Assembly: GCA_947589695.1 (NCBI GenBank)
Contig: CANQBY010000001.1
Coordinates: 1 to 28,771 of the forward strand
From: an uncultured Bacilli bacterium
Lineage (GTDB): Bacteria > Bacillota_I > Bacilli_A > RF39 > UBA660
Direction of reading: 5' to 3'
DNA: 28,771 bases
Below are positions 1 to 28,771 of the stretch, one piece after another. The number at the start of each line of letters is the position of its first letter. The stretch's first letter is position 1. The notes under the pieces were generated by a model. It had not been told where the DNA came from. It saw only the letters and a list, made by a program, of their open reading frames with translations, and did no database searches. The position numbers and the translations under genes were made by a program.

Positions 1-2
1 CC

Positions 3-1034
3 TAAAATTAAATGAATATTTCCATTAAAACTTTTTAAGGCGGTAATGGTGGCAGTAGGATTTGTGGATTTAGAATCATTATAATAAGCAACACCATCTA
101 AAGTTCTTACATATTCAATACGATGTTCCACCCCTTTAAAGTTTTTTAAGACTTCTTGGGCGTATTTTAAATCAATTTTTAAATAATCAAGTAAAACTAA
201 TAAACATAAAATATTTTCATAGTTATGAAGACCTTTTAAAAGAATATCATTGGTGTTTAAAACAGGTTTATGATGAAGATAAATTACATTATCTTGATAA
301 TAATTTTCTTGATCATTAAAATAATATTTAGAAGAATTAATATCTTTAGTTAAATCTAGGGAATCATAATTAGCTTGGTTGATAATGGCAATATCTTTTG
401 AAGTATGATGATTAAAGATTTTTTTCTTGGTTGCTTTATAATGTTCATAAGAACCATGATAATCTAAATGCGTAGGACAAAGATTAGTTAAAATACTAAT
501 ATTGGTTTTAAAATCCTTAAAATCCATAAGTTGATGATCGGATATTTCTAGTAATAAATAATCATTTTCGTTAATATCAGTAACAATTTTAGATAAAGGA
601 GTACCAATATTACCTCCCAAATGAAGAGGAAGACCAGCTTTTTTTAAAGTTTCATATATTAAAGTAGTGGTGGTAGTTTTACCATTAGAACCTGTAACAC
701 CAATAATAGTGACATTGGGTGGTAAGAAGTGATAGGCAACTTCCATTTCATTAACAACTGGAATGTTTAGATTATGGGCTAAAGTAATACATGGATGAAA
801 AGGAAAAACGGCCGGATTTTTAATAACTAAATCATAAGTATTATCTAAAAGAGTTTCAGGTTCACTTGTTTTAATAAACTTAATACCTAAAGTGGCTAAC
901 TCTTCTATTTTGGAAGAGTCTTGATCTTTCATATCAGTAATAATTATTTCATTTGAATAGTTAGATAATAGTTTGGCTACTTCATAACCACTTTTAGCCA
1001 TACCTAGAATAAATATTTTTTGATTTTTATACAT
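3..1034 (-). CDS. murD: UDP-N-acetylmuramoyl-L-alanine--D-glutamate ligase, 5' part (runs off the left edge; missing from the ORF track)
   Basis: Manual translation from ATG at 1034: MYKNQKIFILGMAKSGYEVAKLL..., P-loop GVTGSNGKTTTT, LGGNIGTP, LEISDHQL, PTHLDYHGS; these are MurD motifs. Confidence 0.95.
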   Translation of the reverse strand, partial: MYKNQKIFILGMAKSGYEVAKLLSNYSNEIIITDMKDQDSSKIEELATLGIKFIKTSEPETLLDNTYDLVIKNPAVFPFHPCITLAHNLNIPVVNEMEVAYHFLPPNVTIIGVTGSNGKTTTTTLIYETLKKAGLPLHLGGNIGTPLSKIVTDINENDYLLLEISDHQLMDFKDFKTNISILTNLCPTHLDYHGSYEHYKATKKKIFNHHTSKDIAIINQANYDSLDLTKDINSSKYYFNDQENYYQDNVIYLHHKPVLNTNDILLKGLHNYENILCLLVLLDYLKIDLKYAQEVLKNFKGVEHRIEYVRTLDGVAYYNDSKSTNPTATITALKSFNGNIHLIL

Positions 1035-1051
1035 TTTAATCACCTAAAAGT

Positions 1052-1080
1052 ATTATATTCTAAAAAAGAAAAAAAAGCAA
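1052..1080 (-). promoter_or_regulatory. sigma-A promoter of murD
   Basis: Minus strand TTGCTT (1080-1075), 17-nt T-rich spacer, TATAAT (1057-1052). Confidence 0.7.
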
Positions 1081-1081
1081 T

Positions 1082-3304
1082 TTATCTTGCTTTGTTTTCA
1101 GAAAGATTATGGTAATAACTTAAAAATAAATTAGTTATTTCATCTTTGGTAAAGTGATAAGTTAAAACATTTTCATCAAGCATATTAAAATAATTCATAA
1201 TATCTTTAAGAGTTACAATATTATTAATTAAATCAGGATTAATGTCTATTTTAGTAGGAGCATTATAACCACAATTTAATTCGATATAAAAGTCCCCATT
1301 AATATCAGATGTTTTAGATAAATAAATATCGGTTATATCTAATAAAGTAGAACCATAATCAGGATCTTCATAACTTATTTGATATAAAGGAGTTACAATA
1401 ATATGATCATCTTCTAAAGAAACATTACTAAACCAAGAAGAACCTTTTAAAAATTCGGTTAGATAATCTGTACTTAAAATAGTATTTAAATTAAGTGATT
1501 CATACCAATAGCCTTGTAAATAATATGATAAAGGAAGAGGATTAGATAAATATAAAGGATTATTGTTAGTAGTAAAAATAATATTATTTTTTTGAGCTAT
1601 TGTATAAGTTATATTCTTATTACTATCAAGACCAATATATAAATTAACTTCATTATCATATTCATTATTACAAATATTTAAGTTTGCAATTACTTTATCA
1701 TTATATATAAGATCAATTGGTAAATAACGATGAGGAGAAATAATCATATTATCACGATTAAAATTAGCAATTAAAGTCGCATAATTATTTTCAGAAGGAT
1801 AAGTTAAAATAGTATCTAAAACATTTATATTATTAGGTAAATAATTTAACATAGCCTTACTTTTTAAAACAGTTTTGGTAATGAGTTTCCCTTGTTCATC
1901 AAAGGTACTATAATTATAATAAGATTCATTATCTTGGGTTATTTCTTCACAGTTAAAGATAAATTCGACATGAGAGTTTTCAAATACTAAATATTTATCA
2001 ATTAAGGAAAGATTGGTTAATTTAGTTTGAAAAATACTATAGTCTAAAGTAGGAATATTATGAGTGGCTAAATAATTATTAAAATCGGTATAATAATATT
2101 TAAATAAGTCTTCCTCCCCTTCAAGAGATCTAAGCATATTTAAAAAAGGTATTAAAGGCTGATAAGGTTCCTTTTCATTTAAAGTTTCTTTAGTAATTAA
2201 ATATAACTCATCATATAAAGCTTTTTTAGTAGAAGTAATATCTAAATGAGGATTTTTAGTACTTTCATTTAAAGCATCCATATAATTAATAATATAATCG
2301 ATATCAATATCCGGATATTTTTCTTTTAAAGTAGCAAGGTAATTGGTAATTCCATAATGATTATAATTAGTATAAGGATAGGGAACATTGGCTAGAAGAA
2401 AGTCCGTTATTTTACCACTGAAGGTGTAAGTAGTTGGAGTTAAGCCATAAATATCTTTAATATAATAATTAGTAATAGCTTCTTCTAGAGCAATACCATG
2501 CATTAAGCCATTTTCAATATTATAACCATAATAATATTTAGCATTTTCTTTAGTAATAGTAATAAAATGGGCAACATGAAACATTTCATGAAGGGCTATT
2601 TCGGGACTGCAAAAAGGAGTCGCATAGATGGCATTTTCTTTAACATCGTAGAAAGCAGCAACATTTTCACCCGCGAGAGCTTGAATTTCCGTGATGGGAA
2701 TTTCTTTAATTTTTAAGGTTTTTAAATTTTCATAAAAAAGACGTTTTTCGGGATTTTCCGCATTGGTATCCATAAAGGATAAAATACTTAAAGCAGCATT
2801 ACGATATTTTAAAGTTAAATCAGGGTTATTATCGATAACCTCTTTTATTTCATCATCAGAAATACTAGTATAACCAAGAATTGTATCTAATTCGTTTAAA
2901 TCTTTGATAACATAATAAAAATCAGCAGAAAGATTGGGATTATCAGTAGATGATTTAGCAAGATAATTCGGAGAAAATTCTTCTTCTGTGATAATTAAAT
3001 TATCATTTTCGACCGTTACTTGTTTCGGTTTAAAATACGCGGTTAGACCAATTGTGGCAATAACTGCCAAAGTAGCAGCTTGATAACGAACTTTTTCTTT
3101 AAATGTCAATTTGGGAATGGCAAAAACTTTGGTAATATCCACATTATTATAAATTTGATTTAAGTATAGAAAATCATCTAAGGTAGGATAAATGTAATTA
3201 CCTTCTTTAGTTAATTCTAAAAAAGTTTTACGATTTTTTTCGTCAATAAAAATAGTAAATTCTTTATCTTTATATTTAATATTAAATAATTTTTTATATG
3301 TCAT
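1082..3304 (-). CDS. Membrane-anchored hypothetical protein with a zincin-like metallopeptidase motif, 740 aa
   Basis: Hydrophobic segment AATLAVIATIGLTAYF near residue 80; HEXXH motif (IALHEMFHVAH) followed by GIALEEAITNYY (candidate third Zn ligand). Confidence 0.7.
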   Translation of the reverse strand: MTYKKLFNIKYKDKEFTIFIDEKNRKTFLELTKEGNYIYPTLDDFLYLNQIYNNVDITKVFAIPKLTFKEKVRYQAATLAVIATIGLTAYFKPKQVTVENDNLIITEEEFSPNYLAKSSTDNPNLSADFYYVIKDLNELDTILGYTSISDDEIKEVIDNNPDLTLKYRNAALSILSFMDTNAENPEKRLFYENLKTLKIKEIPITEIQALAGENVAAFYDVKENAIYATPFCSPEIALHEMFHVAHFITITKENAKYYYGYNIENGLMHGIALEEAITNYYIKDIYGLTPTTYTFSGKITDFLLANVPYPYTNYNHYGITNYLATLKEKYPDIDIDYIINYMDALNESTKNPHLDITSTKKALYDELYLITKETLNEKEPYQPLIPFLNMLRSLEGEEDLFKYYYTDFNNYLATHNIPTLDYSIFQTKLTNLSLIDKYLVFENSHVEFIFNCEEITQDNESYYNYSTFDEQGKLITKTVLKSKAMLNYLPNNINVLDTILTYPSENNYATLIANFNRDNMIISPHRYLPIDLIYNDKVIANLNICNNEYDNEVNLYIGLDSNKNITYTIAQKNNIIFTTNNNPLYLSNPLPLSYYLQGYWYESLNLNTILSTDYLTEFLKGSSWFSNVSLEDDHIIVTPLYQISYEDPDYGSTLLDITDIYLSKTSDINGDFYIELNCGYNAPTKIDINPDLINNIVTLKDIMNYFNMLDENVLTYHFTKDEITNLFLSYYHNLSENKAR

Positions 3305-3325
3305 AATAAGACTCCTATCGTAATA

Positions 3326-3354
3326 ATTATAAAATAAGAAAAGAAAAAAAGCAA
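3326..3354 (-). promoter_or_regulatory. sigma-A promoter of the 740-aa gene
   Basis: TTGCTT (3354-3349), 17 nt, TATAAT (3331-3326). Confidence 0.7.
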
Positions 3355-3924
3355 TTAGCTTGCTTTAATTAATTTAATATAATAGTTAACATCATTATGC
3401 CAGTTAGGATTTTCGGCATATTTACGATTAATAGCTTCAGGAGTAGTTAATCCCTGTTTAAAGTAACCTTTAGAAAGGTTCGTAATAAAAGCTTCTAAGC
3501 CTGTTTCTAAAGTAGCAAATTTACCATAAGAACCACAGCCGGAACCTTTCATACCACCAACATTATTACAATGTTTAACTAAATAACTACAATTCCATTT
3601 ACAACCCGTTTCAACTAAAATGATTGAAGCGGCAATATACGGATCCACTTCGGCTTCTAAGCTTAGATTAACAATAGTTTTACCATAACCGGCAAGTGTG
3701 GAATTTAAAACTTTATCAATTTTGGCACTTAATTCATTTTTACTTAAGCCATCATAGATAATTATATCATCATATCTACTTTTAGGTAAACCACTAAAGG
3801 CAATACTATTTTCGATGTAATTATTTTCAATTATTTTATTATTATTATTTTTAGAAATTATTAGGAAACTACTTATAACTAAAACGATAGAAACCATTTT
3901 AATTAAATAATTTTTCATTTTCAA
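3355..3924 (-). CDS. Glucosaminidase/lysozyme-like peptidoglycan hydrolase with N-terminal membrane or signal segment
   Basis: AASIILVETG, HCNNVGGMKG, FATLETGLEAF, KYAENPNW resemble the glucosaminidase-domain family. Confidence 0.7.
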   Translation of the reverse strand: MKMKNYLIKMVSIVLVISSFLIISKNNNNKIIENNYIENSIAFSGLPKSRYDDIIIYDGLSKNELSAKIDKVLNSTLAGYGKTIVNLSLEAEVDPYIAASIILVETGCKWNCSYLVKHCNNVGGMKGSGCGSYGKFATLETGLEAFITNLSKGYFKQGLTTPEAINRKYAENPNWHNDVNYYIKLIKAS

Positions 3925-3953
3925 AATCCCCCTGCTTCTTTCGAAGTAACTAA

Positions 3954-3982
3954 ATTATACCATATTAGGGGTAAAAAGTCAA
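3954..3982 (-). promoter_or_regulatory. sigma-A promoter of the 189-aa gene
   Basis: TTGACT (3982-3977), 17 nt, TATAAT (3959-3954), with TG upstream of the -10. Confidence 0.7.
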
Positions 3983-4012
3983 ATTTTGAAGCTATTTTTG
4001 GCATACAATTGT

Positions 4013-4309
4013 TTAGATTCTTTCAATATCTAAGATGTTATTAATGTTAATCCGTTCCCCATTTAAAGTAAGTAAATTAGAGCCATTTAAACCCACGATA
4101 GTAGTGGTATAGCTATCATTATTTGTGATAATTTTAACATCACTTTTATAAACATGATGGGGGTTAGCAAAGATCTCATTAATCTTTTCAGGAATATTAT
4201 TAGAATTTAGACTACGGGTAGAATCTTTCGAACTAATGAAAATATCTTTGTTATTAGTAATTGGTTTATTAATAGGGCTAGCATAAACTTTAGGTAGATT
4301 TTTGTTCAT
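4013..4309 (-). CDS. Hypothetical protein, 98 aa
   Basis: ORF with AGAGGTG ribosome-binding site; no family recognised. Confidence 0.65.
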   Translation of the reverse strand: MNKNLPKVYASPINKPITNNKDIFISSKDSTRSLNSNNIPEKINEIFANPHHVYKSDVKIITNNDSYTTTIVGLNGSNLLTLNGERININNILDIERI

Positions 4310-4370
4310 ATTGAAACACCTCTATAATATTTTATGATATATTATCTAAAAATGTACTCATAATAAAAAT

Positions 4371-5453
4371 ATGAAAACAAAATGGATGAATTATATATTA
4401 TTTTTAGGGCCAATAAGTATTTTAATTATTATTTCTTTACTTAATATGAAAATAGTAGGAATAAATAATGCGATGTATAAAAGTTATTTTATGAAACAAA
4501 GTTTATGGTTTATACTAGGTTTTATAGTAATGTTTATCATAATTAAATTAAAGCCCAAATTACTGTTTAAATATAGTAAATATCTATATTATTTTAATGT
4601 GTTTTTGTTAATATTAGTTTTATTAGTGGGAAAAACAATAAATGGTTCAAAAGCCTGGTTTGATTTTTATTTCTTTTCTTTTCAACCAAGTGAATTAATG
4701 AAATTTTCCCTTACTTTATATTTAAGTCAAATATTAGCCAATTATAAAAAACATGATTTTAAAAGTGAACTTAAATTTATTTTAAAAGCCATATTTTTAA
4801 TGCTTATTCCCTCTTTATTTGTCTTTTTAGAACCAGATACCGGGGCTATTATAATATATTTCTTAATAACTTTAGGGATTATTATGATATATAAAATAAA
4901 TATTAAATGGTATATATTTTTAGCTATGATTCTCATATTATTAGGGGGTGGGTTCTTATATCTTTATTATTTTAATAAAGATTTGTTAATAAAGTTAATT
5001 GGAACTACTTTCTTTTACCGGATGGATAGAATATTTACCTTTGTTAATAAAGATTCATTTCAATTAGATAGAGCTTTAATTGCGATAGGAACAGCAGGAC
5101 TCATTAGTACTAAGCATTTTATTTATATACCAGAAGCGCCAACTGATTTTATAATTGCCCTTTCAATTAGTAATTTAGGAATTATTAGCTTAATAATAAT
5201 CTTAGGAGCATTCTTAAGTTTAGATGTTTACTTTTTATATAAATTATTTACAAATAAAAATATGAAATATAAAATGTTTATGGCTGGATTCTTAATGATG
5301 TTTATATTTGCCCAAATTCAAAATATTGGTATGAATATAGGACTGTTTCCCATTATTGGACTTCCCCTACCATTTGTTAGTTATGGAGGGACAAATATCT
5401 TAGTTTATTTTATGTTTTTGGGAATAATTGGCAGTAAAAAAGAATTTTTTTAA
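4371..5453 (+). CDS. FtsW/RodA/SpoVE (SEDS) peptidoglycan glycosyltransferase
   Basis: Multi-TM protein with NGSKAW, FQPSELMK, LEPDTG, EAPTDFI, GLFPIIGLPLPFVSYGGT motifs; paralogue identity not resolvable. Confidence 0.92.
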   Translation: MKTKWMNYILFLGPISILIIISLLNMKIVGINNAMYKSYFMKQSLWFILGFIVMFIIIKLKPKLLFKYSKYLYYFNVFLLILVLLVGKTINGSKAWFDFYFFSFQPSELMKFSLTLYLSQILANYKKHDFKSELKFILKAIFLMLIPSLFVFLEPDTGAIIIYFLITLGIIMIYKINIKWYIFLAMILILLGGGFLYLYYFNKDLLIKLIGTTFFYRMDRIFTFVNKDSFQLDRALIAIGTAGLISTKHFIYIPEAPTDFIIALSISNLGIISLIIILGAFLSLDVYFLYKLFTNKNMKYKMFMAGFLMMFIFAQIQNIGMNIGLFPIIGLPLPFVSYGGTNILVYFMFLGIIGSKKEFF

Positions 5454-5461
5454 ATTTCTAC

Positions 5462-5490
5462 TTGACAAAAATTGGCTTTTGTAGTAGTAT
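5462..5490 (+). promoter_or_regulatory. sigma-A promoter with no downstream protein gene
   Basis: TTGACA (5462-5467), 17 nt, TAGTAT (5485-5490). Confidence 0.65.
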
Positions 5491-5495
5491 ACATC

Positions 5496-5644
5496 CTCGA
5501 ACATTTAATTTGTTTGAATAAATTCTTTTCCATTCTTTGATATACTTCCTTTACTTAACTAATATCAAATTCTACTAATTCAGGCATTATTAAATGTTTA
5601 TTCATTTGTTTAGAACAAGCAACTTCGGTTGCTTGCTTTTTTTT
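5496..5644 (+). ncRNA. Candidate ~145-nt small RNA (long hairpin plus intrinsic terminator)
   Basis: AACATTTAAT 5500-5509 pairs with ATTAAATGTT 5589-5598; TGTTTGAAT pairs with ATTCAGGCA (two G-U); TTTGATAT/ATATCAAA closes a C/U-rich loop; promoter upstream and UUCG terminator downstream. Confidence 0.5.
5616..5644 (+). terminator. Intrinsic terminator
   Basis: CAAGCAAC-TTCG-GTTGCTTG (8 bp stem, C-UUCG-G loop) followed by C and a T run. Confidence 0.8.
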
Positions 5645-5697
5645 GTTTAAAAAAGATAGGTTTTAAAACCTATCAATATAAAGTAATAAAAATATAA

Positions 5698-5735
5698 CTT
5701 GCCCTTAGATAAAAAGGTTTAGCACTAAAGGCAAG
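5698..5735 (-). terminator. Probable terminator of the 474-aa gene
   Basis: CTTGCCCTTAG 5698-5708 / CTAAAGGCAAG 5725-5735 inverted repeat, a G-U pair on the minus strand. Confidence 0.45.
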
Positions 5736-5787
5736 AGAAATATTAAATTACACTACACTCCATCTAAAGTGCTCTACCATACTTCGT

Positions 5788-7212
5788 CTATGAGACTTCG
5801 TATGGATTTGTCATATTTCCTGGACCTGCAGTATCAGGACTTTTTGTTTTGAACTTTGTACCAGCTTTGAGATTTATTACTGGGCGCACACCACGAGTGT
5901 CGCTCACGTCGCTGCGGCCGAGGGAGCCATCACTATACACACCGAACACGTAAGCATAACCGTCATCAAAGCCACGCGGAGACATTGTCCAATAATTTCG
6001 GCCTGTATATAAGTAATAACTATCATTAGGTTGTCCAGCTAATCCTCCGGCAAAAACTACTTCATCTGCTGTGATTAAGCCTACTGGTACCGGTAATTTG
6101 CCATTGCCTTGTCCAGCACTATCACTTGTAGTATATAAATCTCTTTTCTTATTTTTGCATGTAAATGTTGGTTCTTGAGTAGTGTCCCAATCTGTGCTAC
6201 TAGGATTTAAAAATCTATCATATGCTCCATATATTGTTGGGAAAGTACCATACCCTTGGTTTGTATAAATAATATTTCCATGATTTGAAGAAGCTTTCGA
6301 TCTATCTCCACAAAAACCTGTTGCTCCATCTATTTTATTTTTATACTCTTCATTTTTACCTATTTTATTATCATACCATTCTTTTATTGTATCTAATATA
6401 GTACTATTTGTCACACTATCTGACATCTCATTGTTATATGTAGTTGATGGAGATTTTTTTTCACCATCATACATATAGCCTACATACTTATTATCGTTAA
6501 AAGTATCATTAAATTGTACATTAGCGTCATCATTAATAGATGTACCTTTACCAGTTTTTTGAGCAGTATCACCAGAATAAATAAGTCTTATAGTACCATC
6601 ACCATTAATTCGAATAATTCGCCAATACATATCAGCAAACTTGACCCAGTTATTATCCACTGTGCCTCGATAATAATATGTTATTCCGTAATCGTCTGTT
6701 CCTTTAAATAATCCGCTATTACTATCAGCACAACTTCCACATGCTGTACTTGAAAAACTTTCTTTGCCTTCTCGAGCTTCCTCTGTACTCAATCCTAATG
6801 CTGCCAAAGTTTTTAATGTAGCATTGGTAAAATAAACATAACATTTTGTTCCTTTTTTAGTTATATCAATTCTTACCTTATCTCCTGTATATTCCATATT
6901 ATTTGTTATTCTTTCTTCTGTACTTCCAACTATACAATAACTCTTTTCATTATCTATTTCATAATTACCTTTGGGTATTTCTTCTATTAATACATCATTT
7001 TTACCTGTACTTTTATACATAGCAATAACATTTAAATCAGCACTTGTATAATTTATTGTTCCTTCGGCTAACTTTACACTATCAACTGTTTTATATTTAG
7101 CTTTTGCAAATAATAAATTACTTACTGCAAGAAGTGCTACTCCCATTGCTAAGCCATATAAAAACCATTTTCCTTTTTTACTATTACTAATATCTAGTTT
7201 TTCGAATTTCAT
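5788..7212 (-). CDS. Membrane-anchored surface protein with C-terminal CLec-like domain, putative DGR target, 474 aa
   Basis: N-terminal hydrophobic anchor; YYYRGTVDNNWVKF...WRIIRINGDG, GLITADEV and C-terminal YWTMSP...AYVFGV..DG....V..TRGVRPVINL, the pattern of DGR-target C-type-lectin-fold domains. Confidence 0.8.
   Translation of the reverse strand: MKFEKLDISNSKKGKWFLYGLAMGVALLAVSNLLFAKAKYKTVDSVKLAEGTINYTSADLNVIAMYKSTGKNDVLIEEIPKGNYEIDNEKSYCIVGSTEERITNNMEYTGDKVRIDITKKGTKCYVYFTNATLKTLAALGLSTEEAREGKESFSSTACGSCADSNSGLFKGTDDYGITYYYRGTVDNNWVKFADMYWRIIRINGDGTIRLIYSGDTAQKTGKGTSINDDANVQFNDTFNDNKYVGYMYDGEKKSPSTTYNNEMSDSVTNSTILDTIKEWYDNKIGKNEEYKNKIDGATGFCGDRSKASSNHGNIIYTNQGYGTFPTIYGAYDRFLNPSSTDWDTTQEPTFTCKNKKRDLYTTSDSAGQGNGKLPVPVGLITADEVVFAGGLAGQPNDSYYLYTGRNYWTMSPRGFDDGYAYVFGVYSDGSLGRSDVSDTRGVRPVINLKAGTKFKTKSPDTAGPGNMTNPYEVS
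5881..6003 (-). other. Putative DGR variable repeat (VR)
   Basis: 60 G/C in 100 nt at 5881-5980 (hand count) in an AT-rich gene; 31 consecutive codons are 27 NNY plus 4 GTG, none ending in A. Confidence 0.75.
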
Positions 7213-7282
7213 TCCTTACCCTACTTCCTTTCTTAAGTTATACTTCATTTACTTATTGATTAATAATATGTAATATATTTAT

Positions 7283-7350
7283 AACCTATTTTGGCTTATA
7301 TTAATATAATAATCCATTTTGGGTTAAAAGTCAATAATCTATTTTAGATT
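7283..7350. promoter_or_regulatory. Three related 15-bp quasi-palindromic operator boxes
   Basis: AACCTATTTTGGCTT 7283-7297, AATCCATTTTGGGTT 7311-7325, AATCTATTTTAGATT 7336-7350. Confidence 0.65.
7306..7334 (-). promoter_or_regulatory. sigma-A promoter of the 474-aa gene
   Basis: TTGACT (7334-7329), 17 nt, TATTAT (7311-7306); the middle operator occupies the spacer. Confidence 0.65.
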
Positions 7351-7383
7351 ATGATAAAGTTATTTTATTGAGGATGGTAAGCT

Positions 7384-7608
7384 ATGAATAGATTAAAAGA
7401 ATTAAGAGAAGATAGAGATTTATTACAGAAAGATATTGCTAAATATCTTAATATGTCTCAGACTGGGTATTCGAAGTATGAAGTAGAGACAAATGATATT
7501 CCAACGGAAGTATTAAAAAAACTAGCATTATTTTATAATACTAGTATTGATTATTTGCTGTATCAAACGGATGAGAGAAAACCTTATCCCAAAAGTATTG
7601 TTGAATAG
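7384..7608 (+). CDS. XRE/Cro-C1 helix-turn-helix transcriptional regulator, 74 aa
   Basis: RLKELREDRDLLQKDIAKYLNMSQTGYSKYEVETNDIPTEVLKKLALFYNTSIDYLL is an HTH_3-type pattern. Confidence 0.92.
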   Translation: MNRLKELREDRDLLQKDIAKYLNMSQTGYSKYEVETNDIPTEVLKKLALFYNTSIDYLLYQTDERKPYPKSIVE

Positions 7609-7632
7609 TATTCTAAATTGAATACTTTTTTT
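7607..7632 (+). terminator. Terminator of the XRE gene
   Basis: AGTATTC-TAAATT-GAATACT followed by a T run. Confidence 0.6.
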
Positions 7633-7641
7633 ATTCATAAT

Positions 7642-7669
7642 AAAAGCACCAAGTTTTAGAACTCAGTGC
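7642..7669 (-). terminator. Minus-strand terminator (cdaA-cdaR operon and/or short leader RNA)
   Basis: GCACTGAG-TTCTAAAA-CTTGGTGC-TTTT on the minus strand (two G-U pairs). Confidence 0.6.
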
Positions 7670-7763
7670 CTATTTACACTGTAAGTAGGCATTAGGTTAC
7701 AACTCCTAACGCTTACTTATATTTATTATAACAAATATTTAGGATAATACAAGATTTTTTTTA

Positions 7764-9140
7764 TTATGAATTAGTTATTTTAACCCGAACTGTTGATGAT
7801 ACTACATAGGTTAAGCGAGGGTCATTATTAACTATTTTAACGGGAACATCATAATATTCATCTCGAGCAGTATAGCCTTCAAGATCGATATAGGCATTAA
7901 TGTTACTTTCAGATACATTATCGATAACAGATTGAACACCTTTTACAATAACATTAATACTATCGGTTCCAATAATATTTGCACTTAAACCACTGGCTAA
8001 GTTTTGTTGAGATATAGTAGAAATGTTAATATCTTTTTGTTTTTCATCACCAAAAGTTACAGTTATATTAGCTTTGGTTTCACTAATGCTTCGAACGCCA
8101 CTAGGACGATTAATAGTAACATTATAAGAACGAGTACCACTGCCACCTTGACCATCAACATTGATAGTTACAGGAACATTATTAATACCACTGATAGTTT
8201 CTTCATCACCATAAATAGTTACGGAATGATTATTACTATTATTTATAAGAATGGAAGCAATAGCTTTTCCAGTTACTAAGTTACCAGTAGTTAAAACATT
8301 AATTGGAACACTTTTAGAATAAGTATCAAGTGTAATAGAAGCAGTTAGGGTTGTAGGAACTATTTCGACTTCTTCAATAATATGACCTTTGCTATCATAA
8401 GCTAGAAGAGGAATATTATCAATATCATAAGTTCCCGCGTCATTTAAACTATTATCACGCAAATCAATTAAAGCTTTAACAGTCGCAATATTATCTAACG
8501 AACCTTTACTACCTTTAACTACAACTTCACTTTTCGATAATTCAACATTTTCCACACTTAATCTTTCATTTAGATAATCAACATTGACTAAATCATAATT
8601 AATAGTTTTAGTAACACTTATTTTATCTTTAATTGTTACCGAAACATAAGAAGGATCTAATTTATAATCGATAGAATCGATAGATTTAGTGTATGATAAG
8701 TAAACCCGATAAGCAGAATCACGAGCTTCGTAATCGGATAAATCTAAAATAACAGCATTTGTTCCTAATTGTTTGGCTAAGAGAATATCGCTTTTACGAC
8801 CAATTAAGACAATATCAACAGTCTCGGGGATACCTTCAATAACATAAGCTTCTTCATTATAATTAGCTTTAACGGGAACATTAGTAATTACTTCGGCTTC
8901 AGATTCTACTAAAGTTATAACCCGTGAGTCAATTAGTAAAAACATAATAACAGCAAGTATTAAAGAAACATAAATAATAAAATTAGGTCGAGATATAATA
9001 TAATCTAGTTTTAAATTATGAGTTTTTAAATATTCATTAATATTAAAAATTAAACGACTTATAGGGGTAACTATTAATTTATCTAAGATACGATATAGAC
9101 CAATAAAGATGTTTTTAAAAAGTTTAATTATACTTTTCAT
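7764..9140 (-). CDS. cdaR: YbbR/CdaR-family diadenylate cyclase regulator
   Basis: N-terminal TM followed by repeated YbbR-like beta domains; directly coupled (TAATG) behind cdaA. Confidence 0.85.
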   Translation of the reverse strand: MKSIIKLFKNIFIGLYRILDKLIVTPISRLIFNINEYLKTHNLKLDYIISRPNFIIYVSLILAVIMFLLIDSRVITLVESEAEVITNVPVKANYNEEAYVIEGIPETVDIVLIGRKSDILLAKQLGTNAVILDLSDYEARDSAYRVYLSYTKSIDSIDYKLDPSYVSVTIKDKISVTKTINYDLVNVDYLNERLSVENVELSKSEVVVKGSKGSLDNIATVKALIDLRDNSLNDAGTYDIDNIPLLAYDSKGHIIEEVEIVPTTLTASITLDTYSKSVPINVLTTGNLVTGKAIASILINNSNNHSVTIYGDEETISGINNVPVTINVDGQGGSGTRSYNVTINRPSGVRSISETKANITVTFGDEKQKDINISTISQQNLASGLSANIIGTDSINVIVKGVQSVIDNVSESNINAYIDLEGYTARDEYYDVPVKIVNNDPRLTYVVSSTVRVKITNS

Positions 9141-9955
9141 TATTCTTCACCTGCACTATCTTTGTTTTCAGCTTCATAGAAGACTTCGGGTCTTGGATTT
9201 AAAGCGTCAATTAATAACATCCGAAATTCATCTAAAGTTAGATTGTAATTTAATTCCCCATCAACAGCAATACTTAAACGACCATTTTCTTCCGAAACAA
9301 CTAAGGCGATGGCATCACTTTCTTCGGCAATACCTAAAGCAGCCCGGTGCCGAGTTCCTAAACGTTTGGAAATGGTATCACTCATACTAGTTTTAAAGAC
9401 AGCTCCAGCGACAGTAATTCGATCTCCTTGTAAAATTACCCCACCATCATGAAGAGGTCCATTAGGGAAAAAGATAGTCTCTAATAAATCACTGGATAAA
9501 TCAGCATAAACTTTGGTTGCAGGTTCAATATATTCTTGTAAAGATATTTCCCTTTCAATTACAATTAAGGCTCCAATCCTATTACGTTTAAAATATTCAA
9601 TAGATTTCATAATTTCATATACTACTTTTTCGCGTTCATCAATCGTTAATACTTTATGTCTTCCAAGTAGTTGAGTACGACCAATAGATTCTAAGACACT
9701 TCTAATTTCTGGTTGAAAAATAACAATAATAGCTAGAGGTCCCCATTCTAAACAGTATTGAAGGATTATACCTACAGTATATAAATTTAATAAATCACTT
9801 AATAATTTTATTAATAAAACTAAGATAACTCCTTTAAATATTAAAACCATTTTAATATTATTTTTAATATTTTTAAGGATGAAATAAAATACGAGCCAAA
9901 CAACACCAATATCGATTATTTTAGTGATGATTTCCCATATCATACTTAATGTCAT
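9140..9955 (-). CDS. cdaA: Diadenylate cyclase CdaA (DacA/YbbP)
   Basis: Three N-terminal TMs, IVIFQPEIR, GALIVIER, PLHDGGV (DGA-like) and GTRHRAA motifs. Confidence 0.95.
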   Translation of the reverse strand: MTLSMIWEIITKIIDIGVVWLVFYFILKNIKNNIKMVLIFKGVILVLLIKLLSDLLNLYTVGIILQYCLEWGPLAIIVIFQPEIRSVLESIGRTQLLGRHKVLTIDEREKVVYEIMKSIEYFKRNRIGALIVIEREISLQEYIEPATKVYADLSSDLLETIFFPNGPLHDGGVILQGDRITVAGAVFKTSMSDTISKRLGTRHRAALGIAEESDAIALVVSEENGRLSIAVDGELNYNLTLDEFRMLLIDALNPRPEVFYEAENKDSAGEE

Positions 9956-10017
9956 AAATTCACTCTTCCTTTTTGCTTTTTTATTATATCAAAAAAAAGG
10001 ATTTAATTCCATAGTTT

Positions 10018-10272
10018 TTAAGATATTTCAGCTTGAGCTTTAAACATACGAGTTAAAACAGCTAAAATTTCAGGGTCAACTACTTTAGTAACATAGGTAT
10101 CAAATCCACTTACATATTCTTCTAAAATAACTACATTTTCAGGTAGAGGTGTTCTTTTTTCATCTAAACCCATGGCTAAAAAATATTTTTTACCATAATA
10201 CATAGCTTCATTTAAAACAATATATTCTTCTTTATTTTCTAAAACAATTATACAATTTATTTTAAGACCCAT
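10018..10272 (-). CDS. Small hypothetical protein, DUF1292-like (84 aa from ATG 10272)
   Basis: GGAGG RBS before ATG 10272; EYIVL...KKYFL pattern loosely resembles DUF1292. Confidence 0.55.
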   Translation of the reverse strand: MGLKINCIIVLENKEEYIVLNEAMYYGKKYFLAMGLDEKRTPLPENVVILEEYVSGFDTYVTKVVDPEILAVLTRMFKAQAEIS

Positions 10273-10273
10273 T

Positions 10274-11923
10274 TTAATTACCTCCTGAACTTTCTTTAAC
10301 GGTTTCAACAGGAATGATTTCTACAACTTTTATTTTCTCAGGAGCATTATTTTCAGGATAAGTAGTATTACTTAAATCAATTGTAGGAGTGTTTGATAAT
10401 TCTTGATTAGTTTCGGAAGATGGAGCTTCATCTTTTGTAACCGCTAATAAAGACATATCAATTTCATCATAGATTTCATCAGGAGTTTTGGTAAATTTTT
10501 GACGATTTTTAATTGCTTTTATTTCATCATTTACTTGTTTTAGTTTTTCTTTATCTTCTTCTTCAGAAACTAAATCTTTAGTTTTTAAATCAAGCATAGA
10601 TAATTTACTTAGTTTATTTAATTCTAAATTAAGTTCTTTATTTTCGTTTTCTATATCCGTAATTAAATTTTCAAAAACAGTACTAGCACTTATTTTAGAT
10701 AATAAATTGGTTTTATAAGAAGTAAGAATATCATTTAAAATATTTTTTTCTTTTTCTTTTTTGGTAATAACATTTTCTAGGTTAGCTTTAGTTCTTGTAG
10801 GTTTAGTTTTATCTTTTAATAAAGTACGATATTCGGTAATACTTTTTTCTAAGTTTAAGATTTCGGTTTCTAAATCGGTAATACTAGTACCTAAACTAGA
10901 ATTTACAATTTCATCAATTTTAGTTATTTCATTTTCATAACGAGTAATCGTTTCTTTATTAGTTTCTAGAGTATCTTTAATATAATTCATTCTTTTATTT
11001 AAAGAAGTATTATCAAGTTCTTCATAAGAACGACTATCAATTAAAGAAGAAAGTTCGGCTCTTAAGTTTTCCTTTTTTTCTAGTTCTTCATCTAAGATAG
11101 CGGGATTATTAATATCCATATATGGTTTAGATTTAACAATAGTTATTAATTCTTTTATTTTATTTAAAGCACTAGGAAGATCATTAGAAATAATAAAATC
11201 TTTGGCGTCTGCCCCAATTTTACAAGCGTCGGTTAAAAGTTCGAGTTTTCTTTTTTCAAGATTATTTAACTCTTCTTCAAGATGAGCTAATTTTTCTTCA
11301 TCCGCATTTTTTAAATCTTCATCTAAATAAGCATTCGGATTATTTAAGCTATCTAAAATATCATTTAAGCGATTAGTTTCGGTATTTAATTTATCAGTTA
11401 ACTCTTTATGAGCTTGATTATTTAGTTTTAATTCTTCTAAAATAGAATTATATAAATTACTTTTTTCTTCTAATTCGGTAGTTAGATCGGCCACATTTTG
11501 CTCTTCTTTGGCTAATAATTCTTGATAATAGTTATTCGCCGTAGAATTTTTAGCTTTATTTTCGAGAGTTTTAACATAATTAGAATTAAGAGTTAATTTT
11601 TCTTTTAGGCTAGCAATATCATCATGAACACTTTTTTCCCGATTTTTAATATCTTCAATCGTATTTTTTAAATCTTTAATTTTATGATTTAAACGATTTA
11701 TTTTATTTTTTAGACTTATTTCAATATTTTTATCAACTAATTCATTGGAAGCATTAAAATAACGGGAATCAACCATGATATTTTTTAAATCTTCAATTTC
11801 ATTTTTTTTATTAGTGATAAGTCTTTTTAAAGATATAAGTTCGGTATTTATGTCGTCTATATTTAAGGGAGAATCTGCCATACTTATAAGAGTATCTATA
11901 TTATTAAAAATTTCAGTATTCAT
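10274..11923 (-). CDS. Long coiled-coil hypothetical protein, 549 aa
   Basis: Heptad-rich K/E/L/N composition throughout; no Walker motif seen, so not an SMC ATPase. Confidence 0.75.
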   Translation of the reverse strand: MNTEIFNNIDTLISMADSPLNIDDINTELISLKRLITNKKNEIEDLKNIMVDSRYFNASNELVDKNIEISLKNKINRLNHKIKDLKNTIEDIKNREKSVHDDIASLKEKLTLNSNYVKTLENKAKNSTANNYYQELLAKEEQNVADLTTELEEKSNLYNSILEELKLNNQAHKELTDKLNTETNRLNDILDSLNNPNAYLDEDLKNADEEKLAHLEEELNNLEKRKLELLTDACKIGADAKDFIISNDLPSALNKIKELITIVKSKPYMDINNPAILDEELEKKENLRAELSSLIDSRSYEELDNTSLNKRMNYIKDTLETNKETITRYENEITKIDEIVNSSLGTSITDLETEILNLEKSITEYRTLLKDKTKPTRTKANLENVITKKEKEKNILNDILTSYKTNLLSKISASTVFENLITDIENENKELNLELNKLSKLSMLDLKTKDLVSEEEDKEKLKQVNDEIKAIKNRQKFTKTPDEIYDEIDMSLLAVTKDEAPSSETNQELSNTPTIDLSNTTYPENNAPEKIKVVEIIPVETVKESSGGN

Positions 11924-12085
11924 CTCGTAGCCACCTATCCTTTTCTATTCTAATATAATACTAACATAAAACAAGCGGTTTTGCAACTTTAAACAATGAA
12001 AAAATTTATTTTATGAGATAGAGTTTGGGTATTAGTCTAAGCATAAAAGGACATGTGTCATACTATATTTTAGGAGGTAATTGAA

Positions 12086-12529
12086 GTGTTATTTGAAGAT
12101 AACAATTTAGACATTAATATGTCATTATTTATGCCCGACATTAATTTTAAAAATTTTAATCGGGATACAAATATCTTAGATGTAGAAGAAGGTTTCTTAA
12201 GAGGAAATATGTTTCGGAATGAATATGTTCCTTATAAAAATTTAACTTATTTAAAATTAAATCCAAAGAATGATAGAGAAAAACTACTTCAGAAGATTAT
12301 GGCTTATACTTTTGCAATAACTGATTTAAATTTATATTTAGACACCCATCCCGATAATAAAGAAGCATTTGATTTATTTAAAAAATATATAAGTGATAAA
12401 AAAGAATTAACAAAAGAATATATGCGGACTTATGGACCTTTAACAGTTACAAAAACAACAGGAGTTAAATATAATTGGTTAAATAATCCTTGGCCTTGGG
12501 ATAAGACTGGAGGTAGTATGTATGTTTAA
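12086..12529 (+). CDS. cotJB: Spore coat protein CotJB with CotJA-like N-terminal segment
   Basis: DLNLYLDTHP...YGPL...WLNNPWPWD is the CotJB pattern; VEEGFLRGNMFRNEYVPY resembles the CotJA motif; GTG start with AGGAGG. Confidence 0.85.
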   Translation: MLFEDNNLDINMSLFMPDINFKNFNRDTNILDVEEGFLRGNMFRNEYVPYKNLTYLKLNPKNDREKLLQKIMAYTFAITDLNLYLDTHPDNKEAFDLFKKYISDKKELTKEYMRTYGPLTVTKTTGVKYNWLNNPWPWDKTGGSMYV

Positions 12530-13088
12530 ATATGTAAAGTACACAAATTATCCTGTAAATATATGTAAAAAAGATTTACGAATGGCTAAATATTTAATGA
12601 GTCAATTTGGAGGAGCTAATAGTGAATTAGCAGCAGCTTTAAGATATTTTTCACAAAAATTTAATATGCCAGATGAATATGGGAAGGCACTACTTAACGA
12701 TATTGCAAACGAAGAAATTGGGCATTGTGAAGTAATTGCGACCATGATTCACCAACTAACTAAAGACGCGACAGTAAAAGAATTAGAAGAAGCTGGGTTA
12801 GGTGGACATTATGTAGAACATGGAAAAGGAACATACCCTACAGACGCGAATGGTGTACCATTTACAGTCACCTATTTTTCTGTAACTGGAGATCCCCTTG
12901 CTGATATCATGGAAGATATGGCAGCTGAACAAAAAGCAAGAGCAGTTTATGAAAATTTAATTGATTTAGCAGAAGATGATGATGTTTTAAGAGTATTATT
13001 ATGGTTAAGACAAAGAGAAGTTGTACATTTTAATCGTTTTAAAGAACTATACGAATATTATAAGAAAAAAGGTTATGGGAAAAACTAA
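12522..13088 (+). CDS. cotJC: Manganese catalase family spore coat protein CotJC
   Basis: QFGGANSELAAALRY, EEIGHCE, DMAAEQKAR, LRQREVVHF; overlaps cotJB. Confidence 0.9.
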   Translation: MFKYVKYTNYPVNICKKDLRMAKYLMSQFGGANSELAAALRYFSQKFNMPDEYGKALLNDIANEEIGHCEVIATMIHQLTKDATVKELEEAGLGGHYVEHGKGTYPTDANGVPFTVTYFSVTGDPLADIMEDMAAEQKARAVYENLIDLAEDDDVLRVLLWLRQREVVHFNRFKELYEYYKKKGYGKN

Positions 13089-13109
13089 CTAAACATTATT
13101 AAATTATTA

Positions 13110-13137
13110 AAACCACCAATTAAGGTGGCTTTATTTT
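13110..13137. terminator. Bidirectional terminator between convergent genes
   Basis: AAACCACC-AATTAA-GGTGGCTTT flanked by A and T runs. Confidence 0.55.
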
Positions 13138-13931
13138 TTCTTTTTAGCATTGGTTTTCTTCTTGGCTGATTTTTTAGAGTGCTGAGATTTATTTGAAGAT
13201 TTAGATTTATTTTTATTTGTTTTTTTCTTTTTAGATTTTTTTGAAGACGGAGATTTAGAGTTGGAAGTTTTTGAAGTAGATTTTGGGGACTTTGTTTTAG
13301 CAGAAGGTTCTTTTTGCTTAGGAGTTTCAAGATTGGTTTTAATAACTTTTTTAGAAGCTGCTAAGTTTTCTTCTTTTACCAAAGACGCGGCAGAATCCAT
13401 TTTATCTTCCGAAACGGTTTCAGTTACTTTTTTGGTTACTTCAATCATAAATAATTTGCGGAATAAAGGATTTTTAGCAAAATCAATTTTCTTTTTAGTA
13501 ATAGTTGTCTTCGCATTATCTTTTATTTTAACTTCTTTGGTGGTTTTAGCTTTCGAAGTTTTGACTTTTTTAGGTTCTTGGGTTTCTTTTTCTTTCGTTT
13601 CTTTAGGCGAAACTGATTCGGATTTTTCTTGGGCTTTTGGGTTCTTGTCTTTTTTCAAAAATAAATTTACGAATTTGGCCCAAAGCGATTTTTTAGGAAC
13701 CTTAGGTTCTTCTTTAGCAGTTTCTTTAATAATATCCGTTTCTAAAGTAACAGAAATTAATGGTTCTTCAATAGTTTTAGATAATTCCTTTTTAGAAAAT
13801 AATTTTTTAAATAACTTGGAAAGACCCATGTAAATTATGGTAATTATGATACATAAAAGAGTTATAAAATAAGCACTAATGATAGCAATAAAAAATATAT
13901 CAATAGTATCAAATTTATCCATAATTATCAC
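13131..13931 (-). CDS. Membrane-anchored Lys/Ser-rich low-complexity protein
   Basis: N-terminal hydrophobic helix; very basic tail (SSKKSKKKKTNKNKSK...KKKTNAKKKK). Confidence 0.75.
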   Translation of the reverse strand: MIIMDKFDTIDIFFIAIISAYFITLLCIIITIIYMGLSKLFKKLFSKKELSKTIEEPLISVTLETDIIKETAKEEPKVPKKSLWAKFVNLFLKKDKNPKAQEKSESVSPKETKEKETQEPKKVKTSKAKTTKEVKIKDNAKTTITKKKIDFAKNPLFRKLFMIEVTKKVTETVSEDKMDSAASLVKEENLAASKKVIKTNLETPKQKEPSAKTKSPKSTSKTSNSKSPSSKKSKKKKTNKNKSKSSNKSQHSKKSAKKKTNAKKKK

Positions 13932-13940
13932 TTCTTTCTT

Positions 13941-14576
13941 TTATTCAATAGTAGGTTTAATTAAAGCTATTTCTAATCGATTATTATTTTTTATTAAATA
14001 GATTGTAGATTCAGTATCATAACCTAAATCTTTAGTATAAGTAAAATTTAAAGTAACTTTATAACTAGGAGTTTTCGTGTTATTAAGAGTAATCTCAGTT
14101 TCGCTTACATCTAGTACTTCAACAGTTTTAACAACAGGTAGGGCTTGGTTACGATCATTATAAGTATTATCGATAATATCATTATAAATAGTATCCATAG
14201 CTTTAGCTTGAAACATTTCTCTTTTATCATTTAATATATATTCTAAACCACCAACATCATACTTATTAATTTTATTATCTAAAGTATAAAAATCAATAAT
14301 AAATAATTTAGCTAGAGATTTAGCATATTCAGAATAATCAATTTCTTCAGCTTTTAATAATTCTTCTAGATGGTTAAATTCTTCTTGCATTAAGGGAGTA
14401 TCACGATCTTCTAGAGTATAACCAAAATCTTGTAAATTTAAAATGACACTTGTGGTATTTCGGGGCTCTTCAGATTCTTCATTTTTAAAGAGAAAATAAC
14501 CAATAGGACCTAAAGATAAAGCTAGTATAATCAAAATTACAATAATAATCAACCATATTTTATATCTTTTTCGCAT
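13941..14576 (-). CDS. Membrane-anchored hypothetical protein, 211 aa
   Basis: N-terminal TM; TAATG-coupled to the LTA synthase gene; family not recognised. Confidence 0.75.
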   Translation of the reverse strand: MRKRYKIWLIIIVILIILALSLGPIGYFLFKNEESEEPRNTTSVILNLQDFGYTLEDRDTPLMQEEFNHLEELLKAEEIDYSEYAKSLAKLFIIDFYTLDNKINKYDVGGLEYILNDKREMFQAKAMDTIYNDIIDNTYNDRNQALPVVKTVEVLDVSETEITLNNTKTPSYKVTLNFTYTKDLGYDTESTIYLIKNNNRLEIALIKPTIE

Positions 14577-16726
14577 TATTCACTTACCCCATTTTCTTTA
14601 ATAGTTAATACTTTCTCACCTTCTAGTTTAATTAAATCATGAACTATAATGGCATTAGATACTTCTAAAATATCTTCCGATTTATGGATTAAATTACTGA
14701 TATAATCACTATCTAATTCAACACCTTCTTTTAAAATTTTATATTTGCCAGAAGAATTGTTATAGTAAATCATATTAGTTAAGAAATTACCATTAGGGAA
14801 AACTACAAAATTATCTTGTTTAATATTAAAGATATCATGACCAATTGCAAATTCATTTTTAATACCAAGCATGTTACCGAGAGTAGGCATAATATCATAC
14901 ATACCCATAATATAATCTACTTGTCCATTTAATATACTTCTTAGACGAGCATTTTTAGTCCAGATAATTAATGGTGTTTTTCGATTTAATTCATGATCAT
15001 AATAATCATAATCAATATAAGTTGGATCATTTTCGTCTTTTAATTCGCCAGTTTTATAGTCATAGTTATATAAATAATTTTTTTCTTTACGAGTTAACTT
15101 AGCGTCATGATCACCATATAAGACAAAGACAGTATTTTCAAAATAATCAGAATCTTTAATATATTCGAAGAATTCACCTAAAGCAGCGTCAGCATAATGA
15201 GCACTAGTAATATAATTACCGGCGGCACTTTTGTAAGTTTCATTTCCTTTATATGGTTTACCATTAGCATCTGTTTTTAAAAAGTTAGTAGTTACTTCTT
15301 TACAATTACCATAGTTATCACATTCTTCAAAAGTTGTGGATAAATCAAATTCGCCATATTTGTTTAAATATATAAATGGAGAGTGATTTGATAAAGTAAT
15401 AATGGTTCCCATATAATTATTATGAGTTGCTTCAATATTTTCTAAAATAGGCATTGCTTCTTTAAAGAATAATTTATCACTGATACCTAAATTAATACAT
15501 TCTAGGTTAGTGGTATCTTCTGTATCATCACATTTATCGTGATTATATTTAAAACTTTCTTCAAAGTACATGTCTTGATAACCTAAGTTAGGATGGACTG
15601 TTGCGCGATTCCACATTGATTTATAATTACCATGCATACTAAAGGTGTAATAACCTTTTTCACTAAGAAGTTTCGGAATACTAATATATTCCCGATCATA
15701 ATAAGTAGTAAAGACAGCACCACTTTGGGCAGGCATTAAACTGGTATTTAAAGTAAATTCAGAATCACTAGAAGTACCAATACTTATTTGAGGATAGAAG
15801 TTAGAGAAAAACATCCCCTCTTTGGCAAGCTTTTTGACATTAGGAACAACATCGGCGCCATTAAATTTTAAATCCATTAAATAAGTTTCCATACCTTCCA
15901 TATGAATAAAGACAATATTATAACCATTTAAGACATTGGTATATTTATTTTTCTTTTCGTATTTATCTATATCTTCCGCAGTAAAATATTGGGTAAATTT
16001 TTGAGCTGATTCTTCATAACCAAATAAACTGCTAAGTTTAGGAGTTAGAGTTTGAATAATATCATTACATTGGTATAATACGAGACCAAACCGCTCCACA
16101 ATATAAACTCTATTCCATTGTTTAGCCAGACGAGAATAATCGGAACTTGTCGCGGTTACAAATGTGTAAGCAAGAAAAATGCAACCAATTAAAAGGGTCG
16201 TAGCAAACATCTTTTTCCCCTTTTCCACCACACTGATAAAATTATAATAAGTGGTACGAATAAGCTTTTTATGAATAAAATAGAATATAAATGGAAAAAT
16301 GATATATATTACATCTGTAAGTTTTAGACGTTCAAAAATAGAACCCATGACGGTTTCAGTTTGACCCGCGGTTGATAATTCACCTAAAGAGGCAAAAGAT
16401 ATATAGAAAGTATAATAAATAGAATTTATTACTTCCATGATCGTAAAAATAATTATTACAGTTAAAAAATAGCGATATTGATTTTTAGGTTTTACTAAAT
16501 AACCGATAGAACCAATTATTAAGACTAAAGCAAAATCAACAATAAAAGTTTTAAAACTATGCATATTATTAATAGTAAAATTACGAACTAAAAGAAGACC
16601 AATTAAAGATATGATGACATAAGAAAGAAATAACCGGTTAGTGGCTATATATTCTATGATACTTTTACGACATTTACGAAGTCCAAGGTTAATCTTTTGA
16701 AGCCCTAATTTAATCTTTTCTTGCAT
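14576..16726 (-). CDS. ltaS: LTA synthase (LtaS/YfnI-type sulfatase family)
   Basis: Five N-terminal TMs, FIHMEGME, GTSSDSEF, HGNYKSMWNR, TLSNHSPF, LYGDH; start placed at ATG 16726, 9 nt after AAAGGA. Confidence 0.9.
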   Translation of the reverse strand: MQEKIKLGLQKINLGLRKCRKSIIEYIATNRLFLSYVIISLIGLLLVRNFTINNMHSFKTFIVDFALVLIIGSIGYLVKPKNQYRYFLTVIIIFTIMEVINSIYYTFYISFASLGELSTAGQTETVMGSIFERLKLTDVIYIIFPFIFYFIHKKLIRTTYYNFISVVEKGKKMFATTLLIGCIFLAYTFVTATSSDYSRLAKQWNRVYIVERFGLVLYQCNDIIQTLTPKLSSLFGYEESAQKFTQYFTAEDIDKYEKKNKYTNVLNGYNIVFIHMEGMETYLMDLKFNGADVVPNVKKLAKEGMFFSNFYPQISIGTSSDSEFTLNTSLMPAQSGAVFTTYYDREYISIPKLLSEKGYYTFSMHGNYKSMWNRATVHPNLGYQDMYFEESFKYNHDKCDDTEDTTNLECINLGISDKLFFKEAMPILENIEATHNNYMGTIITLSNHSPFIYLNKYGEFDLSTTFEECDNYGNCKEVTTNFLKTDANGKPYKGNETYKSAAGNYITSAHYADAALGEFFEYIKDSDYFENTVFVLYGDHDAKLTRKEKNYLYNYDYKTGELKDENDPTYIDYDYYDHELNRKTPLIIWTKNARLRSILNGQVDYIMGMYDIMPTLGNMLGIKNEFAIGHDIFNIKQDNFVVFPNGNFLTNMIYYNNSSGKYKILKEGVELDSDYISNLIHKSEDILEVSNAIIVHDLIKLEGEKVLTIKENGVSE

Positions 16727-16823
16727 AATCAACATCCTTTGTAAGTTAATTATATAATAAATAAAACAAATTTGCAATTTTTCCTTGATTTTTTTTTATT
16801 TTTTTGATAATATCATGTTGTAC

Positions 16824-16898
16824 GCAGGTATAGTACAGTGGTTAGTATGCGACCTTGCCAAGGTTGAGACGGCAGTTCGAATCTGCTTACTTGCTCCA
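16824..16898 (+). tRNA. tRNA-Gly (GCC)
   Basis: GCAGGTA/TACTTGC acceptor stem, CGACC-TTGCCAA-GGTTG anticodon arm, GGCAG-TTCGAAT-CTGCT T arm, encoded CCA. Confidence 0.95.
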
Positions 16899-16910
16899 AA
16901 TTGATTTATC

Positions 16911-16931
16911 TCCCGTTTTTCGGGGTTTTTT
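16911..16931 (+). terminator. Terminator after tRNA-Gly
   Basis: TCCCG-TTTTT-CGGGG followed by a T run. Confidence 0.65.
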
Positions 16932-17039
16932 ATTTATATTTTTGTTTTACGTAGCAATTACGTAGCATTTAGGAATACGTCATACAAAGCCAAAGACATA
17001 AATGATAATATACACAGAATTGATAAGTTTTTATTAGTA
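16916..17039 (+). repeat. Left copy of the ~115-125 bp direct repeat bounding the island
   Basis: Shares TTTATTTATATTTTTGTTTT...TAGCATTTAGGAA..CGTCATACAAAGCCAAAGACATAAA.GATAATATACACAGAATTGAT.AGTTTTTATTA with 25106-25218; contains TACGTAGCA twice at an 11-bp period. Confidence 0.9.
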
Positions 17040-17097
17040 TTTTTCTTATAAAATAAAGATTAAGCCTTATAAAATCTTCAAATGATGAATTCTAATA

Positions 17098-17129
17098 GGA
17101 ATTGAACCAGCGACACAAGGATTTTCAGT
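17098..17129 (-). pseudogene. tRNA-Phe(GAA) 3'-half fragment (att-site relic)
   Basis: Minus strand ACTGAAAATCCTTGTGTCGCTGGTTCAATTCC: anticodon loop GAA, variable loop and T loop; the 5' half and acceptor end are absent. Confidence 0.7.
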
Positions 17130-17269
17130 TATAGTTATGATAAATTAAATAGGTTTAAATAAGTTTAATATTTTTCTTAAATTCCTTTAAATTAAAGGGA
17201 TTTTTAACTATAAGTTTAATTATAACTAATTTTTAGATTTATTTAAATTTAATTTAATATTATCATTTT

Positions 17270-17290
17270 GGACCACAAACGGACCATAAA
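17270..17290 (+). repeat. Tandem GGACCA(C/T)AAA repeat, integrase arm-site-like
   Basis: GGACCACAAAC-GGACCATAAA at an 11-bp period, ~140 bp from the tRNA fragment. Confidence 0.5.
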
Positions 17291-17352
17291 AGACACTAGG
17301 ATTTTTTATGTTTGTAATATAACACTATAAATTATAATTTTTTTTACTCATT

Positions 17353-18567
17353 TTATATTAATAATTCATCCAGAATAAAAAAATCATAACCACTATTTTC
17401 TAATTTATCATATTTAATAATTTTTTCAGCAAATTCATCGCTTTCTTCAAAATTACACATTTTTGCTAAATAAAAAAATATACTTTTTAAACTTACGTTC
17501 ATGAAAAGATGTTTGTTAATAATTCCCATTCCTACAGGTATCCATTTTTTTGTTCTAGTATCTTCTAAATATATATATTTCTTTTTATTATTGGTTATAA
17601 TATTTAAATGATTTTTTTCCATATTTTTTTGTGGTCTTTTACTTAAATGGATTTTAAAATATGTAAACTCTGTAATAAATATATATGCATAGAAAAAACT
17701 GAAACCTATGTAAACATTTTTTTCATAAATATCTTCCAATATTTCATTATCTATTAATGGTTTTTCTTCTGTCAAAAATAATGGAGAATCTATGTTGTGT
17801 TTTAATGGAAAAGCAAGAAATGGCCATTTAACATCTTTCTTCATCATTAAAAAACATAAAGAATTTGGAATATAAAGTGTTTTATAATCTTTGTTTTTAA
17901 AAATTTTATATACATCATTGAAATTATAAAACTTAGTATTCATATTAATGTATTTTACATTTAAGCTTGTTTTATCTAATATGATATTATTAATTGGTGC
18001 AGCTGTATTATTGATTTTTCCTTTATAACTTTCAATTCTTTTTTGTTGATTATTTTTTCTTCTTTTTTGTTTTAATTCGCTTTCACTTAATTCATTATCA
18101 TTTAAATTATTTATTCTATCTACAATTTTTCCTTCACTAAAATCATAAAGTTCAATTTCATAATTATTTGTTATAATTATAGCATCAGCTCTTCTATTAG
18201 AAGATGGTAATAAATCTAATAGCAAAAAGGCTTTAAATTCTTCATTTTCAACTTTAGCAACAGCAATTTTATAATCTCTTTTTAAATTTTTTAGTTCTTC
18301 TTTTGTTAACAATCCCTTATGTTCATTTCCAACTAAAAGCCTAAAAGCAGCACCATCTCCATTTAAAAAACATAATATGAAGAAATTTGCAATTTTATTA
18401 GAGTTAAAATACTTTTCATTTTCACTCATAAATTCAAAATTTTCTATATATTCAAATTGCATATCTTGTAATAACTTAAATGTAAGAACTTGTGCAGTTT
18501 TTGAAATACTATCAGTTGGTATTAAAATATGGTTATTTCCGCTTAATTTAAAAATCAACTTATTCAT
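17353..18567 (-). CDS. Hypothetical protein, 404 aa, last gene of the island operon
   Basis: Long ORF with GAGG RBS, 7 bp after the upstream stop; no family recognised. Confidence 0.75.
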   Translation of the reverse strand: MNKLIFKLSGNNHILIPTDSISKTAQVLTFKLLQDMQFEYIENFEFMSENEKYFNSNKIANFFILCFLNGDGAAFRLLVGNEHKGLLTKEELKNLKRDYKIAVAKVENEEFKAFLLLDLLPSSNRRADAIIITNNYEIELYDFSEGKIVDRINNLNDNELSESELKQKRRKNNQQKRIESYKGKINNTAAPINNIILDKTSLNVKYINMNTKFYNFNDVYKIFKNKDYKTLYIPNSLCFLMMKKDVKWPFLAFPLKHNIDSPLFLTEEKPLIDNEILEDIYEKNVYIGFSFFYAYIFITEFTYFKIHLSKRPQKNMEKNHLNIITNNKKKYIYLEDTRTKKWIPVGMGIINKHLFMNVSLKSIFFYLAKMCNFEESDEFAEKIIKYDKLENSGYDFFILDELLI

Positions 18568-18574
18568 AATTACC

Positions 18575-19174
18575 TCAATTTTTTATATATTTATTTTTAA
18601 AATATGCTTTACCTAATTGCCAAATATATCTGTCTATATCTTTTAAATTAAAGCTATCTATATTGTAAAACTTTTTAAATTCTATTAAAATAGATTTAAA
18701 TTTTTGATAATCTTTTAAATCGGTTTTGGTAAAGTTTGCAAAATTATCTTTTTCTTTAAAATAAAGTAAAATTTTCTCAACATAACTATCATATATAGGA
18801 AAATTTGTTGGATCATGGTGGCTACAATATTTTGTTGAAAAAGAATAAAAGTTTTTTGTTGTTCCATTAATGGAAACATTTGCAATGTCATTTACTAATG
18901 TTTCATCTTTATTTTTTAATCTATTATCAATTTTTAAATTTAAAATATGCTTTGCTACTGGAAATATAGCAAATATATTTGTACTATAAAAATCATTTAG
19001 TGCACTAGCTTTAATTAAAATATCTTCGATATTTGTGTTGTTTGGATAAGTATTTAAAAATAATTTATTTAAGGCTTTTTCTTGAAGCACATAATTTTCT
19101 TTTGAATCCCAAAGTTTTAAATATTTTTCAACTTCTTCTGCAGAAGGCTTTGGTATATTTATTTTATTTTTCAT
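18575..19174 (-). CDS. Putative HhH-superfamily DNA glycosylase-like protein, 199 aa
   Basis: Start at ATG 19174 (TAATG overlap); LNDFYSTNI, YSFSTKYCSHH.P..FPIYDSYV and C-terminal KDIDRYIWQLGK motifs. Fold is inferred. Confidence 0.55.
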   Translation of the reverse strand: MKNKINIPKPSAEEVEKYLKLWDSKENYVLQEKALNKLFLNTYPNNTNIEDILIKASALNDFYSTNIFAIFPVAKHILNLKIDNRLKNKDETLVNDIANVSINGTTKNFYSFSTKYCSHHDPTNFPIYDSYVEKILLYFKEKDNFANFTKTDLKDYQKFKSILIEFKKFYNIDSFNLKDIDRYIWQLGKAYFKNKYIKN

Positions 19175-19611
19175 TATTCTAAAAAATCCCATCTATTTAA
19201 ATATTTATCGTCTTTATCATTAAAAACTCTTATGTCATTGTCATTATGTTTTTGACCTTTTAATCCTAAAGTATTTAACCAATTACTATGATCTTGTTTT
19301 ATAGTTTCAGCAACAATTTTACTTGGTATTATATGATATTCGGGTACTTCTAAATCATTTAATGATACCATAAAATAAATTATATTATCTTCAATTAATG
19401 TTTCATTTTTCTTTCCCAACGTCCATTGTTTCATTTTTAATCTTGTTGTTTTAACTTGTATAGCATATTGCTTAAAAGTAGTTCTATTTATAGCTAATAT
19501 ATCAAAATCTTTTGTATTAGACATTGGTACTGCTGCCGTAAACCCATGTCTTTCAAGTTCTCCTGCAACAAAATATTCTCCTGCATTTCCAACACTTATA
19601 TTATTATTCAT
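19174..19611 (-). CDS. PD-(D/E)XK restriction-endonuclease-fold protein, 145 aa
   Basis: Start at ATG 19611 after GAGG; GNAGEYFVAGEL...N...FDILA...IQVKT catalytic pattern. Confidence 0.8.
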   Translation of the reverse strand: MNNNISVGNAGEYFVAGELERHGFTAAVPMSNTKDFDILAINRTTFKQYAIQVKTTRLKMKQWTLGKKNETLIEDNIIYFMVSLNDLEVPEYHIIPSKIVAETIKQDHSNWLNTLGLKGQKHNDNDIRVFNDKDDKYLNRWDFLE

Positions 19612-19618
19612 TTTTACC

Positions 19619-21331
19619 TCACTTTCTGCATTTTGGACAACCTGTTCCATAATTGCGATTGTATATGGTAGCTTGCCATTCATATCCACATTTTGAACAT
19701 TTCCACCATACCTTTTTTCCACTTCCACAAGTAAAATCTTTTGGAGTTAATGGTGCATTTTTTTCTTTATTCCATTCTTTAACTAAATCTGGCCTTGTTT
19801 CATTTAGACTAGCTCCTTTATGCAAAGCATTATTTCTATTCATTTCTCCAATATGTTTGTGCATACATTCTTGACAATAGAGTGTTTTAGATCTAATTCT
19901 AGAACATATAGGCGCTATAAAAGATTTTTGACAATTAGAGCATTTCCACCATACTTTTTTTCTGCTTCTAAAATATATTTTTTCAGGACTTAAACCATTA
20001 TTTTTTTCATAATCCCAAGTTTTAGCTATTTTGGGAAATTTTGATTTTAGATTATTAGTTTCATTAATTATTTTACCTGAACAATAGGGACAACCAGTTC
20101 CAGTTACTCTATGATTTATAGTTGCTTGCCATTCGCTATGACATTTAGAACATTTCCACCATACTTTTTTATTTGAACCAATGAGAAAATTTTCAGGTTT
20201 TAATTCATTATTTTTTTCATCGTTCCATTCTTTTAATAATTCTGGATGATATATTGAAAAATTATTTTGTTTAACCGATTTTATATATTGGCTATATATA
20301 TTTGAGGCATCTTTTACAATATCTATATTTTTAATTTTTTTATTTAAAATTTCCTGTATGTGGAATAAAATAGTTTCAATATATTTATAATCTTTATCAA
20401 TAATACAATATATAATTTTTTTGCTTTTATTAAATTCATTTACATTAGATTCTTTTATGTGATAAAGGGTTATTCCATTATTACTTATAATTTTATTTTT
20501 AATTTTCTCTTTTTCTATACTTTTACTATTATCATGATAATATGAGCCATCATATTCAAAACCAATTTTATATTCTGGTAAATAAATGTCTATTTCTTGA
20601 TTATCTATTTTTTCTCTATTCTTAACGCAGGCAATGGCTGATAAATAATAGCATATAGCTTGTTCTGGAAATGATGTTCCGTTTTCCGAATAACAATGAG
20701 AGCAACCAGTTCCGGCTGTTCTATGGCTAATACTAGCTTGCCAGCTGTGTCCCAATTCGCATTTCCACCATACTTTTTTATTTGATTTTGCCATAAAATT
20801 TTCTGGTTTTAAATTTCCATTTTTTTCTTTATCCCATTCTTTTAATAACTCTGGATTAGTTGTTCTTAAATCATTTTCTCCAATAATGGGTTTTTGTTTT
20901 GTACAATATATACAATTTGAACCACTTGTTCTGTCATTAATTGTTGCTTGCCAACTATGCCCTTTATTACATATCCACCATACTTTTTTGCCACTTCCAC
21001 AAGTAACATCTTTTGGGGTTAATGGTGCATTTTTCTTTTCATCCCATTCAGCAACTAAATCTGGTCTATTTTCAAATAAACTTCCATTTTTTTCAATTAT
21101 TGTTTTAATACGATGGCTACTTATTTTTTTTAAAGAACATTTTGGACAACCAGTTCCTTTAAAACGGTTTTTGGGAGTGGCTTGCCATTCATTCCCACAT
21201 TTAACACATTTCCACCATATTTTTTTAGAACTTCCTATTGTTATTTTGTTTAAATCAAAATTTTCATTTTTTTTATAATTATACTCTTGCATTAAAATAT
21301 TGTTATTTATTAAGTATTTAATTTGTTTCAT
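19619..21331 (-). CDS. Multi-zinc-ribbon (DUF4379/treble-clef-like) protein with central Vsr/DUF559-like endonuclease domain, 570 aa
   Basis: Six repeats of KKVWWKC..(C/G)..WQA.I..R..G..CxxC; central SFPEQAI...EIDIYLPEYKIGFEYDGSYYH. Confidence 0.8.
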   Translation of the reverse strand: MKQIKYLINNNILMQEYNYKKNENFDLNKITIGSSKKIWWKCVKCGNEWQATPKNRFKGTGCPKCSLKKISSHRIKTIIEKNGSLFENRPDLVAEWDEKKNAPLTPKDVTCGSGKKVWWICNKGHSWQATINDRTSGSNCIYCTKQKPIIGENDLRTTNPELLKEWDKEKNGNLKPENFMAKSNKKVWWKCELGHSWQASISHRTAGTGCSHCYSENGTSFPEQAICYYLSAIACVKNREKIDNQEIDIYLPEYKIGFEYDGSYYHDNSKSIEKEKIKNKIISNNGITLYHIKESNVNEFNKSKKIIYCIIDKDYKYIETILFHIQEILNKKIKNIDIVKDASNIYSQYIKSVKQNNFSIYHPELLKEWNDEKNNELKPENFLIGSNKKVWWKCSKCHSEWQATINHRVTGTGCPYCSGKIINETNNLKSKFPKIAKTWDYEKNNGLSPEKIYFRSRKKVWWKCSNCQKSFIAPICSRIRSKTLYCQECMHKHIGEMNRNNALHKGASLNETRPDLVKEWNKEKNAPLTPKDFTCGSGKKVWWKCSKCGYEWQATIYNRNYGTGCPKCRK

Positions 21332-21677
21332 CTATATCACTTCTATTCTAAAAATTTGCTTCGTTATTAAAAATTGTGTTTCTATATTTATTATATCATG
21401 TTGATTATAGATAGTAAATTAACGAGGAGCAATTCATTGATTTATTTTAAAAAGGTAACATATTTTTCATTAGGTAAATAAAGGTTTTCTTTAAAAAAAG
21501 TAATACAAAATGTGCTAAATTTGTCAGTTTTTCGCAAGTGCGAAAAGATTTTTAGCACTATTTTTTTGCCAAAAATCCTTATAAATAAAGGCTTTTCATA
21601 AAAAATGGTGGCAACCCATATCCCGTTTAGAATTTAGAGGGTGTTTTTTTATTAATTTTTTGTTGTTTTTTTAGTGA

Positions 21678-22034
21678 TTAATGTTTGTGTTCAGTTACAC
21701 ATTCAAAATACATATCTTTAACGTCTTTATTAATTTTTCCCTGTAAGAAATCATAATGACTATCAAGTAATTTATTTATTAGTTCTTGATTAGTCATTTT
21801 TGATTTATCGGCATTTAAGTTAATGTGATTATTTTCTAGTAAACAAGTTAAAACAAAACTTGTTATTTCTATATTACTTAATTTTCTTATATAAATATTT
21901 TCAAGTTCTCTTTTTTCTACTTCTGATATTATTAATCCTTTACCTTTACTTTTTATTAATACACCACCATTATTTTTATTATTAAATACTACTAATTCCT
22001 CATTTTCTTTAAGTTTTAAATATTTTCTTTGCAT
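21678..22034 (-). CDS. Hypothetical protein, 118 aa
   Basis: GAGGAAG RBS and a consensus promoter upstream; divergent from the HTH gene. Confidence 0.7.
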   Translation of the reverse strand: MQRKYLKLKENEELVVFNNKNNGGVLIKSKGKGLIISEVEKRELENIYIRKLSNIEITSFVLTCLLENNHINLNADKSKMTNQELINKLLDSHYDFLQGKINKDVKDMYFECVTEHKH

Positions 22035-22058
22035 TAAGCTTCCTCTTTTCTATTGTTA

Positions 22059-22087
22059 ATTATACTGGCTATATAACCAATAGTCAA
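22059..22087 (-). promoter_or_regulatory. sigma-A promoter with a palindromic operator in the spacer
   Basis: TTGACT (22087-22082), 17 nt, TATAAT (22064-22059); TGGCTATATAACCA 22066-22079 is quasi-palindromic. Confidence 0.7.
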
Positions 22088-22137
22088 GTAGCATTTAAAA
22101 TTGATATGATTTTACTAACGAGAGAGGAAGTAAAATT

Positions 22138-22365
22138 ATGATTAAAGTTAATATTGAAAGTGGAACTTATTTATTTAAACTTGATGACTTATTAAATTCA
22201 AAAAATATTAGTATAAATAAATTAATGAGAGATACTAATACTGATTTTAAAGTTATTAAAAGAATTATGAGTGGTGAACTTACTAGAATAGATATAATTG
22301 TTTTAGCAAGATTATGTGATTATTTAAATTGCAAAATTACTGATATAGTAGATTATCAAAAATAA
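22138..22365 (+). CDS. Cro/C1-type HTH regulator (HTH_26-like), 75 aa
   Basis: FKLDDLLNSKNISINKLMRDT...RIDIIVLARLCDYLNCKITDIVDY. Confidence 0.85.
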   Translation: MIKVNIESGTYLFKLDDLLNSKNISINKLMRDTNTDFKVIKRIMSGELTRIDIIVLARLCDYLNCKITDIVDYQK

Positions 22366-22550
22366 AACGATAATCTATATAGTGAGAGATAAACCTAAAA
22401 TTACAGCATTTTATTAAACTAATTTTTAATAATTTAACAAAAAGTATTTTAAAATAGCAAAAATCATGATATTATTATAGCAATAAGTGATATTTATATC
22501 TCTTGTCTTGGAAGAGTTGTAGATAACTACTTCACTCGCTCAAACTTGAA

Positions 22551-22591
22551 AACAACTTACAAATTATTAAAAGTTTGTAAGTTGTTGTTTT
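22551..22591 (+). terminator. Strong hairpin/terminator
   Basis: AACAACTTACAAA 22551-22563 / TTTGTAAGTTGTT 22574-22586, a perfect 13-bp stem, then a T run. Confidence 0.65.
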
Positions 22592-23057
22592 ATATAAAAA
22601 TCAAGAATTTCTGATGCTTGCACTTTTAAGGGTGATGATATAATTTTGTTACTCTTTTTAATTTTTAATATTTTAAAAACAATTAAATTATTCATTATTA
22701 CAAAAATAAATGAGAGCTAATTTTTTCAGCCATCACCCTTTAATTATAAGAACCAAATTTGGAAAGAAGAAATTTTTATGTTAAATTTTAAAATTATAGA
22801 AGAAGTTATTCCAAACAAAGAAGTTATTAATACTTTAAATACTTCATCATCATTCAGTTAATAAATTTTTTTTAATAACTAAAAATATTAATATCTAGTT
22901 ATATAAATAATAATTTAACACGAAAGTATTAATTGAAGTATGATGAAATTCATCAATAAAATATGTTAGTACATTTTATATTTTAATTATTTTTAGTATT
23001 AGCAAGCACTGTAAATGTACTTCACATTTACGATTATTAGTAAATATTACAAAAAAT

Positions 23058-24944
23058 TTAATTTTCAAATAAATTTTCCTTAATTTTATTTTTCATTTTT
23101 TTAAATCTATTATCAAGAAAATTTAAATATGCTGATTTAAACTGTTCTTCATTAAGTTTTTCATCTAACCAAGCAAGGTCGCTTTTAATAGTAAAAGTGT
23201 ATCTATTTTCAATTTCTTCAATGCTTTTTATTTTGGCTAAATAATCACTATCTTGGTAAACAGTATTATCCTTTTTAGTTCGATTATCATATTCAGGTAA
23301 CAAACACAAGTTAGCAATTGAACTTATTGGTAGTCTAAATTCTTCGCTATAACTACTAATTTTAGATTTCATTAATGCTTTTGGAGCAAGATGTTCAATA
23401 TCATAATTAGAGTTATCATTTTGATCTGAAGCTTTAAATATATATGCATAAATTAAATTTAGCAAAATTTTTTCTGGCTCTTTAGGCATAGCAACTTGTT
23501 TTCTTTCATTTCTTTCACTATTCATTGAAGTGTAATAATTGTCCAATACTTTCTCAAAATCATTCCAACTAATTTCTCTATTATAATAATAATTTTCAAT
23601 AATGATATTATCTAATTTCTTATCTCCAGAGCCTTTCCATTTTTGACCTAATATATCCATTGCATATATTTTTAAAATATTTTTATCAAATATTTCTTTC
23701 ATATCTGCCCATTTCTTATTATTCGTTAAAAAATTAATAGTTAAATTTAAAACATCACCTTTTTCATTAGATTGAAAATCAGCATATTTATTTATAAAAA
23801 TAGTTGCAATTATTGATATAATTTGCATCTCTGTATGTAATGTTTTAATTCTTGAGTCGCTACGAGTGTTACCTTTAAATTTTGTTCCAACAGCTAATTT
23901 TTTGTCAACATAATCTATTGCTTCTATAATTTTTGAAAGAAATAATTCTACATTTTCTAAACCAATTAATTCTTTCAATTTAATATTCAGATTTTTTAAA
24001 TTAGAGCTTCTTTGTACTAAACAAGCATTTATGAGATTAAATCCAATACTTTCTACTTTTGTTTTTTCTTTTTCTTCGTAAGTGAATAAATACGGATATT
24101 TTTTACTAATCATTTTTCCAAAACCAAATACTAATTCAAAAATTGTAACTTCCCTATTTTTCATAAATTCAGTTGAATTATAATCATCTAGATCCATATT
24201 TTCATCAAGCATATTTTCATATCTATCTCTATTAATGCTTAAAATTTCATCAAATTTTTTATCTTTTATTTTAACTATATCTTGCCAAGCAGCAGAATAT
24301 ATCTGTTGTTTTGTCAATTTAGCCCCTTGTGAATTTATTCTTTCAAAAATTTCTGGAAGTAAACTTTCATCTCCTTCATATATTAATGCCGGAATAGATA
24401 CATCAGAAATCTGTTCGCAAATATTTTGAAATTCATTAAACATCGTTTTTATTAAATCTTTTATTTCTTTTTCTGTTTCTTTAGCAGTAGGCCATTCATT
24501 TATGATTTCGGCGACTAAATCTCCGTATTGCATTCTTTGAATATCCTTCATCGTTTTATGATTTTTTGTTACCCATTGCTTTATTATTTCAATAAGCTTT
24601 AACTTAATCGCATTTTTATCTCCTGTAACATTTAATTTATTTAATATCTTATTTATAATCTCTTCATCTAAATTTTCATCTGTAAAAAAGGCAGCCGGAT
24701 TTTTTACATATTCAATTATTGTAGTACTTCTTTGTAAGCCATCTATAATTTGCATATTATTATTCTTTTCATAAAGCAATATAGACCCAAAAGGATAACC
24801 TTTATACATTGAATCAATAAGTTGATCTTTTTGTTGTTTATTCCAAACTACACCTCTTTGATATTTTGGTACTGTAATTTTACCATTTTTTATGTCATTG
24901 CTTAATTTTTCCACACTTAAATTATCCATTTTCCATGTTCCCAT
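23058..24944 (-). CDS. DUF262-DUF1524 (GmrSD-type, fused) modification-dependent restriction protein, 628 aa
   Basis: VPKYQRGVVW, IIDGLQR, IFERINSQGAKL (DUF262); YDIEHLAPK...SIANLCLL..YDN (DUF1524/HNH); AGGAGG RBS. Confidence 0.88.
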   Translation of the reverse strand: MGTWKMDNLSVEKLSNDIKNGKITVPKYQRGVVWNKQQKDQLIDSMYKGYPFGSILLYEKNNNMQIIDGLQRSTTIIEYVKNPAAFFTDENLDEEIINKILNKLNVTGDKNAIKLKLIEIIKQWVTKNHKTMKDIQRMQYGDLVAEIINEWPTAKETEKEIKDLIKTMFNEFQNICEQISDVSIPALIYEGDESLLPEIFERINSQGAKLTKQQIYSAAWQDIVKIKDKKFDEILSINRDRYENMLDENMDLDDYNSTEFMKNREVTIFELVFGFGKMISKKYPYLFTYEEKEKTKVESIGFNLINACLVQRSSNLKNLNIKLKELIGLENVELFLSKIIEAIDYVDKKLAVGTKFKGNTRSDSRIKTLHTEMQIISIIATIFINKYADFQSNEKGDVLNLTINFLTNNKKWADMKEIFDKNILKIYAMDILGQKWKGSGDKKLDNIIIENYYYNREISWNDFEKVLDNYYTSMNSERNERKQVAMPKEPEKILLNLIYAYIFKASDQNDNSNYDIEHLAPKALMKSKISSYSEEFRLPISSIANLCLLPEYDNRTKKDNTVYQDSDYLAKIKSIEEIENRYTFTIKSDLAWLDEKLNEEQFKSAYLNFLDNRFKKMKNKIKENLFEN

Positions 24945-25105
24945 ACTTTTTACCTCCTTAAAAATTTATTAATAATTACAATATTAGTATAATATAAATT
25001 TTTAAAAAACTCTAGACAATTATTGAAAAATTTAATAAAAATGAAAGAGAAGTTCGTAAGTTGTAGCTTTATCGCTCAATTTATTTTGGTTTTTTCCCCC
25101 CTCTT

Positions 25106-25218
25106 TTTTTCGGGTTTTTTATTTATATTTTTGTTTTTACATAGCATTTAGGAAGGCGTCATACAAAGCCAAAGACATAAACGATAATATACACAGAATT
25201 GATTAGTTTTTATTAATA
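25106..25218 (+). repeat. Right copy of the direct repeat bounding the island
   Basis: Aligns to 16916-17039 with a few substitutions and one fewer 11-bp TACGTAGCAAT unit. Confidence 0.9.
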
Positions 25219-25329
25219 CTTTTAAAACAAAAACTATTAAGATTATTTTATAATTGTCTAAATAAAAGATTATCAATTTCATGTGATAATCTTACTTATA
25301 TTAATTGTAATTTGGATAATTAATCATCT

Positions 25330-26049
25330 TTATTTTAAAATTGATACTAAATAATCAGAAAATTCTTGTTCTGTTATATTAGAAGTTTCAATATCAAAAT
25401 TATAGCCATTATAACTAAATATAGTATAAAAACTTTTCTCATATTTGTATATTCTTAATTCTATACCATTTATAGTTGTTATTTTACTATCTTCTTCACT
25501 AAAATAATAATCTCTTAATGGTTCTTGATCTTTAGAATATTTAACCTCAATACTTCTTTCGTTACCATCAGTAATAAGCATTATATAATTAGCTATTACA
25601 TTATATTCATTGCTCTCAATATCCTTTTTAGTATAAACAATATAATTTTTAGTTTGGGTTAAATCACTAGGAATAATAAACCATTCTTCATTTTGATTAG
25701 CATTTACTTTAAAAGGATAAGGTATATTAAGACCACTAACAGTTTTAATATCAGCATCTAAACTTGTCATACCTACTTTTGATAAATCATTTATATTTAA
25801 AGTTATATTGTTTTCTTTATCAATATATGGTTTATTTTCATATAAGTTTTTATTATCATTTTTATAATTTAAAAATATAATTCCACTTATAAAAACTGCC
25901 AAACATATTGGTACTAAAGACCATTTTAATAAATTATTTTCTTTTTTCATTTTTCTTTCCTTTTCTATTTTTGTAATTATTTCATTATAATTATTTGTTG
26001 GGTTAATATCTTGTTCTATAGCATTTTTTAATTTTTCTTTGTTAGTCAT
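25330..26049 (-). CDS. Putative membrane-spanning anti-sigma factor, 239 aa
   Basis: ATG 26049 overlaps the ECF sigma stop (ATGACTAA); short cytoplasmic N-terminus, one TM (WSLVPICLAVFISGIIFL), extracellular domain. Confidence 0.65.
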   Translation of the reverse strand: MTNKEKLKNAIEQDINPTNNYNEIITKIEKERKMKKENNLLKWSLVPICLAVFISGIIFLNYKNDNKNLYENKPYIDKENNITLNINDLSKVGMTSLDADIKTVSGLNIPYPFKVNANQNEEWFIIPSDLTQTKNYIVYTKKDIESNEYNVIANYIMLITDGNERSIEVKYSKDQEPLRDYYFSEEDSKITTINGIELRIYKYEKSFYTIFSYNGYNFDIETSNITEQEFSDYLVSILK

Positions 26050-26602
26050 GAGAAATACCCCCATTTCCAAAATTTTTTTGCAATTCCTTTAATGTCCTAT
26101 AGATTAAATTTTTTATATACGATTCACTCACTTTTAATTCTTTAGAGATTTCTTTAATTGATAAGTCTAATTTATAATATAAATAAAATACTTTAGGAAT
26201 ATCTTGATTTTTTTGACTTTTAATAAATTGCCATATAGTATTCCAATTATCTTTTTGAATAACAAAATTTTCAATATTTATTTTATCTTCTAATAAAACA
26301 ATTAACTCTATATCTTTATCATTTTTTTCAAATATAGAGATAGTCTTTATTTTTTTTAGTATTGTATAATGCTTTTTGATTTTGTTATTAGCAATACCCA
26401 TAAGATAACTTTTAATATTAATATCTGATAATTCTTTTTTATTTAGGATATTCCATAATTCTAAATAAGTTTCTTGGATAATATCGTTAGTATCATTTAT
26501 ATTATGACATTTTACAATTACAAATTTAAGTAAATCTAAATAAGTTTTATCATATATATCATTAAATTTAGATAGGTAAGATTCGCTAGCCATATTCATC
26601 AC
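26042..26602 (-). CDS. ECF-type RNA polymerase sigma-70 factor
   Basis: Region 2 (DTNDIIQETYLELW...KSYLMGIANN) and region 4 (VFYLYYKLDLSIKEISKELKVSESYIKNLIYR). Confidence 0.88.
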   Translation of the reverse strand: MMNMASESYLSKFNDIYDKTYLDLLKFVIVKCHNINDTNDIIQETYLELWNILNKKELSDINIKSYLMGIANNKIKKHYTILKKIKTISIFEKNDKDIELIVLLEDKINIENFVIQKDNWNTIWQFIKSQKNQDIPKVFYLYYKLDLSIKEISKELKVSESYIKNLIYRTLKELQKNFGNGGISHD

Positions 26603-26711
26603 CTACAATATAATAATCCCAATTTTTTAAGGAAAAGTTTCAAAAAATTATTTTTTTATACATAGAAAAAGCAAATTAAAAATAATTTACTCCCACAAAT
26701 GGTAACTTTGA

Positions 26712-27011
26712 TTACATTTTAACTCTTAAATCCTTGCAAGTATCTAATACTATATCTTTTAATGTTTCTTTATTATCGACATCAATAACTAAATACATAG
26801 GTTTAGCACTTTCATAAGGTATAGATTCTTGCATATTATATTTTTTATTACTATCTACTATTTTAACAAGTAATCTATCATCATAAATACCACCAAATAA
26901 TATTCCATTATAATAAAGTAAATATTCTCCCATCATTGATTTGCAAGTAATCGTATCTAATAAGTTTAATTGTTCTAATACAAAATCTTTAAACTCTTTT
27001 GTTGTAGCCAT
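26712..27011 (-). CDS. TfoX/Sxy N-terminal domain protein, 99 aa
   Basis: KSMMGEYLLYYNGILFGGIYDDRLLVK...PYESAKPM; start at ATG 27011 after GGAG. Confidence 0.8.
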   Translation of the reverse strand: MATTKEFKDFVLEQLNLLDTITCKSMMGEYLLYYNGILFGGIYDDRLLVKIVDSNKKYNMQESIPYESAKPMYLVIDVDNKETLKDIVLDTCKDLRVKM

Positions 27012-27230
27012 ATAATCAATTCTCCAATTCTTTCGCAAAATACTATTTGTTTCATTAAATATTATATCAAAAAAAGTAAATCTCATATAGAGTATTTTTA
27101 GATTTAGAACACAAGTGTTTATAAAGTTCTTTCCAATTATTAGAAAAATAATTCTTTTTTTCTATTGATACTATCTTAAAAAGTAGTATAATTTTTGATA
27201 AGAAAATAATATTGTTATAGAGTTGGTAAT

Positions 27231-27956
27231 ATGAATTTAAAAGTTAAAAAATATTTGTTTATTACTTTTGGAATAAGTTGGATAAGTTGGTTAACAGTGA
27301 TTATATTAATGCAATTTGGTCTTGCTAAATATCCCGATATTTTAAGTGGTTTAATAGGAATCATAGGAACTTTAGGCCCTTCTATTGCGGCAATTATGAT
27401 GGTAGAAGGGCGAAAAAATTTAAGAAATATCTTCCATTTTATATTTAATAAAAAAGAAAAAACTTATTTCTATTTAATTATTTTTAGTATAATTTTAATT
27501 TTAAGTTTTGCTTTTATTGGCACTTATAATAAAGAAATACCATATTATTTTATAATACCATTATTTATATATGCTTTAACTTTTGGAGGTGGCTTTGAAG
27601 AATTAGGATGGAGAGGAATACTGCAACCCAATTTAGAAAAACAGCATTCATTTATCATTAGTGCATTAATAACCGGAATTATATGGGGATTATGGCATGC
27701 TCCACTCCAAATAATTCAAGGGTATGCTTTATTTGATCTTAGTTTTTTTCCATTTATGTTGGGAATAATAACGTTTAGCATTTTTTTAGCTTATATTTAT
27801 CAAAAAACAAATTCTATATTTTGCTGTGCTTTTTTTCATGGTTTATATAATACCTTAACAACAATTTTTATAACTAATATTGGATCATTAATTATAGAGT
27901 TATTACTGGCGGTAATATGCTTAGCTTTATATTATAAAGAAAAAATAAGAAAATAA
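27231..27956 (+). CDS. CPBP (CAAX/Abi) family intramembrane metalloprotease
   Basis: FEELGWRG, WGLWHAP, FFHGLYN motifs; multi-TM. Confidence 0.9.
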   Translation: MNLKVKKYLFITFGISWISWLTVIILMQFGLAKYPDILSGLIGIIGTLGPSIAAIMMVEGRKNLRNIFHFIFNKKEKTYFYLIIFSIILILSFAFIGTYNKEIPYYFIIPLFIYALTFGGGFEELGWRGILQPNLEKQHSFIISALITGIIWGLWHAPLQIIQGYALFDLSFFPFMLGIITFSIFLAYIYQKTNSIFCCAFFHGLYNTLTTIFITNIGSLIIELLLAVICLALYYKEKIRK

Positions 27957-27966
27957 TTTTAATAAA

Positions 27967-28013
27967 AACCCCCTAAGATATTTTGATACTTTAGTAAAAA
28001 TTCTTAGGGGTTT
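27967..28013. terminator. Inverted repeat between convergent genes, probable bidirectional terminator
   Basis: CCCCTAAGA ... TCTTAGGGG, flanked by A and T runs. Confidence 0.5.
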
Positions 28014-28040
28014 AATTTTTTTGACATAAATTAAATAAGC

Positions 28041-28691
28041 TTATTTTAATTTTCGCTTTCTTTCACCTATTTCATTATTGATTGCATAATTGGAAACAGC
28101 TTTAAAATTATCATCATAAGGATAAACCTGTTGACCAAATTGAAGCCACATTGTTGACCAAGAAGCACCATTTTTAAGTAATTCTTTAACTATTTCATTG
28201 TTCATAGTTGCATTACCTTCTTGTTTAGCTAAATCAACACAACCTTCTTCGTCATATAATTTACTTTGTAAATCACATTCTAATTTATCGCATTGATAAG
28301 CAAACACTGATTCTTTGGTATTTCGGGCATCAAATTCTAAAAATAATTCTTCAATTTGACTACCGTCTAATAAACCACTTAATATTCTATGAACTGCTTC
28401 ATGTTCCAGTTTCTCTTTTTCTTGTTTAGATATTTGAAATTGGGTTAAATCGCCAATGATAGTCTCACCAATTTCATGTACTGCTAGCATAAATATAACT
28501 TTCATAATATTAATATCATATTTATACTCTGATTTCATAGCAATTGCTAGCATTTGGACTCCGAAAATATGTTCTGCAACACTTTCAATTCTTTCTCTTT
28601 GAACATTCCAATTTTTCCAACCTGTTCTTATAACATTTTTTAATCTATTACATATAACATAATAATTTATTACATTTTGTTCTTTTGACAT
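28041..28691 (-). CDS. HD-domain phosphohydrolase (YfbR/HDDC2-like 5'-deoxynucleotidase)
   Basis: LKNVIRTGW...ESVAEH...LAVHEIGETIIGD...CDKLE. Confidence 0.85.
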   Translation of the reverse strand: MSKEQNVINYYVICNRLKNVIRTGWKNWNVQRERIESVAEHIFGVQMLAIAMKSEYKYDINIMKVIFMLAVHEIGETIIGDLTQFQISKQEKEKLEHEAVHRILSGLLDGSQIEELFLEFDARNTKESVFAYQCDKLECDLQSKLYDEEGCVDLAKQEGNATMNNEIVKELLKNGASWSTMWLQFGQQVYPYDDNFKAVSNYAINNEIGERKRKLK

Positions 28692-28771
28692 AAAATTGCC
28701 TCTTTTCGATGAATTATTATAGTCTTTAATTTTATATTTGTCAATAATATCAATTGTTTGTGACTTTTAAG

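Follow-up and report, generated by a model that had tools for sequence, protein, structure and literature searches.

A highly conserved candidate small RNA gene beside rodA, confined to a single genus of small-genome gut Bacilli

The window analyzed in this study, a stretch of 28,771 nucleotides from an uncultured member of the Bacilli, contains a small intergenic unit with two very different protein-coding neighbors. Upstream lies a rodA/ftsW-family gene on the plus strand (positions 4371 to 5453; Pfam PF01098, E = 4.8e-56), the usual upstream neighbor of the unit. On its other side, the minus strand encodes a 474-amino-acid membrane-anchored protein (5788 to 7212), a DGR target and a member of a very large paralogue family that gave 46 tblastn rows in the 1.13-Mb assembly; the DGR RT is on another contig, C43. 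The 474-aa gene is a neighbor of the small RNA gene described below. A dispersed repeat on the minus strand (5637 to 5700), which contains a terminator-like palindrome with its stem at 5655 to 5674 on the same strand, is a common 3' flank of the paralogue genes; it has 21 other matches in this genome (G000) and about 20 in genome G018, and it lies outside the small RNA.

A preliminary description of this DNA had read the intergenic unit as a complete plus-strand transcription unit, and each of its elements, TTGACA and TAGTAT hexamers 17 nt apart, a hairpin of about 100 nt, a terminator, and the lack of a plus-strand open reading frame (ORF), was found in place. The predicted promoter (5462 to 5490, plus strand) is of the sigma-A type and scores 10 out of 12, with a −35 hexamer TTGACA at 5462 to 5467 and, after the 17-nt spacer, a −10 hexamer TAGTAT at 5485 to 5490. 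When the locus was aligned across the genus, the −35 core was retained in 37 of the 37 sequences covering that position and the −10 box kept the form TAnnAT at the same fixed spacing, while the spacer bases and the 6 to 7 nt downstream of the −10 box varied. Hexamers that are kept at a fixed spacing with variable bases between them are the signature of a promoter in use. The intrinsic terminator (5616 to 5644, plus strand) consists of an 8-bp stem with a UUCG loop (5616 to 5635) followed by a T-run, and is the first terminator downstream of rodA; its sequence has diverged between species, every one of which nevertheless has a GC-rich stem and then a T-run on the plus strand. Promoter and terminator together delimit a predicted transcript of about 145 to 148 nt (5497 to 5644, plus strand), with its 5' end placed about 7 nt downstream of the −10 box and its 3' end probably within the T-run. 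No plus-strand ORF occurs in 5462 to 5644, and neither strand carries a conserved one, the only candidates being hit by frame-shifting indels of 1 to 2 nt in the genus alignment. That promoter, body, and terminator are all conserved in about 40 species makes a far stronger case for a gene than a single sequence could, and the unit very probably encodes a small RNA (sRNA) of about 145 nt that has its own transcription and is near-identical across some 40 species.

The sRNA is present as a single copy in 39 of the 41 genomes of its genus, the “Mycoplasma sp. CAG:776”/Ca. Caccenecus group, and its core was also found in 37 named records and 8 metagenome contigs. The latter are the real ones among 23 pattern matches in metagenomes, the other 15 being due to chance, and they added just two loop variants. 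Among 36 species, 85 columns of the core are invariant and a further 10 nearly so. Pairwise identity of the core is 95.7%, compared with 79.5% for 6S RNA, 82% for SRP RNA, and 71% for the DNA of the 3' end of rodA; protein orthologues are about 68% identical. The sRNA was not found in the 85 sister genera of the order (86 genera), nor were there matches among the viral contigs, phages, and plasmids searched, and within its own genome the core has no second copy and no similarity to the paralogues. Secondary BLAST matches to 5500 to 5547, in this and related genomes, proved to be unrelated AT-rich coding sequence, and a marginal covariance-model match in another genus (genome G135, 26.6 bits) fell within a 182-aa gene of an operon and was discounted. 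The Rfam check suggested at the outset assigned the sRNA to no family: nothing exceeded threshold, and none of the nine sub-threshold matches (E = 0.28 to 9) was to a csRNA. Judged from these alignments, the sRNA is under extreme purifying selection and is restricted to a single genus of small-genome gut Bacilli.

Most of the transcript is predicted to fold into one long hairpin (5499 to 5599, plus strand, about 100 nt). On the plus strand, the segment from 5497 to 5606 has a minimum free energy (MFE) of −17.5 kcal/mol (z = −4.8), which none of 200 shuffles equaled; fold z-scores were −4.8 and −5.9 on the plus strand and −1.2 and −2.4 on the minus strand, the first of each pair belonging to this segment, and the full-length sRNA folds with −28.7 kcal/mol (z = −5.65). 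The 5' strands of the closing stem, P1a (5499 to 5509) and P1b (5511 to 5519), have their partners at 5578 to 5586 and 5589 to 5599. Next comes a CU-rich 5' internal loop (5520 to 5535), unpaired in both the MFE and the consensus folds and invariant from 5525 on in 36 species, which carries the anti-start-codon CAU at 5531 to 5533. Stem P2, in which 5536 to 5543 pairs with 5562 to 5569, closes an 18-nt apical loop (5544 to 5561) that contains the anti-Shine-Dalgarno (anti-SD) element CUUCCUUU at 5545 to 5552, and the whole 34-nt stretch from 5536 to 5569 is identical in 37 named genome records. The 3' part (5570 to 5599) comprises an internal loop (5570 to 5577) and the 3' strands of P1b and P1a, with a variable linker of 0 to 5 nt. 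Both CAU and CUUCCUUU are therefore in predicted loops, in agreement with the earlier proposal that the anti-SD and anti-AUG elements are in open regions. The accompanying expectation of a stable fold backed by covariation was borne out in its first half, the plus-strand fold being significant, and failed in its second, as compensatory changes were seen at 0 of the 27 pairs of the consensus structure. One-sided U-G/U-A changes at one pair (20 versus 16 sequences) are tolerated on the plus strand only; a change from U-A to U-G would be a C-A mismatch if read on the minus strand, which favors a plus-strand gene. With compensatory changes absent, the fold rests on thermodynamics and these one-sided changes.

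The sRNA gene is chromosomal and mostly lies directly after rodA, which is the immediate upstream gene at 24 of 38 loci. There is no terminator between the rodA stop codon and the sRNA promoter, so the rodA transcript probably runs through the sRNA to a common terminator; at loci where the upstream gene is not rodA, the sRNA promoter and terminator are kept. A paralogue of the 474-aa gene adjoins the sRNA at about 13 of the 38 loci, on either side, and paralogue-plus-XRE cassettes have been inserted on one side or the other depending on the species. The paralogue family occurs in 31 of the 86 genera of the order and the sRNA in one. In the rodA-cdaR interval the sRNA is the older, syntenic element, beside which the cassettes were later inserted.

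We interpret the locus, with a confidence somewhat above even, as a stand-alone gene for a noncoding RNA of about 145 nt that would serve as an Hfq-independent, csRNA-like blocker of translation start sites. The element CUUCCUUU in the 18-nt apical loop is a near-copy of the anti-SD tail of 16S rRNA with one C changed to U: the loop reads ACUUCCUUU at 5543 to 5552, where the 16S rRNA of the genus, whose 3' end is CACCUCCUUU, has ACCUCCUUU, and 9 of the 10 positions are identical (the 16S reference was genome G041, the 16S 3' end not being found in G000 or in the second genome scanned, G004). The change from C to U could permit pairing with both GGAGG-type and GGAAG-type SD sequences. The CAU in the 5' internal loop lies 11 nt upstream of CUUCCUUU, and with this arrangement the SD and AUG of an mRNA could be covered together and the 30S subunit excluded. 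The sRNA would thus act in trans, independently of Hfq, by pairing with translation start regions. Neither Hfq nor CsrA was found in five genomes of the genus that are 93 to 99% complete. Complementarity between the sRNA and the 16S rRNA of G041 did not exceed that of shuffles (best helix score 23, versus a shuffle mean of 24.5); for the 23S rRNA of the genus, about the first kilobase was covered.

The closest counterparts of such an RNA are the CiaR-dependent csRNAs of Streptococcus, which are 51 to 202 nt long and intergenic, run from a promoter to an intrinsic terminator, and leave an anti-SD and an anti-AUG (CAU) element unpaired, a block of translation initiation having been proposed and partly shown (Marx et al. 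2010, PMC3091779). Their promoters carry a CiaR box, NTTAAG-N5-TTTAAG, 10 nt upstream of the −10 box, and 40 types are known in one genus (PMC3091779). The RNA described here resembles them in presenting an anti-SD and a CAU in predicted loops, in being an intergenic promoter-to-terminator unit, and in having a low-GC Gram-positive host. It differs in sharing no sequence or Rfam similarity with them; in having an ordinary TTGACA −35 hexamer and no TTTAAG repeat upstream of the −10 box; in holding its anti-start elements in the loops of one long hairpin, where csRNAs have them in a linker between two stem-loops; in being single-copy, where csRNAs have several paralogues per genome; and in being far more conserved. 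Among other sRNAs of the Bacillota, RsaE/RoxS, LhrC, and similar RNAs act in trans without Hfq, use pyrimidine-rich loop motifs (CCC or UCCC) to pair with several mRNAs at their SD regions, have an intrinsic terminator, and are spread over families or orders. Like them, this sRNA exposes a pyrimidine-rich loop and ends in an intrinsic terminator, but it has CUUCCUUU plus CAU, occurs in a single genus, and has no Rfam match. The loop also has the polarity and the partners, SD sequences, of the 16S 3' end, from which it differs by one C to U and by being separate from the ribosome, and we infer that the sRNA would compete with ribosomes for SD sequences. DapZ and MicL exemplify sRNAs of the 3'-untranslated-region (3'-UTR) type, which have their own promoter and a terminator in common with the upstream mRNA. 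The position directly after rodA, with no terminator between and with its own promoter, is similar; here, however, the promoter is past the stop codon rather than within the coding sequence, and the unit is intact where there is no rodA upstream.

Several established RNA classes were considered and rejected. In the genus genomes, 6S RNA (RF00013, 48 to 51 bits, four of five genomes) and the small bacterial SRP RNA (RF00169, 55 to 65 bits, five of five) match at other loci, and the sRNA unit gave no 6S match. For an antisense RNA of a type I toxin-antitoxin pair, the minus-strand ORF has 8 codons (MEKNIQTN), is hydrophilic, and is frame-shifted in 4 of 38 species. For a CsrA/RsmA-sequestering RNA, the plus strand of the core has no GGA, and the five genus genomes gave no PF02599 match. 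For a DGR accessory or template RNA, the core is unlike the paralogues, the RT is on another contig, and the sRNA is absent from the 30 other genera that carry the family.

Possible targets were sought in two whole genomes, G000 and G004, by scans of start regions and a contiguous-helix scan; these replaced a sliding duplexfold scan of the whole genome, whose duplexes, with long loops, were unrealistic. In each of the two genomes, the sites with which the apical loop pairs best lie between −22 and −5 relative to start codons. The top-ranking start regions differ between the two, and strong SDs, for example that of rpsL, predominate among them; any CU-rich RNA scores well against purine-rich start regions. 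Six orthologue pairs had strong loop pairing in both genomes where 0.7 were expected, a weak excess given that orthologous start regions are not independent, and sites matching the loop complement at 19 or more of 22 nt were, across 41 genomes, confined to the sRNA gene itself and 4 scattered places. No conserved, outstanding target emerged from the start-region scans of G000 and G004 or from candidates followed in 30 species. The weak candidates are agrB (C16:9504-10106), an Hpt-receiver phosphorelay gene (Hpt-REC; C24:10652-11407), a 363-aa gene whose product we guess from its N terminus to be a CpaF-like ATPase (C25:2326-3414), and a lipoprotein gene (C43:3816-5009). Start regions of agrB average −17.2 against a background of −12.4 (standard deviation [sd], 3.05) in 30 species, in two pairing registers. 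That of Hpt-REC is the best in G000 (−28.1 kcal/mol local, −37.9 kcal/mol long-window), while its 30 orthologues range from −15 to −33 in the long window and it ranks 225 in G004. Both genes score about 1.6 sd better than background across the 30 species; for agrB as a conserved target, this is suggestive only. A 29-bp helix (including G-U pairs) between the 5' arm of the sRNA and the coiled-coil coding sequence of a large serine recombinase in G004 was judged to be chance, and the recombinase homologues of G000 (on contigs C13 and C14) had no comparable helix among the top matches listed.

The preliminary description had favored a nearer target, the adjacent DGR target gene or its paralogues. 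On this reading the sRNA would be a dedicated antisense silencer that covers their SD and AUG and thereby governs which variable surface proteins are produced. In this genome the complementarity is real. The 5' UTR and start region of the 474-aa gene (7210 to 7255, minus strand) contain two stretches complementary to the sRNA, and both alignments could be reproduced, that of 5541 to 5557 with 7239 to 7255 at exactly 16 of 17 positions and that with 7210 to 7236, which takes in the SD and AUG. With up to 2 mismatches allowed, shuffles of the window lead one to expect 0.04 occurrences of the 17-mer, and one was found besides the 17-mer itself, although the genome-wide BLAST E value of this match is 1.3 for a segment picked post hoc. 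The local duplex (−23.6 kcal/mol) ranks 4th among the 1119 start regions of G000; one in 150 dinucleotide-shuffled versions of the sRNA reached its energy and none of 150 shuffled targets did, so the complementarity exceeds chance here, as anticipated. Of the other start regions in the family, those of two longer members take ranks 3 and 7 and the leaders of related paralogues take ranks 12, 53, and 93, and the family as a whole outscores other genes (p = 0.008, a value overstated by the kinship of paralogues within one genome); the cassettes that recur beside the sRNA would also suit a dedicated silencer. The pairing is not conserved along with the sRNA, however. Most paralogues in G000 have a different, poorly pairing leader; in the closest relative the sRNA is unchanged, but the orthologue no longer matches the 17-mer; and eight other adjacent paralogue start regions, from seven species, score between −10.5 and −22.3, the genome mean being −16.5. 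The family enrichment obtained in G000 was not repeated in G004, where 18 paralogues average −12.33 versus −12.49 (p = 0.45) and the three with intact N termini rank 578, 1157, and 1159 of 1196. Together with a family present in 31 genera and an sRNA in one, these results lead us to set aside the silencing proposal as unlikely. The 474-aa gene may be a lineage-specific target in this genome, and the conserved function of the sRNA must lie elsewhere.

A reading that we regard as possible, if on the improbable side, is that of a structural or protein-binding RNA, a decoy or scaffold that works otherwise than by mRNA pairing and whose entire hairpin is recognized by some conserved protein or machine; the partner could, for example, be the 30S subunit, an initiation factor, an RNase, or one of the factors normally bound to the 16S 3' tail. 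Invariance extends over stems, loops, and internal loops, beyond that of 6S or SRP RNA and beyond the constraint usual for a multi-target sRNA, and this suits a protein- or machine-bound RNA at least as well as the start-site blocker that we prefer. The want of a conserved mRNA target and the 9-of-10 copy of the 16S anti-SD in the apical loop also point that way, whereas the absence of Hfq, CsrA, and plus-strand GGA motifs, of any known partner, and of any protein gene, rodA aside, that consistently adjoins the sRNA argues against it, and an RNA restricted to one genus is an improbable partner of universal machinery. It is very unlikely that the unit is simply the rodA 3' UTR and terminator with a chance promoter, or a recombination or insertion hot spot for cassettes that acts at the DNA level. 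Transcripts of rodA probably do contain the unit, cassettes do flank it in a species-dependent way, and the 17-mers at 5541 to 5557 and 7239 to 7255 form a direct repeat around the 474-aa gene. Yet the promoter hexamers stay the same distance apart in every species while the intervening sequence changes, promoter and terminator persist where the upstream gene is not rodA, the folding signal is strand-asymmetric, no counterpart of an invariant 100-bp DNA site is known here, and the repeated motif comes from a single class of leader, which paralogues at other places in the genome carry too. Scarcely credible, finally, is a product of the minus strand, either a small protein or a paralogue's 5' end in decay, the alternative raised by the preliminary description. 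The 27-aa ORF at 5533 to 5450 does exist in this window, a strong SD (AAAGGAAG) stands 9 nt ahead of its ATG, and the commonest core substitution, A/G at 5509, leaves the peptide encoded by the 8-codon form of the ORF unchanged. That short form is the one found in most species, the 27 codons here being owed to a 2-nt insertion, and the window is itself among the 4 of 38 species with frame-shifting indels; no minus-strand promoter is conserved, the terminator T-runs are on the plus strand, and an invariant core is the opposite of decay.

A bolder and, in our estimate, doubtful reading is that the sRNA mimics, free of the ribosome, the two elements with which the ribosome reads mRNA, namely the anti-SD tail of 16S rRNA and the CAU of the initiator anticodon, set on a rigid hairpin at the spacing of a start site. 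Under the same doubt, its role in these reduced genomes might then be that of a global governor of translation initiation or of a decoy for a factor recognizing the 16S 3' end, and in some lineages a preference for GGAAG-type SDs might tune subsets of hypervariable surface proteins. Such a role would account for the freezing of every nucleotide, stricter than in 6S or SRP RNA.

The genus inhabits the guts of humans, mice, rabbits, and chickens, and the regulatory RNAs of these small-genome Bacilli are essentially unknown. The locus adds a candidate sRNA family outside Rfam with a clear gene structure, and conservation tighter than that of the 6S and SRP RNAs of the same genomes points to an important, highly constrained function. 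It also corrects an attractive but unsupported picture, in that the adjacent DGR target cassette is unlikely to have a dedicated antisense RNA. If the anti-SD mimicry is functional, the sRNA would provide a natural case, small in size, of an RNA that blocks translation start sites in general.

The unit at 5462-5644 is very probably a plus-strand sRNA gene under very strong selection, a conclusion that we regard as well supported. It lies on a contig of the metagenome-assembled genome GCA_947589695.1 (G000; 1.13 Mb, 71% complete, 27.6% G+C), and named records with this element are labeled uncultured Bacilli, “Mycoplasma sp. CAG:776,” and Candidatus Caccenecus avistercoris. The unit occupies a 334-bp gap separating two convergent genes, a rodA/ftsW-family gene (4371-5453, plus strand; PF01098) and a gene encoding a 474-amino-acid membrane-anchored protein without a Pfam match (5788-7212, minus strand). 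Comparison of 38 loci placed rodA directly upstream of the sRNA at 24 and a convergent 3' neighbor at every one. The downstream genes were cdaR-cdaA at 9 loci, an operon encoding 245-amino-acid, 331-amino-acid, and pilin-like proteins at 15, and a member of the 474-amino-acid family at 8; at 5 loci a family member was found upstream rather than downstream. These neighborhoods make the sRNA an old resident of the rodA-cdaR interval, with paralogue (plus XRE) cassettes inserted on one side of it or the other. No terminator was found between rodA and the sRNA unit, and rodA transcripts therefore probably also include it.

The elements assigned to the unit in the preliminary description were all recovered: a -35 hexamer, TTGACA (5462-5467), a 17-nt spacer, and a -10 hexamer, TAGTAT (5485-5490); a hairpin at 5499-5599; and a terminator made of an 8-bp stem with a UUCG loop (5616-5635), followed by a T-run. 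The plus strand from 5497 to 5606 folded at -17.5 kcal/mol (z = -4.8) and its reverse complement at a z of -1.2; a distant species' homologue gave a z of -5.9 on the plus strand versus -2.4 for the reverse complement, and the sRNA plus terminator reached -28.7 kcal/mol (z = -5.65). In the predicted fold, P1a (5499-5509 paired with 5589-5599) and P1b (5511-5519 with 5578-5586) lead to a CU-rich 5' internal loop (5520-5535) with CAU at 5531-5533, a 3' internal loop (5570-5577), P2 (5536-5543 with 5562-5569), and an 18-nt apical loop (5544-5561) with CUUCCUUU at 5545-5552. The loop sequence ACUUCCUUU differs from the ribosomal anti-Shine-Dalgarno (anti-SD) sequence by a single C-to-U change, which keeps pairing to GGAGG through wobble and makes pairing to GGAAG perfect. 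The sole 16S rRNA assembled for the genus has the 3' end CACCUCCUUU, and complementarity of the sRNA to this 16S rRNA was not above chance. Within the promoter spacer (5470-5484), TTTTGT(T/A)G just 5' of the -10 hexamer is kept in most species and the remainder is variable; this motif may be a -16-region element or the binding site of a regulator.

In a search of related genomes at the DNA level, 5454-5602 was matched in 23 of 24 members of the genus, with 83 to 96% identity. The 22-nt complement of the loop occurred once each in 39 of 41 genus genomes, a 34-nt core stretch was identical in 37 named species records, and eight metagenome contigs with the sRNA yielded just two further loop variants. 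The alignments have the pattern to be expected from an RNA gene. The promoter hexamers keep a constant spacing, and the spacer, the 6 to 7 nt after the -10 hexamer, and all flanking DNA are scrambled. From CGAACA on, the core comprises 85 invariant and 10 nearly invariant columns in 36 species and is followed on the plus strand by a variable spacer of ~12 nt, a species-specific GC-rich stem, and a T-run. Change is tolerated at only five places in the core: a bulge (A/G, position 5509), the beginning of the 5' internal loop (1- to 2-nt indels, with a private AA insertion in the window), the 3' portion of the apical loop, a 0- to 5-nt linker in the 3' arm, and the stem, where U-A changes to U-G. 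At one stem pair, a change of this kind divides the sequences 20 versus 16; such changes fit pairing of a plus-strand RNA and would give C-A mismatches on the minus strand. Because almost no position varies, compensatory double changes were found at no stem pair of the alignment. Pairwise identity of the core was 95.7% (minimum, 89%); within the genus, the corresponding values were 79.5% for 6S RNA, 82% for SRP RNA, 71% for the last 300 nt of rodA, and 69% for the RodA C terminus, and orthologous proteins of two members had a median identity of 68%. A covariance model made from the sRNA alignment scored 104 to 122 bits in every genus genome sampled and, in 145 genomes from 85 further genera of the same order, returned nothing besides one 26.6-bit match, rejected as lying within a coding gene. 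The sRNA appears to be confined to one genus.

An Rfam scan of the window found no family at threshold except a tRNA elsewhere, and a permissive scan of 5300-5900 gave chance-level matches only. Identity with 6S RNA or SRP RNA was rejected, both having matches at other loci in the genus genomes. The sRNA was not found on viral contigs, phages, or plasmids, and a check of five genus genomes (93 to 99% complete) turned up neither Hfq nor CsrA. The unit is noncoding: the reported lack of a plus-strand ORF held, a TTG-initiated frame on that strand being broken by the same kind of indels across species, and the 27-amino-acid minus-strand ORF once offered as an alternative is owed to the 2-nt insertion in the window and spans 8 codons elsewhere. 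The commonest core substitution (A/G at 5509) exchanges the synonymous codons AAT and AAC of this 8-codon ORF, MEKNIQTN (5533-5507), which may be coincidence, since indels shift its frame in 4 of 38 species' sequences. A decayed paralogue 5' end, the other part of that alternative, was rejected because the sequence does not decay.

It had been proposed that the sRNA is an antisense silencer of the 474-amino-acid neighbor or its paralogues, and within G000 the pairing is strong. The 16-of-17 match between 5541-5557 and 7239-7255 was reproduced exactly (0.04 expected in window shuffles), and the local duplex at the neighbor's start region (-23.6 kcal/mol) ranked 4th of 1119 start regions, an energy that one shuffle of the sRNA and none of the target attained (150 shuffles each). 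Paralogues sharing the neighbor's leader class ranked 12, 53, and 93, two longer family members ranked 3 and 7, and the family paired better than other genes at a P value of 0.008, which is overstated, as paralogues are interrelated. The comparison across species, however, fails. The orthologous leader of the closest relative, a genome with an unchanged sRNA and 89% identity in the intergenic DNA, has lost the 17-mer's 5' half and pairs at -17.3; eight other adjacent paralogue start regions ranged from -10.5 to -22.3, the genome mean being -16.5 (standard deviation, 5). In a second whole genome, G004 (1.15 Mb), 18 paralogues were not enriched (mean, -12.33 versus -12.49; P = 0.45), and the three family members with intact N termini ranked 578, 1157, and 1159 of 1196. 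The majority of G000 paralogues have another leader that pairs poorly with the sRNA, and 31 of the order's 86 genera have the family, against 1 with the sRNA. Since these tests fail, pairing with the neighbor can be no more than an addition specific to this lineage and cannot account for an RNA frozen genus-wide, and we consider the proposed target unlikely.

The paralogue family itself is very large, with 46 tblastn rows in this 1.13-Mb, 71%-complete genome. Its 5' leaders form classes: most have their own TTGACA...TATAAT promoter and a common leader, and a minority, including that of the neighbor, have an upstream AUG opening a 10-codon ORF that ends 3 nt before the main start. A dispersed repeat of ~55 to 65 bp at 5637-5700, containing the palindrome GATAGGTTTTAAAACCTATC and then a T-run on the minus strand, recurs on G000 contigs C137, C104, C43, C108, C135, C9, C20, and others (21 other matches in G000, ~20 in its closest relative, and at most a few in the remaining genus genomes). 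Because the C43 copy directly follows a paralogue C-terminal fragment, the repeat looks like a common 3' flank and terminator of DGR-target paralogues. Contig C43 also carries the only reverse transcriptase match (PF00078) in G000 (5553-6278, minus strand) and, ~2 kb away, a fragment (8480-8803) matching family residues 373 to 473, possibly representing a template repeat or else a truncated target. Elsewhere in the window, a tRNA (16824-16895) precedes a ~130-bp segment that recurs 8.2 kb downstream at 89 to 94% identity (16824-17053; 25105-25232); the copies flank genes for a GmrSD-family nuclease, a DUF4379 zinc-ribbon protein, and a PD-(D/E)XK protein, among others, and the stretch between them looks like an integrated island.

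Across 41 genomes, sites matching the loop complement at 19 or more of 22 nt numbered only 4, all scattered, the sRNA gene itself aside. In contiguous-helix scans of all of G000 and G004, the best apical-loop partners lay between -22 and -5 relative to start codons, such as AGUUAAGUGAAGGAAG 5' of a 638-amino-acid family member in G000 and GUUAAGUAAAGGAAG 5' of a 980-amino-acid gene in G004; the genes concerned were not the same in the two genomes. Duplex energies of 641 reciprocal-best orthologue pairs were correlated (rho = 0.35), as expected under conserved Shine-Dalgarno (SD) strength, and rpsL headed the joint list, along with other strong-SD genes. Six pairs had loop helix scores of at least 22 in both genomes (0.7 expected), which is weak evidence for shared targets because orthologous start regions are not independent. 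By N terminus or Pfam, they resemble a ParB-like protein, agrB (PF04647), a PD-(D/E)XK-like protein, a CpaF-like ATPase, a 186-amino-acid protein, and a lipoprotein. The agrB start region averaged -17.2 in 30 species, in two distinct registers, against a background of -12.4 (standard deviation, 3.05). The agrB homologue in G000 (C16:9504-10106, minus strand; PF04647, E = 8e-32), its start region being among the better partners of that loop, is present in 38 of 41 genus genomes, a conservation that suggests agr-type peptide quorum sensing in these small genomes. The best start region in G000 (-28.1) belongs to an Hpt-receiver gene (PF00072, PF01627), whose pairing is kept only in part among 30 orthologues and has rank 225 in G004. 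We treat agrB, the Hpt-receiver gene, and the other candidate targets as leads rather than findings.

A protein-bound or ribosome-linked role would suit the finding that stems and loops alike are invariant and the lack of a conserved target in the scans made; we judge such a role rather unlikely. Streptococcal csRNAs provide a precedent for an RNA that covers SD and AUG sequences (PMC3091779), although the sRNA differs from them in its architecture, its copy number, and a promoter without a CiaR box, and homology between the two is not detectable. Because the exposed loops of the sRNA are G-poor and CU-rich, the most economical reading is that it, too, would act by covering SD and AUG sequences.

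Follow-up and report, generated by a model that had tools for sequence, protein, structure and literature searches.

A recurrent module of an XRE gene, a predicted surface protein gene with a DGR-type variable region and a conserved 3' tail between rodA and cdaR of an uncultured gut Bacilli genome

The region between the rodA/FtsW (SEDS) gene and cdaR (YbbR) in this stretch of DNA holds a long gene for a predicted membrane-anchored protein, a short divergent gene for an XRE-family protein, and several structured RNA elements. We analysed it within the window, the whole 28.8-kb stretch of DNA, against the rest of the source assembly, which is 71% complete, and against related genomes. The preliminary description had named rodA, cdaR, two flanking RNAs, hairpins, a target gene, operator boxes and an XRE gene here, and each of these is present at or near the position it was assigned. 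The features are as follows.

4371-5453, plus strand: rodA/FtsW (SEDS), flanking gene
5462-5644, plus strand: sRNA gene of the chromosomal backbone, with TTGACA-17-TAGTAT at 5462-5490, a ~105-nt long hairpin and a terminator at 5616-5635
5646-5738, minus strand: 3' element of the module (hairpin 1, linker, terminator hairpin 2 with T-run)
5655-5674, minus strand: terminator hairpin 2 with T-run, part of the 3' element
5675-5697, minus strand: linker of 23 nt, invariant within the source genome, part of the 3' element
5698-5735, minus strand: hairpin 1, with an 11-bp stem and a 16-nt loop, part of the 3' element
5745-5787, minus strand: 'part A', an extra 3' UTR segment directly after the stop codon, common to a second type of target 3' end
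5788-7212, minus strand: candidate DGR target gene, 474 aa, predicted membrane-anchored and C-type-lectin-like
5881-5983, minus strand: GC-rich variable region (VR), from GTCTCCG to the IMH-like GGTGTGCGCC(CA) boundary, delimited by alignment with 7 template repeats
7283-7297, 7311-7325 and 7336-7350: three 15-bp operator-like boxes (boxes 1, 2 and 3), from the box pattern
7306-7334, minus strand: predicted target promoter, TTGACT-17-TATTAT
7384-7608, plus strand: XRE-family single-HTH protein, 74 aa (HTH_3 PF01381, E = 1.8e-13, 50.7 bits, cut-off 23)
7607-7633, plus strand: right end of the module, a terminator-like hairpin and T-run directly 3' of the XRE stop codon, read from the sequence
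7640-7735, minus strand: 'switch-like RNA', with an extended -10 TGTTATAAT at 7725-7733, a hairpin at 7682-7719 and a terminator at 7644-7671
7764-9140, minus strand: cdaR (YbbR), flanking gene

The target protein has an N-terminal transmembrane helix (residues ~13-39), a small beta domain and a large DUF6273/C-type-lectin-like domain (~137-474). DUF6273 is a known DGR target domain (PMC10743442), and the match of the target to the Pfam family is weak and below the cut-off (E = 0.007). Structural comparison of an AF2 model of the target (pLDDT 82) with VIA-align gave a Z score of 12.9 over 192 residues to the N-terminal DUF6273 domain of the Thomasclavelia ramosa IgA peptidase (PDB 9qa6), together with scores of 5.2 to Treponema TvpA and 3.9 to Mtd, and many C-type lectin domains matched residues ~190-450 at Z 4-4.6. 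The IgA peptidase was the sole confident match in a Foldseek search of the PDB; the lectin matches came from VIA-align, which is exhaustive. The VR encodes residues ~411-444, which form the C-terminal part of the C-type-lectin-type fold, as expected of a DGR target. Going by the model, the target is probably an extracellular protein that is anchored in the membrane and carries a lectin-like head.

The IMH-like sequence GGTGTGCGCC is common to the VR and to 7 of 7 template repeats (TRs). Across the 3'-anchored 47 nt of the VR, all 10 mismatches to the repeat TR C49a fall at TR adenines, of which there are 15 in the 47 nt (P = 5.8e-7). The full VR (~104 nt) differs from the best assembled template at 21 adenines and at 11 non-adenine positions, the latter in the 5' half, and thus either the cognate template is absent from the assembly or only the 3' half has been recently rewritten. 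Most other paralogs show a weak adenine-specific signal, or none, against the seven assembled templates. The non-adenine mismatches and the scarcity of clean template matches among paralogs would also fit a different explanation: the VR would be a relic that the retroelement has ceased to rewrite, and the diversity of the family would now come from ordinary divergence and recombination of paralogs. The same could be said of the target at the orthologous position in the nearest species (G018), which is 52% identical compared with 85-93% for the flanking genes, suggesting replacement or rapid divergence. The adenine-only differences in the 3' part of the VR argue the other way, as does the incompleteness of the assembly, from which templates are probably missing.

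The retroelement genes themselves bear on the same question. The target had been proposed to be served by a distant retroelement, and we indeed find RT and Avd genes on another contig and template repeats on three others. The RT operon, on contig C43, consists of overlapping genes and was recognized from its RVT_1 domain (E = 6.7e-21) together with its neighbours, which match bAvd (E = 8.5e-10, 39.5 bits against a Pfam cut-off of 40) and MutS_I (E = 2e-6). This MSL-Avd-RT operon is conserved in at least 25 relatives with its reading frames intact, and no template repeat lies within 6 kb of it in at least 25 related genomes. The source genome has at least seven stand-alone template-RNA genes away from the RT, each ~265 nt long with its own promoter, template repeat, structured 3' domain and terminator; such genes occur singly or in tandem arrays, the arrays being seen in relatives. 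Intact RT operons, and template-RNA genes that retain promoters, IMH-like ends and 3' domains, are not what a relic would lead one to expect, and we regard that explanation as unlikely. In the reading that we prefer, a split DGR, made up of one template-less MutS-like/Avd/RT operon and the stand-alone template-RNA genes, would rewrite the VR of the target in trans. The public runs listed with the locus are DNA runs from rabbit gut, with no RNA run among them, and because they cover it at ~3x depth, in fragmented contigs that are broken at the VR, neither VR polymorphism nor expression is readable from them.

Downstream of the target stop codon lie part A, which has matches on six other contigs (C104, C101, C110, C71, C114 and C41), and then the 3' element. 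The 3' hairpins fold with z = -4.8, and the element is 85-92% identical at 20 or more loci, compared with 60-70% for the coding regions. The covariance model found 23 copies in the source genome and 26 in G018, and every copy that could be placed lies just past the stop codon of a target. In the alignment of the element, bases pair in 98.9% of cells, and compensatory changes are seen at 17 of the 19 pairs; conservation at the level of sequence is limited to the source species and G018. Hairpin 1 lies mostly 85-100 nt from the IMH-like end (range 85-147 nt). This conserved, covarying hairpin follows targets and does not follow TRs, and the template RNAs have a 3' domain with no evident homology to the tail of the targets. 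The tail would end the target transcript, and it might also serve as a mark by which the retroelement or an RNA-binding factor recognizes the gene.

At the other end of the target gene, the -35 of the predicted promoter (AGTCAA on the plus strand) is found at the same place in paralogous intergenic regions, and the three boxes are arranged around it: box 1 coincides with the position where transcription of the target is predicted to begin, box 2 takes up the promoter spacer, and box 3 is on the far side of the -35, adjoining the XRE promoter region. The window contains no further zero-mismatch copy of the box, a count that is partly circular because the pattern was derived from the same boxes. 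Short-XRE paralogs (on C58, C6, C65, C16 and C152, and in G018) arrange three boxes around this -35 in the same way but differ from one another in box sequence, and the variation among XRE paralogs is concentrated in the recognition helix. An unbiased repeat score, compared with shuffled sequences across 25 XRE-target intergenic regions, was clearly positive only in C58, C24, C101 and C65; this score is underpowered in AT-rich DNA, and we therefore relied on the aligned box layout. Judging from this arrangement of sequences, the XRE protein presumably represses both the target promoter and its own. It would bind the three boxes and shut the target promoter, since box 2 occupies the -35/-10 spacer and box 1 the transcript start, and probably also represses its own promoter through box 3. 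With its own box sequence and its own recognition helix in each module, each target would be gated separately.

These parts recur together. Homology among paralogous loci is confined to ~5640-7607, and the recurrent three-part module, at ~5640-7633, has ~45 dispersed copies in the genome of this uncultured rabbit-gut bacterium. A paralog search found 47 target-family ORFs in the source genome, at least 25 of which have a divergent HTH gene (18 with an XRE gene within 600 bp and at least 7 with more distantly related small HTH genes); conversely, 18 of the 24 XRE paralogs are divergent from a target. An upstream HTH gene is absent in ~7 of ~33 evaluable targets. In G018, which is 99% complete, a divergent HTH_3 gene lies within 1 kb of 30 of the 40 targets, against ~1.4 expected by chance on a rough estimate, and target-paired genes supply 56 of the 89 HTH_3 domains listed. 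The target family is present at 10-71 copies per genome in all 18 genus genomes searched. The proposal that XRE gene, operators, target and 3' hairpins form a unit thus holds across loci and genomes. The preliminary description had, however, also expected the sRNA to accompany the VR-bearing genes, and here only the XRE gene and operators do so.

The sRNA and the switch-like RNA are conserved neighbours in the chromosomal backbone and not parts of the module. Four related genomes, G018, G006, G016 and G013, carry the module at the rodA-cdaR site; G009 has it there in inverted orientation, and in G017 and G004 the site is empty. Of 25 genus genomes, 24 have exactly one copy of the sRNA, whose core hardly varies while its terminator stems do; G017 and G004 retain it at their empty sites, and in G009 it is found on the opposite side of the module. 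The switch-like RNA, downstream of cdaR (folding z = -4.1), does not repeat elsewhere in the source genome and is conserved in G018, at the empty site in G017 and, in part, in G013; its first stem shows compensatory and wobble changes. Rfam searches at gathering and at E-value thresholds assigned no credible family to the 3' element or to either of the flanking RNAs. Small ORFs on the minus strand of the sRNA were considered and rejected as genes, as their reading frame is not conserved among relatives, owing to a 2-nt insertion in the window.

This distribution weighs heavily against the five-layer cassette originally envisaged, in which the unit includes both flanking RNAs as antisense and attenuation controls of the target. 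Both RNAs are real, fold well (the sRNA with z = -5.3) and face the module, and an XRE gene and its adjoining small RNA are duplicated together in G018. The sRNA carries CUUCCUUU in its apical loop, and its positions 5541-5557 are complementary at 16 of 17 nt to 7239-7255 in the target 5' UTR, the best such match in the genome (chance estimate ~0.08). However, the complementary site is not kept at the same locus in G018, G006 and G013, although these have the module, and the predicted duplex energies of the sRNA with the target family are no better than with other genes (P = 0.11). Neither RNA recurs at the 40 or more other modules, and both persist where the module is absent. We consider control of the target by these RNAs improbable, and both have been dropped as cassette components. 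The module appears instead to occupy the gap between two convergent small RNA genes of the conserved backbone.

Presence, absence and inversion at a single chromosomal site, and dozens of dispersed copies, could also suggest mobile DNA. Prophages commonly encode XRE repressors with a DYLLG..TD tail, and the unit might on this ground be phage-derived selfish DNA with an immunity-type repressor. DUF6273 heads are DGR targets in receptor-binding proteins of gut phages (PMC10743442), and the lectin protein would be a former receptor-binding protein; yet the unit contains no recombinase, terminal repeats or phage genes, the N-terminal transmembrane anchor fits a cell-surface protein, and all 18 genus genomes retain the family alongside a vertically inherited, syntenic RT operon. 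We consider this the least probable of the alternatives. An integron-type gene cassette was likewise rejected, the modules being dispersed singly, each with its own promoter, with no recombinase in or beside the unit.

Taken together, we think it likely that 5640-7633 is one copy of a genus-specific multi-copy module composed of an XRE gate, a surface protein rewritten by a DGR acting in trans, and a 3' tail.

The DGR most resembles the MSL DGRs of Architecture D (Wu et al. 2018, PMC5758913), which include that of Legionella pneumophila. Shared with these are the MSL-Avd-RT gene set, adenine-specific TR-to-VR differences, a GC-rich IMH-like 3' boundary, a C-terminal VR on a lectin-like fold, a cellular (non-phage) setting and non-adjacent targets. 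In contrast to Architecture D, no TR is found close to the RT here, the templates being stand-alone RNA genes that are often in tandem arrays; there are dozens of candidate targets per genome, whereas the survey found a maximum of eight targets per element (PMC5758913); and targets carry their own XRE gene. Several remote targets served in trans are also known from Treponema denticola, with TvpA, and from Thiohalocapsa PB-PSB1 (PMC10907252), and there too the targets are surface-exposed proteins of C-type-lectin fold (TvpA Z = 5.2). Those DGRs have up to ~15 targets, with some trans activity, a number treated as remarkable (PMC10907252), and their templates lie inside the DGR loci; paired repressors or a conserved 3' hairpin-linker tail are not described for them. 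Remote DGR targets are reported to be invisible to metagenome mining (PMC8144416), and our literature search returned nothing relevant on DGRs in RFN20/Tenericutes, on multiple template repeats or on repressor-controlled DGR targets.

The 3' tail invites comparison with Bordetella phage BPP-1, where a GC-rich boundary is likewise common to VR and TR and an inverted repeat follows the VR but not the TR. In BPP-1 the hairpin adjoins the VR, whereas here it stands 85-147 nt away, on the other side of the stop codon. It consists of a stem of 11 bp and a loop of 14-17 nt, and behind it come the invariant AT-rich linker and the terminator. A role in homing would be a candidate function. The head of the target has its closest known counterparts in the N-terminal domain of the T. 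ramosa IgA peptidase (PDB 9qa6, PMC12402451), which has the same fold (Z = 12.9), and in the tentaclins and Mtd-like targets of gut Firmicute phages (PMC10743442), where the DUF6273 fold also serves as a DGR scaffold. Unlike in these proteins, it is here the C-terminal domain of a membrane-anchored cellular family that has neither tail nor peptidase domains.

A fully split DGR of this kind might form a receptor-repertoire system, in which the MSL-Avd-RT operon and the template arrays serve 40-70 lectin-head genes, the tail acts as an address for the cDNA, and each gene has private, possibly stochastic, on/off gating by its XRE protein. We put this forward tentatively, as possible but doubtful. 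If true, at least 5% of a 1.2-Mb genome would be given over to a bacterial counterpart of an antigenic-variation or adaptive receptor locus. A genus of gut Bacilli with small genomes has dozens of genes for a single DGR target family, its templates are separate RNA genes far from the RT, and nearly every target is paired with a presumed repressor of its own. If this holds, it becomes testable how a DGR finds remote targets, what role the conserved tail beside the VR has, and whether hypervariable surface proteins are expressed singly.

The presumed gate resembles Cro/CI-type and controller (C-protein) switches, in which a small single-HTH protein likewise faces a divergent promoter region; the boxes there, too, are repeated and partly palindromic, overlapping the promoter under control and bordering that of the regulator. 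Unlike those switches, there are ~25-60 pairs per small genome here with operators that are predicted to be private, and the controlled gene would be for a hypervariable surface protein and not a phage or restriction gene. Each genome offers dozens of natural repressor/operator pairs (~25 in the source assembly) that, from their sequences, apparently differ in specificity.

The locus lies in a metagenome-assembled genome of 1.13 Mb (159 contigs, 71% complete, ~25% GC), of which the window is contig C1. All of the features in the preliminary description of the locus, namely the sRNA unit, the hairpins, the GC-rich patch, the boxes and the minus-strand unit, were found to be present:

4371-5453, plus strand: rodA/FtsW, left flank of the locus
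5462-5644, plus strand: sRNA, a promoter-to-terminator unit next to rodA
5655-5735, minus strand: two hairpins 3' of the target gene, forming a 3' element made up of a terminator hairpin (5655-5674), a linker (5675-5697) and hairpin 1 with an 11-bp stem (5698-5735)
5788-7212, minus strand: diversity-generating retroelement (DGR) target gene, 474 aa, between rodA and cdaR
5881-5983, minus strand: variable region (VR), the GC-rich patch of the target gene, within its 3' part
7283-7350: three 15-bp boxes in the target-XRE intergenic region
7384-7608, plus strand: HTH_3 (XRE) gene, 74 aa, between the target and cdaR
7640-7735, minus strand: structured unit (switch-like RNA), after cdaR
7764-9955, minus strand: cdaR-cdaA, right flank of the locus

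The cdaA-cdaR operon of the window has no glmM downstream.

The 3' part of the target gene has ~45 look-alikes over the genome. Seven of these are non-coding and rich in asparagine codons, and differ from the window chiefly where they carry A; these are stand-alone DGR template-RNA genes of ~265 nt each. A TATAAT-type promoter precedes five of the seven. All seven share a GGTTAATCTA-type start and a template repeat (TR) of ~105 nt that closes with GGTGTGCGCC and, in six of seven, opens with GTCTCCG; a conserved structured 3' domain and then a terminator follow the repeat. Only one RVT_1 gene is present in the genome; overlapping genes for bAvd and a MutS_I-domain protein precede it, and all seven template-RNA genes are far from it:

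C43:5373-7264: DGR core operon (locus L009; relatives at L020-L045), three translationally coupled genes in the order MutS-domain-I protein (150 aa), Avd, reverse transcriptase (RT)
C49:1197-2486: four template-RNA genes in tandem (loci L191-L194 cover all four sites)
C114:3605-3873: one template-RNA gene
C2:4294-4567 and C2:15860-16123: two template-RNA genes

The operon matches the 'MSL' (MutS-like) architecture D of Wu et al. (PMC5758913). It is syntenic in at least 25 related genomes, with a MYG1-like gene upstream and a gene for a 397-aa protein downstream, and in none of these was a template-like sequence found within 6 kb of it. Relatives also carry tandem arrays of template-RNA genes, some with ~10 or more consecutive matches (G001:C16, G003:C17, G016:C20). 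In one place a template adjoins a target: at C114:3605-4260 a target 3' end with a 'part A' type tail is followed by the template-RNA gene on the same strand.

Both boundaries of the window VR are common to the VR and the template repeats. When the VR was compared with one of the repeats on C49 (C49a) over the 3'-anchored 47 nt, which contain 15 adenines, 10 of 10 mismatches fell at template adenines (P = 5.8e-7). The full 104 nt add 11 differences at non-adenine positions, which all lie in the 5' half; either the assembly lacks the cognate template or the most recent rewriting was confined to the 3' part. The window gene is thus a DGR target served from afar.

Target and XRE genes recur together. 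Searching the same genome with phmmer recovered 47 target-family ORFs and 24 XRE paralogs, with a divergent XRE within 600 bp of 18 targets. At seven or more others this position is taken by a small, more distant HTH gene; an upstream HTH gene is absent at ~7 of ~33 evaluable targets. The XRE proteins are either single-HTH forms of ~75-86 aa (window locus, C6, C58, C65, C16, C152) or tandem double-HTH forms of ~150 aa. DNA similarity between the window locus and other loci runs from ~5640 to ~7607; it begins with the terminator behind the target and ends at the XRE stop codon. In a sister species (G018, 99% complete), a divergent HTH_3 gene lies no more than 1 kb upstream of 30 of 40 targets, in most cases 100-160 nt from the inferred 5' end of the target. 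The target family was found in 18 of 18 genus genomes searched (10-71 matches each) and is practically absent from the 12 further families sampled in the class. The proposal of a self-contained, repressor-controlled DGR target unit that recurs over loci and genomes and depends on a distant retroelement is therefore right in its core, with repression itself a prediction from sequence. In the 1.3-Mb genome of the sister species, 56 of 89 listed HTH_3 domains (~104 matches overall) belong to genes transcribed divergently from DGR target paralogs; for a small genome, this is an unusually large fraction of its regulators.

To compare the putative operators we aligned the intergenic regions of the short-XRE subfamily on the -35 of the target promoter (AGTCAA on the plus strand). 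Each region has three boxes at equal places: the first immediately follows the -10, the second occupies the spacer, and the third lies immediately beyond the -35, beside the XRE start. The boxes are partly palindromic and their sequence differs from paralog to paralog; correspondingly, the XRE paralogs have a common scaffold with a conserved C-terminal tail, and most of their variation falls in the recognition helix. We read this as private repressor/operator pairs that would gate each target separately, with both binding and regulatory sign deduced only from position. In this AT-rich DNA, a generic repeat statistic on the intergenic regions was uninformative.

Previous work put the maximum at eight targets per DGR (PMC5758913), 15 have been described in Thiohalocapsa (PMC10907252), and remote targets are invisible to metagenome mining (PMC8144416). 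In the literature searched we found no description of the split architecture (an RT operon without a template, and arrayed stand-alone template-RNA genes), of a number of candidate targets as here, or of a one-repressor-per-target arrangement.

At least 16 targets have the 3' element directly behind their stop codon, with 85-92% identity vs 60-70% in the coding regions, and the element is absent from the template RNAs. Its AT-rich, 23-nt linker is identical in 18 aligned copies save for a 2-nt deletion in one and a change in the length of a short T-run in three. A covariance model found 23 copies in the window's genome and 26 in the sister species, adjoining the stop codons of targets; other species gave weaker matches. 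Across 37 copies, in an alignment fitted to the model, pairing holds in 98.9% of cells, and compensatory changes are seen in 17 of the 19 pairs. Hairpin 1 is mostly 85-100 nt away from the IMH-like end of the VR, and 147 nt at the window locus because of an extra 43-nt segment (5745-5787), which is common to a second type of target 3' end. Since this conservation goes far beyond what a terminator needs, the element probably has a second role besides ending the transcript. The obvious candidate would be an analogue of the homing-promoting inverted repeat of phage BPP-1, although the position and shape of the two differ.

The target protein was modeled with AlphaFold2 from 32 homologs (pLDDT 82). 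The predicted structure has a hydrophobic N-terminal helix (residues 13-39) with lysines before it, followed by a small beta domain and then, at ~137-474, a large one. In an exhaustive structural alignment the best match was the DUF6273 N-terminal domain of the Thomasclavelia ramosa IgA peptidase (9qa6; Z = 12.9, 192 residues; PMC12402451), followed by Treponema TvpA (Z = 5.2), Mtd (Z = 3.9) and dozens of C-type lectin domains; in Pfam the only match, to DUF6273, fell below threshold. DUF6273 is also a lectin-like DGR target domain of gut phage receptor-binding proteins (PMC10743442). The helix and the fold matches, together with this literature, suggest that the product is likely a membrane-anchored, diversifiable binding head, with its outward orientation and its ligand inferred.

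The two flanking RNAs, neither of which has an Rfam match, had been proposed as control layers of the unit. The sRNA is a single-copy element in 24 of 25 genus genomes, with an almost invariant long-hairpin core of ~105 nt and variable terminator stems. It stands beside rodA in G017 and G004, relatives where rodA and cdaR are adjacent and the module is missing, and in a third relative, G009, the module is inverted and lies between rodA and the sRNA. The switch-like RNA, directly after cdaR with its own extended -10, is unique in the window's genome and is conserved only in the closest species (G018, the empty-site G017 and partly G013). As both RNAs are found at empty sites, outside the module, they are backbone elements, and comparison of these loci indicates that modules are gained, lost or flipped between them. 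The 16/17 complementarity between the sRNA apical loop and the 5' UTR of this target was confirmed, and it ranks first among the matches in the genome. The loop is CUUCCUUU, which is anti-Shine-Dalgarno-like; the complementary site is missing from the same-locus module in G018, G006 and G013, and target-family 5' regions are not predicted to pair with the sRNA more strongly than other genes do (P = 0.11). The view of these single-copy or unique RNAs as control layers was thus mistaken, given their presence at empty sites, the absence of the complementary site in relatives and the lack of pairing enrichment. At the rodA-cdaR locus of the sister species (L098), the target is only 52% identical to that of the window, vs 93-96% for the XRE, 92% for cdaR and 85% for rodA, which suggests that only the target was swapped or diverged very fast. 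This locus also carries duplicates of the XRE and of the small RNA beside it.

Follow-up and report, generated by a model that had tools for sequence, protein, structure and literature searches.

The window analysed here, a 28,771-nt stretch of one contig (C1), carries on its minus strand a gene for a 474-residue protein, in the 3' part of which lies a short patch of deviating composition (Table 1). The gene is adjoined by those for a SEDS protein, an XRE regulator, CdaR/YbbR and CdaA, in agreement with the housekeeping neighbourhood given in a preliminary description of this DNA, and an Rfam scan of the window returned tRNA-Gly alone. Sixty of the 100 nucleotides at 5881-5980 are G or C, and this is the window's sole 100-nt stretch that reaches 50% GC (maximum 61), against a mean of 25.7% for the window, 31% for the rest of the gene and 27.6% for the genome. 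Among the 31 codons at 5976-5884 (codons 413-443), 27 are NNY and four are GTG, and none ends in A; since Y-ending codons make up 50.6% and A-ending ones 42% of the remainder of the gene, the chance of meeting at least 27 Y-ending codons is P = 2e-5, and that of meeting no A-ending codon P = 5e-8. The GC count, the codon tally and the translation of the patch all reproduce exactly what the preliminary description had reported when it proposed the patch as a DGR variable region (VR).

Table 1. Features of the putative target gene in the window and of the RT locus on contig C43
Feature	Position	Strand	Basis and remarks
Putative DGR target gene, 474 aa	5788..7212	-	ORF call; N-terminal membrane anchor, small beta domain, C-type-lectin-like (DUF6273-type) domain
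Predicted transmembrane/signal-anchor helix, residues 13-37	7102..7176	-	Model helix H13-37; hydrophobic stretch WFLYGLAMGVALLAVSNLLFA in the translation
C-type-lectin-like domain, residues ~137-474	5791..6804	-	VIA-align structure matches
Putative VR, 100 nt, TCTCCG...GGTGTGCGCC, codons 411-444 of 474	5883..5982	-	Base-for-base alignment with TR bodies
3' 81 nt of VR	5883..5963	-	Pure adenine-mutagenesis signature relative to the seven-TR majority consensus
5' 19 nt of VR	5964..5982	-	Clean match to no assembled TR; non-A mismatches to every TR concentrated here
GC-rich 3' end GGTGTGCGCC	5883..5892	-	Identical in 7/7 TRs and 15 VRs including the window VR (whole-genome anchor scan)
IMH-like segment CAGTAATAAATCTCAAAGC, directly 3' of VR	5864..5882	-	Kept in VRs; TRs have (C)AATATCC... 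instead
Conserved 38-nt element ACGAAGTATGGTAGAGCAC...GGAGTGTAGTGT, immediately past the stop codon	5750..5787	-	Found after 8 target genes
DGR-type RT	C43:5373-6512	-	RVT_1 E 6.7e-21; the assembly's sole PF00078 match
Avd, 121-aa ORF overlapping the RT start	C43		NF033474 E 1.8e-9 and PF22296 bAvd E 8.5e-10, with scores under the curated cut-offs (37.9 vs 80 and 39.5 vs 40)
MutS_I-like ORF upstream of Avd/RT	C43		28.4 bits, above the cut-off of 20.6

The AlphaFold model of the protein (pLDDT 86.3, pTM 0.81) contains a C-type-lectin-like fold within which the VR lies, bearing out the C-terminal lectin-type domain that had been supposed, and the predicted N-terminal helix would give the protein the membrane topology of an anchored protein. 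In VIA-align comparisons, residues 137-474 of the model found their top match (Z 12.9) in the N-terminal DUF6273 domain of the T. ramosa IgA peptidase (9qa6, residues 32-303), with lower values for the C-terminal domain of Legionella Lcl (Z 6.2) and for Treponema TvpA (2y3c, Z 4.9); residues 190-450 matched dozens of CTLDs at Z of about 4, most of the Z values being modest (4-6). The match of the modelled fold to 9qa6 supports a structural relationship of the target to DUF6273. Pfam DUF6273 itself scores weakly on the target (16.7 bits, below the gathering threshold of 23.5, and over residues 403-449 only), and PF19789 is present in the precomputed annotation of several target homologues. A sequence search of solved structures with the target protein gave no match, and Foldseek with the whole protein returned nothing at E <= 1e-3. 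No near-identical orthologue or allele was found in the protein collection, where the best match is 57% identical and the 90% cluster of the protein has a single member.

The gene is one member of a large family. The assembly (71% complete, 159 contigs, from a genome of about 1.1-1.5 Mb) holds about 44 paralogous target loci, which take up 4.5% of it, and 25 VRs, putting the number of targets at about 25-44. Many targets are located at contig ends, and the assemblies of the group break at VRs. Metagenome contigs from four rabbit/other gut runs (3-6x depth) likewise end at the VR or leave out precisely that stretch (5883/5893/5908 to 5977), for which the flanks common to paralogues are a possible source. 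Past the shared GC-rich end, the whole-genome anchor scan revealed a clean split into a VR type, reading CAGTAATnAATCTCAA, and a TR type, reading (C)AATATCC. If the Bordetella phage DGR is taken as a guide, the IMH-like segment that follows the VR is a putative homing determinant, and the differing TR sequence would be its IMH* counterpart. The 38-nt element past the stop codon is located 94-104 nt beyond the VR end wherever that end is assembled, and a comparison of its copies as hairpins gave no consistent fold.

The preliminary description had found neither RT nor TR in the window and called the VR an orphan served in trans from a distance. The window is indeed without both, as the only PF00078 match lies on contig C43 and no TR-end or TR-tail match falls on C1, and trans service agrees with the RT on C43 and seven TR copies on other contigs; the VR is thus an orphan within the window and not within the genome. 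Contig C43 (8.8 kb) carries an intact MutS-like/Avd/DGR-type RT locus, the MutS-like ORF of which corresponds to the "MSL" accessory gene (Wu et al. 2018). The best PDB match of the RT is 8ub7 (E 3.7e-27), with its IGNMTSQ aligned to the IGSLTSQ of that chain; DGR RTs have such an [I/L/V]GxxxSQ motif where other RTs have QG. With a dN/dS of 0.04-0.14 against eight relatives, the RT of the source genome is, judged from its sequence, intact and under purifying selection. In the canonical compact cassette, target, avd, TR and RT lie within a few kb; here, no TR was found on C43, about 44 related loci have none in the 6 kb on either side of the RT, and in G021 (the Mycoplasma sp. CAG:776 scaffold) 137 kb separate the RT from the nearest TRs. 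Of 24 other species, 19 have the RT; for TR tails the count is 36 of 40. From such occurrences, we regard the system as conserved throughout a genus of uncultured gut Bacilli with reduced genomes, "Mycoplasma sp. CAG:776" among them.

Instead of the single template that had been expected, at least seven stand-alone TRs were identified in the assembly, on contigs other than that of the target and with four arrayed in tandem, and some relatives have 16 to 21 or more TR genes. A TR unit is about 270 nt long and is predicted from sequence to comprise a promoter-like -10 box, a helix that closes around the TR, a structured tail that is conserved, and a terminator. When 33 units drawn from 13 genomes are compared, 22 of the 52 predicted base pairs keep pairing despite changes on both sides, and these covarying pairs include the long-range helix enclosing the TR and the terminator hairpin, which is followed by a U-run. 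We therefore take the TR units to be RNA genes. No Rfam family reaches its threshold on them. As a lead only, RT-9 RNA (RF03080) aligns to the tail of one unit through the hairpin loop GGUUAnGGCU and several further blocks, at 24 bits against a gathering threshold of 46.1 (E 0.37); no paper bringing up RT-9 alongside candidate structured RNAs and a reverse transcriptase turned up in the literature searched.

Base-for-base comparison of the VR with the consensus of these templates revealed differences limited to adenines over most of its length. Against the majority consensus of the seven TRs, which is not itself an assembled sequence, the 3' 81 nt of the VR are changed at 19 of 30 A positions and at 0 of 51 non-A positions (Fisher P = 3.6e-11). 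Against the best single TR (C49d), the full 100 nt are changed at 20 of 29 A and 8 of 71 non-A positions (P = 2e-8), and 13 of the 20 A substitutions are A-to-G, a skewed spectrum. When the other bases were taken as the free one, the window VR left 22-27 positions unexplained with T, G or C versus 8 with A, and the sum over 17 VRs came to 412-474 versus 233. The template predicted in the preliminary description fared well in its 79-nt core, GGTAATGCT...GGTGTGCGCC, which is letter-identical to the majority consensus, while its first ~20 nt match no assembled TR. It had also been expected that a genome-wide search would bring up a TR-like copy beside an RT and avd; what the genome holds is a TR family located away from the RT, and when the whole genome was scanned without gaps for a TR from which the VR differs at adenines only, no perfect match came up. 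Neither the genome's seven TRs nor the 31 distinct TRs obtained by adding those of relatives include a perfect cognate: the best leave 6-8 non-A mismatches, for the most part within the opening ~20 nt, and the best of the 31 leaves 6. Full-length A-only VR/TR pairs were not found in the MAG, the exception being a truncated VR (C114), which differs from TR_C49b at 3 of 14 A and 0 of 33 non-A positions; the 99%-complete relative G018 has no A-only pair either, its best pairs showing 3-6 non-A mismatches.

Taken together, we consider it very probable that 5883-5982 on the minus strand is the VR of a chromosomal DGR target on a membrane-anchored surface protein, with the RT locus and the stand-alone TR genes elsewhere in the genome, and that about 30 codons in the C-type-lectin-like domain were rewritten by adenine-specific mutagenic retrohoming. 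In such a process, RT-Avd would bind TR RNA, which would be copied to cDNA with random bases opposite adenines, and the cDNA would replace the homologous VR in any target with the shared GGTGTGCGCC end and the VR-type flank; the gene in the window would be one of the ~25-44 targets.

Whether retrohoming continues at this gene is a separate matter, and the balance of the evidence tilts modestly towards its being ongoing. Alternatively, the VR might be a fossil, written by the DGR in the past and no longer diversified, for example through loss of the cognate TR or death of the recognition elements. Such a fate would fit the 5' 19 nt that lack a matching assembled TR, the RT pseudogenes in some related species (G012, G009 and G024), and the decay that occurs within the family itself, as the VRs of this genome grade into clearly decayed copies, which carry 13-23 non-A changes in 50. 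However, the window VR is the cleanest of the assembly's 25 VRs relative to the TR consensus, with not one non-A change among 51 positions over 81 nt, and since a long-dead copy would resemble the decayed VRs, this cleanness counts against long death. Furthermore, the patch still has 60% GC in a genome of 27.6%, so that AT-biased erosion is not seen, its GC-rich end and VR-type flank are intact, matching the family consensus exactly, and the genome's own RT is intact and under purifying selection. Fossil status is the strongest of the competing explanations, and an unlikely one.

Classical antigenic-variation systems rely on silent cassettes, and the non-coding copies might be such cassettes, donating to the surface-protein genes by homologous recombination independently of any RT. 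This would account for the many non-coding partial copies and their tandem arrays, and some VRs do resemble mosaics of two TRs; in a mosaic dynamic programming of the window VR, the number of unexplained positions fell from 8 to 6, 3 and 1 as zero to three template switches were allowed. The controls with T, G and C, however, profited from extra switches to much the same extent as A, with drops of similar absolute size, thus a mosaic origin is not demonstrated. Recombination copies donor bases faithfully and therefore cannot produce differences limited to donor adenines, as observed here (19/30 vs 0/51); moreover, covarying RNA structure, a -10-like box and a terminator would be needless for DNA donors, and a DGR RT and Avd co-occur with the copies and are conserved. 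Gene conversion without RT is consequently regarded as highly improbable. The GC anomaly alone would also fit a compositional island arisen by chance or acquired horizontally and without any link to a retroelement, a reading of negligible probability that is refuted by the 44 related copies in the genome, the codon pattern (P = 2e-5 and 5e-8), the free-base control and the A-only relation to the TRs.

Returning to diversification by a DGR acting in trans, the templates themselves differ from one another in a suggestive manner. Their 5' segments vary in sequence and length, and in the template core TR-to-TR differences fall on 39 of 203 A positions versus 14 of 350 non-A positions (P = 1.4e-8), a bias absent from the non-template tail (P = 0.41). 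The templates thus appear to be diversified at adenines, going by this pattern of differences; the same bias could equally come from selection tolerating change only at variable codons. Because all TR RNAs and live VRs share one 3' end, any template could rewrite any target. We tentatively propose, as a possibility that we ourselves hold to be rather doubtful, a two-tier combinatorial diversifier in which any of 7-20+ templates would act on any of dozens of targets, mosaics would form via partial cDNA integration, and the templates would themselves be A-diversified. If true, a heritable, evolving template library would lie atop the usual somatic-style mutagenesis.

In a textbook DGR, a single RT has a single template next to it and acts on one or a few targets, and to our knowledge DGRs are the only natural bacterial system that rewrites chosen codons at random. 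In the Treponema denticola DGR, a single TR is located beside the RT. That system is chromosomal and non-phage, and its one RT serves TvpA together with seven remote surface-protein targets in trans (Wu et al. 2018). It shares with the present system the dispersed surface-protein targets acted on in trans and the C-terminal VR on a C-type-lectin-type fold; however, the seven remote targets there compare with ~25-44 targets and at least seven TRs here, none of them near the RT, and an HRDC accessory gene there takes the place of MSL and Avd here. The Legionella DGR packs TR, target and RT side by side into a compact cassette. In Legionella pneumophila it belongs to "Architecture D", the MSL-containing cassettes (Wu et al. 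2018). Common to both systems are MSL, avd and RT, a diversified cell-surface protein and the resemblance to the Lcl C-terminal domain (Z 6.2), whereas the templates here are separate RNA genes, dispersed or arrayed. The DGR of Bordetella phage BPP-1 (mtd-avd-TR-brt) has one TR between avd and brt and one target. Like the present system, it has Avd and an RT with the [I/L]GxxxSQ motif; its VR differs from its TR specifically at adenines, and the two share a GC-rich 3' end after which they diverge. The BPP-1 DGR RNA offers a structural parallel to the TR-bracketing helix and structured tail. In contrast to that phage element, the TR RNA here has its own promoter-like box and terminator and exists in many copies far from the RT.

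Two further systems deserve comparison. Thiohalocapsa PB-PSB1 has many C-type-lectin DGR targets, some diversified in trans by components encoded elsewhere, and at least nine numbered DGR loci, of which 1, 3, 4, 5 and 7 count as incomplete DGRs or as remote targets, with targets in conflict systems (PNAS 2024, PMC10907252); here, by contrast, one RT locus and a pool of TR genes serve surface proteins that all belong to one paralogous family, in a genome of ~1.1-1.5 Mb. DUF6273 has been recognised before as a target of phage DGRs, in "tentaclins" and others, which are phage receptor-binding proteins in phage DGR cassettes, some with VRs near the N-terminus (PMC10743442). While the VR lies on the same domain type (DUF6273, C-type-lectin-like) in both, the protein studied here is a cellular, membrane-anchored one with a C-terminal VR.

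Targets per DGR have been put at no more than 8 (Wu et al. 2018), a 2024 survey recorded at most 6 target genes per MAG, and surveys mention only "two or more TRs". Our literature search found no description of "multiple TRs" or tandem TR arrays, and no paper linking DGRs with RF39, RFN20, CAG-776 or Tenericutes. The pipeline of Roux et al. 2021 is, by its own statement, blind to targets not next to the RT, so that similar systems are probably undercounted in surveys. What sets the present system apart is the combination of a template-less RT locus, a pool of template-RNA genes predicted to be independently transcribed, and dozens of surface-protein genes. Trans-acting template-RNA genes of ~270 nt are the type of module wanted for programmable in-vivo mutagenesis tools. 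For the organisms themselves, the finding suggests that varying the surface on a massive scale, aimed at the host, at phage or at neighbouring cells, is one of the chief ways in which these gut bacteria with tiny genomes adapt.

The preliminary description drew attention to a GC-rich patch of NNY codons in a housekeeping neighbourhood, and both its counts and its setting were reproduced. The patch holds 60 G/C in 100 nt at 5881-5980, and no other 100-nt stretch in the window attains 50% GC, the window mean being 25.7% and that of the remainder of the gene 31%. Among the 31 codons at 5976-5884, which are codons 413-443 of a 474-codon ORF on the minus strand, 27 are NNY, four are GTG and none ends in A; given the codon usage elsewhere in the gene, that many NNY codons would arise with P = 2e-5 and a complete absence of A-ending codons with P = 5e-8. 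Since a SEDS protein is encoded on one side of the gene and XRE, CdaR/YbbR and CdaA proteins on the other, this is a housekeeping setting. The statement that neither template repeat (TR) nor reverse transcriptase (RT) lies nearby held within the window but not genome-wide, as a Pfam RVT_1 search of the source assembly identified a single RT, on contig C43, and seven non-coding copies of the variable region (VR) sequence were found on three other contigs. BLASTN with the patch returned 44 related sites in the assembly, many at contig ends. In the seven TR copies AAY codons are abundant where VRs vary, and the TR end, GGTGTGCGCC, is identical to the VR end; downstream of it TRs read (C)AATATCC... 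and VRs read CAGTAATnAATCTCAA.

Features of the window (contig C1), of other contigs of the source assembly and of a relative
Feature	Contig	Position	Strand	Remark
Variable region	window	5883-5982	-	
Target gene	window	7212..5788	-	474 codons
38-nt element	window	5750-5787	-	
SEDS-target intergenic stretch	window	5510-5731		
XRE-family HTH gene	window	7384-7608	+	Pfam
740-aa ORF	window	1082-3304	-	no Pfam match at E <= 1e-3
XRE-like HTH gene	C58	1727-1954		by eye
XRE-like HTH gene	C98	3466-3909		by eye
XRE-like HTH gene	C134	1578-1859		by eye
RT	C43	5373-6512	-	379 aa
TR unit	C2	4294-4568	+	
TR unit	C2	15860-16126	+	
TR unit	C49	2211-2486	-	tandem array
TR unit	C49	1900-2170	-	tandem array
TR unit	C49	1482-1762	-	tandem array
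TR unit	C49	1193-1465	-	tandem array
TR unit	C114	3602-3873	-	
TR beside target	C114	3602-4261		
TR beside target	C2	15860-17429		
TR beside target	C15 of relative G018 (locus L116)	6630-7620		
RT-9 RNA match	locus L012	1161-1239	-	tail of unit C49a

Aligned without gaps over 100 nt to the best single TR, C49d of the tandem array, the window VR shows 20 changes at the 29 TR adenines and 8 at the 71 other positions (P = 2e-8). A free-base control of the same pair left 8 positions unexplained for A, 27 for T, 22 for G and 25 for C, and over 17 VRs the unexplained total was 233 for A versus 412-474 for the other bases. The non-A mismatches are concentrated in the first ~20 nt, where TRs vary in sequence and length, and at the few remaining ones C49d has G or C where other TRs have A. 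Against the majority consensus of the seven TRs, which was constructed independently of the VR, the 3' 81 nt have 19 of 30 adenines changed but not one of the 51 non-A positions (P = 3.6e-11). The TR that had been predicted from the VR alone is identical to this consensus across a 79-nt core. Over the core, the window VR is the cleanest of 25 VRs (non-A 0/50), followed by those on C135, C3, C110, C114 and C101 (0-2 non-A changes), and the most decayed are those on C8, C134 and C58 (13-23 of 50); contig C114 ends in a truncated VR that differs from the C49b template at 0/33 non-A and 3/14 A positions. With this A-only signature over its 3' 81 nt, and with RT and TRs on other contigs, the window feature is a real variable region of a diversity-generating retroelement (DGR) served in trans, as had been proposed.

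No single assembled TR, either among the seven of this assembly or among 31 distinct sequences pooled from it and from relatives, explains the full VR, the best leaving 6-8 non-A mismatches. The cognate TR may be unassembled, because the source assembly (1.13 Mb, 159 contigs, 27.6% GC, the window being its contig C1) is 71% complete, or the window VR may be a mosaic. In G018, a relative with 99% completeness, 11 TRs and 14 VRs, the best TR-VR pairs retain 3-6 non-A mismatches and some VRs resemble two-template mosaics; a formal mosaic test performed no better than its controls.

The RT best matches 8ub7 among solved structures (E 3.7e-27), which we take to be the Bordetella phage bRT, and its motif IGNMTSQ aligns with IGSLTSQ of that chain, the IGxxxSQ-type motif being a hallmark of DGRs. 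A 121-aa ORF overlapping the RT start matches the Avd families NF033474 (E 1.8e-9) and PF22296 (E 8.5e-10), both slightly below curated cut-offs, and a 150-aa ORF upstream matches MutS domain I above the cut-off. The latter corresponds to the MutS-like accessory gene (MSL) characteristic of Architecture D, the class to which the Legionella DGR belongs (Wu et al. 2018). C43 terminates within a further target gene carrying its own VR. TRs are absent from C43, and also from within +/-6 kb of the RT across about 44 related RT loci. Of 24 other species in the genus, 19 have the RT, which in a few is visibly decayed; its dN/dS is 0.04-0.14 in eight comparisons. TR tails were found in 36 of 40 other species. 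These uncultured gut Bacilli have genomes of 0.8-1.5 Mb, and related RT records come chiefly from rabbit MAGs, in addition to entries with names such as 'Mycoplasma sp. CAG:776' and 'uncultured Tenericutes'. Some genomes have at least 20-21 TR-tail matches; in relatives with good assemblies, exact counts of TR ends are 16 in G003 (with an array of 7), 11 in G018 (array of 5) and 9 in G021, where the nearest TRs lie 137 kb from the RT. In three relatives the RT is truncated or full of stop codons (G012:C50, G009:C43, G024:C51) and TR-tail units persist (4, 1 and 8 matches, respectively), which looks like systems caught in decay.

Most TR units carry, by eye, a TGnTATAAT-type -10 box. A GGTTAATCT box pairs with AGATTAATC ~190 nt downstream, so that the TR is enclosed by a helix, and each unit further comprises an ATATCC/GGATAT helix, a hairpin with loop GGTTAAGGCT and a terminator consisting of a hairpin and a downstream U-run. 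Pairing is kept through two-sided changes in 17 of 62 predicted pairs among the seven units, and in 22 of 52, including four pairs of the enclosing helix, among 33 units from 13 genomes, which marks the TR units as structured RNA genes that stand alone. None of the Rfam families reached threshold on them. RT-9 RNA (RF03080) matched the tail of one unit weakly (24 bits, E 0.37; gathering score 46.1); the alignment takes in the hairpin loop GGUUAnGGCU and several blocks, and RT-9 may be a distant relative of the TR tail. Some units are immediate neighbours of a target gene, either 250-500 nt past the stop codon or a short way upstream of the start, forming VR-TR pairs without RT; others form arrays distant from any target. 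Within the template core, the units of this assembly differ from each other at 39 of 203 A versus 14 of 350 non-A positions (P = 1.4e-8), a bias absent from the non-template tail (P = 0.41), and TRs of relatives show a similar trend (314/972 versus 180/1682; 35 sequences, loci L025-L035 and L114-L119). Either templates are occasionally mutagenised, or selection permits change solely at variable codons.

The confident structure model of the target protein (pLDDT 86.3, pTM 0.81) begins with an N-terminal helix (13-37), interpreted as a membrane anchor. A small beta domain follows, and a large domain spans residues ~137-474. Its structural matches are the N-terminal DUF6273 domain of T. ramosa IgA peptidase (Z 12.9), the C-terminal domain of Legionella Lcl (Z 6.2), Treponema denticola TvpA (Z 4.9) and dozens of C-type lectin domains (Z about 4); DUF6273 has been described as C-type-lectin-like and as a DGR target in phage tentaclins (PMC10743442). 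The target family occupies about 44 loci in the assembly, at least 29 near full length, amounting to 4.5% of its bases, and has more than 6,000 relatives in public data. Immediately 3' of the stop codon of eight target genes, 94-104 nt beyond the VR end, lies a conserved 38-nt element, ACGAAGTATGGTAGAGCAC...GGAGTGTAGTGT, the copies outside the window being on C41, C71, C78, C101, C104, C110 and C114. The VRs of six of these genes (all except C41 and C104) were compared with TRs and match them comparatively well (0-6 non-A changes of 50). The copies of the element share no consistent fold; a role in target recognition or in the 3' UTR is conceivable. The window target is adjoined by a small XRE-family HTH gene and similar genes lie beside at least three paralogues, as assigned by Pfam for the window copy and by sequence resemblance for the others, which suggests that each target gene has its own repressor.

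The protein collection contained no allele or close orthologue of the window target protein. The locus was recovered from rabbit-gut and other gut runs of two studies, as contigs at 3-6x depth; in each of the four runs, contigs align to the two flanks but omit 5883, 5893 or 5908 to 5977, exactly the VR; paralogues, however, share these flanks. Summed contig depth over the intergenic stretch between the SEDS and target genes was 78x in run X1 and 21-24x in run X3, versus ~3-6x nearby, as if a non-coding element that is repeated or widely conserved lay there.

At most eight targets per DGR have been reported, with seven remote ones in Treponema (Wu et al. 2018), and Roux et al. 2021 state that remote targets escape their pipeline. 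Thiohalocapsa PB-PSB1 has multiple DGR loci, of which some act in trans (PMC10907252). In the literature covered, which is incomplete, so that this is absence of evidence, we found no description of stand-alone TR gene arrays or of DGRs in this lineage. The interest of the VR identified here lies chiefly in its unusual, highly multiplexed parent system.

Follow-up and report, generated by a model that had tools for sequence, protein, structure and literature searches.

Gene Organization

The DNA considered here, hereafter the window, is a 28,771-nucleotide stretch from an uncultured Bacilli bacterium. Reading of its open reading frames (ORFs) gives four co-oriented, tightly packed genes on the minus strand, which we name A, B, C and D (Table 1). 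The A–B, B–C and C–D gaps are 7, -1 and 7 bp, and in the TAATG junction between B and C one base is common to the TAA of B and the ATG of C. Two observations favour this ATG over the one further upstream, at 19192, as the C start: the same junction is found in the related locus L014, and the homologues align from residue 1–5. The promoter-like site in front of A matches 10 of 12 consensus positions, has an extended -10 and lies within the stretch conserved in L014. The four genes are probably co-transcribed. The local GC content at the array is 0.21, compared with about 0.27–0.30 in core genes.

An earlier note on this DNA, made from the letters alone, had described the same four co-oriented genes and the same gaps, and the ORF coordinates agree with it. 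Its labels for the products (zinc-ribbon nuclease, PD-(D/E)XK, glycosylase and unknown) also hold, as A has DUF4379 repeats and a weak nuclease core, B a PD-(D/E)XK motif, C an HhH-GPD fold and D no family match at all. It had further reported that there is no methyltransferase, and in our domain profile search a methyltransferase domain was absent from every ORF scanned.

Table 1. Position of the genes and sequence features discussed in the text, in window coordinates.
Feature	Position	Strand	Description
Gene A	21331..19619	-	570 aa
Gene B	19611..19174	-	145 aa; GAGG Shine-Dalgarno 7 nt upstream
Gene C	19174..18575	-	199 aa; ATG starts at the B stop
Gene D	18567..17353	-	404 aa; GAGG Shine-Dalgarno present
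Promoter-like site, 5' of A	21390..21418	-	TTTACT, 17 nt, TG-TATAAT; consensus match only
tRNA-Gly(GCC)	16824..16898	+	Conserved anchor of the variable locus
Direct repeat, left copy	16916..17044		Begins 18 nt past tRNA-Gly
Direct repeat, right copy	25106..25223		86% identity to the left copy over 129 nt
Conserved ~165-nt element end	17098..17262	-	72% identical to two L014 copies
orf118 (-, no family) and 75-aa Cro/C1-type HTH gene (+)	21678..22365		Between A and GmrSD
GmrSD-type gene	23058..24944	-	DUF262 + His-Me finger; type IV restriction; GmrSD_N E 2.4e-29

The Islet and its Insertion Site

The segment D-C-B-A-orf118-HTH-GmrSD is bracketed by an imperfect direct repeat and forms an islet of ~8.1 kb at a hypervariable locus, which a conserved tRNA-Gly directly precedes. 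The junction of LtaS and tRNA-Gly is kept in 10 congeners, in which the content past the tRNA is unrelated and lacks synteny; the direct repeat was not found in congeners. A conserved element end of ~165 nt is present as a single copy in the window, and L014 carries two copies (6819–6995 and 9369–9545), each closing with a complete tRNA 3' end, CCA included. Positions 17098–17129 are a relic of a tRNA-Phe 3' half, from the anticodon loop to the T-loop, which matches the intact tRNA-Phe of the genome (contig C157) in 31 of 32 nt. We read this relic as the probable att-site remnant of an integrative element that targeted tRNA-Phe.

The GmrSD-type gene (628 aa) is 1.7 kb from the array, with two small genes between it and A. 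It matches the PADLOC DUF262 models NsnA / PD-T4-2 / HEC-05, while its C-terminal domain is weak (HNH_4 E 0.03, with a D-I-E-H motif picked by eye). GmrSD type IV enzymes cut modified DNA without a methyltransferase. The window gene is similar to them in its GmrSD_N (DUF262) domain and in its C-terminal His-Me-type motif, yet it is a separate gene on the same islet, outside the four-gene array. The description of this region in the earlier note as a defence-type island near GmrSD is confirmed, and is sharpened by the direct repeats and the tRNA-Gly anchor.

Predicted Structure and Family of Each Protein

The A protein is composed of three DUF4379 treble-clef zinc ribbons, a central nuclease-like core and three further zinc ribbons; in Pfam it has six DUF4379 (PF14311) stretches with an E of 1.9e-122. 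The core (about residues 215–345) matches MTES_1575 with an E of 1.5e-4 and 22 bits, below the cut-off of 38. The residues D248, E259-x-D261 and H266 were picked by eye, and the D..E-x-D-G..H pattern is kept in a 36% identical paralogue. Such features point weakly to a Vsr/MTES_1575-like PD-(D/E)XK nuclease core. A also matches PHROG 559/681/3339 (‘endonuclease / homing endonuclease’) and has phage homologues. Its architecture, treble-clef zinc-ribbon arrays around a Vsr-like core, is that of the DUF4379-repeat/Vsr-like endonucleases of phages and mobile elements, which are often annotated as homing; a homing context (intron, intein or gene interruption), in contrast, is not seen here. In the literature we did not find a function test of this architecture. 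The family is very large, with >7,500 clusters, and therefore chance co-location in cargo slots is plausible.

B can be described as a small PD-(D/E)XK nuclease-like protein, based on the residues E12, D37 and Q52-V-K54 that are invariant in the family (20–26 homologues), with D35 also noted. Its Pfam matches, PDDEXK_5 (E 2.5e-4) and Mrr_cat (E 0.05), are both below the cut-off, and it matches phrog_29029 with an E of 3.5e-12.

C is assigned to Pfam PF27257 (HI_0787_N) by precomputed annotation, as are all 120 of the listed homologues, and the Atlas clusters are 95–100% PF27257. The family is without functional annotation and Haemophilus influenzae HI_0787, to which C is similar with a TM of 0.75 and 48% identity over the aligned part, is uncharacterised. 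The AF2 model of C has a pLDDT of 96.3. When it is compared with the PDB in VIA, ranks 1–13 are all HhH-GPD glycosylases, covering residues 5–196, and the best match is 3n0u, the Tm1821 Ogg (Z 7.9, rmsd 4.2, 165 residues aligned). In Foldseek, 3knt, MutY, EndoIII and Qng1 are among the top rows, next to unrelated ones, and all of these matches are weak (E >= 0.1); in total the fold matches include Ogg, EndoIII, MutY, AlkA and AGOG. The Z-scores are modest (<= 7.9) and therefore give evidence at the level of the fold only, which supports an HhH-GPD glycosylase fold for C. Among 54 sequences K115 and D129 are invariant, the conservation of D181 and W185 reaches 90% or more, and the K/D/D/W spacing of 14/52/4 is found in 99 of 150 representatives. 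This spacing equals that of K118/D132/D184/W188 in the anti-phage glycosylase Dag1, by comparison of the printed residue numbers rather than by alignment. From the fold and the motif together, C is a probable bifunctional DNA glycosylase of the Dag1 type with a predicted activity; the link of the PF27257 family to Dag1 is one that we infer here.

Homologues of D are rare (25 among 5.8 billion proteins; none in 60 relatives), and profile searches of Pfam, PADLOC and PHROG gave no family match. The homologue alignment shows a conserved block at about residues 113–146 (LLLD..SNRRADAII..ELYDFSEG) and a basic helix at 162–181. The AF2 model is confident, with a pLDDT of 91.3, but the fold has no match in the PDB (Foldseek E > 0.8; VIA Z <= 4.3) and its structural look-alikes are only uncharacterised AFDB and Atlas proteins. 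In seven other contexts, homologues that are 37–62% identical are found beside a MmeI R-M gene with TnpV, in a gap between serine recombinase and relaxase, in a polysaccharide locus, at a prophage end, beside a HipA-like gene and beside AbiEii. One possibility is that D acts as a single gene in defence or abortive infection, as a new protein whose modelled fold is unlike solved structures.

Comparison with Known Systems

Dag1 is a single-gene anti-phage HhH DNA glycosylase that targets 7-deazaguanine DNA; its K118, D184 and W188 are essential by mutagenesis and D132 belongs to the same set (Getz et al., bioRxiv 10.1101/2025.10.29.685425). Dag proteins protect as single genes and are borne by mobile elements in AT-rich DNA, and several hundred Bacillota homologues were reported for Dag1 queries (bioRxiv 10.1101/2025.10.29.685425). 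C is similar in its length of ~200 aa, in an HhH-superfamily fold nearest to MjOgg, SsOgg, AGOG and Tm1821, in not being linkable by sequence to repair glycosylases, in the Lys/Asp/Asp/Trp spacing and in being a stand-alone gene on mobile AT-rich DNA, a likeness drawn from fold and motif and not from an alignment with the Dag1 protein VP1840. The two differ in the host, which is Vibrio for Dag1 and a small-genome gut Bacilli MAG for C, and in the setting, an integron cassette versus a tRNA-linked islet. C is also translationally coupled to the PD-(D/E)XK gene B, and its activity and substrate are predicted ones.

In END nucleases a type IIS-like nuclease is fused to an inactive EndoIII (PMC12191111). 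The window resembles them by combining HhH-GPD-type and PD-(D/E)XK proteins without a methyltransferase and with hypermodified phage DNA as the predicted target. In contrast to END nucleases, B and C are separate small genes, most members of their families are unpaired, and the C family keeps the invariant Lys and Asp whereas the END HhH domain is inactive. A fused B–C form was not found: among 121 C-family proteins with N-terminal extensions, none has a B-like domain (B-profile E >= 0.05).

Excision of modified bases as a defence, as proposed here for C, is also known from Brig1, a member of the UDG superfamily that acts on modified cytosines (PMC11078745), and from Brig3, which likewise acts on modified cytosines (bioRxiv 10.64898/2026.02.25.707755). 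In Brig3-BapA the operon partner is a glucose hydrolase that widens the range of the glycosylase (bioRxiv 10.64898/2026.02.25.707755), whereas B is a nuclease-like protein.

None of the four proteins has a match in PADLOC-DB v2 at E <= 0.1, a 2023 library that predates the Dag work. The earlier statement that the combination matches no system recognised by its author stands as far as PADLOC has no model for A–D, but C resembles the recently described Dag glycosylases (bioRxiv 10.1101/2025.10.29.685425).

One System or Independent Modules

The earlier note had taken the array as one undescribed four-gene operon and named the conservation of the gene neighbourhood as a check. When this was analyzed, the A-B-C-D set was absent from all ~190 loci fetched. 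D is not found with A, B or C in any of its seven other contexts, and the A orthologues (63–68% identical) are without B or C and stand by themselves in elements of the conjugative or recombinase kind. Of the 25 genome loci with B, 22 have it alone, one has C and two have an A-like gene, and the remaining neighbours vary. Most of the 126 C loci have no conserved partner and lie near serine recombinases, integrases or HTH genes; B is found in two of them and an A-like gene in none. The nucleotide homology with the one other A-B-C copy, in L014, moreover ends where C ends and leaves out D. The claim of a single four-gene operon system is not supported by these data, whereas the hedge in the same note, that the genes could be independent accretions, is the reading that they favour. 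We suggest, with a probability of about 0.68, that the four genes are a compact array of single-gene cargo modules, each targeting DNA and moving independently, and not a four-component system. The direct repeats, the tRNA-Phe relic and the tRNA-Gly anchor with its unrelated flanking content in congeners speak for this reading as well. Sensing and cutting of modified phage DNA, as had been proposed, fits C and the neighbouring GmrSD as a theme but not as one four-gene system.

Operon-like packing, with starts that are led by a Shine-Dalgarno sequence or overlap, counts against accretion.

A possible, though less favoured, account is that B and C are a genuine two-gene module of a base-sensing glycosylase and a PD-(D/E)XK nuclease, with A and D as unrelated neighbours, and that this module would, tentatively, correspond to an END nuclease split over two genes. 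The two genes are neighbours in five contexts, and both orders occur: 0–18 nt separate them in the window, L014, L027 and L056, and L051 has the reversed order C–B, with a B copy that is only 50% identical. This adjacency also counts against accretion, as at least the B–C pair may be functionally linked. Both genes are rare and accessory (within the class, 6 genomes out of 399 have C), and END nucleases are an example of a defence that works by combining an HhH domain with a nuclease. On the other side are the few shared loci counted above, the protection that Dag-type glycosylases give alone, the lack of B-like extensions in the C family and the catalytic Lys and Asp that C keeps, as opposed to the inactive END sensor domain; the same-order copies may also stem from one pairing event.

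It is unlikely that A, B and C are a cooperative three-enzyme system under one promoter, with D inserted later and with the two nucleases turning the abasic sites or nicks that C leaves in modified DNA into double-strand breaks. Among the loci compared, a second copy of the A-B-C block is present only in a close relative (the L014-16 group); the nucleotide homology spans 18583–21426 at 83% and stops at the C stop codon, beyond which L014 has an att-like element in the place of D. The A, B and C proteins of L014 are 78%, 95% and 84% identical to those of the window, and ~95 bp upstream of A, with the promoter-like region, are conserved with them. This joint conservation also counts against accretion, as do the distant A-like genes that adjoin C in L007-9 and L027 and lie near B in L021. 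Yet the divergence across the block is uneven, and neither B nor C accompanies the closest A orthologues. The A-like genes beside C in L007 and L027 are remote paralogues, with 36% and 25% identity, that lie in differing positions, and the size of the A family makes chance co-location plausible.

Very unlikely is a non-immune origin, in which A is a selfish homing-type endonuclease, C a glycosylase of repair or mobile-element maintenance, and B and D serve the element in, for example, recombination, replication or transfer: A does match phage families whose annotation is homing or HNH endonuclease, and on integrative elements C and D are often beside genes for recombinases, relaxases and HTH regulators, but A does not interrupt another gene here, C is not conserved in the way of a housekeeping gene and agrees with the reported location of defence glycosylases on mobile, AT-rich DNA, and the islet also carries GmrSD, with MmeI, AbiEii and HipA-like genes among the neighbours of D.

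Possible Function and Implications

Based on the preferred reading of independent cargo modules, the genes would have accreted in the integrase-less islet, bounded by its direct repeats, at the hypervariable site after tRNA-Gly. The interpretable effector would be C, a Dag1-type DNA glycosylase of the HhH superfamily in which Lys115 may act as the nucleophile and Asp129 and Asp181 as catalytic acids, while Trp185 may stack on the flipped-out base. It would remove a modified purine of the 7-deazaguanine type from invading phage DNA and then nick the backbone, so that the phage genome is fragmented. B, a putative small PD-(D/E)XK nuclease that accompanies C in some contexts, may act on the DNA once it is damaged, or work alone. 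A could be a stand-alone endonuclease with a Vsr-like cutting core flanked by six zinc-ribbon DNA-reading modules, a kind that conjugative elements also carry by itself and that phages have under the annotation of homing endonuclease. D would be a separate cargo gene inserted downstream of C.

It is rather doubtful, but worth considering, that the coupled B–C pair is an undescribed two-component defence, with D perhaps a separate single-gene defence protein. If this is true, an active Dag-type C would mark modified phage DNA and a dedicated nuclease B would turn the lesions into lethal breaks, which would make the pair an END-type design divided over two genes, with a sensor that is active. 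The zinc-ribbon nuclease A may, in this lineage, have joined B and C as a third enzyme.

Gene array and genomic setting

The source genome, a 1.13 Mb MAG that is 71% complete, holds the window as a 28.8 kb contig with a G+C content of ~25%, on which sporulation genes (CotJB/CotJC and a CotO-like gene) are found. Beside CotJB/CotJC lies a 266 amino acid ORF (13131-13931, minus strand) with an N-terminal membrane segment and a low-complexity, extremely lysine- and serine-rich tail, possibly a protein of the spore coat or surface. The earlier note described four packed, co-oriented genes: a zinc-ribbon nuclease (A), a PD-(D/E)XK protein (B), a glycosylase (C) and a protein of no recognized kind (D). 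Their coordinates, strand and spacings (7, -1 (TAATG) and 7 bp for A/B, B/C and C/D) agree with our analysis, and the labels agree with the domain, motif and fold evidence for each protein.

Features of the gene array and its surroundings in the window
Feature	Coordinates	Strand	Length or match	Remarks
Gene A	21331..19619	-	570 aa	
Gene B	19611..19174	-	145 aa	GAGG Shine-Dalgarno upstream
Gene C	19174..18575	-	199 aa	start overlaps B stop, TAATG
Gene D	18567..17353	-	404 aa	GAGG Shine-Dalgarno upstream
Promoter-like site, extended -10	21418..21390	-		consensus match
Conserved element	17098-17262	-	~165 nt	downstream of D; tRNA-Phe 3' fragment at end; one copy in window
Imperfect direct repeat	16916-17044 and 25106-25223		86% over 129 nt	11-nt indel

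The direct repeat encloses D-C-B-A together with orf118, an HTH gene and a GmrSD gene in an integrase-less islet of ~8.1 kb, and it was not found in ten congeners. Ten congeners share the LtaS/tRNA-Gly junction, and what follows the tRNA in them is unrelated: an HD-AAA gene, Sua5 and LeuRS, a recombinase and Mob, or a DUF1016 nuclease. Rfam detected nothing besides the tRNA. Based on the repeats and on this conserved junction with unrelated DNA beyond it, the array lies in a decayed islet at a hypervariable site. The intact tRNA-Phe on another contig of the genome was rejected as the far end of the islet, as no integrase is present there. In one congener, a 941 amino acid leucyl-tRNA synthetase ORF (L176, 6565-9387) shows a NUDIX match at residues 396-501, beside the editing domain; such an insertion would be unusual if real.

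Over a stretch that reaches from anticodon loop to T-loop, the conserved element downstream of D agrees with the genome's intact tRNA-Phe at 31 of 32 nt. We read it as an att relic of an integrative element that targets tRNA-Phe. The metagenomic locus L014 holds two copies (6819-6995 and 9369-9545), each with a tRNA 3' end, and the element copies suggest that small islands accreted in tandem at att sites of the tRNA-Phe type. Those in L014 bracket an unrelated two-gene cassette (229 and 373 amino acids).

Gene C as a predicted Dag-type glycosylase

C is assigned to Pfam PF27257 (HI_0787_N), a family that comprises over 2,000 clusters at the 50% identity level, with a Haemophilus influenzae protein among its members. 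C and HI_0787 compare with a TM of 0.75 and 48% identity; literature searches found no functional study of HI_0787. The AF2 model of C from a deep alignment (pLDDT 96.3) resembles HhH-GPD glycosylases over its full length: the best 13 of 48,161 PDB representatives are Ogg, MagIII, EndoIII, MutY, AlkA and AGOG (top Z 7.9, 165 residues aligned), and several top Foldseek rows come, weakly, from the HhH-GPD superfamily. A profile search of PDB sequences gave chance-level matches only. K115 and D129 are invariant in the family, and conservation is at least 90% at D181 and W185. The K/D/D/W spacing of 14/52/4 is kept in 99 of 150 representatives.

Dag proteins are single-gene HhH-superfamily glycosylases, found on integrons and other mobile, AT-rich DNA, that confer protection from phages whose DNA contains 7-deazaguanine-type bases. 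Dag1 degrades modified DNA in vitro with bifunctional behaviour, and of its predicted active site (K118, D132, D184 and W188) K118, D184 and W188 are essential (Getz et al., bioRxiv 10.1101/2025.10.29.685425). The motif spacing of Dag1 is identical to that of the C family, its structural neighbours in that paper (MjOgg, SsOgg and AGOG) are those of C, neither protein can be linked by sequence to repair enzymes, and the paper's Dag1 queries retrieve several hundred Bacillota homologues. We regard C as a Dag-type defence glycosylase in general, with a probability of about 0.8. That it is a member of the Dag1 (VP1840) family itself is also likely, if somewhat less so; we infer this from the predicted fold and the motif.

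About half of the C family are fusions of ~320 amino acids with putative DNA-binding N-domains (weakly integrase-SAM-like, DUF7662 with a winged helix, or DUF7669). The usual neighbours of C are HTH genes, serine recombinase triplets, DUF6508, NUDIX and a 340 amino acid unknown. A tblastn search of 72,556 plasmids and 50,697 deposited phage genomes with C gave no match; IMG/VR 'viral' contigs hold 46 copies, mostly adjoining serine recombinases. One fused form (~330 amino acids; L068-L151, e.g., L140 606-2171) has a fixed neighbourhood of three serine-recombinase genes, a 225 amino acid unknown, DUF6508 (163 amino acids), the glycosylase and then a 335-360 amino acid unknown, and in another subgroup the glycosylase is followed by a 200 amino acid protein and a NUDIX hydrolase. 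In one integrase-bearing element family (L010-L013 5257-6582, L007 3288-6618, L027 7211-9031) a ~235 amino acid XRE-type HTH gene directly precedes the C-type gene, sometimes with B, or a 251 amino acid protein and a 406 amino acid Macro-domain protein, inserted between them; the arrangement could reflect a regulator paired with its effector, or a fixed slot for cargo.

Genes A, B and D

A consists of six DUF4379 treble-clef zinc ribbons around a central core (Pfam, E 1.9e-122). The core matches the Vsr-like REase_MTES_1575 model below threshold (E 1.5e-4), and A also matches phage families whose annotation is endonuclease or homing endonuclease. More than 7,500 clusters make up this very large family, and literature searches found no functional study of DUF4379. 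In L187 (3273-6728) an A orthologue (63% identical) is preceded by a 561 amino acid protein with weak RNase_T-like exonuclease and DUF4379 matches; this pair is flanked by two serine recombinases and is unlike the pairing of the zinc-ribbon nuclease in the window.

B matches PDDEXK_5 and Mrr_cat below the Pfam threshold, and its residues E12, D37 and Q52-V-K54 are invariant among 20-26 homologues. A single-sequence search of PDB sequences gave chance-level matches only. The 158 amino acid gene at the B position of L007 was rejected as a B homologue, being unrelated.

D has 25 homologues among 5.8 billion proteins and belongs to no family; its halves have no Pfam match and it is absent from 60 relatives. 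The model is confident (pLDDT 91.3), with no solved relative in the PDB (Foldseek; VIA-wide Z of at most 4.3, helical matches only), only uncharacterized predicted look-alikes in AFDB clusters and the Atlas, and an Atlas features search (at most 0.87) that indicated no function. The D family has 53 invariant positions. Within residues 113-181 these include, downstream of SNRRAD, a strand-loop-strand block rich in acidic residues (invariant D118, D128 and D142, and E145 with conservation of 90% or more), and then a basic helix (Q167, R170, K171, Q174 and R177). This region could be a metal or nucleic-acid site, but no fold match backs the idea. The 373 amino acid gene next to C in L014 was rejected as a D counterpart, being unrelated.

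One system or accreted cargo

Single-gene cargo accretion in AT-rich islets can mimic the packing of an operon, so that close spacing by itself does not count as evidence of a system. PADLOC, NCBIfam and Pfam gave no system-level or named match for the four proteins.

B and C may be a functional pair. They are adjacent, 0-18 nt apart, in the window, L014, L027 and L056, and L051 has them the other way round, with a B copy of only 50% identity. This adjacency of two rare cargo genes looks non-random, and there are precedents in the END nucleases, where the combination of a nuclease with an HhH domain works against hypermodified phages (PMC12191111), and in Brig3-BapA, a glycosylase with an operon partner (bioRxiv 10.64898/2026.02.25.707755). 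A strict need for B is argued against by the majority of C and B genes, which are unpaired (B occurs at 2 of 126 metagenomic and viral-contig C loci, and C at one of the B loci in 25 species genomes), by the Dag proteins, which act singly, and by a Rosetta-stone test that found a B-like domain in no fused C-family protein of the sample examined. A B-C complex prediction, run without controls, scored 0.00 and is counted neither way. Functional pairing is doubtful.

A cooperative A-B-C trio is more improbable still. The block recurs only in the metagenome group L014-16 (78%, 95% and 84% amino acid identity), with nucleotide homology to L014 over 18583-21426, ending at the C stop codon. An A-like gene is found at none of the 126 C loci and at two of the 25-genome B loci, whose remaining neighbours are unrelated, and the closest A orthologues (63-68% identity) each occur singly: a conjugative element carries one, another is flanked by serine recombinases, and the third stands by itself.

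The four-gene anti-phage operon proposed in the earlier note is not supported: with A orthologues solitary and B and C mostly unpaired, D lies outside the A-B-C block by sequence comparison and occurs in seven other contexts, never with A, B or C (among them the surroundings of an MmeI-type gene and TnpV, of a serine recombinase and a relaxase, of a recombinase and a HipA-like gene, and of AbiEii, as well as a polysaccharide locus and a prophage-like end). The note's theme of modified-DNA targeting is supported in part, as it fits C and the neighbouring GmrSD.

In the mechanism that we propose for accreted cargo, structure, conservation and distribution are observed and all enzymatic activities are predicted. 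C would act on invading DNA by excising a modified purine and nicking the strand. The predicted nucleophile is Lys115 and the predicted catalytic acids are Asp129 and Asp181, with Trp185 stacking against the flipped-out base. B, A and GmrSD would be separate DNA-cutting enzymes, and jointly the islet enzymes may give layered specificity against modified or foreign DNA, with D as unrelated single-gene cargo.

Two modest leads are worth taking to the bench: the recurrent pairing of a glycosylase with a small PD-(D/E)XK nuclease, and D, a rare 400 amino acid protein whose neighbours are always defence or mobility genes and whose confident fold has no solved relative. The motif and fold link to Dag offers a probable function for the large, uncharacterized Pfam family HI_0787_N. 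If true, the range of Dag-type defence would widen to include gut Bacilli with small genomes and integrative elements bearing serine recombinases.
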